Program-made: the position numbers and the translations under genes
In this document: positions 1 through 5,802 of the stretch, in pieces
How the letters are laid out: every line of letters starts with the position of its first letter
Numbering within the stretch: position 1 is the first letter of the stretch
The notes under the pieces: generated by a model
Told to the model about the DNA's origin: nothing
The model's database searches: none
Seen by the model: only the letters and a program-made list of their open reading frames with translations
DNA from: a virus
Taxonomy: Duplodnaviria; Heunggongvirae; Uroviricota; Caudoviricetes
Virus record (IMG/VR): IMGVR_UViG_2663763413_000005
Reading direction: 5' to 3' (one strand)
Length of the DNA: 5,802 nt

Positions 1-1
1 G

Positions 2-208
2 GCAAATCAGGGAAAACTACAGGGTGTGCTGGTCAGCCTGACCAATCTGACCGGCGTGGCGGGCCCGCTGCTGTTTGCTTTTATTTTCAGTCAGACACAG
101 CAGAGTGCGGACGGTACGGTGTGGCTGATTGGCACGGCACTGTACGGTCTGCTGCTGGCAATCTGTCTGCTGATCAGAAAACCGGCACCGGTGGCGGCCA
201 CCTGCTGA
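2..208 (+). CDS. C-terminal fragment of an integral membrane transporter (possibly MFS-type); 5' end lies outside the window
   Basis: Reading frame is open from base 2 to a TGA at 206-208 (the track ORF 26..208 begins at an internal GTG). Translation is strongly hydrophobic (…[14 protein letters not shown]… and …[18 protein letters not shown]…), consistent with two transmembrane helices followed by a short charged tail. Family assignment is by general resemblance only. Confidence 0.4.
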
Positions 209-302
209 CCGGCGCTATACAGGCAGCGCTGTTGTGCGGTATGGTGGACGGCATTCGTGCTTATCGCCTGCCATGATAAGCCTCAGACACAGAGGAACCG
301 TT

Positions 303-542
303 ATGAAATCACGCGCAGCAGTCGCCTTCGGGCCGGGTTTACCCCTTGAAATTGTTGAAATTGATGTGGCACCGCCGAAGAAAGGTGAAGTGCTGGTGAA
401 AATCAGTCACACCGGGGTATGCCATACCGATGCCTACACGCTTTCCGGTGATGATCCGGAAGGTCTGTTCCCGGTGGTGCTCGACCATGAAGGTGCCGGG
501 GTGGTGGTTGAGGTCGGTGAGGGCGTGACCAGTGTGAAACCT
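303..542 (+). pseudogene. frmA: S-(hydroxymethyl)glutathione dehydrogenase / class III alcohol dehydrogenase, N-terminal ~80 codons only (3'-truncated remnant)
   Basis: ATG at 303 is preceded by AGAGGA (288-293). Translation [80 protein letters not shown] matches the N-terminus of E. coli FrmA/AdhC as I recall it. The match ends at about 542; the frame then runs on to 635 through unrelated Ala/Phe-rich sequence that is the antisense of the stf remnant. The track ORF start at 234 is an upstream alternative start. Confidence 0.7.
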
Positions 543-1000
543 GCGCTGTTAGCTGCGTTCGTTTCTGAGGTTTTCGCCGCGTTCTTCGATGATGCCGCTG
601 CTGTTTCGGATTTCTTTGCCGCCGCTGCGCTCTGAGAGGCGGCTTCAGCGTTGCGTGCCGCTTCTTCCACCATTTCCTCAAAACGACGCAATGCCTCCGG
701 CATGACATCATCTTCCGTCATGGCACCGAGAAAATCATTCAGCGTCCCCGGCTTAGAATCTTCATACACGGTGATGGTCCCGGCATGTGAAGGCGGAAAA
801 CCTTCAACCAGCAGGATAACGCTGTACTGGCCATACTCAACATCCATGCTGTAACGCCCGGCTTCATCCGGATTTTCAGAGGCCACCGTGTTCACCAGTA
901 CCGTGGTGCTGTTACGCTTTGCCTTCAGTTGAATAGTGCAGTTCTGTATTGGTTTTCCCGCACCATCTTTCAGCACACCTGAGATTTTTACTGCTGCCAT
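540..1000 (-). pseudogene. stf: Side tail fibre protein Stf, N-terminal ~150 codons only (3'-truncated); the ORF reads on into antisense frmA-like sequence to a stop at 434
   Basis: ATG at 998-1000 (minus) with GGAG five nt upstream. Translation MAAVKISGVLKDGAGKPIQNCTIQLKAKRNSTTVLVNTVASENPDEAGRYSMDVEYGQYSVILLVEGFPPSHAGTITVYEDSKPGTLNDFLGAMTEDD… matches the N-terminus of lambda Stf (orf401), followed by the Ala/Ser-rich repeat region. Similarity stops around …[12 protein letters not shown] (about 540-555). The remaining 33 codons ([17 protein letters not shown]…) are the reverse complement of the frmA-like gene. Confidence 0.75.
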
Positions 1001-1011
1001 ATCCACTCCAC

Positions 1012-1038
1012 AAAAAAGCCCGCCTGAACCGGCGGGCT
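1012..1038 (-). terminator. Rho-independent terminator downstream of lom (minus strand)
   Basis: Minus-strand reading is AGCCCGCC-GGTTCA-GGCGGGCT followed by TTTTTTG: an 8-bp GC-rich stem (plus 1017-1024 / 1031-1038), 6-nt loop and T-tract (plus 1012-1017), placed between the lom stop (1065) and the stf start (1000). Confidence 0.6.
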
Positions 1039-1064
1039 GTCATAACACTGTGTTACCTGGCTAA

Positions 1065-1664
1065 TCAGAACTTATAACCGACACCCACGATGAAACCGTC
1101 AGTGCGCCAGTCACCACTGCCGGAGCCTTCATAAGCAATATCAATGGCCACGGATTCGGTCGGGTTAAACTGCACGCCAGCTCCCCACGCCAGAGACGTG
1201 TTGCTGTGGCGACCGTCATCACTTCCGGTCAGCACATCGTGCGTTTTCCCCTTGTTGTCAGTTACGCGGAGGTAATCCCCGGAAAAAGTCGAAACACGGC
1301 TGTAAGCCATACCCGCCATCGCATACGCGCTGAACCATTCATTCACGCGCACAGACGGCCCCGCCATCACGCTGAACCAGCGGTTACGCACGGAATCTTT
1401 ATGCCAGCGGGTATCGCTGTAACGGGTCAGCTGACGATTCTTGTATCCTGCATAACTGAATGACGTCACCAGCCCCAGCGTGTCCGTAAATTCATAACGG
1501 TATTTCACGTTAATGCCCTTCAGGTCATCACTGCCTGGCATATCAGTATGGGTCTGAAGATACCCGGCGCTTAGTGTGGACTGATGCTCTGCTGCGCTCG
1601 CTGGCGTACCAGCGGCAACCAGCCAGACTACTGCGGACAGAATAACAGCACATAATTTACGCAT
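1065..1664 (-). CDS. lom: Lom outer-membrane protein (Ail/Lom/OmpX/PagC family 8-stranded beta-barrel), intact
   Basis: 199-aa ORF with ATG at 1662-1664 and GAGAGG Shine-Dalgarno 6-7 nt upstream. Signal-peptide-like N-terminus MRKLCAVILSAVVWLVAAGTPASA, C-terminal …GFIVGVGYKF ending in an aromatic residue as in outer-membrane beta-barrels. Near-identical over most of its length to lambda Lom as I recall it. Confidence 0.92.
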   Translation of the reverse strand: MRKLCAVILSAVVWLVAAGTPASAAEHQSTLSAGYLQTHTDMPGSDDLKGINVKYRYEFTDTLGLVTSFSYAGYKNRQLTRYSDTRWHKDSVRNRWFSVMAGPSVRVNEWFSAYAMAGMAYSRVSTFSGDYLRVTDNKGKTHDVLTGSDDGRHSNTSLAWGAGVQFNPTESVAIDIAYEGSGSGDWRTDGFIVGVGYKF

Positions 1665-1688
1665 AATTACCTCTCGCTTTTCTGCAAT

Positions 1689-1712
1689 AAAAAAGGCGTC
1701 ATTTCTGACGCC
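1689..1712 (-). terminator. Rho-independent terminator between J and lom (tJ-like), minus strand
   Basis: Minus-strand reading is GGCGTCA-GAAA-TGACGCC followed by TTTTTTATTG: a 7-bp stem (plus 1695-1701 / 1706-1712), 4-nt loop and T-tract (plus 1689-1694), lying between the J stop (1732) and the lom start (1664). Confidence 0.7.
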
Positions 1713-2828
1713 CGTATTGGGGTTATAAAATTCAGCTGATACTGATGCCTGCAGTGGCTTTCTTCATCACAACAACCAGCAAATCGCTGATACTTGCTGT
1801 GGGATACCAACCATTTACCCACCATGCTGATACAGAAAACTCCAGTGTCATTACACCACTGCCTGCAGGCATATCAATAACACCCGTGTAAATCAGAGTA
1901 TTATCCAGAGCCGTTCGGTTATAAATTTCAGCCCCGTTTTTCTTCACTATCAGGCGGCATGACGAATAAGTATCGCTATTCTCCCGCTCATGTCTGGCAC
2001 CGCAGAAAGCCACCGCTGGAATAACAATTTGCCGGTCAAACGACTGATCGTCATAAACCCTGACGGTAATAGTCCCTGATGGCCACCGCTCCGGTGCACG
2101 GGAGTCCCGGGGGAAAGCTTTGCCCACTGTTTTAACGAGATCGCCTTCAATCTGGTTCGCGGACAGTTTTCCCAGAACCCGACAGTTCTCGTTAATCGTG
2201 ACATTATTGAGCGTCCCGGAGTTCGCATTCACGTTACCGCTGATATCGGCATTTTTCGCCGTCAGCCGCCCGTCCGGTGTCAGGGAAAATACCGGAGGAT
2301 TGCCGCCACTGGTAATGGTGGGAGCCGTCAGATACTTCAGGAACACTTCGTTCATGAATATCTGGTTGCCCTGCGCCACAAACATCGGCGTTTCATTCCC
2401 GTTTGCCGGGTCAATAAACGCGATACGGTTAGCGGCAACCAGGAACTGGCTCAGTTTGCCTTCCTCCGTATCCTCCATACTAAGGCCAAGCCCCGCGACA
2501 TAATGCCTGCCGTCTTCGGTCTGCTCAATTTTGACGCCCCACATGGCATTCCATTTATCGTTGGCGTCCTTCCACTCTTTCGAAAACTCCTCCAGTTTGC
2601 TGGCGTTATCCTCCGTCAGCTCGACTTTTTCCAGCAGCTCCTTGCCGAGATGGGATTCGGTTATCTGGCCTTTGAAAAAATCCAGGTAACCTTCCGCATC
2701 ATCGCTCGGCTGACCAACAGCCTCCACGAATGCCGATTTGCCAACGGTGTTCACACTGCGGATATAAAAGTAATAATCATGGCCCGGTTTGATATTGATA
2801 CTGGCAGCTATCCAGTACAGCGCCGTAC

Positions 2829-2873
2829 CAAGATAGCGGGCTGTGGTCTCAAGATAGCGGGCTGTGGTCTCAA
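2829..2873. repeat. Perfect 21-bp tandem duplication (unit AGATAGCGGGCTGTGGTCTCA at 2831-2851 and 2852-2872)
   Basis: Read directly from the sequence. In frame within J, duplicating the peptide ETTARYL. Confidence 0.9.
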
Positions 2874-3210
2874 CCTGCCTGATATCGGTAATCCGCTTTT
2901 CCGAGAACCAGAACTCAAACTGTACCGTCGGATCATAAACCGCAAGATGCGGCGTGGCAGTTATCTGAAAATAGCCCGGCGTCAGCTCAATCCGCGACGG
3001 CGCTGCCGGTGCGGCAATCCGGAACGATACCGATGCCGGATCGCCCTGCTGTCCCCACGCATTTACCGCCCGGACCGTCAGCGTGTAACGCCCCAGCGCC
3101 AGTTGCCTGAAGCGGTATGTGGTTTCCGTCGTCCTGGCCGTGCTGACCAGCCGCTCACTGCCGTCATCCGCTGCCACGGTCAGGCGAAGCATAAAGCTCA
3201 CCCCCTTCAC

Positions 3211-3269
3211 CACCTTCGGCGTATCCCAGCGCGCCAGCACCTTCGGCGTATCCCAGCGCGCCAGCACCT
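3211..3269. repeat. Perfect 27-bp tandem duplication (unit ACCTTCGGCGTATCCCAGCGCGCCAGC at 3212-3238 and 3239-3265)
   Basis: Read directly from the sequence. In frame within J, duplicating the peptide LARWDTPKV. Confidence 0.9.
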
Positions 3270-3541
3270 GATACTCCCCGCTGTCTGAGGTGACTTCGGC
3301 AGTCAGGTGCTGCACCGCAGGCGGCGTGACACCATTCACCGTGCCGCTCTGGTCGCCGTCAAAGTGCGCCCCGTTATCCACGATGGCCTCTTTTTCCGGC
3401 ACATGCTGCACGGCGGTGATGGCATACGTGCCGTCGTCGTTCTCACGGATACTCACGCAGCGGAACAGGCGCTGGCGCAGCGTCGGCAGCTTCAGCCCCC
3501 ATACGCTGTATTCAGCAACACCGTCAGGAACACGGCTCACT

Positions 3542-3555
3542 TTTACCTTTACCTT
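3542..3555. repeat. Short 6-bp tandem repeat (TTTACC x2 plus partial), encoding a KVKVKV run in J
   Basis: Period-6 identity over 3542-3555. Protein reads [12 protein letters not shown], where lambda J as recalled has [10 protein letters not shown]. Confidence 0.6.
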
Positions 3556-3652
3556 CACGCCGTCGGTGACGGACTGAACCTCCACGCTGACCGGATTGCC
3601 ACTTCCGTCAACCAGACTTATCAGCGTGGTACCGGAGGATGGCAGCGTGATT

Positions 3653-4225
3653 TCACGGTCGAGCGTCAGCGTCCGGGTCTGGCTGTTCACCGCCAGCCAC
3701 GCGCCCGCCGATGCTGATACCCGCATAGTCATCATCACAGATTTCAATGACATCCCCCGGTACATGGCGAAGCCCTTCCGCACCCACGCTGAAGTCCACG
3801 GTCTGCGTTTCCAGCAGTTCCGTTTTAATCAGCCACAGCCCGGCGCGGTGCGCCTGCCCCCGGCTGGTACAGCCAAAGGCATCCATCTTCGTGACGTTAC
3901 GACCGTAACGGGCAATGGCCTGCGTATCTTCAACAAGCTCTGTCGCCGTCTCCCAGCCGTTGTTCGGGTCAATCCAGTTCACCTCAACGGCATTATGGCG
4001 GTCCTTCAGGGCGCTGAAGCTGTAGCGGAACGGCGCGCCATCATCCGGCATCACCACATTACTGCGGTTATAGGTCCACACCTTATCTGATGGTCGGTCC
4101 TGCACGAACGTCAGCGTCTGCCCGTTCCATACCGGCATACAGCGCATCGCCGAGCAGAAATCACTGAGCACATCCCACGCCTTGCGCTGTGTGGTCAGCC
4201 AGGCATTACAGGTGATGCGCGGCCT
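3653..4225 (-). pseudogene. J: J fragment 2 (middle), in the +1 frame relative to fragment 1
   Basis: Part of track ORF 3653..4330. Translation from PRITCNAWLTTQRKAWDVLSDFCSAMRCMPVWNGQTLTFVQDRPSDK… through …[22 protein letters not shown] matches lambda J, then runs out of frame ([14 protein letters not shown], stop at 3653). Confidence 0.8.
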
Positions 4226-4247
4226 CATTACAGGTGATGCGCGGCTC
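4204..4247. repeat. Near-tandem direct duplication: 20-bp unit CATTACAGGTGATGCGCGGC twice (4204-4223, 4226-4245) separated by CT; net 22-bp insertion
   Basis: Read directly from the sequence. Located inside J and coincides with the first frame break. Confidence 0.9.
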
Positions 4248-5204
4248 CGTGCCACCAAAGCCATCCGGCACCGACTGGTCGCAATTCTGGCCGATGACAT
4301 ACAGCGCCCATTTGTCCACATCCGCCGCACCGAGACGCTTCCCCATGCCGTAGCGCGGATGGGTCAGCATATCCCACAGACACCAGGCCATGTTGTTGCT
4401 GTATGCTGGCTTAAACGTTCCGTCCCAGATACCGCTGTATTGTCGCGTCTGCGGGTTATAGTTCGACGGCACCTGCAGAATGCGCCCGCGAAGATGATAA
4501 TTACGACTCACCTGCTGGCTGCCGAACTGCTCCGAGTCCACCTGTACGCTGACCAGTGCCGTGTTCGGGTAGCACTGTTTCACATCGATGATTTCGGTGT
4601 ATGACGACCAGAGCGTTTTGTTCTGCAGCTGGTCTGTGGTGCTGTCCGGCGTCATCCTGCGCATCCGGATATTAAACGGGCGCGGCGGCAGGTTATCCAC
4701 CACCACCGAGGCCAGATACTGCGAGGTGGTTTTGCCTTTAATGGTGATGTCTTTTTCCGTCACCCAGCCACCGTTACGCTGTATCTGAACCAGCAGGCGG
4801 ACTTCCGACGGATTCCGGTCCCCCTTTGAGGTGGTTTCCACCAGTGCCTGCACACCGAAGGTAAAGCGCAGACGGTCGATGTTTGCAGACGTGATGGTCC
4901 GGGTAATCGGCGTGTCGTACTTCACTTCCGTACCCAGCACCGTCTCGGAGCCGGAGGATTCAAATCCCTCCGGCGGTGTCTGCTCCTGCTCACCTGCCCG
5001 GAACACCACCGTGACACCGGAGATATTGGTATTCCCCTCACTGTCCAGCACCGGCGTACTGTTCAGCAGCACACTTTTTAATCCGTCCACCGGACCTTCA
5101 ATCGGCCCTTCACTGATGGCGTCTATCACGCTCAGCATCTGGGATGATTTCAGGTTGTCCTTCGCTTCGCGCGGGGTATGCCCCTTACTGCTGCCTTTAC
5201 CCAT
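4206..5204 (-). pseudogene. J: J fragment 1 (N-terminal, 332 codons), ending at a premature TAA created by the 22-bp duplication
   Basis: Track ORF 4206..5204. Translation matches the lambda J N-terminus up to …GGTEPRITCN, then reads EAAHHL and stops. Confidence 0.85.
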
Positions 5205-5226
5205 TCCTCACGCTCCAGAAACGACA

Positions 5227-5246
5227 AAACCGCCCTGAGGCGGTTT
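5227..5246 (-). other. Inverted repeat / hairpin in the I-J intergenic region (possible weak terminator or RNA structure)
   Basis: Plus strand AAACCGCC-CTGA-GGCGGTTT (8-bp stem, 4-nt loop). On the minus strand it is followed by TTTTGTCGTTTCT, which is only moderately U-rich, then the J Shine-Dalgarno sequence. Confidence 0.3.
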
Positions 5247-5264
5247 CACACAAAACATTCTGCA

Positions 5265-5802
5265 TCAACGACCAATCACCACAACCTGACCACCATCTCC
5301 TTCATCTGCCGTGCTGATCTCCTGCGAAATCACCCGTGACCCCACGCGCATTTCACCGTACAGAACCGGCAGAACATTGCCCTGGGCAACCATGTTATCC
5401 AGTGAGGAGAAATAGGTGTTCTGTTTGCCGTTATCCGTTGTCTGTGTACGGGGAGTTCTGGCTTTCGGTGCCAGCATCTGCGCCACACCACCGAGCACCA
5501 TACTGGCCCCCGCACCATACATTCCTGTAATTGCGGCAGCCCCCAACCAACCTGCAGGGTTCCACCATGCCACCGCAATCAGCGCCGCCCCCAGCACACT
5601 GCCTGAAAAAGACCGCCACTTTTGGCTCCCGCCAGACGCGGCACAATGTGGATCACGGCACCATTTGCCAGCGGTTCATTAAGACGGGCGGATAATTCAG
5701 TTTCACCTGCATCACGCCCGGCAATACGTACCTGATACCAGCCGTCGCTCAGTTTCTGACGAAACGCCGGAAGCTGTGTGGTCAGCGCCCGGACTGCTTC
5801 GG
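5265..5802 (-). pseudogene. I: Tail assembly protein I, 5' end outside the window, with a frame break near 5598-5606
   Basis: From the window end, one minus-strand frame reads EAVRALTTQLPAFRQKLSDGWYQVRIAGRDAGETELSARLNEPLANGAVIHIVPRLAGAKSGGLFQ and then hits TGA within a few codons. The I-like sequence continues in a different frame as VLGAALIAVAWWNPAGWLGAAAITGMYGAGASMVLGGVAQMLAPKARTPR…VVIGR (track ORF 5265..5597). Both halves match lambda I as recalled. Confidence 0.8.

Follow-up and report, generated by a model that had tools for sequence, protein, structure and literature searches.

The tetracycline resistance gene tet(D) is carried on E. coli chromosomes and plasmids within a module of the order IS26-tetR(D)-tet(D)-truncated dehydrogenase-Tn2'(blaTEM-1), examples being NZ_CP026723, NZ_CP098201 and pMB7671_4, and a published survey has described chromosomal tetD flanked by IS26 and Tn2' (PMC7407071). 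In annotated examples tetR(D)-tet(D)-dehydrogenase lies between IS26 or Tn elements that delimit the region; yjiM is the neighbour of one such island. The dehydrogenase is a member of the Zn-dependent class III alcohol dehydrogenase family, to which the frmA (adhC) product of E. coli K-12 frmRAB also belongs. The other relevant system is a lambdoid prophage which adjoins sitABCD in E. coli UPEC132 (NZ_CP040456) and at least nine other complete E. coli genomes; it possesses an intact Stf of 799 amino acids, further tail-fibre genes, a tfa remnant and an intact J protein of 1131 amino acids.

The window analysed here, a stretch of 5802 nucleotides, is the entire contig AOQJ01000313.1 of the draft assembly GCA_000397385.1, as was established by exact look-up of the 110 amino acid chimeric product that it encodes. 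The listing of its open reading frames together with similarity searches revealed two unrelated blocks (Table 1). In nucleotides 1–541 the 3' end of tet(D) precedes a class III alcohol dehydrogenase gene of which the first 80 codons are present; nucleotides 542–5802 contain the tail region of a lambdoid prophage on the minus strand, with the start of stf, lom, J and a partial I-like gene. Both components are ordinary, one being a widespread tet(D)-dehydrogenase module and the other a common E. coli lambdoid prophage. Only the join between them is unusual, and as a feature it is most likely not real. The two contig ends, at 1 and 5802, fall within tet(D) and within the tail assembly gene, respectively, neither position being an obvious repeat boundary; this fits a low-coverage, fragmented assembly.

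Table 1. Features of the 5802-nucleotide window (contig AOQJ01000313.1)
Feature	Position	Strand	Remarks
tet(D) 3' end, tetracycline efflux MFS transporter gene	2..208	+	Cut by contig start; gapless 99.8% identity to records annotated tet(D); 68 aa product in the gene caller listing touches the contig end
tet(D)-linked class III alcohol dehydrogenase (S-(hydroxymethyl)glutathione dehydrogenase), first 80 codons	303..541	+	369 aa if intact; DNA identity and Pfam
Read-through tail of stf ORF	434..541	-	35 codons and stop codon; reverse strand of dehydrogenase gene
Blunt junction	541..542		Bases C, T; last base of dehydrogenase match 541, first base of stf match 542
Read-through tail of dehydrogenase ORF	542..635	+	30 codons, stop codon 633–635; reverse strand of stf
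stf, lambdoid side tail fibre gene, first 153 codons	542..1000	-	N-terminal domain and start of Ala/Ser-rich heptad repeats
lom (Ail/Lom outer membrane protein)	1065..1664	-	Intact
J, tail tip gene	1732..5204	-	Split into three ORFs; contig-specific insertions
Tandem duplication, 21 nt	2829–2849		In J
Tandem duplication, 27 nt	3211–3237		In J
Tandem duplication, 6 nt	3542–3547		In J
Tandem duplication, 1 nt	3697		In J
20-nt duplication separated by untemplated CT	4204–4225		In J
Tail assembly gene (lambda I-like)	5265..5802	-	CT insertion, substitution at 5690; runs off contig end
Bare CT insertion	5599–5600		In I-like gene

The plus-strand frame 303..635 specifies 110 amino acids, the first 80 of which, ending in ...GVTSVKP, match a class III alcohol dehydrogenase of 369 residues with a single difference, Gly61Asp. 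It contains Pfam domain ADH_N at residues 27–79 (E = 6.1e-12), covering positions 2–55 only of the 104 in the profile; with 80 of 369 residues followed by an out-of-frame tail, the frame falls short of a full-length dehydrogenase of ca. 369 amino acids with complete catalytic and Rossmann NAD-binding domains. At the DNA level the identity with tet(D)-linked dehydrogenase copies extends, without gaps, to base 541. A substitution, G485A, causes the conserved GHEGAG motif to read DHEGAG, with loss of the invariant Gly of the zinc-dehydrogenase motif. It is situated 56 nt from the join and does not occur in any of the hundreds of tet(D) modules that otherwise have the same sequence; low coverage probably led to an erroneous base here.

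Nucleotides 1–541 show 99.8% identity to the tet(D)-plus-dehydrogenase module on 481 plasmids and in IS26/Tn2-bounded islands. The plasmid hosts include Klebsiella, Enterobacter, Citrobacter, Salmonella and others, nearly all of the copies having 99.8% identity and being annotated beside tet(D). Only 39–40 of 5426 complete E. coli genomes were matched by bases 1–560 at megablast sensitivity, with an approximately even split between chromosomes and plasmids, and each match is annotated beside tet(D). The gene is therefore an accessory, tet(D)-linked copy rather than the core frmA, and the frmRAB context (frmR upstream, frmB downstream, core chromosome) is absent from the window, tet(D) being the upstream gene. 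An earlier examination based on the letters alone, hereafter the sequence-only reading, had termed the gene frmA-like; the family assignment stands (ADH_N), while the identification with chromosomal frmA does not, and a chromosomal frmA lying beside a prophage was ruled out. The same reading proposed one deletion that removed the right end of the phage together with most of frmA. This picture is inapplicable because bases 1–541 derive from the mobile tet(D)-dehydrogenase module; furthermore, the prophage adjoins sitABCD in its closest relatives.

In 20 of the 39 E. coli records carrying the gene the dehydrogenase match stops at base 540. Three of these 20 were inspected; in each, the position corresponding to base 541 marks the start of the 38-bp inverted repeat of Tn2 (GGGGTCTGACGCTCAGTGG...) plus blaTEM-1, the reference junction being GTGTGAAAC followed by GGGGTCTGACGCTCAGTGG. 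Compared with the IS26/Tn2' module, to which bases 1–540 are 99.8% identical, the window has its dehydrogenase gene cut at the same place within 1 bp, i.e. the breakpoint lies 1 bp from a common Tn2 inverted-repeat boundary. It differs in that the cut is followed by prophage stf instead of the Tn2 inverted repeat of the module, and in that base 541 is C, in agreement with the intact dehydrogenase gene, and not the G of the inverted repeat.

On the other side of the join, the minus-strand frame 434..1000 encodes 188 amino acids from an ATG, or extends over 434..1006 from a GTG. Its first 153 residues, to ...TNAANSA, match the 799 amino acid Stf of the closest prophage, and residues 3–132 contain the prophage tail fibre N-terminal domain phage_tail_N (PF08400; E = 4.7e-70). 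Identity to stf starts at base 542, and nucleotides 542–1700 are 100% identical to complete E. coli genomes; over the start of stf the identity is 100% with UPEC132 and at least nine other complete E. coli genomes. The order J-lom-stf is that of the reference prophage, in which stf specifies its 799 residues from the same ATG as the frame in the window; the remainder of that stf, beyond the part shared with the window, occupies positions 2908409–2910349 of NZ_CP040456. Since the match ends at residue 153 of 799, the repeat shaft and the C-terminal receptor-binding region are wanting, as is tfa; the sequence-only reading was correct in stating that neither tfa, nor a b region, nor an attachment site follows stf in the window. 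The breakpoint is located inside an array of the gene with a period of 21 nt. Periodic repeat arrays of this kind are a classic obstacle for short reads.

In the UPEC132 record the region of stf (positions 6060–8465 of reference extract L004) is annotated as several partial or pseudo coding sequences, namely an incomplete tail fibre N-terminal domain protein, a 'phage tail protein' and a 'head spike fiber' protein; even so, a single open frame of 801 codons runs through the DNA unbroken. The repeat-rich middle of stf seems to confuse automatic annotation.

Alignment of the window with both parents demonstrated that the two genes abut bluntly at 541|542, with zero shared bases and no overlap. 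The intact dehydrogenase gene reads G at position 542, and in place of the C at 541 of the window stf also reads G. The main structural observation of the sequence-only reading, that two convergent 3'-truncated genes meet near 541 and that each runs on as a chimeric ORF, was borne out by both DNA and protein alignments. Its breakpoints, given as about 542 for the dehydrogenase and about 540–555 for stf, reflect real, abrupt ends which are now placed at 541 and 542, respectively, and, as it anticipated, the similarity is not continued past about 545, the dehydrogenase identity ending at 541 and that of stf beginning at 542. The overlap of a few bases which it reported does not exist. The chimeric tails are present, with 30 residues after the dehydrogenase part and 35 after the Stf part in place of the 31 and 33 that it had counted; each is an antisense reading of the opposite gene, and the amino acid string of the dehydrogenase-ORF tail recurs in an antisense ORF of the intact UPEC132 stf (7843..8094 of L004).

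The search for microhomology recommended by that reading found none: the best local alignment at the join scored 8.5 against a mean of 8.3 for shuffled sequences. No IS26 or Tn2 terminal sequence is present at 541|542 in the window, and a Tn2- or IS26-mediated adjacent deletion as the source of this exact junction was ruled out because such events retain the end of the element, which is absent here. A comparison with related genomes, also recommended, revealed the intact prophage in UPEC132 and others and no other copy of the junction. None of 5426 complete E. coli genomes, 72,556 plasmids or 50,697 phage records contained it, and 30- and 38-mers spanning it were absent from the GTDB representative genomes (one per species), IMG/VR and the JGI metagenomes. 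The 110 amino acid chimeric product is recorded only in AOQJ01000313.1 and forms a one-member cluster among ca. 15 billion proteins. Exact look-up of the 188 amino acid chimeric Stf product gave no match, its frame not having been called as a gene. The tet(D) module and the lambdoid prophage were never found adjacent to each other in complete genomes.

Comparison of nucleotides 542–5802 with the UPEC132 prophage disclosed six insertions and one substitution; apart from these, prophages of at least nine complete E. coli genomes have exactly the sequence of the phage part. The insertions, together with the loss of stf after codon 153, are what distinguish the window from a prophage of the UPEC132 type. 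As a result of them J is divided into three ORFs and the I-like gene is broken. None of the six was present in any other copy examined, whether in complete E. coli genomes or in phage J genes. The best complete-genome matches are nine equal-scoring copies with 4024 bp against 4103 bp in the window, and among the phage matches listed those to full-length J span 1824 bp against 1901 bp in the window. The 652 amino acid J fragment containing the duplications is a singleton. With six indels and a single substitution the ratio is the opposite of that produced by natural divergence, especially when set against a sequence that is otherwise invariant across strains from several hosts and countries, and the six insertions are most likely assembly errors. 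A comparison of the duplicated J blocks with stretches shared exactly with J paralogues, using five proxy J genes, gave no clear pattern of coincidence either way, and in the literature nothing specific was found on duplication artefacts at contig joins. The lone substitution, at 5690, lies 112 nt from the contig end.

The 541|542 junction is in our judgement probably a technical misjoin which does not exist in the genome of the strain. The window resembles short-read misjoins and unmerged overlaps as they are generally known, in that small tandem duplications and stray bases recur at regular intervals, unrelated sequences abut bluntly beside repeats, and all this is confined to one contig. 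We infer that the join and the six other anomalies are technical in origin. The window would have been stitched together from about eight short pieces of some 150–2300 bp. At six of the seven joins, sequences that are truly adjacent would have been joined faultily, leaving either unmerged overlaps (the tandem duplications of 1–27 nt) or a stray CT, and at the seventh two unrelated ends would have been brought together. In the real genome the tet(D) piece probably passes into the Tn2/blaTEM-1 inverted repeat immediately after dehydrogenase base 540, the prophage piece would have halted where the 21-nt periodic repeat array of stf starts, and a normal stf together with the right end of the prophage is probably to be found elsewhere in the assembly. 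The chimeric ORFs would then be no more than meaningless read-through onto the opposite strand.

Several observations bear on this explanation. The junction is unique to one assembly, with singleton products, and its contig displays other structural errors of the consensus, namely six indel-type joins absent from every other copy examined. The dehydrogenase end lies 1 bp from the Tn2 site that terminates the match in 20 of 39 records and the stf end lies within the 21-nt array; judged from these reference sequences, both broken ends would be at places where short-read contigs are expected to end. The lack of a recombination signature at the join, the proximity of G485A as a sign of local quality and the singleton status of the junction also argue for an artefact, which is likely, not proven. 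On the same footing, the deletion or recombination scar envisaged by the sequence-only reading is less well supported than an assembly artefact, given the short draft contig, the six other errors of join type and the ends beside repeats. Against a misjoin, a source cut by Tn2 requires one wrong or stray base, since the C at 541 fits neither Tn2 (G) nor the preceding base of stf (G). In addition, the six other joins link truly adjacent sequence; being collinear, they imply that the stitching used real linkage elsewhere, so that the join of dehydrogenase and stf might also reflect real proximity.

One alternative is that the junction is real, an intact tet(D)-dehydrogenase module having been fused to the prophage by end-joining-like illegitimate recombination with no insertion sequence involved. 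Dehydrogenase codons 81–369, Stf codons 154–799 and the right end of the phage would have been lost, and tet(D) would be cargo at the tail-fibre end. The contig crosses the join without Ns, base 541 fits the intact dehydrogenase gene and not the Tn2 inverted repeat, and the remaining joins are collinear with the reference, the sequence not being scrambled elsewhere. Blunt junctions without microhomology do, moreover, occur in bacteria. We nevertheless consider this explanation unlikely. No collection searched contained a second copy of the junction, the same contig bears six other structural errors, and boundaries of resistance modules are normally formed by IS26 or Tn ends, of which there are none here. 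An independent break in an intact dehydrogenase gene would also have to lie no more than 1 bp from the site at which Tn2 is commonly inserted, for which the chance is roughly 3 in 1110.

A further possibility is that the two blocks are true neighbours in the genome and that a repeated element between them was dropped by the assembler or gap closer, its unique flanks being butted together. The likely element would be the Tn2'/blaTEM-1-IS26 segment which normally comes after dehydrogenase base 540, and the real structure would be a resistance island inside the prophage stf, bounded by the end of a mobile element. The position of the dehydrogenase end, 1 bp from the Tn2 inverted-repeat boundary, agrees with this, as does the fact that truly adjacent pieces were linked, albeit badly, at the other joins; repeat contigs are commonly skipped during scaffolding. 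It is nonetheless very improbable, for a composite query of the complete E. coli genomes found no IS26 or Tn2 terminus within ca. 750 bp of the broken part of stf, the known islands of tet(D) type are located elsewhere, e.g. beside yjiM, and Ns, which normally mark the place of a skipped repeat, are absent. Whether the contig arose by misjoining or by omission of a repeat, the cell would contain no junction of the form written here.

If the junction is an artefact, as is likely, its value is cautionary. The chimeric ORFs of the contig and its 'pseudogenised' J and I genes are present in public protein collections as singletons, and analyses of gene content or of prophage decay would misread both as biology. 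The converse, a lambdoid prophage in which tet(D) is fused directly to what remains of the side tail fibre gene, the boundary lacking an insertion sequence and the resistance gene occupying the place of the non-essential right arm, is in our opinion unlikely. Were it true, a lambdoid prophage would contain, unusually, an antibiotic resistance gene that is not bounded by an IS, which bears on the carriage of resistance genes by temperate phages, and if in addition the defects in J and I were only sequencing errors the phage could package and spread tetracycline resistance. It would still be one strain-specific event in a familiar module and a familiar prophage.

Three minor observations may be added. 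The junction bases 541–542 are the dinucleotide CT, the same pair which is found between pieces at 4224–4225 and 5599–5600 and which could represent residual adapter bases or tool-specific filler; the agreement speaks for a misjoin. The C at 541 also fits the intact dehydrogenase gene and the T at 542 also fits stf; if the match is not due to chance the dehydrogenase piece would end exactly at 540, which is suggestive only. Secondly, in the phage collection MW057783.1, named Campylobacter phage CJLB-4 (host C. jejuni), contains a J gene with 91.5% identity over 1.9 kb to the E. coli lambdoid J of the window, the same match as that of phage HK630, which suggests that the record is a lambda-like contaminant or mislabelled. 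Finally, GC-rich hairpins beside runs of A occur at 1011–1040, 1688–1712 and 5225–5247, appearing on the minus strand as stem-loops followed by runs of T; they come shortly downstream of lom, J and the I-like gene and, judged from their sequence, resemble intrinsic terminators separating the late tail genes.

Follow-up and report, generated by a model that had tools for sequence, protein, structure and literature searches.

The tail protein J of the prophage fragment described here ends in a receptor-binding tip which is not that of phage lambda; the difference is real, but it is already known and ordinary. The window which we have studied is the whole of a draft contig of 5802 bp (AOQJ01000313.1, assembly GCA_000397385.1). 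In it the region 1735–2202, read on the minus strand, quite probably encodes an exchangeable J receptor-binding tip of the OmpC type (the Sakai/gpJ-1A2 family), most likely used for adsorption to OmpC. Positions 542–5802, also on the minus strand, belong to a lambda-like prophage, of which they hold the tail end: genes I, J, lom and the start of stf. The last ~150 residues of J are an exchangeable host-range module, and it is this module that we discuss in the first place.

The tip corresponds to the last 156 codons of J and is followed by the stop codon TGA (1732–1734, minus strand). Its translation is exactly the peptide quoted in the original prediction, and position 2200 lies inside its first codon (2200–2202). 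According to that prediction the last ~150 residues follow the layout of the lambda J C-terminus and differ from it at many positions: both statements are correct. In a BLASTP comparison with lambda J (NC_001416) the tip is collinear with residues 976–1131 over its 156 residues, with a single gap of one residue, and 66 of the 156 positions are identical (42%). The prediction had named high C-terminal identity to lambda J as the result that would speak against it; the alignment gave this value of 42%. A tip of the lambda type is recognised by high identity to residues 976–1132 of lambda J, whereas the values found here are 42% in amino acids and 52–56% in nucleotides.

The drop in identity is restricted to the end of the protein. 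The 683-aa J ORF as a whole is 79% identical to lambda J (BLASTP), and the decrease is found in the last ~155 residues: the ~490 residues upstream are collinear with lambda residues 490–975 and about 90% identical, if three inserted repeats are left aside. The DNA of J has an identity of 87–98% with lambda in segments of 150 nt, then only 52–56% from position ~2200 to the stop. Homology to lambda detected by BLASTN ends at position 2182 (lambda codon ~982) and starts again at 1192, inside lom. Such an abrupt fall at a boundary indicates a module swap rather than scattered drift or chance. The breakpoint of the lambda mosaic lies in 2128–2202 (minus strand), as judged from BLASTN, identity along the sequence and BLASTP; this short region corresponds to the final strands of the central straight fibre of J, which lead into the receptor-binding domain (RBD).

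The RBD itself occupies positions 1735–2127 of the minus strand. Pfam, AlphaFold2, Foldseek and the sequence identities place it as an Ig-like domain which belongs to the UTI89/PhiR47_1 sub-allele of the Sakai/1A2 OmpC-type family. The Pfam profile PF12421 (Ig_GpJ_C, C-terminal receptor binding domain) matches tip residues 26–156 with 132.3 bits, against a cut-off of 26.2, and the match spans the complete profile (positions 1–135 of 135). In the 652-aa J ORF of the public gene calls the order of domains is Ig_J, Ig_J_second, Phage_Tail_Tip and Ig_GpJ_C, the latter at the extreme C-terminus. The AlphaFold2 model of the tip, built with an alignment of 36 homologues, is all-beta and has a mean pLDDT of 81.5. 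The homologue set contains mostly J fragments from short contigs: it served for the structure alignment and for the study of variable positions, not for counts of full-length genes.

The four top matches of the model found by Foldseek in the PDB are 9wca, 9wcb, 8xck and 8xcj, with E values from 1e-15 to 1e-17; a sequence search of the PDB with the J tip gives the same four entries. Two of them are A8 gpJ713, either closed (9wca) or open with OmpC G17 of EDL933 (9wcb), states which we have taken from the titles of the PDB entries; they have TM scores of 0.77–0.79 and 60% identity. The other two are the lambda central fibre, closed (8xck) and bound to LamB (8xcj), with TM scores of 0.79–0.82 and 42% identity. 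The predicted structure has thus the same Ig-like fold as the lambda J RBD. That this domain determines which receptor is used, as had been proposed, agrees with the PF12421 match, with the fold of the solved gpJ tips and with the lambda structure, in which loops L1–L4 of the RBD go into LamB (Ge & Wang 2024, PMC11101478). In lambda the binding of the receptor spreads the three RBDs; the movement travels up the fibre and opens the tail (PMC11101478).

When 50,697 phage records are searched with tblastn, the J tips fall into discrete families. The tip most similar to that of the window is found in PhiR47_1 (PV340566), an isolated phage whose record host is E. coli ECOR13: it has 99.4% amino acid identity and a single change, S154T. 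A group formed by VT1-Sakai, the long-tailed Stx2a phages, the PPompW prophages and phage 2G7b (92%) shows 91–92% identity. There follow phage 21 (67%), BP-4795 (65%) and A8 gpJ (64%), and then phage 434 (44%) and lambda (42%). The tips of the window and of VT1-Sakai have the same length and align without gaps at 91.0%, above the value of ~90% used to define the Sakai/gpJ-1A2 type. With the A8/phage 21 type the identity is 64–67% and there are indels in loops L1 and L2: judged by its sequence, that type is a sister family of the window tip and not the same allele. Some tips have intermediate identities and might be taken as mosaics of the window type and the phage 21 type, but most of them look like sub-alleles with their own L1, or like frameshifted fragments.

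The tip of the window is by no means a rarity. Its DNA is 100% identical to that of the intact gpJ genes of UTI89, NU14, UPEC132 and others. Of 5426 complete E. coli genomes, 3354 have tips of its family (at least ~80% identical), the median being two copies, and this version is the commonest one in E. coli prophages. The lambda-type tip is found in 98 of the same 5426 genomes, always with an identity of at least 99%; laboratory DE3 and K-12 strains are at the top of the list. It follows that to differ from lambda is the norm for this domain. In natural E. coli the lambda type is the exception, with 98 genomes compared with 3354, a point worth keeping in mind; few natural E. coli prophages appear to have the textbook specificity of lambda for LamB. 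The division of J into ~980 conserved residues and ~150 diversified residues which contact the receptor has already been described, with phage 2G7b as an example (Andrews & Fields preprint).

The receptor of this family has been studied by Brödel et al. (2024, PMC11338833), who replaced the C-terminus of lambda gpJ from residue 964 with natural variants and picked out those which use another receptor on a recipient with lamB deleted. Their variants 1A2 and A8 deliver DNA via OmpC, as demonstrated with a lamB ompC double deletion and plasmid-borne ompC variants. A8 accepts OmpC of both K-12 and EDL933; 1A2 accepts only the EDL933 type and not that of K-12 (PMC11338833). A follow-up preprint agrees on the use of OmpC by 1A2 and A8 (10.1101/2025.02.28.640725). 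Phage 434 is also cited as a user of OmpC (PMC11101478). The fusion point at residue 964 is just upstream of the divergence boundary described above, so that the switch of receptor maps to exactly this segment.

The 1A2 chimera sequence available in the supplement is recoded and damaged by OCR, with many indels, so its identities were estimated with a frameshift-tolerant protein-to-DNA alignment; plain tblastn on these sequences gives fragmented matches with misleading identities of 44–56%. The native DNA strings of the window tip were not found in the Brödel supplement, because 1A2 is recoded there. In the readable columns 1A2 is of the VT1-Sakai type at 145 out of 151, and the other mismatches adjoin obvious OCR indels. 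The window tip itself matches the damaged 1A2 sequence at 133 of the 151 readable columns. The A8 tip is closest to phage 21: the identity is 80% when calculated from the OCR-damaged supplement and 81.5% from the clean sequence in the PDB alignment.

Among lambdoid J proteins with a known receptor the window tip is thus closest to the VT1-Sakai/1A2 type (91%), with lambda at 42%, and it is a member of a family whose dependence on OmpC is experimental. OmpC is its likely receptor, as drawn from the 91% identity with the 1A2/Sakai tip. The original prediction was that the ancestral phage probably targeted a receptor other than LamB. The choice of a receptor different from LamB is favoured by these identities, 42% to the LamB-binding tip of lambda and 91% to an OmpC-type tip; to speak of an ancestral phage may mislead a little, given that intact prophages and the isolated phage PhiR47_1 carry this tip too. 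For PhiR47_1 we did not find any receptor assignment in the searchable literature: the only paper which names the phage gives none.

These features suggest how the tip may work. The part of J up to residue ~980 (hub, FNIII domains, helical shaft and beta-prism fibre) is a conserved machine common with lambda, while the last ~150 residues form an Ig-like domain whose distal loops would dock on an outer-membrane porin trimer. Recombination in the conserved stretch immediately upstream would exchange the tip between lambdoid phages. In an intact J trimer it would most likely serve for irreversible adsorption to OmpC, and binding would then be followed by the same rearrangement of the fibre and opening of the tube as in lambda on LamB.

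The window tip differs from the Sakai/1A2 tip in 14 of its 156 residues: S54P, C67S, R70K, R73K, N75H, S76T, T78I, K87R, T106S, S115H, V117H, W128L, G131N and S154T. From the order of the strands in the model we infer four distal loops, L1 (residues 29–42), L2 (73–76), L3 (99–101) and L4 (129–140), which coincide with the segments that bear indels between allele families. With this placement L1 and L3 are identical in the window and in the Sakai type. In L2 three of the four positions differ, as well as its flanks, and in L4 there is the change G131N, with W128L next to it; the position of both loops comes from the strand order of the model. Thus half of the differences, 7 out of 14, are found in or beside predicted L2 (R70K, R73K, N75H, S76T, T78I) and L4 (W128L, G131N). 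In the family with at least 85% identity the variable columns cluster in L1 (11 of 14) and L2 (4 of 4), and the strands are mostly constant. Predicted L1 appears there in several unrelated versions between constant flanking strands; the presence of several L1 versions in one allele family hints at loop-level exchange or diversification.

The specificity of the window sub-allele may differ from that of its relatives, since 1A2 itself discriminates between OmpC variants. A shifted spectrum of OmpC variants is also plausible given that 1A2 and A8 do not accept the same ones. As a tentative suggestion, which we regard as somewhat doubtful, the UTI89/PhiR47_1 sub-allele may have OmpC variants of its own as receptors, or bind another porin. 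If this is the case, it would be an example of natural fine-scale retargeting inside one J allele family, and it would provide an additional ready-made module for engineered lambda delivery particles.

A peculiarity of this contig is the state of its J gene, which extends over 1732–5204 of the minus strand as three ORFs (4206–5204, 3653–4330 and 1732–3783) with three in-frame tandem duplications. The split of J is also present in the public gene calls of the contig. When compared with the intact prophage of UPEC132, the region 542–5802 has one substitution and six insertions of 21, 27, 6, 1, 22 and 2 nt. The three longest (21, 22 and 27 nt) are perfect tandem duplications according to TRF. The 22-nt duplication at 4204–4225 (minus strand, TRF match 100%) shifts the frame of J at about codon 320 and is absent from PhiR47_1, lambda and UPEC132. 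A second frameshift, at about codon 495, is due to an insertion of 1 nt at 3697. The other three insertions in J keep the frame: 6 nt at 3542–3547 (a duplication which adds VK), 27 nt at 3211–3237 (extra LARWDTPKV) and 21 nt at 2829–2849 (extra ETTARYL), all on the minus strand. The sixth insertion, 2 nt at 5599–5600, splits the tail assembly gene I (5265–5800, minus strand) into two ORFs. The frame is interrupted upstream, so that no full-length J with the tip could be produced, provided that the contig sequence is right. Six insertions and a single substitution, in a fragmented draft, point to errors of the assembly or else to damage that is very recent. Such a ratio of insertions to substitutions in the phage part is odd for natural decay.

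Downstream of J we find an intact lom gene (1065–1664, minus strand), which codes for an Ail/Lom outer-membrane protein 45% identical to lambda Lom. Since homology with lambda DNA resumes at 1192, the non-lambda module runs from J codon ~982 into lom. This block takes in the J tip, then the region between the two genes and roughly three-quarters of lom from its start; its extent suggests that the tip and this part of lom move together as one exchanged block. Next comes the side tail fibre gene stf, present as an N-terminal fragment (542–1006, minus strand) which is cut at 541/542. The remaining part of the window (1–541, plus strand) is a resistance module unrelated to the prophage, in which the 3' end of tet(D), up to position 208, is followed by the initial 80 codons of a gene for a class III alcohol dehydrogenase (303–541). 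Plasmids and chromosomes of E. coli carry tet(D) resistance modules which are 99.8% identical to it; the dehydrogenase of complete genomes runs on to 1110 nt, with IS26 further downstream. At position 484 the window has A instead of G, the only mismatch to other dehydrogenase genes linked to tet(D), which changes the conserved GHEG into DHEG in the truncated fragment. The junction where the truncated stf meets this module is blunt and creates a fusion ORF of 110 aa (303–635). Junction analysis showed neither a mobile element nor an IS element nor microhomology at the 541/542 joint, and the exact tet(D)/stf junction was not found in contigs of one genome per species. The joint could have arisen by genuine illegitimate recombination, or the contig could be chimeric.

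Adsorption to OmpC has to be weighed against other readings of the same segment. Different sequences might converge on the same porin, so that the tip would still bind LamB in spite of its divergence; its fold is that of the lambda RBD and 42% of its positions are common to lambda. We find this highly improbable: a tip 91% identical (1A2/Sakai) works in recipients with lamB deleted and depends on OmpC supplied in trans, the loops which lambda inserts into LamB correspond to the most divergent segments of the window tip, and A8, its closest relative with a solved structure, was solved together with OmpC. A closer question is whether the UTI89/PhiR47_1 sub-allele uses a different porin (OmpF, PhoE, OmpN or similar), or OmpC variants markedly different from those of 1A2. 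The accumulation of changes around predicted L2 and L4, the variation of L1 and L2 in the family with at least 85% identity and the different OmpC variants accepted by 1A2 and A8 are all consistent with it. Furthermore, Meyer et al. reportedly found in 2012 that a few point mutations in lambda J suffice to add OmpF. Such a change of porin nevertheless appears unlikely, given that L1 and L3 are identical to the Sakai type and that the whole tip is 91% identical to it with no indels. The 1A2 type and the A8/phage 21 type, the latter only 64–67% identical to the window, both use OmpC: its use seems to be conserved over much larger distances.

It is also possible, although we rather doubt it, that the segment has no function and is just the last part of a J pseudogene which is decaying inside a defective prophage, in which case its divergence from lambda would be irrelevant. 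Two frameshifts split J and another one splits I, and stf is cut short and joined to the resistance module. On the other hand the DNA of the RBD is 100% identical to that of intact genes in many genomes, and apart from the six insertions the prophage part differs from UPEC132 by one base in 5.2 kb. Any inactivation would then be extremely recent, or an artefact of the assembly. Whatever the state of this copy of J, we reject decay of a pseudogene as the source of the divergence from lambda, since intact genes have this very tip, base for base. An OmpC-type tip, acquired as a module, is the reading which we retain.

Annotations of the allele exist in thousands of genomes, engineered particles have already been directed to OmpC with a member of its family, and a sister allele has been solved in complex with OmpC. 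The practical value of the result is in annotation: the tip should be labelled 'OmpC-type (1A2/Sakai family), UTI89 sub-allele' and not 'lambda-like, LamB'.

The known system closest in sequence is that of PhiR47_1 and the prophages of UTI89, NU14 and UPEC132. The tip has 99.4% amino acid identity with the phage and 100% nucleotide identity with the prophages, and the order of genes is I-J-lom-stf as in the window. The difference is in the rest of J, which is intact in all of them (3393–3396 nt) and has five insertions in the window. The tip of gpJ-1A2 and O157 Sakai belongs to the same allele family and occupies the same place in J, with 91% identity over 156 residues and no indels. It differs by the 14 substitutions given above, half of them in or beside predicted L2 and L4, and by the fact that the use of OmpC has been measured for 1A2.

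The other systems are more distant. A8 gpJ, of the phage 21 type, has the same fold and is the best solved match (9WCA and 9WCB), at 60–64% identity; it also binds OmpC. In comparison with the window tip its L1 is 4 residues shorter and its L2 is 5 residues longer, and unlike 1A2 it accepts OmpC of K-12. The tip of phage 434 is the same domain and this phage uses OmpC, but with 44% identity and several indels it forms a separate allele family. The lambda J RBD (8XCJ and 8XCK) agrees with the window in PF12421, Ig-like fold, position and length, and the rest of J is ~90% identical; in the tip the identity is only 42%, and the receptor of lambda is LamB.

Follow-up and report, generated by a model that had tools for sequence, protein, structure and literature searches.

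What could place four short tandem duplications within about 1.4 kb of a single phage tail gene? The original prediction had reported units of 6, 21, 27 and 22 bp in the J gene, three of them perfect, and had offered as candidate explanations relaxed selection on a dead prophage gene, a local peculiarity of replication or repair, and an assembly or consensus artefact. A TRF search and an exact-period scan of the DNA bore out the sizes and the coordinates, and also that three of the four duplications are perfect; the 22-nt event is imperfect and includes a CT filler. Our results indicate that the duplications are very probably errors of draft-genome assembly and not mutations that occurred in the bacterium. 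Almost certainly, then, they are not a real genomic feature and are uninformative on the biology of the prophage.

The contig and its insertions

The window, that is, the whole stretch of DNA that was analysed (5,802 bp), is the complete contig AOQJ01000313.1 of the draft assembly GCA_000397385.1 (2013), whose contig numbers run to at least 313. Its first 541 bases are 99.8% identical to tet(D) modules found on many plasmids. On the plus strand they carry the 3' end of the tetracycline efflux gene tet(D) (1-208), truncated by the contig end, and downstream of it a 5' fragment (the first 239 nt, 303-541) of an adhC/frmA-like class III alcohol dehydrogenase gene. The remaining bases, 542-5802, are a lambdoid prophage tail region lying on the minus strand. 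Here we found the N-terminal part of the side tail fibre gene stf (542-1006), identical to that of E. coli UPEC132, where it is annotated as a prophage tail fiber N-terminal domain protein; an intact lom gene (1065-1664) for an Ail/Lom outer membrane protein of 199 aa, with 0 differences from UPEC132; the lambda-type tail tip gene J (1732-5204), present as three ORFs (4206-5204, 3653-4330 and 1732-3783); and the tail assembly gene I (5265-5802), which is truncated by the contig end and split by a 2-nt insertion.

Pfam searches with the three J ORFs detected the FNIII-A_GpJ, Phage-tail_3, Ig_J, Ig_J_second, Phage_Tail_Tip and Ig_GpJ_C domains. Thus, both the gene order I-J-lom-stf and the domain architecture of lambda gpJ/TipJ are present in the window, as seen from Pfam and from the UPEC132 annotation of the identical DNA. 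With the insertions removed, the window J is the 1131-aa J of UPEC132; what separates the two are inserted bases and nothing biological.

Alignment of bases 542-5802 with UPEC132 showed that the two sequences are identical except for six insertions in the window (21, 27, 6, 1, 22 and 2 nt, adding 79 nt), with 0 deletions and a single substitution; the scores of the window against 11 further complete genomes were equal or nearly equal. The sole substitution of the phage part is at position 5690, where the window has G and the reference T (A->C on the gene strand). In the reference, J is intact, with 3,396 nt and 1131 aa, and it has the same nucleotide length in all close references.

Five of the six insertions lie in J. 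At 2829-2873 there is a perfect duplication of 21 bp (unit CAAGATAGCGGGCTGTGGTCT), with two copies plus three matching bases (CAA) at 100% identity; it is in frame and adds 7 aa, so that the peptide ETTARYL appears twice. The 27-bp duplication (unit CACCTTCGGCGTATCCCAGCGCGCCAG; 3211-3269) is likewise perfect, with two copies, five further matching bases (CACCT) and 100% identity, and it adds 9 aa in frame (VLARWDTPK twice). The third, a perfect duplication of TTTACC at 3542-3555, also in frame, has two copies and two matching bases (TT). The other two insertions in J shift the reading frame: a single C at 3697 (C to CC, by comparison with UPEC132), and a 22-nt insertion at 4204-4245, made of a 20-nt copy of CATTACAGGTGATGCGCGGC and the CT filler, which gives an imperfect repeat of period 22. 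It is because of these two frameshifts that J is split into three ORFs. We considered whether the copy with the CT filler is a mixed-in paralogous J allele and rejected this, as no natural allele has the filler sequence. The sixth insertion, of 2 nt, is in gene I at 5599-5600, again by comparison with UPEC132. The +1 at 3697 and the +2 at 5599-5600, together with a chimeric join at 541|542 that is described below, go beyond what had been noticed originally.

Perfect tandem units of at least 10 nt are expected 0.007 times per window by chance, and the largest unit seen in 300 dinucleotide-preserving shuffles was 10 nt; the 21- and 27-bp duplications are therefore far beyond chance. The original prediction had seen no duplications elsewhere in the window. 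Strictly, this does not hold, since small perfect repeats of 5-9 bp occur at 346-363, 2789-2800, 3662-3673 and 4980-4991. Their number, however, is near chance level and they are shared with the references. Three of them lie in the phage part (from 542), where the reference does not differ, and are thus native; the 9-bp repeat at 346-363, inside adhC, also matches the tet(D) reference modules.

Six more J alleles, with identities as low as about 91%, have none of the insertions. We then placed each of the three large duplication junctions in the middle of a 40-nt probe. The probes gave 0 matches among 5,426 complete E. coli genomes and none in IMG/VR; the 21- and 27-bp junctions had no match in the GTDB species representatives, nor did the 27-bp junction in the JGI metagenomes. 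The ORF products that depend on the insertions were found on the window contig alone, and no Logan or other contig has them. In the same line, the 7-aa and 9-aa repeats are absent from the best 120 J homologues. Some of these homologues (P0018-P0020 and P0031) were considered as carriers of the window duplications and were rejected: theirs are different and much larger. Note that the J of CYDZ01000083.1 (P0018/P0019) contains a unit of about 190 aa twice, with several residues differing between the two copies, and looks as if two paralogous J alleles had been stitched in tandem.

Judged by this sequence comparison, the insertions would have come as a burst that solely added sequence, and slow decay of a dead gene is ruled out, because J has five insertions and zero substitutions relative to UPEC132, with none of the insertions common to another genome.

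The chimeric join and the sister assemblies

Alignment of both parents placed the boundary between the tet(D)-adhC module and the prophage stf gene at 541|542. The join is blunt, without an IS element and without microhomology. An IS26 boundary was considered for this point and rejected, because in the reference tet(D) modules adhC runs on well beyond the window breakpoint. Similarity searches found no other record that spans 541|542, so the join is private to the window contig. The adhC fragment also carries a private G to A change at 484, which puts Asp in place of the conserved Gly in the zinc-ligand motif GHE; the position is G in 58/58 close tet(D) modules, and the change is probably another consensus error.

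Using a 110-aa fragment of gene I as the query, we found the same prophage in AOQN01000031 (GCA_000397465.1), AOQL01000047 (GCA_000397425.1) and CATKVN010000001 (GCA_949813115.1), the last an independent contig of 5.3 Mb. AOQN and AOQL were taken as belonging to the same submission batch as the window because their accessions are adjacent. All three are colinear with UPEC132 in the prophage. Neither the six insertion junctions nor the tet(D)-stf junction of the window is present in AOQN, AOQL or CATKVN, and the insertions are absent from UPEC132 as well; all four sequences have the single-copy form of the five J sites. The AOQN J is intact, encodes 1131 aa and is 100% identical to that of UPEC132, and in AOQN, AOQL and CATKVN alike stf runs uninterrupted across the position of the window breakpoint.

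The sister assemblies have lesions of their own. Compared with UPEC132, AOQN has two 2-nt insertions and 0 deletions. AOQL has private perfect duplications of 27 bp in the tail gene U, of 28 bp in J and of 27 bp in sitD, a chromosomal gene for an iron/manganese permease, and its J has in addition a 48-nt stutter that consists of a 29-nt copy, an 11-nt partial copy and 8 nt of filler (the duplications and the stutter are at 3186-3242, 12247-12302, 12450-12497 and 19352-19405 of AOQL01000047.1). AOQL further differs by five insertions of 1-3 nt, 0 deletions and 12 substitutions, of which 7/12 are A->C, the type of the window substitution at 5690. Over the approximately 45 kb examined of the three AOQ assemblies, insertions outnumber deletions by 18 to 0 (p = 8e-6).

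Gene I is a further case in point. Here a +2 lesion is found in the window (5585-5615), in AOQN (~9985) and in AOQL (~9543-9552), differing from one assembly to the next but always inside the same 15 nt. Three differing +2 lesions at one site point to a systematic technical error and not to an inherited mutation. At the same site CATKVN (~9990) has lost one T from a T5 run, and the position looks prone to systematic sequencing error. Note that this site is also naturally A/T polymorphic among J-I alleles.

The effect may extend to the ribosomal genes. The 16S rRNA of E. coli is about 1,542 nt long. In a preprint, the AOQL 16S rRNA entry (AOQL01000076.469.2061) was the only outlier among 948 E. 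coli sequences, and its coordinates span 1,593 nt. From this span, the entry probably holds inserted sequence too.

Some further features of these sequences were observed. CATKVN010000001.1 has 22 gap openings (23 gapped bases, nearly all single-base) in 20 kb. Z, I, J and the genes for the tail assembly chaperone and the tape measure are split by them, and the contig has the appearance of a long-read assembly that was not polished. At the UPEC132 locus the sitABCD operon (iron/manganese transporter, 4942-8391) adjoins the prophage tail fibre genes (8604-12809), with an icd fragment nearby. In UPEC132 stf is annotated in several broken pieces; AOQN is colinear there and has one 799-aa gene called. 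The Ala/Ser/Lys-rich part of stf has imperfect tandem repeats of 42 nt and 189 nt, with 78-84% identity (AOQN 15042-15556; UPEC132 11842-12290), which are native, genuine and common to all relatives.

Origin of the insertions

The lesions of the window occur in this one assembly alone, its same-clone sisters lack them, and the batch has insertion-only lesions at other loci. The comparison thus favours the artefact among the candidates named originally. The original prediction had also posed a general assembly property as a refutation test, and this test came out positive in AOQL, from the same batch. Relaxed selection on a dead gene fared badly: apart from the insertions J is 100% identical to an intact J of conserved length, and therefore there was no time for decay; in addition, the insertions are shared with no genome, the same-clone assemblies included, and one of these has the intact J. 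A replication or repair peculiarity local to J is contradicted by the AOQL duplications, since lesions of the same class are found there in gene U and in the chromosomal sitD.

How could an assembly produce such lesions? We infer the exact software step as follows. Neighbouring pieces, either short contigs or gap-closing extensions, would truly have overlapped by about 1 to 30 bases. If such pieces were abutted end to end and not merged, each short overlap would be written twice. The outcome would be insertions only, mostly perfect two-copy repeats, all of them below the usual threshold for merging, while errors at the ends of the pieces could give the untidy junctions (the CT filler, the +1 and the +2). 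The blunt tet(D)-adhC/stf join would be the same stitching step acting on two unrelated pieces. The pile-up of lesions in J could be accounted for too, as the multi-copy lambdoid tail region would be where a short-read assembly fragments most. An E. coli genome has lambdoid tail genes at a median of 2 places, with a maximum of 15, and these genes are mosaic; because they are multi-copy and mosaic, short-read assemblies fragment in them, and lesions would then cluster in J.

An artefact of assembly should add sequence and never lose it, should recur at unrelated loci of the batch, host genes included, should be accompanied by other signs of misassembly and should be private to one assembly. As expected, sequence was gained in all 18 cases and lost in none; the lesions recur in U, J and sitD of AOQL, with the 16S rRNA entry as an outlier; the chimeric join, the three +2 lesions at one site and the excess of A->C changes occur alongside them; and the lesions are absent from the same-clone assemblies and from the complete genomes. 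Furthermore, sizes of 27-28 nt recur in two assemblies, which points to a software constant.

One property departs from this pattern. A blunt duplication should show flanking identity at the level of chance, but the three perfect duplications of the window have 3, 5 and 2 flanking matches, which exceeds the expectation for blunt concatenation (p ~0.0008), as do the 13 matches over six batch events (p ~0.002). Such an excess is in keeping with slippage of a polymerase, or with a joining step that is satisfied with very short matches at the ends, and because of it an amplification artefact of the laboratory and real mutations each retain a small probability. A specific de Bruijn model was also tested, in which allele-specific contigs overlap by 2(k-1)-s and the duplicated unit lies at a constant distance from the variants; with the six available alleles there was no clear sign of a constant distance between the unit and the paralogue variants, and some J alleles have variants inside the duplicated units. 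Duplication of primer sites by tiled PCR, suggested by the primer-like sizes of 21-27 nt, was rejected, as it leaves the 1-, 2- and 6-nt events and the sister lesions unexplained.

The flanking matches could point to an artefact introduced in the laboratory before assembly, by template switching during whole-genome or library amplification, which could have entered the consensus where coverage was very low. Such an origin would explain the microhomology at the duplication junctions, the chimeric joining of unrelated DNA in the same contig, the very short contigs with ends inside unique genes, and the variation of the lesions between libraries of the same clone. We consider it very unlikely nonetheless: template switching also yields deletions and inversions, whereas the batch has insertions alone; the chimeric junction itself lacks microhomology; errors of single molecules rarely win the consensus; and the recurrence of 27-28 nt in two assemblies argues for software. 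The same matches could be read as traces of real mutation in vivo, either replication slippage at short direct repeats of a prophage gene now free from selection, or a burst of template switching in one repair event. Indeed, the 21-, 27- and 6-bp units are head-to-tail copies bounded by direct repeats of 2-5 bp (CAA, CACCT, TT), above chance, three duplications keep the frame, and J is non-essential for the host. Real slippage products should, however, be inherited and belong to a normal mutation spectrum, and here no event is common to any genome, the same-clone sisters included, one of which has an intact J. The mutation spectra of E. coli normally hold more deletions between short repeats than duplications, and zero deletions were seen; the five insertions in J stand beside zero substitutions, which leaves no time for gradual decay. 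Moreover, AOQL has different private duplications, one of them in sitD; neither the CT filler nor the 48-nt stutter is what clean slippage would give; and the implied density of one event per 1-5 kb would be lethal or not viable genome-wide. Mutation in the bacterium is thus, in our opinion, very unlikely indeed.

A biological role for the repeats has less still in its favour. J determines host specificity, and three of its insertions keep the reading frame, as might be expected from adaptive or programmed diversification, through in-frame repeat expansion or a diversity-generating system. But two frameshifts destroy the gene in the window contig, and the best 120 J homologues lack the repeats. 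As for a diversity-generating retroelement, the signs looked for were not found: the window has no second copy of the region, the genes identified in it do not include a reverse transcriptase, and with zero substitutions in J there is no adenine-directed mutagenesis. Since AOQL has the same class of lesion in unrelated genes, we give this explanation next to no weight. A further proposal, that the AOQJ, AOQL and AOQN isolates truly carry private bursts of microhomology-flanked tandem duplications, seems highly improbable to us. If it were true, this would be the signature expected of a defect in flap processing (of the Pol I 5'-nuclease type) or of clustered template switching in repair, and the isolates would represent a clone of E. 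coli from nature whose mutator phenotype yields duplications alone.

Related duplications and significance of the finding

Real tandem duplication mediated by microhomology and generated by replication slippage is known from E. coli lacI spectra and from flap-endonuclease mutants. The window duplications resemble those events in being head-to-tail copies bounded by a direct repeat of 2-5 bp. Unlike them, they are private to one assembly, insertion-only and spaced once per 1-5 kb, whereas real events are heritable, rare and accompanied by deletions and substitutions.

Returning to assembly error as the preferred reading, a closer likeness is found in the false 'homotype' tandem duplications, which in vertebrate assemblies arise from overlapping sequence at contig boundaries (PMC8081667). 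In both cases there are two exact, adjacent copies of a single locus where assembled pieces meet, or would meet; sequence is only added; and a better assembly of the same genome lacks the duplications. There are also differences: the units in the batch are of 1-28 nt, compared to roughly read length in the vertebrate case, and here they lie inside a bacterial contig without a gap marker, several of them with 2-5 extra edge matches.

Other E. coli drafts offer a second comparison. BDKD01000147.1 (903-1429, 2115-2463 and 3036-3280) and BDHT01000034.1 (4728-5051, 5895-6260 and 7819-8172) have perfect two-copy duplications in the J-lom-stf region. As in the window, the same multi-copy tail region is affected, with several perfect 2.0-copy duplications in a few kb and an occasional one-base filler. 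In contrast to the window, the units are of 123-264 nt, they show no flanking microhomology and they come from different projects. To judge from their sequences, these duplications are likely to be products of the assembler in a multi-copy region.

Were the duplications of the window real, they would point to an uncommon process of mutation that yields duplications alone; the evidence speaks strongly against this. What they mean concerns instead the reading of these genomes. Insertions in the form of short tandem duplications, along with frameshifts, are present in the window contig and, among its sisters, at least in GCA_000397425.1, and the window contig has a chimeric join as well. Such lesions could be misread as decay of the prophage, as pseudogenes or expanded repeats, or as a new context for the tet(D) resistance gene beside phage DNA. 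The value of the finding is therefore that of a quality flag: conclusions at the level of genes or variants that are drawn from these assemblies need checking against reads or better assemblies.

Follow-up and report, generated by a model that had tools for sequence, protein, structure and literature searches.

Gene content of the contig

The window analysed here is a 5,802-bp stretch of DNA that makes up an entire contig, AOQJ01000313.1, of the draft assembly GCA_000397385.1, as was established by exact-protein look-up; the number of the contig implies that the assembly consists of at least 313 contigs. In a megablast search against complete E. coli genomes, positions 542-5802 were recognized as the tail region of a lambdoid prophage, the best matches being UPEC132 and eleven other genomes. 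According to the megablast alignments and annotation, the prophage genes occupy the minus strand and comprise, by rising coordinate, an N-terminal remnant of stf, lom (1065-1664), J and I. The order I - J - lom - stf is seen in the collinear annotation of UPEC132 and of phage PhiR47_1 (the latter being 94% identical to the prophage part of the window) as well as in the genes called on the contig itself. The stf remnant lies at 634-1000 (minus strand), and the collinear UPEC132 copy is annotated as a pseudogene missing its C-terminus. Since stf is truncated already in UPEC132, the prophage lineage had lost it before. The window tracks UPEC132 for 92 bp beyond the stf truncation, after which the similarity ends at the junction described below.

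The initial annotation took the locus for a lambda-type J, and this identification was borne out by the Pfam domains and by the match of the reference allele to the structure of lambda gpJ (PDB 8IYK), which the undisrupted UPEC132 J matches over residues 1-1130 with E = 0. On the contig, J runs from the ATG at 5204 down to 1732 on the minus strand; instead of a single continuous reading frame with about 1,130 codons it is represented by three ORFs, in which Pfam detects FNIII-A_GpJ, Phage-tail_3, Ig_J, Ig_J_second, Phage_Tail_Tip and Ig_GpJ_C. Taken over the three ORFs together, this series of domains is that of the intact UPEC132 J. The first fragment (4206-5204, minus strand) contains FNIII-A_GpJ and extends from the true ATG to a stop codon created by a 22-bp insertion, so that translation from the ATG ends after 332 amino acids. 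The second fragment (3653-4330, minus strand) lies in the second frame, between the 22-bp insertion and a 1-bp insertion, and carries the Phage-tail_3 hub domain. The third fragment (1732-3783, minus strand) lies in the third frame and includes Ig_J (FNIII-1), Ig_J_second (FNIII-2), Phage_Tail_Tip and the receptor-binding domain; it also holds insertions of 27, 6 and 21 bp. Independent gene calls likewise gave J in pieces of 332, 191 and 652 amino acids and gene I in two pieces. J is broken into three ORFs because the 22-bp and the 1-bp insertions each shift the frame.

The remaining part of the window, positions 1-541, matches at 99.8% identity the 3' end of tet(D) (2-208) followed by the initial 239 nt of a gene for a class III alcohol dehydrogenase (303-541), a module that is present on many resistance plasmids. 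The prophage begins bluntly at 542. At the 541/542 junction there are no shared bases, no microhomology and no end of an IS or other mobile element, and the junction falls in the middle of a gene; the 110-amino acid ORF that crosses it (303-635) was found on AOQJ01000313.1 only. As judged from these alignments, the contig is a chimera of two unrelated loci. A 9-bp sequence, TTGAAATTG, is repeated twice at 346-363, apparently in the tet(D)-alcohol dehydrogenase intergenic region; this repeat is native, since the 541-bp segment aligns without gaps to reference tet(D) modules. A G>A substitution at 484 changes Gly61 of the alcohol dehydrogenase fragment to Asp. Together with a substitution at 5690, it is one of only two that distinguish the window from its closest references and, among the matches listed, the best-scoring complete genomes share neither of them.

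The tandem duplication and its place in gpJ

The third J fragment contains, at 3211-3269, a repeat for which Tandem Repeats Finder reports a period of 27, 2.2 copies, 100% matches, no indels and a score of 118. The 27-bp unit, which reads CACCTTCGGCGTATCCCAGCGCGCCAG on the plus strand and encodes one LARWDTPKV on the minus strand, occupies positions 3211-3237 and is directly followed by a second, identical copy at 3238-3264. The CACCT at 3265-3269 was identified by Tandem Repeats Finder and alignment as a 5-bp direct repeat that flanked the unit in the single-copy ancestor, so that the change can be written as ABA -> ABABA. For a sequence of 5.8 kb to match itself exactly over 32 bases at a given offset, the chance is on the order of 5802 x 4^-32, and the presence of the repeat is not a matter of chance. 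The length of the unit being a multiple of three, the local reading frame is kept. Two identical adjacent copies with zero mismatches, as claimed in the initial annotation, are indeed present in both the raw sequence and the output of Tandem Repeats Finder, and the translation of the ORF at 1732-3783 (minus strand) gives the same peptide that had been quoted, LARWDTPKV twice, locally in frame. What did not hold is the implication that J is otherwise intact and simply longer by nine residues: the frameshifts caused by the 22-bp insertion at 4204-4225 and by the 1-bp insertion at 3697 are situated between the ATG and the duplication. As the duplication lies downstream of both of them, the doubled LARWDTPKV would not be made as part of J, and with J frameshifted twice upstream the sequence, taken at face value, would leave the duplication without any effect at the protein level.

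In the intact allele, the nine duplicated residues are residues 638-646 of J and belong to the Pfam domain Ig_J (610-714), the match to which is split in two by the duplication. Ig_J is the first of two consecutive FNIII domains that come after the hub domains of lambda gpJ. Both of these domains, FNIII-1 and FNIII-2, change their position as the lambda tail tip opens on binding to LamB (PMC11101478). Lambda gpJ has the identical peptide in its FNIII-1 (Ig_J, PF24421), with WDTP starting at residue 641, and the same order of Pfam domains; unlike the contig J, which is divided into three ORFs and carries four further insertions, it is encoded by one ORF with no insertion at this position. Judged from the usual FN3 pattern and from an AlphaFold2 model, residues 638-646 comprise strand B, in which the invariant Trp is located, and extend into the beginning of the B-C turn. 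When the duplicated domain was modelled with AlphaFold2, the FN3 sandwich was kept, with a mean pLDDT of 80.7. Residues 42-48 of the model (KVLARWD, mostly from copy 2) form a strand, and the alignment, which pairs copy 2 with the homologues, biases the model in this respect; residues 30-37 (GEYQVLAR, running into copy 1) form a loop with pLDDT below 50.

The alignment to lambda J and other homologues that had been suggested as a check showed a single copy everywhere. The unit occurs once in lambda J and once in the near-identical allele of UPEC132; the 27 homologue fragments that were aligned, which come from E. coli, E. albertii, Klebsiella and Salmonella, are single-copy as well, each with a 9-column gap opposite the extra copy. 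No homologue carries the two diverged copies expected of an old repeat; an ancient intragenic repeat of J is ruled out, since every homologue is single-copy, and on these alignments the duplication is derived, not ancient. The event had been called probably recent. That it is derived stands, as all relatives are single-copy; recency is only one option, and an error in the record is indicated at least as strongly.

The duplicated form was also sought in larger collections. A 220-nt query was composed of 44-mers, each placed over one junction (those of the 21-, 27-, 22- and 6-bp events and of the chimera) in such a way that either side of a junction was too short to seed a match on single-copy sequence. 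No match to this query was obtained among 5,426 complete E. coli genomes, 72,556 plasmids and 50,697 phage records. A 35-mer over the 27-bp junction was absent from species-representative genomes, IMG/VR and JGI metagenome contigs, and the 652-amino acid ORF that contains the duplication is a singleton known from this contig only. A protein search with the duplicated domain returned 198 candidates, all of them short fragments, the best of which (91% identical) is single-copy; the search missed the window's own 652-amino acid ORF, so it is a weak negative. A recurrent slippage hotspot or a phase-variable repeat was ruled out, the 27-bp junction being absent from every collection searched, and the duplication is, to judge from these searches, private to this record.

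Insertions relative to UPEC132

The alignment of positions 542-5802 to UPEC132 comprises 5,261 columns with one mismatch and six gaps that total 79 gap bases. Each of the six gaps reflects an insertion in the window, and there are no deletions; the only mismatch, at 5690, is silent (Ser42) and lies in gene I. Among the matches listed, relatives such as UTI89 (about 2% substitutions) and PhiR47_1 span 5,182 bp, with one spanning 5,181, as compared to 5,261 bp in the window. Since relatives with about 2% substitutions keep their length, natural divergence in this region is essentially indel-free.

Besides the perfect 27-bp tandem copy, which the alignment places at 3211-3237, J contains four other insertions. 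A perfect 21-bp tandem duplication of CAAGATAGCGGGCTGTGGTCT (2829-2849, the repeat extending over 2829-2873) is flanked by the 3-bp repeat CAA, falls in frame in FNIII-2 at about residue 767 of J and is absent from all relatives. The 6-bp tandem duplication TTTACC at 3542-3547 is in frame at about residue 545 and has 2 bp of flanking homology (TT), while the insertion of a single C at 3697 shifts the frame at about residue 495. The fifth insertion in J, of 22 bp (4204-4225, the repeat extending over 4204-4245), consists of a 20-bp tandem copy of CATTACAGGTGATGCGCGGC and a filler CT; it shifts the frame at about residue 327 and creates a stop codon at 4206-4208. The sixth insertion, CT at 5599-5600, is not a copy of adjacent bases and causes a frameshift in the tail assembly gene I. 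Three of the six insertions are thus frameshifts, by which both J and I are broken. The dinucleotide CT is common to the untemplated filler of the 22-bp event and to the insertion at 5599; no donor for the CT filler or for the duplicated units was found elsewhere in the window. When the insertions are removed, a single mismatch to UPEC132 is left and J becomes 100% identical to WP_000515309.1. The initial annotation saw the 27-bp repeat correctly but gives no sign of having connected it with the nearby 21-bp and 20+2-bp repeats, which Tandem Repeats Finder also reports (the latter with a period of 22), or of having noticed the upstream interruption of J.

It may be asked whether the duplication could be real and J functional, with nine extra residues in FNIII-1 that are tolerated or make an adaptive change of the tail tip, in which case only the frameshifts would be erroneous. 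In favour of this scenario, the 21-, 27- and 6-bp events are all in frame and the modelled domain still forms an FN3 sandwich. We nonetheless regard it as very improbable. There is no principled ground on which three of the insertions should be accepted and the other three rejected, and three in-frame events out of six are not significantly above the chance expectation of one in three. The invariant Trp of strand B lies within the duplicated segment, a site at which none of the homologues carries an insertion, and the model that speaks for a preserved fold is biased by the alignment in which copy 2 is paired with the homologues.

The three clean duplications have a feature in common. In the single-copy reference, the 27-bp unit begins with CACCT and is directly followed by another CACCT, the two lying 27 bp from each other; in the window, two units in succession are followed by CACCT, i.e., the ABA -> ABABA layout. 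At the spacing of the unit, the 27-mer has a direct repeat of 5 bp, the 21-mer one of 3 bp and the 6-mer one of 2 bp, and no such repeat flanks the 22-bp event. In a simulation in which random tandem duplications of the same three lengths were placed in the reference, a summed flanking homology of at least 10 bp was reached in 0.34% of cases (P = 0.0034 for the three clean duplications jointly), and for the 27-mer alone the probability of a repeat of 5 bp or more was 0.016. Such microhomology favours polymerase slippage or template switching over a blunt mis-joining of contigs, and it fits an artefact produced by a polymerase in vitro and real events in vivo equally well. The CT filler and the CT insertion at 5599 are not predicted by simple slippage in vivo.

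Two other sources of the repeats were considered and rejected. Slippage driven by a hairpin is not supported, as the single-copy and the duplicated regions fold no better than shuffled sequences on either strand (z from +0.13 to -1.27). An imperfect inverted repeat (3253-3271 and 3303-3321, with a perfect 10-bp core, CAGCACCTGA and TCAGGTGCTG) lies directly against the CACCT at the downstream end of the duplication; the hairpin that it could form is not above shuffled controls (z about -1.3). A footprint of a transposon target site was also discarded, as no common IS is known to produce target duplications as long as 20-27 bp.

Origin of the duplication

One biological explanation of the repeat is a real and recent replication slippage between the CACCT repeats, which would have produced a neutral, functionless and strain-private duplication in a J undergoing decay as a pseudogene. 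In favour of it, the two copies match perfectly and have 5 bp of homology at their flanks, the microhomology over the three clean duplications appears to be above chance (P about 0.003), and the single copy in all relatives makes the event derived. Moreover, the frameshifts in J and I are consistent with relaxed selection, and stf is already a remnant in the UPEC132 prophage lineage. The spectrum of changes is what makes this explanation appear unlikely to us, although it is one that we take seriously. In E. coli, substitutions outnumber indels, multi-base insertions are rare, and bacterial pseudogenes lean to deletion. A set of six insertions, not a single deletion and just one substitution, a silent one, within 5.2 kb is unlike ordinary E. 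coli mutation and, four of the insertions being of at least 6 bp, is not credible as ordinary divergence. In addition, the region keeps its length in relatives that differ by about 2% substitutions, none of the events recurs in a sister genome, and the blunt chimera on the same contig would be left unexplained.

If all six insertions were real, they could be ascribed to a mutator that favours duplications, of the kind caused by defects in flap processing or by template switching and similar to yeast rad27 mutants. Insertions of the ABA -> ABABA class, which arise between short direct repeats, dominate in rad27-delta yeast genomes, and the insertion-only spectrum with flanking microhomology seen in the window matches this class (PMC5677150). 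As in the rad27/FEN1-deficient yeast, the 27-, 21- and 6-mer are perfect adjacent copies with direct repeats at the spacing of the unit; the 22-bp event, in which a filler of 2 nt is present and flanking homology is lacking, departs from that class. Neither the CT filler nor the blunt chimera belongs to the rad27 signature, and the evidence for a mutator is confined to this 5.8-kb contig, which is why we consider its action highly unlikely. A duplication-biased signature of this kind has so far been described mainly in engineered rad27/FEN1-type mutants, and we know of no natural E. coli isolate in which it was described. We would give equally little credence to the view that the six insertions and the tet(D)-prophage junction are all real and reflect a process of duplication between short direct repeats operating in a natural E. 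coli isolate or prophage.

Instead, the 27-bp duplication is probably non-biological and one of several errors in a draft contig of poor quality. An error of the contig is favoured by the insertion-only spectrum, by the chimera, by the uniqueness of the junctions, by the lack of any sign of selection, and by the identity of the repaired J to the UPEC132 protein. The blunt fusion in the middle of a gene on the same contig is an independent sign that the building of this contig was wrong, or at least unusual. The contig resembles the small duplications and chimeric joins of fragmented draft assemblies in several respects: it is short, it has a blunt junction, its discrepancies are insertions only, and their removal restores an intact gene. 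A likeness to such duplications and joins is a matter of general knowledge of draft assemblies. Six insertions and a blunt misjoin lie on this one contig, and the sequence left after removal of the insertions is a J that is already known. The contig differs from blunt mis-joins of draft assemblies in that its duplications carry flanking microhomology. A further point against an error is that, the insertions aside, the sequence of the contig is highly accurate at the level of single bases.

According to this preferred explanation, the duplications would have arisen during DNA preparation, reading or assembly. Template switching by a polymerase in vitro is one candidate route; the joining of overlapping pieces without collapsing the overlap is another. 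The true genome would then carry a single-copy LARWDTPKV in a normal J. We know of no specific sequencing platform or assembler that gives such an insertion pattern. In several genomes with the identical prophage only one place matches the window, and a misassembly from paralogous J copies in one genome is, in view of this single matching place, not obviously applicable.

If the duplication is an error, its message is one of caution about the data. Seen on its own, a perfect "recent in-frame duplication" in a gene for host range is appealing; the comparison with a near-identical relative reveals that it belongs to a set of six discrepancies, all of them insertions, on a contig that is chimeric. 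AOQJ01000313.1, and possibly all of GCA_000397385.1, is unsuitable without read support for the study of J variants, of the tet(D) context or of prophage pseudogenisation, and the finding is best treated as a data-quality flag for AOQJ01000313.1. If, on the other hand, the duplication is real, it would be a neutral slip, private to this strain, in a prophage gene that is already dead, and would carry little biological weight.

Follow-up and report, generated by a model that had tools for sequence, protein, structure and literature searches.

Does the near-tandem duplication that interrupts the tail gene J of a lambdoid prophage record a mutation of the bacterium carrying it, or did it enter the sequence on the way to the database? 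The window, i.e., the whole stretch of 5,802 nt that we analyzed, is the entire 5802-bp contig AOQJ01000313.1 of the draft assembly GCA_000397385.1, as established by an exact look-up of its 332-aa product. Both ends of the contig are intragenic: the left one lies in tet(D) and the right one in the tail assembly gene I.

The gene interrupted by the duplication is the lambdoid tail-tip or host-specificity gene J (gpJ, TipJ family). The tail genes follow the lambdoid order I-J-lom-stf, as seen in the ORFs of the window and in the collinear annotation of Escherichia coli UPEC132. The insertion-free equivalent, the J protein of UPEC132, matches the Pfam domains FNIII-A_GpJ, Phage-tail_3, Ig_J, Ig_J_second, Phage_Tail_Tip and Ig_GpJ_C with E-values from 1e-35 to 1e-43, and the precomputed Pfam matches on the J fragments of the window agree with this domain set. 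In place of a single intact J ORF of ~1130 aa, the window has ORFs of 332, 225 and 683 aa (Table 1), the last of which retains Ig_J, Ig_J_second, Phage_Tail_Tip and Ig_GpJ_C.

Table 1. Features of the window (positions count from the first nucleotide of the contig; strand as given)
Feature	Position	Strand	Remarks
Junction of tet(D)/adhC fragment (1-541) to prophage (542-5802)	541..542	.	Blunt and chimeric; microhomology 0 nt
ORF with J fragment 3, 683 aa	1732..3783	-	J-homologous from 3696 to 1732, residues ~496-1131
21-nt perfect tandem duplication	2829..2849	-	In frame, adds ETTARYL; 3 nt of flanking microhomology
27-nt perfect tandem duplication	3211..3237	-	In frame, adds LARWDTPKV; 5 nt of flanking microhomology
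6-nt perfect tandem duplication	3542..3547	-	In frame, adds KV; 2 nt of flanking microhomology
ORF with J fragment 2, 225 aa	3653..4330	-	J-homologous from 4245 to 3698, ~residues 321-495; Phage-tail_3
1-nt insertion, C to CC	3697..3697	-	Perfect duplication; second J frameshift, separates the 225-aa and 683-aa ORFs
Repeat copy A	4204..4223	-	Downstream copy in the coding sense; source of the premature stop
Premature TAA	4206..4208	-	Inside copy A; end of J fragment 1
J fragment 1, 332 aa	4206..5204	-	J residues 1-326 plus 6 out-of-frame residues; FNIII-A_GpJ
Filler CT (AG on the coding strand), 2 nt	4224..4225	-	Between the copies; unlike either flank of the single-copy sequence
Repeat copy B	4226..4245	-	Upstream copy in the coding sense
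Tail assembly gene I	5265..5802	-	Frameshifted; contig ends 13 nt before the start codon
2-nt insertion CT	5599..5600	-	Not a duplication; frameshifts gene I

At the boundary of the first two fragments, the 20-nt unit CATTACAGGTGATGCGCGGC is present twice, the copies being 100% identical and separated by the dinucleotide CT, exactly as the original prediction had described. The Tandem Repeats Finder (TRF) program run on the window reports a period of 22 and 1.9 copies (1.91) for this repeat at 4204-4245, and the chance expectation for exact 20-nt repeats at most 100 nt apart in 5.8 kb is ~5e-7. On the minus strand, the upstream frame reads GAT GGC TTT GGT GGC ACG GAG CCG CGC ATC ACC TGT AAT GAG GCC GCG CAT CAC CTG TAA, which translates to DGFGGTEPRITCNEAAHHL followed by the stop; from GGC ACG GAG to the TAA, this same frame gives ...GTEPRITCNEAAHHL and the stop, i.e., ...GGTEPRITCN-EAAHHL-stop. 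The second frame of J reads ...MRPRITCNAWLTTQRK (also given as ...PRITCNAWLTTQRK), and the intact reference J has ...GGTEPRITCNAWLTTQRK across the same site. Thus, the earlier account, wherein the PRITCN codons are repeated and the upstream frame runs through EAAHHL into a stop while J resumes in another frame, proved correct to the codon. The insertion sits after J codon 326, just ahead of the Phage-tail_3 domain (residues 330-496), and the shift that it causes in the minus-strand J frame splits the 332-aa from the 225-aa ORF.

The description of this event as a 22-bp duplication holds for its length but not for its structure. While 22 nt were indeed added, they comprise a 20-nt copy and two unmatched bases: the relatives read ...GCGCGGC followed directly by TCCGTG at the filler site, where a clean 22-nt head-to-tail copy would yield TC, whereas the window has CT. 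Further, the event lacks the flanking direct repeat that marks slipped-strand duplications, the microhomology extending over 0 nt. We rejected the possibility of a hairpin or quasi-palindrome having promoted the duplication, as none was found at the site: the DNA folds with -16.1 kcal/mol, while its shuffled versions average -18.5 (z = +1.0). A templated origin of the CT fillers was also rejected: the 11-kb UPEC132 locus offers only 6-10-nt matches, the best being a 10-mer 2.9 kb away, which we judged to be roughly at chance level.

We then compared the repeat region with its relatives, using a query of 451 nt around the repeat that matched 4,480 of 5,426 complete E. coli genomes and 218 phage records. 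The best-matching genomes and phages align over 429 nt and are identical to the window except for a 22-nt gap. As these best matches lack the 22 nt, the single copy is the rule and it is the window that carries an insertion. The single copy anticipated for reference J genes is therefore borne out, and relatives with both copies in frame, which would have told against an insertion, did not turn up: the two-copy state was found in none of the best-matching records from the 4,480 genomes (~15,000 J copies) and the 218 phage records. This distribution also bears on a functional interpretation, namely that the expression of J is controlled by a programmed frameshift or by a repeat that switches reversibly (phase variation). 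Recombination between direct repeats of 20 nt could in principle restore the single copy. However, in addition to the absence of the two-copy state among those best-matching records, a second, independent frameshift lies 528 nt downstream, so that a reverting repeat would not restore J. We accordingly give this interpretation almost no credence and consider it excluded, the comparative data having effectively refuted it.

The second frameshift belongs to a wider set of lesions. The closest relatives spanning positions 542-5802 of the window are UPEC132 and ~10 other genomes, and a global alignment of this segment with UPEC132 (5.26 kb) showed just one substitution along with six insertions, of 21, 27, 6, 1, 22 and 2 nt, and no deletions; the 22-nt gap is placed at 4204-4225 in this alignment. 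The segment 542-2828 shows zero differences from UPEC132. It includes the gene lom, coding for an Ail/Lom outer-membrane beta-barrel (1065-1664, minus strand), which is intact and has the same sequence as in UPEC132. The sole substitution is at position 5690 (G vs T), in the 5' part of gene I. Deletion of all five J insertions in silico produced a J of 1131 aa identical to the UPEC132 protein WP_000515309.1, whereas deletion of the 22 nt alone left a J that still stops at codon 510, on account of the 1-nt insertion at 3697, which shifts the frame as well. Thus, the proposal that the 22-bp insertion separates the 332-aa from the 225-aa ORF is right as to the cause of this split, but the insertion is not the sole lesion, there being four more in J and one in I: the 22-nt event is one of six lesions and accounts for one of the two frame breaks in J. 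With respect to lambda gpJ/TipJ, the likeness lies in the restored 1131-aa ORF with its six domains and in the I-J-lom-stf order, whereas the gene in the window differs in being spread over three reading frames and in bearing three in-frame insertions.

In their anatomy, the six insertions are not alike. The 21-, 27- and 6-nt events are exact head-to-tail copies bordered by short direct repeats, and the microhomology at these three perfect duplications (3, 5 and 2 nt) exceeds chance (Fisher P = 0.002). All three are multiples of three in length, which has a chance of 1/27, though this is a post hoc observation. The 2-nt insertion in gene I consists of CT, the same dinucleotide as the filler of the 22-nt event, a coincidence of ~1 in 16. 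The CT common to the two events could be a shared technical signature.

None of these lesions was encountered elsewhere. The 42-nt duplication junction GCGCGGCCTCATTAC has no exact match in the species representatives of genome_contigs, the IMG/VR viral_contigs or the JGI metagenome_contigs. The 21-, 27- and 6-nt insertions are absent from the 5,426 complete E. coli genomes, the best matches falling short of the query by exactly 54 nt. The three J fragment proteins are each recorded on this contig alone among ~15 billion proteins, including those from Logan assemblies of public read runs. The duplication was seen in this assembly alone and in none of its close relatives, a pattern that characterizes false duplications.

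Could the bacterium nevertheless have acquired the duplication in vivo? Under this explanation, a cryptic lambdoid prophage undergoing decay lost the function of J to a slippage or template-switch duplication, with the other insertions representing independent decay. Spontaneous mutations classically include short tandem duplications with short direct repeats at their flanks, and the 21-, 27- and 6-nt events carry such microhomology. The prophage is also defective in other respects: gene I is frameshifted, the stf region is cut at 541/542 by the join with tet(D)/adhC, and the stf of UPEC132 is itself annotated as a partial pseudogene. Moreover, the sequence is that of a deposited GenBank record. 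An out-of-frame short duplication that truncates an ORF, with single-copy relatives, is indeed what slipped-strand duplication in a gene of a cryptic lambdoid prophage looks like. The 22-nt event departs from such pseudogenization in its 2-nt filler and in the lack of a flanking direct repeat, and to our knowledge E. coli has no classical NHEJ pathway that could add filler bases. Natural decay likewise does not predict five more insertions with almost no substitutions, and a spontaneous origin is at odds with the lesions having no counterpart in any other genome, phage, metagenome contig or protein record searched.

The spectrum of the differences also speaks against a spontaneous origin. Mutation-accumulation studies of bacteria find substitutions to be 4-23 fold more frequent than small indels; the indels cluster in simple repeats, with deletions usually at least as frequent as insertions (PMC6330053). 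Taking the insertion share as 0.1 per difference, the probability of at least 6 insertions among 7 differences is ~6e-6, and it remains at 4e-4 even if every indel is taken to be an insertion. The combination of six insertions, no deletions and one substitution is far outside the known bacterial spectra and therefore very unlikely as a product of natural E. coli mutation. A density of ~1 insertion per kb could presumably not hold genome-wide in a viable cell. On these grounds, we hold an in vivo mutation of the ordinary kind to be unlikely, and the attribution of the repeat to replication slippage or a repair scar in the original prediction appears doubtful, given a 2-nt untemplated filler, the lack of flanking microhomology and a small, chimeric draft contig with insertions only.

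The chimeric nature of the contig is apparent at its left end. Positions 1-541 contain the 3' end of tet(D) (1-208) and the 5' part of the class III alcohol dehydrogenase gene adhC (303-541), and are 99.8% identical to the IS26-bounded tet(D)/adhC modules found on many plasmids. At position 484, the window has a private G-to-A change relative to the 15 top tet(D)/adhC matches listed (all 99.8%), the position having been confirmed against one plasmid; this change converts GHE, which we take to be the conserved motif of zinc alcohol dehydrogenases, to DHE in an adhC that is truncated here anyway. Both parental sequences diverge exactly at 541/542, where the stf region forms the prophage side of the join. 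IS26 flanks the tet(D) module in the one plasmid examined, but we rejected an IS26-mediated origin of the join, as no IS element was found at 541/542 or elsewhere in the window and the break falls inside adhC. The join is thus either a misassembly or an unusual illegitimate recombination. The contig that bears the 22-nt event also bears this blunt plasmid/prophage join and five further insertions; whether these are errors or real changes is the very question at issue, which their presence by itself does not settle.

Alternatively, the changes might be the real products of a local mutational process, e.g., a low-processivity polymerase switching templates at microhomologies, or repeated rounds of error-prone break repair. 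Such a process would have left several small duplications clustered in the J-I segment, perhaps in the same event as the fusion of the prophage to tet(D). All six insertions fall within 2829-5600 and none within 542-2828 (P = 0.03), the perfect duplications show microhomology, and the illegitimate junction at 541/542 is nearby. However, the clustering statistic is weak, and this junction, which lacks microhomology, is separated from the nearest insertion by 2.3 kb. The k-mers of the fillers match nearby sequence at chance level only, and the site offers no hairpin or quasi-palindrome that could have driven such switching. Further, we know of no precedent for such an insertion cluster in E. coli. 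We therefore see a local process of this kind as very improbable. The same applies to its most specific form, in which all six insertions are real and constitute a 'duplication shower' produced by microhomology-mediated template switching in J-I, perhaps tied to the tet(D) fusion: we would accept it only as a long shot.

The explanation that we prefer is that the 22-nt duplication in the deposited record is an assembly or library artefact rather than a mutation of the bacterium, and we consider this to be probable. An artefact was named in the original prediction among the outcomes that would overturn it, and it fits the data better than a natural mutation. A technical origin is favored because the contig is a small one from a fragmented draft, the join at 541/542 is blunt, CT is untemplated at two sites—the 22-nt and the 2-nt events, simple slippage not giving such filler—and the lesions are private. 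What we observed directly is the anatomy of the repeat and its effects on the frame, relatives with a single copy, an insertion-only spectrum, a chimeric join and lesions unique to this contig; the technical cause is what we infer from them. The 22-nt insertion may have arisen during the building of the small draft contig AOQJ01000313.1 in one of two ways: either locally, by a mis-join or a consensus error at a point where reads or sub-contigs were brought together, or by an in vitro template-switch chimera that ended up in a consensus of thin coverage. The five other private insertions and the blunt fusion between tet(D)/adhC and the prophage would have the same origin.

Among the documented classes of assembly error are false tandem duplications at contig boundaries (10.1101/2020.05.22.110833). 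The present case resembles the 'homotype' false duplications of that class in having a private, head-to-tail stretch inside the assembled sequence, on a contig with an unexplained blunt join. However, the documented 'homotype' cases are about as long as a read, come from long-read assemblies and usually flank a gap (10.1101/2020.05.22.110833), whereas the units here are of 1-27 nt, a gap is absent and three of them show microhomology. In the gap-closing and assembly literature that we examined, we found no account of small duplications at joins. Some observations run against an artefact. The microhomology of 3, 5 and 2 nt is a hallmark of polymerase slippage or template switching, be it in vivo or in vitro at library preparation; the perfect duplications are therefore unlike a plain end-to-end concatenation of overlapping contigs. 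That all three of them are in frame also counts on this side. Further, the base-level accuracy is otherwise high, with one substitution in 5.26 kb and one in 541 nt, and the consensus is thus not generally noisy. As for particular technical sources, concatenation across De Bruijn k-1 overlaps is unsupported as the specific mechanism, since no single value of k would explain lengths of 1, 6, 20, 21 and 27, and since there is microhomology. For the AG (CT) filler, an origin in residual 454/Ion Torrent key bases (TCAG) is a speculation on which we do not rely.

The significance of the locus depends on which of these explanations holds. If the duplication is an artefact, as we think probable, its message is one of caution only: the contig would be unfit for calling J or I as pseudogenes, for inferring a plasmid-prophage fusion or for deriving indel spectra. 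A genuine 22-nt duplication would be an ordinary inactivating lesion in a defective prophage, of a kind common in E. coli and of little consequence. If all six insertions are real, they would point to a localized, duplication-prone process acting on a host-range gene; were this to take the form of a 'duplication shower', it would be a mutational process undescribed for E. coli, with the potential to quickly remodel a host-range gene via in-frame duplications.

Follow-up and report, generated by a model that had tools for sequence, protein, structure and literature searches.

Does the single surplus base that splits the host specificity gene J of a lambdoid prophage record the decay of that gene, or did it enter when the contig carrying it was built? 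The sequence analysed here, called the window throughout, is a stretch of 5,802 nucleotides that an exact-protein look-up identified as the entire contig AOQJ01000313.1 (5802 bp, reversed) of the fragmented draft assembly GCA_000397385.1.

The tail module and the extra base in J

Most of the window is occupied by a prophage tail module on the minus strand, with genes I, J, lom and the start of stf identified from the ORF list and from the annotation of the Escherichia coli UPEC132 prophage. Positions 1..541 (tet(D)-adh') are unrelated to the prophage and are of a type known from resistance islands and plasmids. The features of the window are:

1..541, plus strand: resistance-island fragment made up of the tet(D) 3' end (running to 208) and the start of a class III alcohol dehydrogenase gene (first 239 bp of adh, 303..541), from genome matches
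542..1006, minus strand: N-terminal remnant of stf (side tail fibre), ending at the junction 541/542, from ORFs and the UPEC132 comparison
1065..1664, minus strand: lom (Ail/Lom outer-membrane beta-barrel), intact and downstream of J, from the ORF list and UPEC132 annotation
1732..5204, minus strand: J, lambda-type tail tip attachment and host specificity gene, from the ORF list, Pfam and the alignment to lambda gpJ
4206..5204, minus strand: N-terminal ORF of J, 332 aa, from the ORF list
3653..4330, minus strand: middle ORF of J, 225 aa, from the ORF list
1732..3783, minus strand: C-terminal ORF of J, 683 aa, from the ORF list
5265..5802, minus strand: tail assembly protein gene I (lambda I type), running off the contig end, from UPEC132 annotation

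The identity of J was established from its domains, from an alignment and from its position. Six Pfam domains scored above their cut-offs across the three J ORFs (FNIII-A_GpJ, Phage-tail_3, Ig_J, Ig_J_second, Phage_Tail_Tip and Ig_GpJ_C), and all six are also found in the protein that results when the insertions described below are removed. This repaired J aligns end to end with lambda gpJ (PDB 8iyk_J; residues 1-1130 to 1-1131, E = 0). Its place after K/I and before lom and stf, taken from the UPEC132 annotation and from gene calls on sister contigs, is that of the lambda order, and Pfam Lambda_tail_I is found on the upstream piece of gene I in the sister contigs. Thus, repaired J shares with lambda gpJ (PDB 8iyk, 8k35 and 8xcg) its length of 1131 aa, its domain set and the I-J-lom-stf synteny, whereas the deposited J differs from it in being cut into three ORFs by a 22-bp and a 1-bp insertion and in carrying 18 extra residues. 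The single frame of about 1130 codons is absent from the deposited gene (332 + 225 + 683 aa) and is regained only without the insertions. Judged by its sequence, the underlying gene is a wholly ordinary gpJ, and the gene family is already well known.

The base in question lies where the 225-aa and 683-aa ORFs overlap in different frames. At 3711..3681, the minus-strand sequence is atc ggc ggg cgc gtg g ctg gcg gtg aac agc c, and the coding-strand reading given in the preliminary description (GGC GGG CGC GTG G CTG GCG GTG AAC) is confirmed in the deposited sequence. The form of the site with the extra G, within window 3600-3800, is GTGGCTGG. Aligned with the intact UPEC132 gpJ gene, the comparison with an intact homologue that the preliminary description had asked for, the site at 3697 has exactly one surplus base, and this base alone separates the middle and C-terminal ORFs. 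Deleting one G joins them, as had been proposed, and the product is a continuous lambda-type gpJ frame of 865 codons. The insertion falls near residue 495 of the 1131-aa gpJ, at the end of the Phage-tail_3 domain. It had also been suggested that the base sits in a GG run, a context typical of slippage or of a homopolymer error. This part is not supported: only one G stands at this point of the parental sequence (GTG CTG), and the GG arises solely through the insertion.

Insertions relative to the intact prophage

As a reference we used the intact prophage of E. coli UPEC132, the closest complete genome, compared over window 542..5802 (5261 nt). Along this length the window differs by 1 substitution, 6 insertions (21, 27, 6, 1, 22 and 2 bp) and 0 deletions. 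The sole substitution in the 5.26-kb prophage part, at 5690, is private relative to UPEC132, to both sister contigs and to GCA_949813115. The gpJ of UPEC132 (WP_000515309.1) belongs to a lambdoid prophage adjacent to sit, and the 5.26 kb are identical to it apart from the one substitution and the six insertions, all placed by alignment to UPEC132:

2829..2873, minus strand: 21-bp exact in-frame tandem duplication in J (ETTARYL twice)
3211..3269, minus strand: 27-bp exact in-frame tandem duplication in J (LARWDTPKV twice)
3542..3555, minus strand: 6-bp in-frame tandem duplication in J (AAGGTA), turning VKVKV into VKVKVKV
3697..3698, minus strand (coding strand G, plus strand C): 1-bp insertion in J, GTG CTG to GTG G CTG
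4204..4245, minus strand: 22-bp insertion in J, consisting of a direct copy of 20 bp and 2 filler bases (coding strand AG)
5599..5600, minus strand: 2-bp insertion (AG on the coding strand) that duplicates nothing and frameshifts gene I

The preliminary description had pictured J as carrying two independent lesions, the extra base and a 22-bp duplication. This picture has to be replaced, as there are five insertions in J (22, 1, 6, 27 and 21 bp) and a sixth, of 2 bp, in gene I. The size of the 22-bp insertion was given correctly, but it is not a pure duplication. It frameshifts J at 4204 and ends the N-terminal 332-aa ORF, while the three in-frame duplications (21, 27 and 6 bp) add the 18 extra residues, which are missing from all close relatives. 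When the five J insertions are removed, the encoded protein is identical to the 1131-aa UPEC132 gpJ. The two frameshifts were also considered as a compensating pair, but the sum 22 + 1 = 23 cannot be divided by 3, and J stays broken if either insertion alone is removed.

Exact tandem copies account for four of the six insertions, with the extra base (G to GG) counted among them. The dinucleotide AG recurs as the filler at 4204-4245 and as the 2-bp insertion at 5599-5600; as a speculation, it could be an untrimmed remnant of a read start. The longer duplications, including one of 28 bp in the sister assembly AOQL described below, measure 20, 21, 27 and 28 bp with a microhomology of 0-5 nt, neither of which is constant. 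Near-complete adjacent exact duplicates with a period of 12-80 number 3 in the 5.8 kb of the window; the background, about 1.18 Mb from other lambdoid loci with sister contig L007 left out, also contains 3. The insertions are therefore clustered far beyond chance.

The searches for other carriers of the extra base found none. A 71-nt query centred on the site found the extra base in 0 of 6388 J copies from 3772 complete E. coli genomes, with a best identity of 70/71, and all six insertions are missing from the best whole-window matches among 5,426 complete E. coli genomes. The motif with the extra G gave 0 exact matches in IMG/VR and 0 in JGI metagenome contigs, while the intact 25-mer without it is present in at least 120 viral contigs. 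Among indexed public assemblies, AOQJ01000313.1 is the only contig on which any of the three J fragments, as called, is recorded. UTI89 and NU14 are among the best matches to a 601-bp query covering window 3400-4000 only, with 594 bases spanned at 98.8% identity, which fits identity save for the 7 inserted bases. Almost certainly, the true sequence of J is that of the intact gpJ of 1131 aa carried by many uropathogenic-type E. coli.

Sister assemblies and the 541/542 junction

The same prophage is present on two contigs with neighbouring accessions, AOQN01000031 and AOQL01000047, and on a 5.3-Mb contig of GCA_949813115, and none of these three carries any of the five J insertions of the window. 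In AOQN, J is intact (1131 aa), which is no proof that J is intact in the isolate behind the window; gene I and lom each have a +2 particular to this contig. In AOQL, J contains two duplications, a perfect tandem one of 28 bp and a garbled one of 48 bp that stutters and has errors inside it; the tape measure gene has a +3, and gene I a net +2. All length changes in AOQN and AOQL are insertions. Over the 6 kb upstream of gene I, AOQN is otherwise identical to UPEC132 and AOQL has 2 substitutions; a few further substitutions lie in the stf repeat region of both, and AOQL has another 2 in J.

Two sites recur among the same-batch assemblies. In J, the 21-bp copy of the window and the 28-bp copy of AOQL abut the same nucleotide (L001 3788/3789): the 28-bp duplication (AOQL01000047, L007, 8691-8746) starts where the 21-bp one ends, and the stuttered 48-bp duplication (L007 8894-8941) follows 175 nt downstream of it. 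In gene I, each of the three same-batch assemblies has a different net +2 within the same ~20 bp (window 5595-5615; L006 5985-5990; L007 5985-6000), which looks like an error-prone or hard-to-assemble site. The sister contigs were reached through a 110-aa ORF downstream of the gene I frameshift, a route that selects for gene I frameshifts. Ascertainment of this kind accounts for part of the recurrence in gene I, but not for its tight localisation.

The other end of the window is unusual as well. At 541/542, tet(D)-adh' is joined straight to the prophage stf, with neither Tn2 nor IS26 present. The adh fragment of the window stops at 540/541, no more than 1 bp from the point at which the Tn2 inverted repeat (GGGGTCTGACGCTCAGTGGAACG...) starts in E. 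coli 266917_2 and genomes like it. The junction itself occurs in no complete E. coli genome, 0 records covering at least 80% of window 1-760. In contrast to the tet(D) join of the window, stf runs on uninterrupted in UPEC132 and both sister contigs, and UPEC132-type genomes, in which stf continues normally, are free of the insertions. The junction is probably a chimeric contig join, in which an end due at the boundary of the multi-copy Tn2 was fused to another contig end. Just past the breakpoint, the stf N-terminal region of relatives holds 189-bp and 42-bp tandem repeats (L001 992-1440; L006 11042-11556), which could make short-read contigs end there. Within the adh fragment, window 484 has a private G-to-A change that turns the conserved GHEG into DHEG; the tet(D)-linked relatives listed all have G at this position (99.8% identity, one mismatch).

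Origin of the extra base

Taken together, the comparisons make it very probable that the extra G is an assembly or consensus error made in building this small draft contig and is absent from the bacterium. The remaining insertions probably arose by errors of this type as well. This reading is based on (i) an insertion-only spectrum on a near-identical background, (ii) the uniqueness of the insertions, (iii) the filler bases and the garbled duplication in AOQL, (iv) breakpoints that recur with different outcomes, (v) the restriction to one batch of fragmented drafts and (vi) the chimeric-looking junction. The six insertion-only differences, together with the private insertions of the sister assemblies, point to the way the contig was built; slippage of the polymerase inside the cell fits less well. 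Filler bases are not a product of replication slippage. In addition, six insertions per 5.3 kb would, genome-wide, amount to thousands of frameshifts, a load that is not viable. The preliminary description had itself named sequencing error as the alternative that would refute a real insertion. The evidence indeed favours an error, but a simple homopolymer miscall fits less well than an error of contig building.

How such errors could have arisen is suggested by the form of the insertions. J is found at a median of 2 places per E. coli genome and is multi-copy in most E. coli, and several near-identical J copies in most genomes would make the region hard to assemble. Overlapping read or contig ends that were concatenated where they should have been merged would leave short direct duplications, 20-28 bp long and in some cases carrying 2 filler bases; a further 1-2 bases would come from miscalls in the local consensus; and a contig end due at the Tn2 repeat boundary would have been joined to an unrelated contig end. 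Draft assemblies are described as containing negative-length gaps, in which contig ends overlap, and low-quality overhangs at contig ends (PMC2884544). The literature on false duplications at contig joins lends general support, including gap closers that alter contig flanks; it yielded no tool-specific match for duplications of this form. The insertions share with draft-assembly errors that they are insertion-only, private and clustered, that they include filler bases and recurrent breakpoints, and that they accompany a chimeric-looking join at a transposon boundary. They differ in that their lengths match no single fixed k-mer overlap, and a single k-mer overlap was rejected as the cause of the duplications on account of this inconstancy (20, 21, 27 and 28 bp).

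If the extra base is an artefact, the contig is no evidence for either a tet(D)-prophage junction or decay of J. Pseudogene calls on short contigs of old drafts, especially in multi-copy prophage regions, would then need to be checked against reads before any biology is drawn from them.

There are three other ways to read the extra base. It may be a real, recent and private frameshift that makes J a pseudogene in a decaying prophage, whatever the other insertions are. Prophage genes decay; the host does not need the tail genes, and these often become pseudogenes. A frameshift of J confined to one isolate would be unremarkable. The base is unambiguous in the deposited sequence, a polymerase can by error copy a neighbouring base twice, and the prophage on this contig also lacks most of stf. 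A real frameshift at codon 495 would lead through 14 out-of-frame codons to a stop, so that functional tail tip protein would not be made. It would inactivate a prophage tail gene in this isolate alone, which is nothing out of the ordinary. We nevertheless regard this reading as unlikely. The rest of the 5.26 kb is only one substitution away from an intact prophage, which leaves almost no time for decay, and a decayed prophage would be expected to show substitutions among its lesions and deletions at least as numerous as insertions, a pattern absent from these 5261 nt. The mutation spectrum of E. coli is dominated by substitutions and biased towards deletions. Six insertions and no deletions alongside a single substitution run counter to that spectrum and weigh against real decay. 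The extra base is also missing from all other public sequences searched, and the same-batch assemblies have other private insertions, one of them plainly garbled.

A second alternative, far less probable, takes all insertions as real and ascribes them to short tandem duplications that arose in a local burst within the tail genes I and J, for example through repair synthesis at recurrent nicks or breaks. It would account for the strong clustering of the insertions over background, and a site-specific lesion could produce the pattern of recurrent breakpoints, in which different duplications abut the same J nucleotide in two assemblies and three assemblies differ at the same gene I site. A repeat structure shared by the assemblies, breaking them at the same places, predicts recurrent breakpoints equally. 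To our knowledge, no such localised duplication process exists in E. coli, and nothing independent supports one here. The filler bases and the stuttered 48-bp copy resemble unmerged read ends, the duplications were seen in one batch of fragmented drafts only and in 0 of 5,426 complete genomes, and the same contig has the chimeric-looking junction. Were all the duplications real, they would be recurrent, site-localised and different from isolate to isolate, and would imply that a receptor-binding gene of a prophage is the target of a hitherto unrecognised duplication process linked to breaks or nicks. Of the readings considered, this unlikely one alone would have mechanistic interest.

Finally, a programmed ribosomal frameshift or a phase-variable switch regulating J, for which nothing speaks beyond the presence of a frameshift within the gene, is for practical purposes effectively refuted: the run is 2 nt (G to GG) with no slippery or repeat tract, set against the ~7 units or more that we required of a tract able to slip reversibly; the site is unconserved (0/6388 J copies, 0 viral or metagenome contigs); and the frame is already lost upstream, at the 22-bp insertion, so that recoding could not restore J, 22 + 1 not being divisible by 3.

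The remaining relative differs from UPEC132 in another manner. The contig of GCA_949813115.1 (CATKVN010000001.1, L005) shows mostly scattered single-base deletions, by which L, K, I, J and the tape measure gene are broken up; a small group of substitutions is clustered in its tail genes. One of its changes is a -1 in a T run adjacent to the gene I +2 site. The deletions are probably uncorrected long-read indel errors, a signature that differs from that of the AOQ assemblies.

What the first reader, a model, noticed from the sequence alone, without database searches (positions are those of the whole stretch)
5590..5612. Frame break in tail assembly gene I
I-like translation runs uninterrupted from the window edge to …PRLAGAKSGGLFQ and then hits TGA within a few codons. 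The I-like C-terminus (VLGAALIAVAWWNPAGW…) continues in a different frame, so there is a net +2 or -1 indel around CAGGCAGTG. With J also disrupted, the prophage is unlikely to make functional tails.
Basis: partly seen in the sequence, partly recalled or inferred. Interest (0 to 1): 0.5.

Follow-up and report, generated by a model that had tools for sequence, protein, structure and literature searches.

The report
Two-base insertion, probably assembly error
The break in the phage tail gene I is really in this sequence and is caused by two extra bases, but they most likely come from a poor-quality draft assembly rather than from a decayed or unusual gene.

Summary
On the minus strand, gene I reads …PRLAGAKSGGLFQAV, then CWGRR and TGA (5581-5579). 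The rest of I (VLGAALIAVAWW…VVVIGR*) continues in the -1 frame. The cause is a 2-nt insertion, AG on the coding strand (CT at window 5599-5600). The closest complete genomes read CAGGCTGTGCTG in one frame.

It is very unlikely to be biology. The window is the whole 5802-nt contig AOQJ01000313.1 of draft assembly GCA_000397385.1. Over 5.26 kb it differs from the E. coli UPEC132 prophage by six insertions, no deletion and one substitution. Four of the six are tandem duplications of 6-27 nt, one of them inexact.

Two assemblies with neighbouring accessions (AOQN, AOQL) carry the same prophage. Each has a different +2 lesion within the same ~14 nt of I, and the same insertion-only damage elsewhere, including a chromosomal sit gene. 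That makes 17 insertions and 0 deletions in 45 kb.

The 2-nt insertion is absent from every complete E. coli genome that matched and from three large contig collections. There is no slippery heptamer and no sign of recoding.

Best reading: an assembly or consensus artefact at a short polymorphic stretch between conserved flanks. "The prophage cannot make tails" is not established. Interest is low.

The parts
5599..5600 (-). The 2-nt insertion (AG on the coding strand, CT on the + strand) that shifts the frame of gene I. Placement is ambiguous by a base or two. It can also be read as GCT->GCA plus an extra TG.
   Evidence: Alignment with UPEC132 and phage 606R9; global difference list.
5579..5802 (-). 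N-terminal part of tail tip assembly gene I (PF06805 domain). It is cut by the contig end and runs into five wrong residues (CWGRR) and TGA at 5581-5579. The annotated GTG start lies 13 nt beyond the window. The lambda-like ATG lies about 112 nt beyond it.
   Evidence: Translation; Pfam PF06805, E=5e-13; upstream frame in the relative; gene call of 73 aa in the public record.
5265..5597 (-). C-terminal part of I in the -1 frame: two hydrophobic helices, the plug and the beta-strand region. It is listed as a 110-aa ORF from GTG 5597, with the stop at 5267-5265.
   Evidence: ORF list; translation. The intact relative matches lambda gpI chains of PDB 8iyk, 8iyl, 8k35 and 8xcg at E=1e-85, and the resolved C-terminal 90 aa of 9e7m at E=2e-46.
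5227..5246 (-). 8-bp GC-rich hairpin (AAACCGCC-TCAG-GGCGGTTT) followed by a T-rich stretch, in the I-J spacer. It is identical in the relatives.
   Evidence: Read directly from the sequence and conserved in the alignment. A 'terminator' is annotated under the match in phage Ayreon. It was not flagged by the simple terminator scan.
1732..5204 (-). Tail tip gene J split into three reading frames (ORFs 5204-4206, 4330-3653, 3783-1732) by five insertions. They are a 22-nt inexact duplication at 4204-4225, a 1-nt C at 3697, and exact tandem duplications of 6 nt at 3542-3547, 27 nt at 3211-3237 and 21 nt at 2829-2849.
   Evidence: ORF list; difference list against UPEC132, where J is one 3396-nt gene; Pfam families of the fragments.
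1065..1664 (-). lom (Ail/Lom outer-membrane protein), intact and identical to UPEC132.
542..1006 (-). 5' part of the side tail fibre gene (stf), cut off at the junction 541/542.
   Evidence: In contigs AOQN and AOQL the gene is a full 799-aa ORF.
1..541 (+). 3' end of tet(D) (to 208) and the first ~80 codons of a class III alcohol dehydrogenase gene (303-541). This is a plasmid or transposon resistance segment joined abruptly to the prophage, with no insertion sequence at the joint.
   Evidence: 99.8% identity to tet(D) regions of many plasmids; reference annotation; junction alignment; the junction 31-mer is absent from genome contigs.

Best explanation
The frame break is a 2-nt insertion present in the deposited contig. 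It most likely arose when the draft genome was sequenced or assembled, and the underlying gene I is probably intact. The window is an entire small contig (AOQJ01000313.1) of draft assembly GCA_000397385.1, and the whole contig carries a non-biological error signature. It shows insertions only, most of them tandem duplications of 6-27 nt, and one end is probably chimeric. The spot hit in I is a 13-nt polymorphic stretch between flanks that are conserved among lambdoid I genes. Reads from co-resident prophages would form a bubble or a mixed consensus at such a place. This last step is inferred, not shown.
For: (1) Source: L012 is exactly the reverse complement of the window and is the complete 5802-nt contig of GCA_000397385.1. 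(2) Against the UPEC132 prophage, window 542-5802 has 6 insertions, 0 deletions and 1 synonymous substitution. Three insertions are exact tandem duplications and one is an inexact duplication. (3) Assemblies AOQN (GCA_000397465.1) and AOQL (GCA_000397425.1) carry the same prophage on 38-kb and 32-kb contigs. Each has a different net +2 lesion within the same ~14 nt of I: T->GAG in one, and +G with A->TC in the other. (4) Their other differences from UPEC132 are again insertions only. AOQN has 2 in 20.3 kb. AOQL has 9 in 19.9 kb, including 27- and 28-nt tandem duplications, a garbled 48-nt one, and a 27-nt duplication in a chromosomal sit gene. AOQL also has 7 A->C substitutions. The total is 17 insertions and 0 deletions, binomial p = 8e-6 if deletions were merely as common as insertions. 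About one insertion per kb could not be sustained across a viable genome (inference). (5) J is intact in AOQN (1131 aa). It is broken at other positions in AOQL, one of them 22 nt from a window lesion. The lesions are therefore not inherited. (6) The 2-nt insertion is absent from all 4264 matching records of complete E. coli genomes, where the best match is 99.5%. The exact 30-mer is absent from genome contigs, viral contigs and metagenome contigs, while the wild-type 28-mer is found in 8 viral contigs. (7) 102 viral contigs share both flanks. In the 100 contigs tabulated, all but one have the in-frame 13-nt spacing, with about 15 different middles; the exception is +3. GGCAGTG in the window lesion and GGCGGTG in the AOQL lesion are words that occur in those other alleles.
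Against: No reads were available, so the insertion has not been shown to be absent from the organism. The sequencing platform and assembler of these assemblies are unknown to me, so the exact error mechanism is inferred. Random errors would not hit the same 14 nt in three assemblies, so a site-specific cause is needed. The mixed-allele explanation is only partly supported, because the AOQN lesion GAG does not look like a hybrid of known alleles. That AOQJ, AOQL and AOQN belong to one project is inferred only from their neighbouring accession numbers and the shared prophage.
Confidence: 0.8

Rival explanations
1. The mutation is genuine. A real 2-bp insertion inactivated gene I in a decaying prophage, and J was inactivated as well. 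The product would be a truncated N-terminal domain lacking the C-terminal part that sits in the tail tip, so no functional tails are made.
For: The lesion is in the deposited sequence. Defective prophages are common in E. coli (general knowledge). J in the same contig is also broken. The break separates the PF06805 domain from the part of gpI that plugs the tail tip in the lambda structures (PMC11101478).
Against: Six insertions against one substitution and no deletion, over 5.26 kb otherwise identical to an intact prophage, is not a natural mutation spectrum. The two related assemblies have different lesions at the same site and different lesions in J. The same kind of lesion is found in a chromosomal sit gene. 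The allele is unique among thousands of genomes.
Confidence: 0.14
2. The site is a real hypermutable or selected hotspot. The boundary between the two halves of gpI would have been hit independently in three related isolates, each time by a net +2 change, perhaps to switch tail production off.
For: Three assemblies carry three different +2 lesions within ~14 nt. In AOQN this is the only difference from UPEC132 within a 6.3-kb stretch (L014) around the gene.
Against: There is no repeat tract that could drive such variation; the longest runs are T5 and G5. The same assemblies carry similar insertions scattered through head, tail and chromosomal genes. No complete genome matches the region better than 99.5%, so none carries the window's insertion, and among 100 tabulated viral contigs only one departs from the 13-nt spacing, by an in-frame +3. 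Agreement on +2 in three cases is weak evidence, about 1 in 4 by chance given that each is a frameshift.
Confidence: 0.04
3. The gene is still expressed. Either a programmed -1 ribosomal frameshift restores full-length I, or the two halves are made as separate working proteins with re-initiation at GTG 5597.
For: A -1 shift anywhere between 5677 and 5582 would restore the protein, because the -1 frame is open there. A GTG lies right at the break and the two ORFs overlap by 19 nt. Lambda-type tail operons do use a -1 frameshift elsewhere, at G/GT (established knowledge).
Against: No X_XXY_YYZ heptamer occurs in any phase and there is no Rfam match. The flanks are identical to relatives that need no shift. 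The two-frame arrangement is not conserved in any relative. There is no clear ribosome-binding site before GTG 5597, read from the sequence.
Confidence: 0.02

Closest known systems
Bacteriophage lambda tail tip assembly protein I (gpI; PDB 8IYK, 8IYL, 8K35, 8XCG, 9E7M)
   Same: The intact relative of this gene aligns end to end with lambda gpI residues 34-223 (E=1e-85) and has the PF06805 N-terminal domain. The gene order K-I-J-lom-stf is also the same. In lambda, three gpI copies sit inside the tip. Residues from 101 onward (helices H1 and H2, plug 159-175, beta-strands) are resolved, and the plug blocks the channel until LamB binding (PMC11101478).
   Different: In the window the gene is split after the residue equivalent to lambda V106 (Q-A-V kept, then out of frame), exactly where the unresolved N-domain ends and H1 begins. 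The hydrophobic linker is 8 residues shorter than in lambda.
Programmed -1 frameshift of the lambda tail assembly chaperone genes G/GT
   Same: It lies in the same operon, and a -1 shift would be the change needed to restore the frame.
   Different: G/GT has a conserved slippery heptamer and a two-frame arrangement conserved across phages (established knowledge). Here there is no heptamer, and every relative examined outside the four assemblies is in one frame.
Frame breaks created by sequencing or assembly errors in draft genomes
   Same: Lesions are private to single assemblies and differ between assemblies that carry the same prophage. They are biased to one type and spread over essential and non-essential genes alike. 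A fourth assembly (CATKVN01, GCA_949813115.1) also has I broken at the same T5 run, by one of seven single-base homopolymer deletions in 6.3 kb.
   Different: The error type here, tandem duplications of 6-48 nt and small non-homopolymer insertions, is not the common homopolymer type. I could not identify the platform or assembler.
Pseudogenes of cryptic lambdoid prophages in E. coli
   Same: The gene is a tail gene with a frameshift in a prophage.
   Different: Natural decay gives mostly substitutions and deletions, and lesions are shared by descent. Here the lesions are insertions only and differ between assemblies carrying the same prophage.

Membership tests
Lambda gpI-type tail tip assembly protein | N-terminal Lambda_tail_I domain (PF06805) | tested here: met
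   The window N-fragment scores 49.7 bits against a cut-off of 23.8, E=5e-13. The intact relative scores 53.6 bits.
Lambda gpI-type tail tip assembly protein | C-terminal region homologous to the gpI part resolved inside the tail tip | tested here: met
   The intact relative matches 8iyk chain I at E=1e-85 over residues 1-182, and the 9e7m C-terminal fragment at E=2e-46. The window's C-terminal ORF has the same DNA sequence as the relative.
Lambda gpI-type tail tip assembly protein | Position between the K (NlpC/P60 peptidase) and J genes of a lambdoid tail operon | tested here: met
   J follows I in the window. K-I-J order is seen in UPEC132 and in the AOQN and AOQL contigs.
Lambda gpI-type tail tip assembly protein | One continuous reading frame joining both halves | tested here: not met
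   A +2 insertion at 5599-5600 leads to a stop at 5581-5579.
Programmed -1 ribosomal frameshift site | Slippery heptamer X_XXY_YYZ in the zero frame within the overlap | tested here: not met
   None in any phase between 5800 and 5579.
Programmed -1 ribosomal frameshift site | Two-frame arrangement conserved in relatives | tested here: not met
   99 of the 100 viral contigs tabulated have the in-frame 13-nt spacing, and one has +3. The complete E. coli genomes at 99.5% identity lack the insertion.
Programmed -1 ribosomal frameshift site | Stimulatory downstream RNA structure | tested here: inconclusive
   The 105 nt from the site fold to -44.8 kcal/mol. No shuffle control was run, and the same sequence is present in relatives that need no shift.
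Prophage pseudogene formed by natural decay | Lesion shared by descent among close relatives carrying the same prophage | tested here: not met
   AOQJ, AOQN and AOQL have three different lesions in I, and J lesions that differ or are absent.
Prophage pseudogene formed by natural decay | Mutation spectrum with substitutions outnumbering indels and including deletions | tested here: not met
   Window: 6 insertions, 0 deletions, 1 substitution. Three assemblies together: 17 insertions, 0 deletions.
Sequencing or assembly artefact | Reads do not support the assembled bases | not testable with these tools
   No read data are accessible. Only indirect evidence is available.

The most novel reading that the evidence does not exclude
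The boundary between the N-terminal domain and the first hydrophobic helix of gpI is a true mutational hotspot. It would have been hit independently by three different +2 changes in three related isolates, acting as an on/off switch for tail production or yielding a working two-piece gpI.
Probability: 0.03. Interest if true: 0.45.

Novelty: not a real feature. Interest (0 to 1): 0.06.

Why it matters
It matters mainly as a caution. Contigs of GCA_000397385.1, GCA_000397425.1 and GCA_000397465.1 carry insertion-type errors at up to about one per kb. These errors create false pseudogenes, including in the resistance-gene and prophage context of this window. Frame breaks, duplications and novel junctions scored in these assemblies should not be read as biology without read support. 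If the break were real, it would only add one more defective lambdoid prophage, which is ordinary.

Tried and rejected
1. Programmed frameshifting or recoding was rejected: there is no slippery heptamer, no long homopolymer and no Rfam match, and relatives are in one frame.
2. A search for the same allele elsewhere found nothing. The exact 30-mer was absent from genome, viral and metagenome contig collections, and the best complete-genome match was 99.5%.
3. A search for the tet(D)/stf junction 31-mer in genome contigs found nothing.
4. Literature searches for the WGS and assembly accessions found nothing relevant. The strain name, sequencing platform and assembler therefore remain unknown to me.
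5. The cluster look-up of the two window-specific ORFs gave no name or accession for them.
6. The idea that the window had been altered after deposit was rejected, because the public contig is identical to the window.
7. The simple terminator scan did not flag the I-J hairpin.
8. I did not test whether these isolates carry a second lambdoid prophage with another I allele, because their other contigs cannot be searched with these tools.

Full report
**What is in the window.** Read on the minus strand, the window carries the distal end of a lambdoid tail operon.
- Gene I runs from 5802 to 5265. Its annotated start lies 13 nt beyond the window edge.
- A short spacer with a hairpin follows.
- J runs from 5204 to 1732, lom from 1664 to 1065, and the 5' part of the side tail fibre gene stf from 1006 to 542.
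- Bases 1-541 are unrelated to the phage. They hold the 3' end of tet(D) and the first ~80 codons of a class III alcohol dehydrogenase gene, 99.8% identical to tet(D) regions of many plasmids.

**Check of the observation.** The frame entering from the window edge reads EAVRAL…IVPRLAGAKSGGLFQAVCWGRR and stops at TGA 5581-5579. The frame one base back reads …VLGAALIAVAWWNPAGW…GGQVVVIGR*, ending at 5265. Alignment with the closest relatives shows one cause. The relatives are the E. coli UPEC132 chromosome and phage vB_EcoS-606R9. The window has CAGGC[AG]TGTGCTG where they have CAGGCTGTGCTG. On the + strand the extra bases are CT at 5599-5600. The finding's coordinates and its guess of a net +2 are right. 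Residues Q-A-V are preserved and the frame is lost from the next codon.

**What the gene is.** The intact relative (182 aa as annotated) matches lambda gpI over its whole length, E=1e-85 to chains of PDB 8iyk, 8iyl, 8k35 and 8xcg. It carries the PF06805 domain at its N-terminus. The Pfam match starts at profile position 26. The upstream frame in UPEC132 reads MAATHTLPLASPGMARICLYGDLQRFGRRIDLRVKTGAEA…. From these two points I infer that the true start is an ATG 33 codons upstream of the annotated GTG, as in lambda. In the lambda tail structures, three gpI copies sit inside the tip. The N-terminal domain is not resolved. Residues from 101 on form two hydrophobic helices, a plug (159-175) that closes the channel, and beta-strands threaded through gpJ (PMC11101478). 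The break in the window falls at the equivalent of lambda residues 104-106, on the boundary between the N-domain and the first helix. If it were real, it would remove everything that is built into the tip.

**Where the window comes from.** An exact look-up of the window-specific J fragment returned a single record: contig AOQJ01000313.1 of NCBI assembly GCA_000397385.1. That contig is 5802 nt long and identical to the window. The window is therefore an entire small contig of a draft assembly.

**The pattern of differences is not biological.** Over window 542-5802 the only differences from the UPEC132 prophage are six insertions and one synonymous substitution. There is no deletion.
- Three insertions are exact tandem duplications of 21, 27 and 6 nt.
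- One is a 22-nt inexact duplication.
- One is a single C next to a C.
- One is the 2-nt insertion in I.

A prophage that has diverged by one substitution in 5.2 kb should not have gained six insertions.

**Related assemblies.** The 110-aa C-terminal I ORF is also called in AOQN01000031.1 (GCA_000397465.1, 38 kb) and AOQL01000047.1 (GCA_000397425.1, 32 kb). Their accession numbers neighbour that of the window's assembly. It is also called in CATKVN010000001.1 (GCA_949813115.1). All four carry the same prophage, but each has a different lesion within the same ~14 nt of I.

| Assembly | Lesion in I | Net change |
|---|---|---|
| AOQJ (window) | CAGGC[AG]TG | +2 |
| AOQN | GGCGG[T->GAG]C | +2 |
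| AOQL | GGCGGT[+G]CTTTTTC[A->TC]GGC | +2 |
| CATKVN | T5->T4 | -1 |

The CATKVN lesion is one of seven single-base deletions in 6.3 kb, nearly all in homopolymer runs. That is ordinary noise and unrelated to the other three.

Differences from UPEC132 over the longer contigs:

| Assembly | Length compared | Insertions | Deletions | Substitutions |
|---|---|---|---|---|
| AOQJ (window) | 5.26 kb | 6 | 0 | 1 |
| AOQN | 20.3 kb | 2 | 0 | 6 |
| AOQL | 19.9 kb | 9 | 0 | 11 (7 are A->C) |

The AOQL insertions include 27- and 28-nt tandem duplications, a garbled 48-nt one, and a 27-nt duplication inside a chromosomal sit transporter gene. Together this makes 17 insertions and no deletion, p = 8e-6 even if deletions were only as frequent as insertions. 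J is intact in AOQN (1131 aa). In AOQL it is broken at other positions, one of them only 22 nt from a window lesion. The lesions are private to each assembly, they cluster at certain sites, and they are not confined to the prophage.

**Rarity of the allele.** None of the 4264 matching records of complete E. coli genomes has the insertion. The best matches are 99.5% identical, with 603 query bases spanning 601 bases of the record. The exact 30-mer across the insertion is absent from genome contigs, viral contigs and metagenome contigs. The wild-type 28-mer, used as a control, is present in 8 viral contigs.

**Why this spot.** A gapped pattern with the two flanks found 102 viral contigs. In the 100 contigs tabulated, 99 have the in-frame 13-nt spacing, with about 15 different 13-nt middles. 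The exception has +3. The site is therefore a short polymorphic stretch between conserved flanks. E. coli genomes that carry this gene have a median of two copies and up to seven. Reads from co-resident prophages would then share both flanks and differ in the middle, which is a classic source of consensus or graph errors. The window lesion contains GGCAGTG and the AOQL lesion contains GGCGGTG, and both words occur in the other alleles. This mechanism is inferred. The AOQN lesion does not fit it neatly, and a sequence-specific read error is an alternative.

**Recoding.** A -1 shift between 5677 and 5582 would restore the protein. However, there is no X_XXY_YYZ heptamer in any phase, no run longer than five bases and no Rfam match. 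The flanks are identical to relatives that need no shift. I reject programmed frameshifting. Separate expression of the two halves from GTG 5597 cannot be excluded, but nothing supports it.

**The contig's other end.** The joint at 541/542 falls inside the dehydrogenase gene and inside stf, with no insertion sequence and at most 2-4 nt of shared sequence. In AOQN and AOQL, stf is a full 799-aa gene followed by further tail fibre genes and then the ABC-transporter genes that correspond to sitD and sitC in UPEC132, with no tet(D). The junction 31-mer is absent from genome contigs. A chimeric contig is the simplest reading. A real rearrangement in this isolate is not excluded.

**Verdict.** The most likely explanation is a sequencing or assembly artefact in a poor draft contig (0.8). 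A genuine inactivating mutation is the main rival (0.14). A real hotspot (0.04) and recoding or split expression (0.02) are remote. The statement that the prophage cannot make tails is not established. The nearly identical prophages in UPEC132 and AOQN have intact J, and UPEC132 and 11 other listed complete genomes have an intact I. Interest is low.

Noticed in passing
window 1-541 and the junction at 541/542: The 3' end of tet(D) and a truncated class III alcohol dehydrogenase gene are joined directly to the middle of the prophage stf gene, with no IS element at the joint. AOQN and AOQL have an intact stf followed by ABC-transporter genes (sitD and sitC in UPEC132) instead. The contig is probably chimeric.
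   Followed up: partly
window 2829-2849, 3211-3237, 3542-3547, 3697, 4204-4225: Five insertions in J relative to an otherwise identical J in UPEC132. Three are exact tandem duplications (21, 27 and 6 nt), flanked by 2-5 nt that repeat the start of the unit. One is a 20-nt duplication with a CT filler, and one is a single C.
   Followed up: yes
L113 (AOQL01000047.1) 12247-12274, against window 2829-2849: A 28-nt tandem duplication in J of AOQL lies 22 nt from the window's 21-nt duplication. This is a second place where two assemblies carry different lesions side by side.
   Followed up: partly
L113 19352-19378 and 18602-18606: A 27-nt tandem duplication and small insertions lie in the chromosomal sit transporter region next to the prophage. 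The insertion-type damage is therefore not limited to phage genes.
   Followed up: partly
L113, substitutions at 3500, 5261, 6044, 9552, 11041, 11044, 14815; window 5690: Seven of the eleven substitutions in AOQL, and the only substitution in the window, are A->C on the coding strand relative to UPEC132. This bias looks like an error profile.
   Followed up: no
L013/L111 (CATKVN010000001.1, GCA_949813115.1): The same prophage lies on a 5.3-Mb contig with seven single-base deletions in 6.3 kb, nearly all in homopolymer runs. They break L, K, I and J, which looks like uncorrected long-read noise.
   Followed up: partly
window 5227-5246 (minus strand): A conserved 8-bp GC-rich hairpin followed by a T-rich stretch lies between I and J. 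A 'terminator' is annotated under the match in phage Ayreon. The simple scan here did not flag it.
   Followed up: no
L001 6614-6713 (UPEC132), upstream of the annotated I start: The annotated GTG start (182 aa) probably truncates I. The frame is open for 33 more codons from an ATG (MAATHTLPLASPGMARICLYGDLQRFGRRIDLR), and the Pfam domain match starts at profile position 26.
   Followed up: partly
L114 4910-7309 (UPEC132), against L112 14523-16922: The side tail fibre gene is annotated as three pieces in UPEC132, one of them a pseudogene. In AOQN and AOQL it is a single 799-aa ORF. The two differ there only by a few substitutions.
   Followed up: no
L010 (IMGVR_UViG_2657245469_000005), about 1147-1177: One viral contig has a 16-nt rather than 13-nt middle at the same I site, an in-frame +3 with an extra GGG. 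It is the only length variant among the viral contigs tabulated.
   Followed up: no
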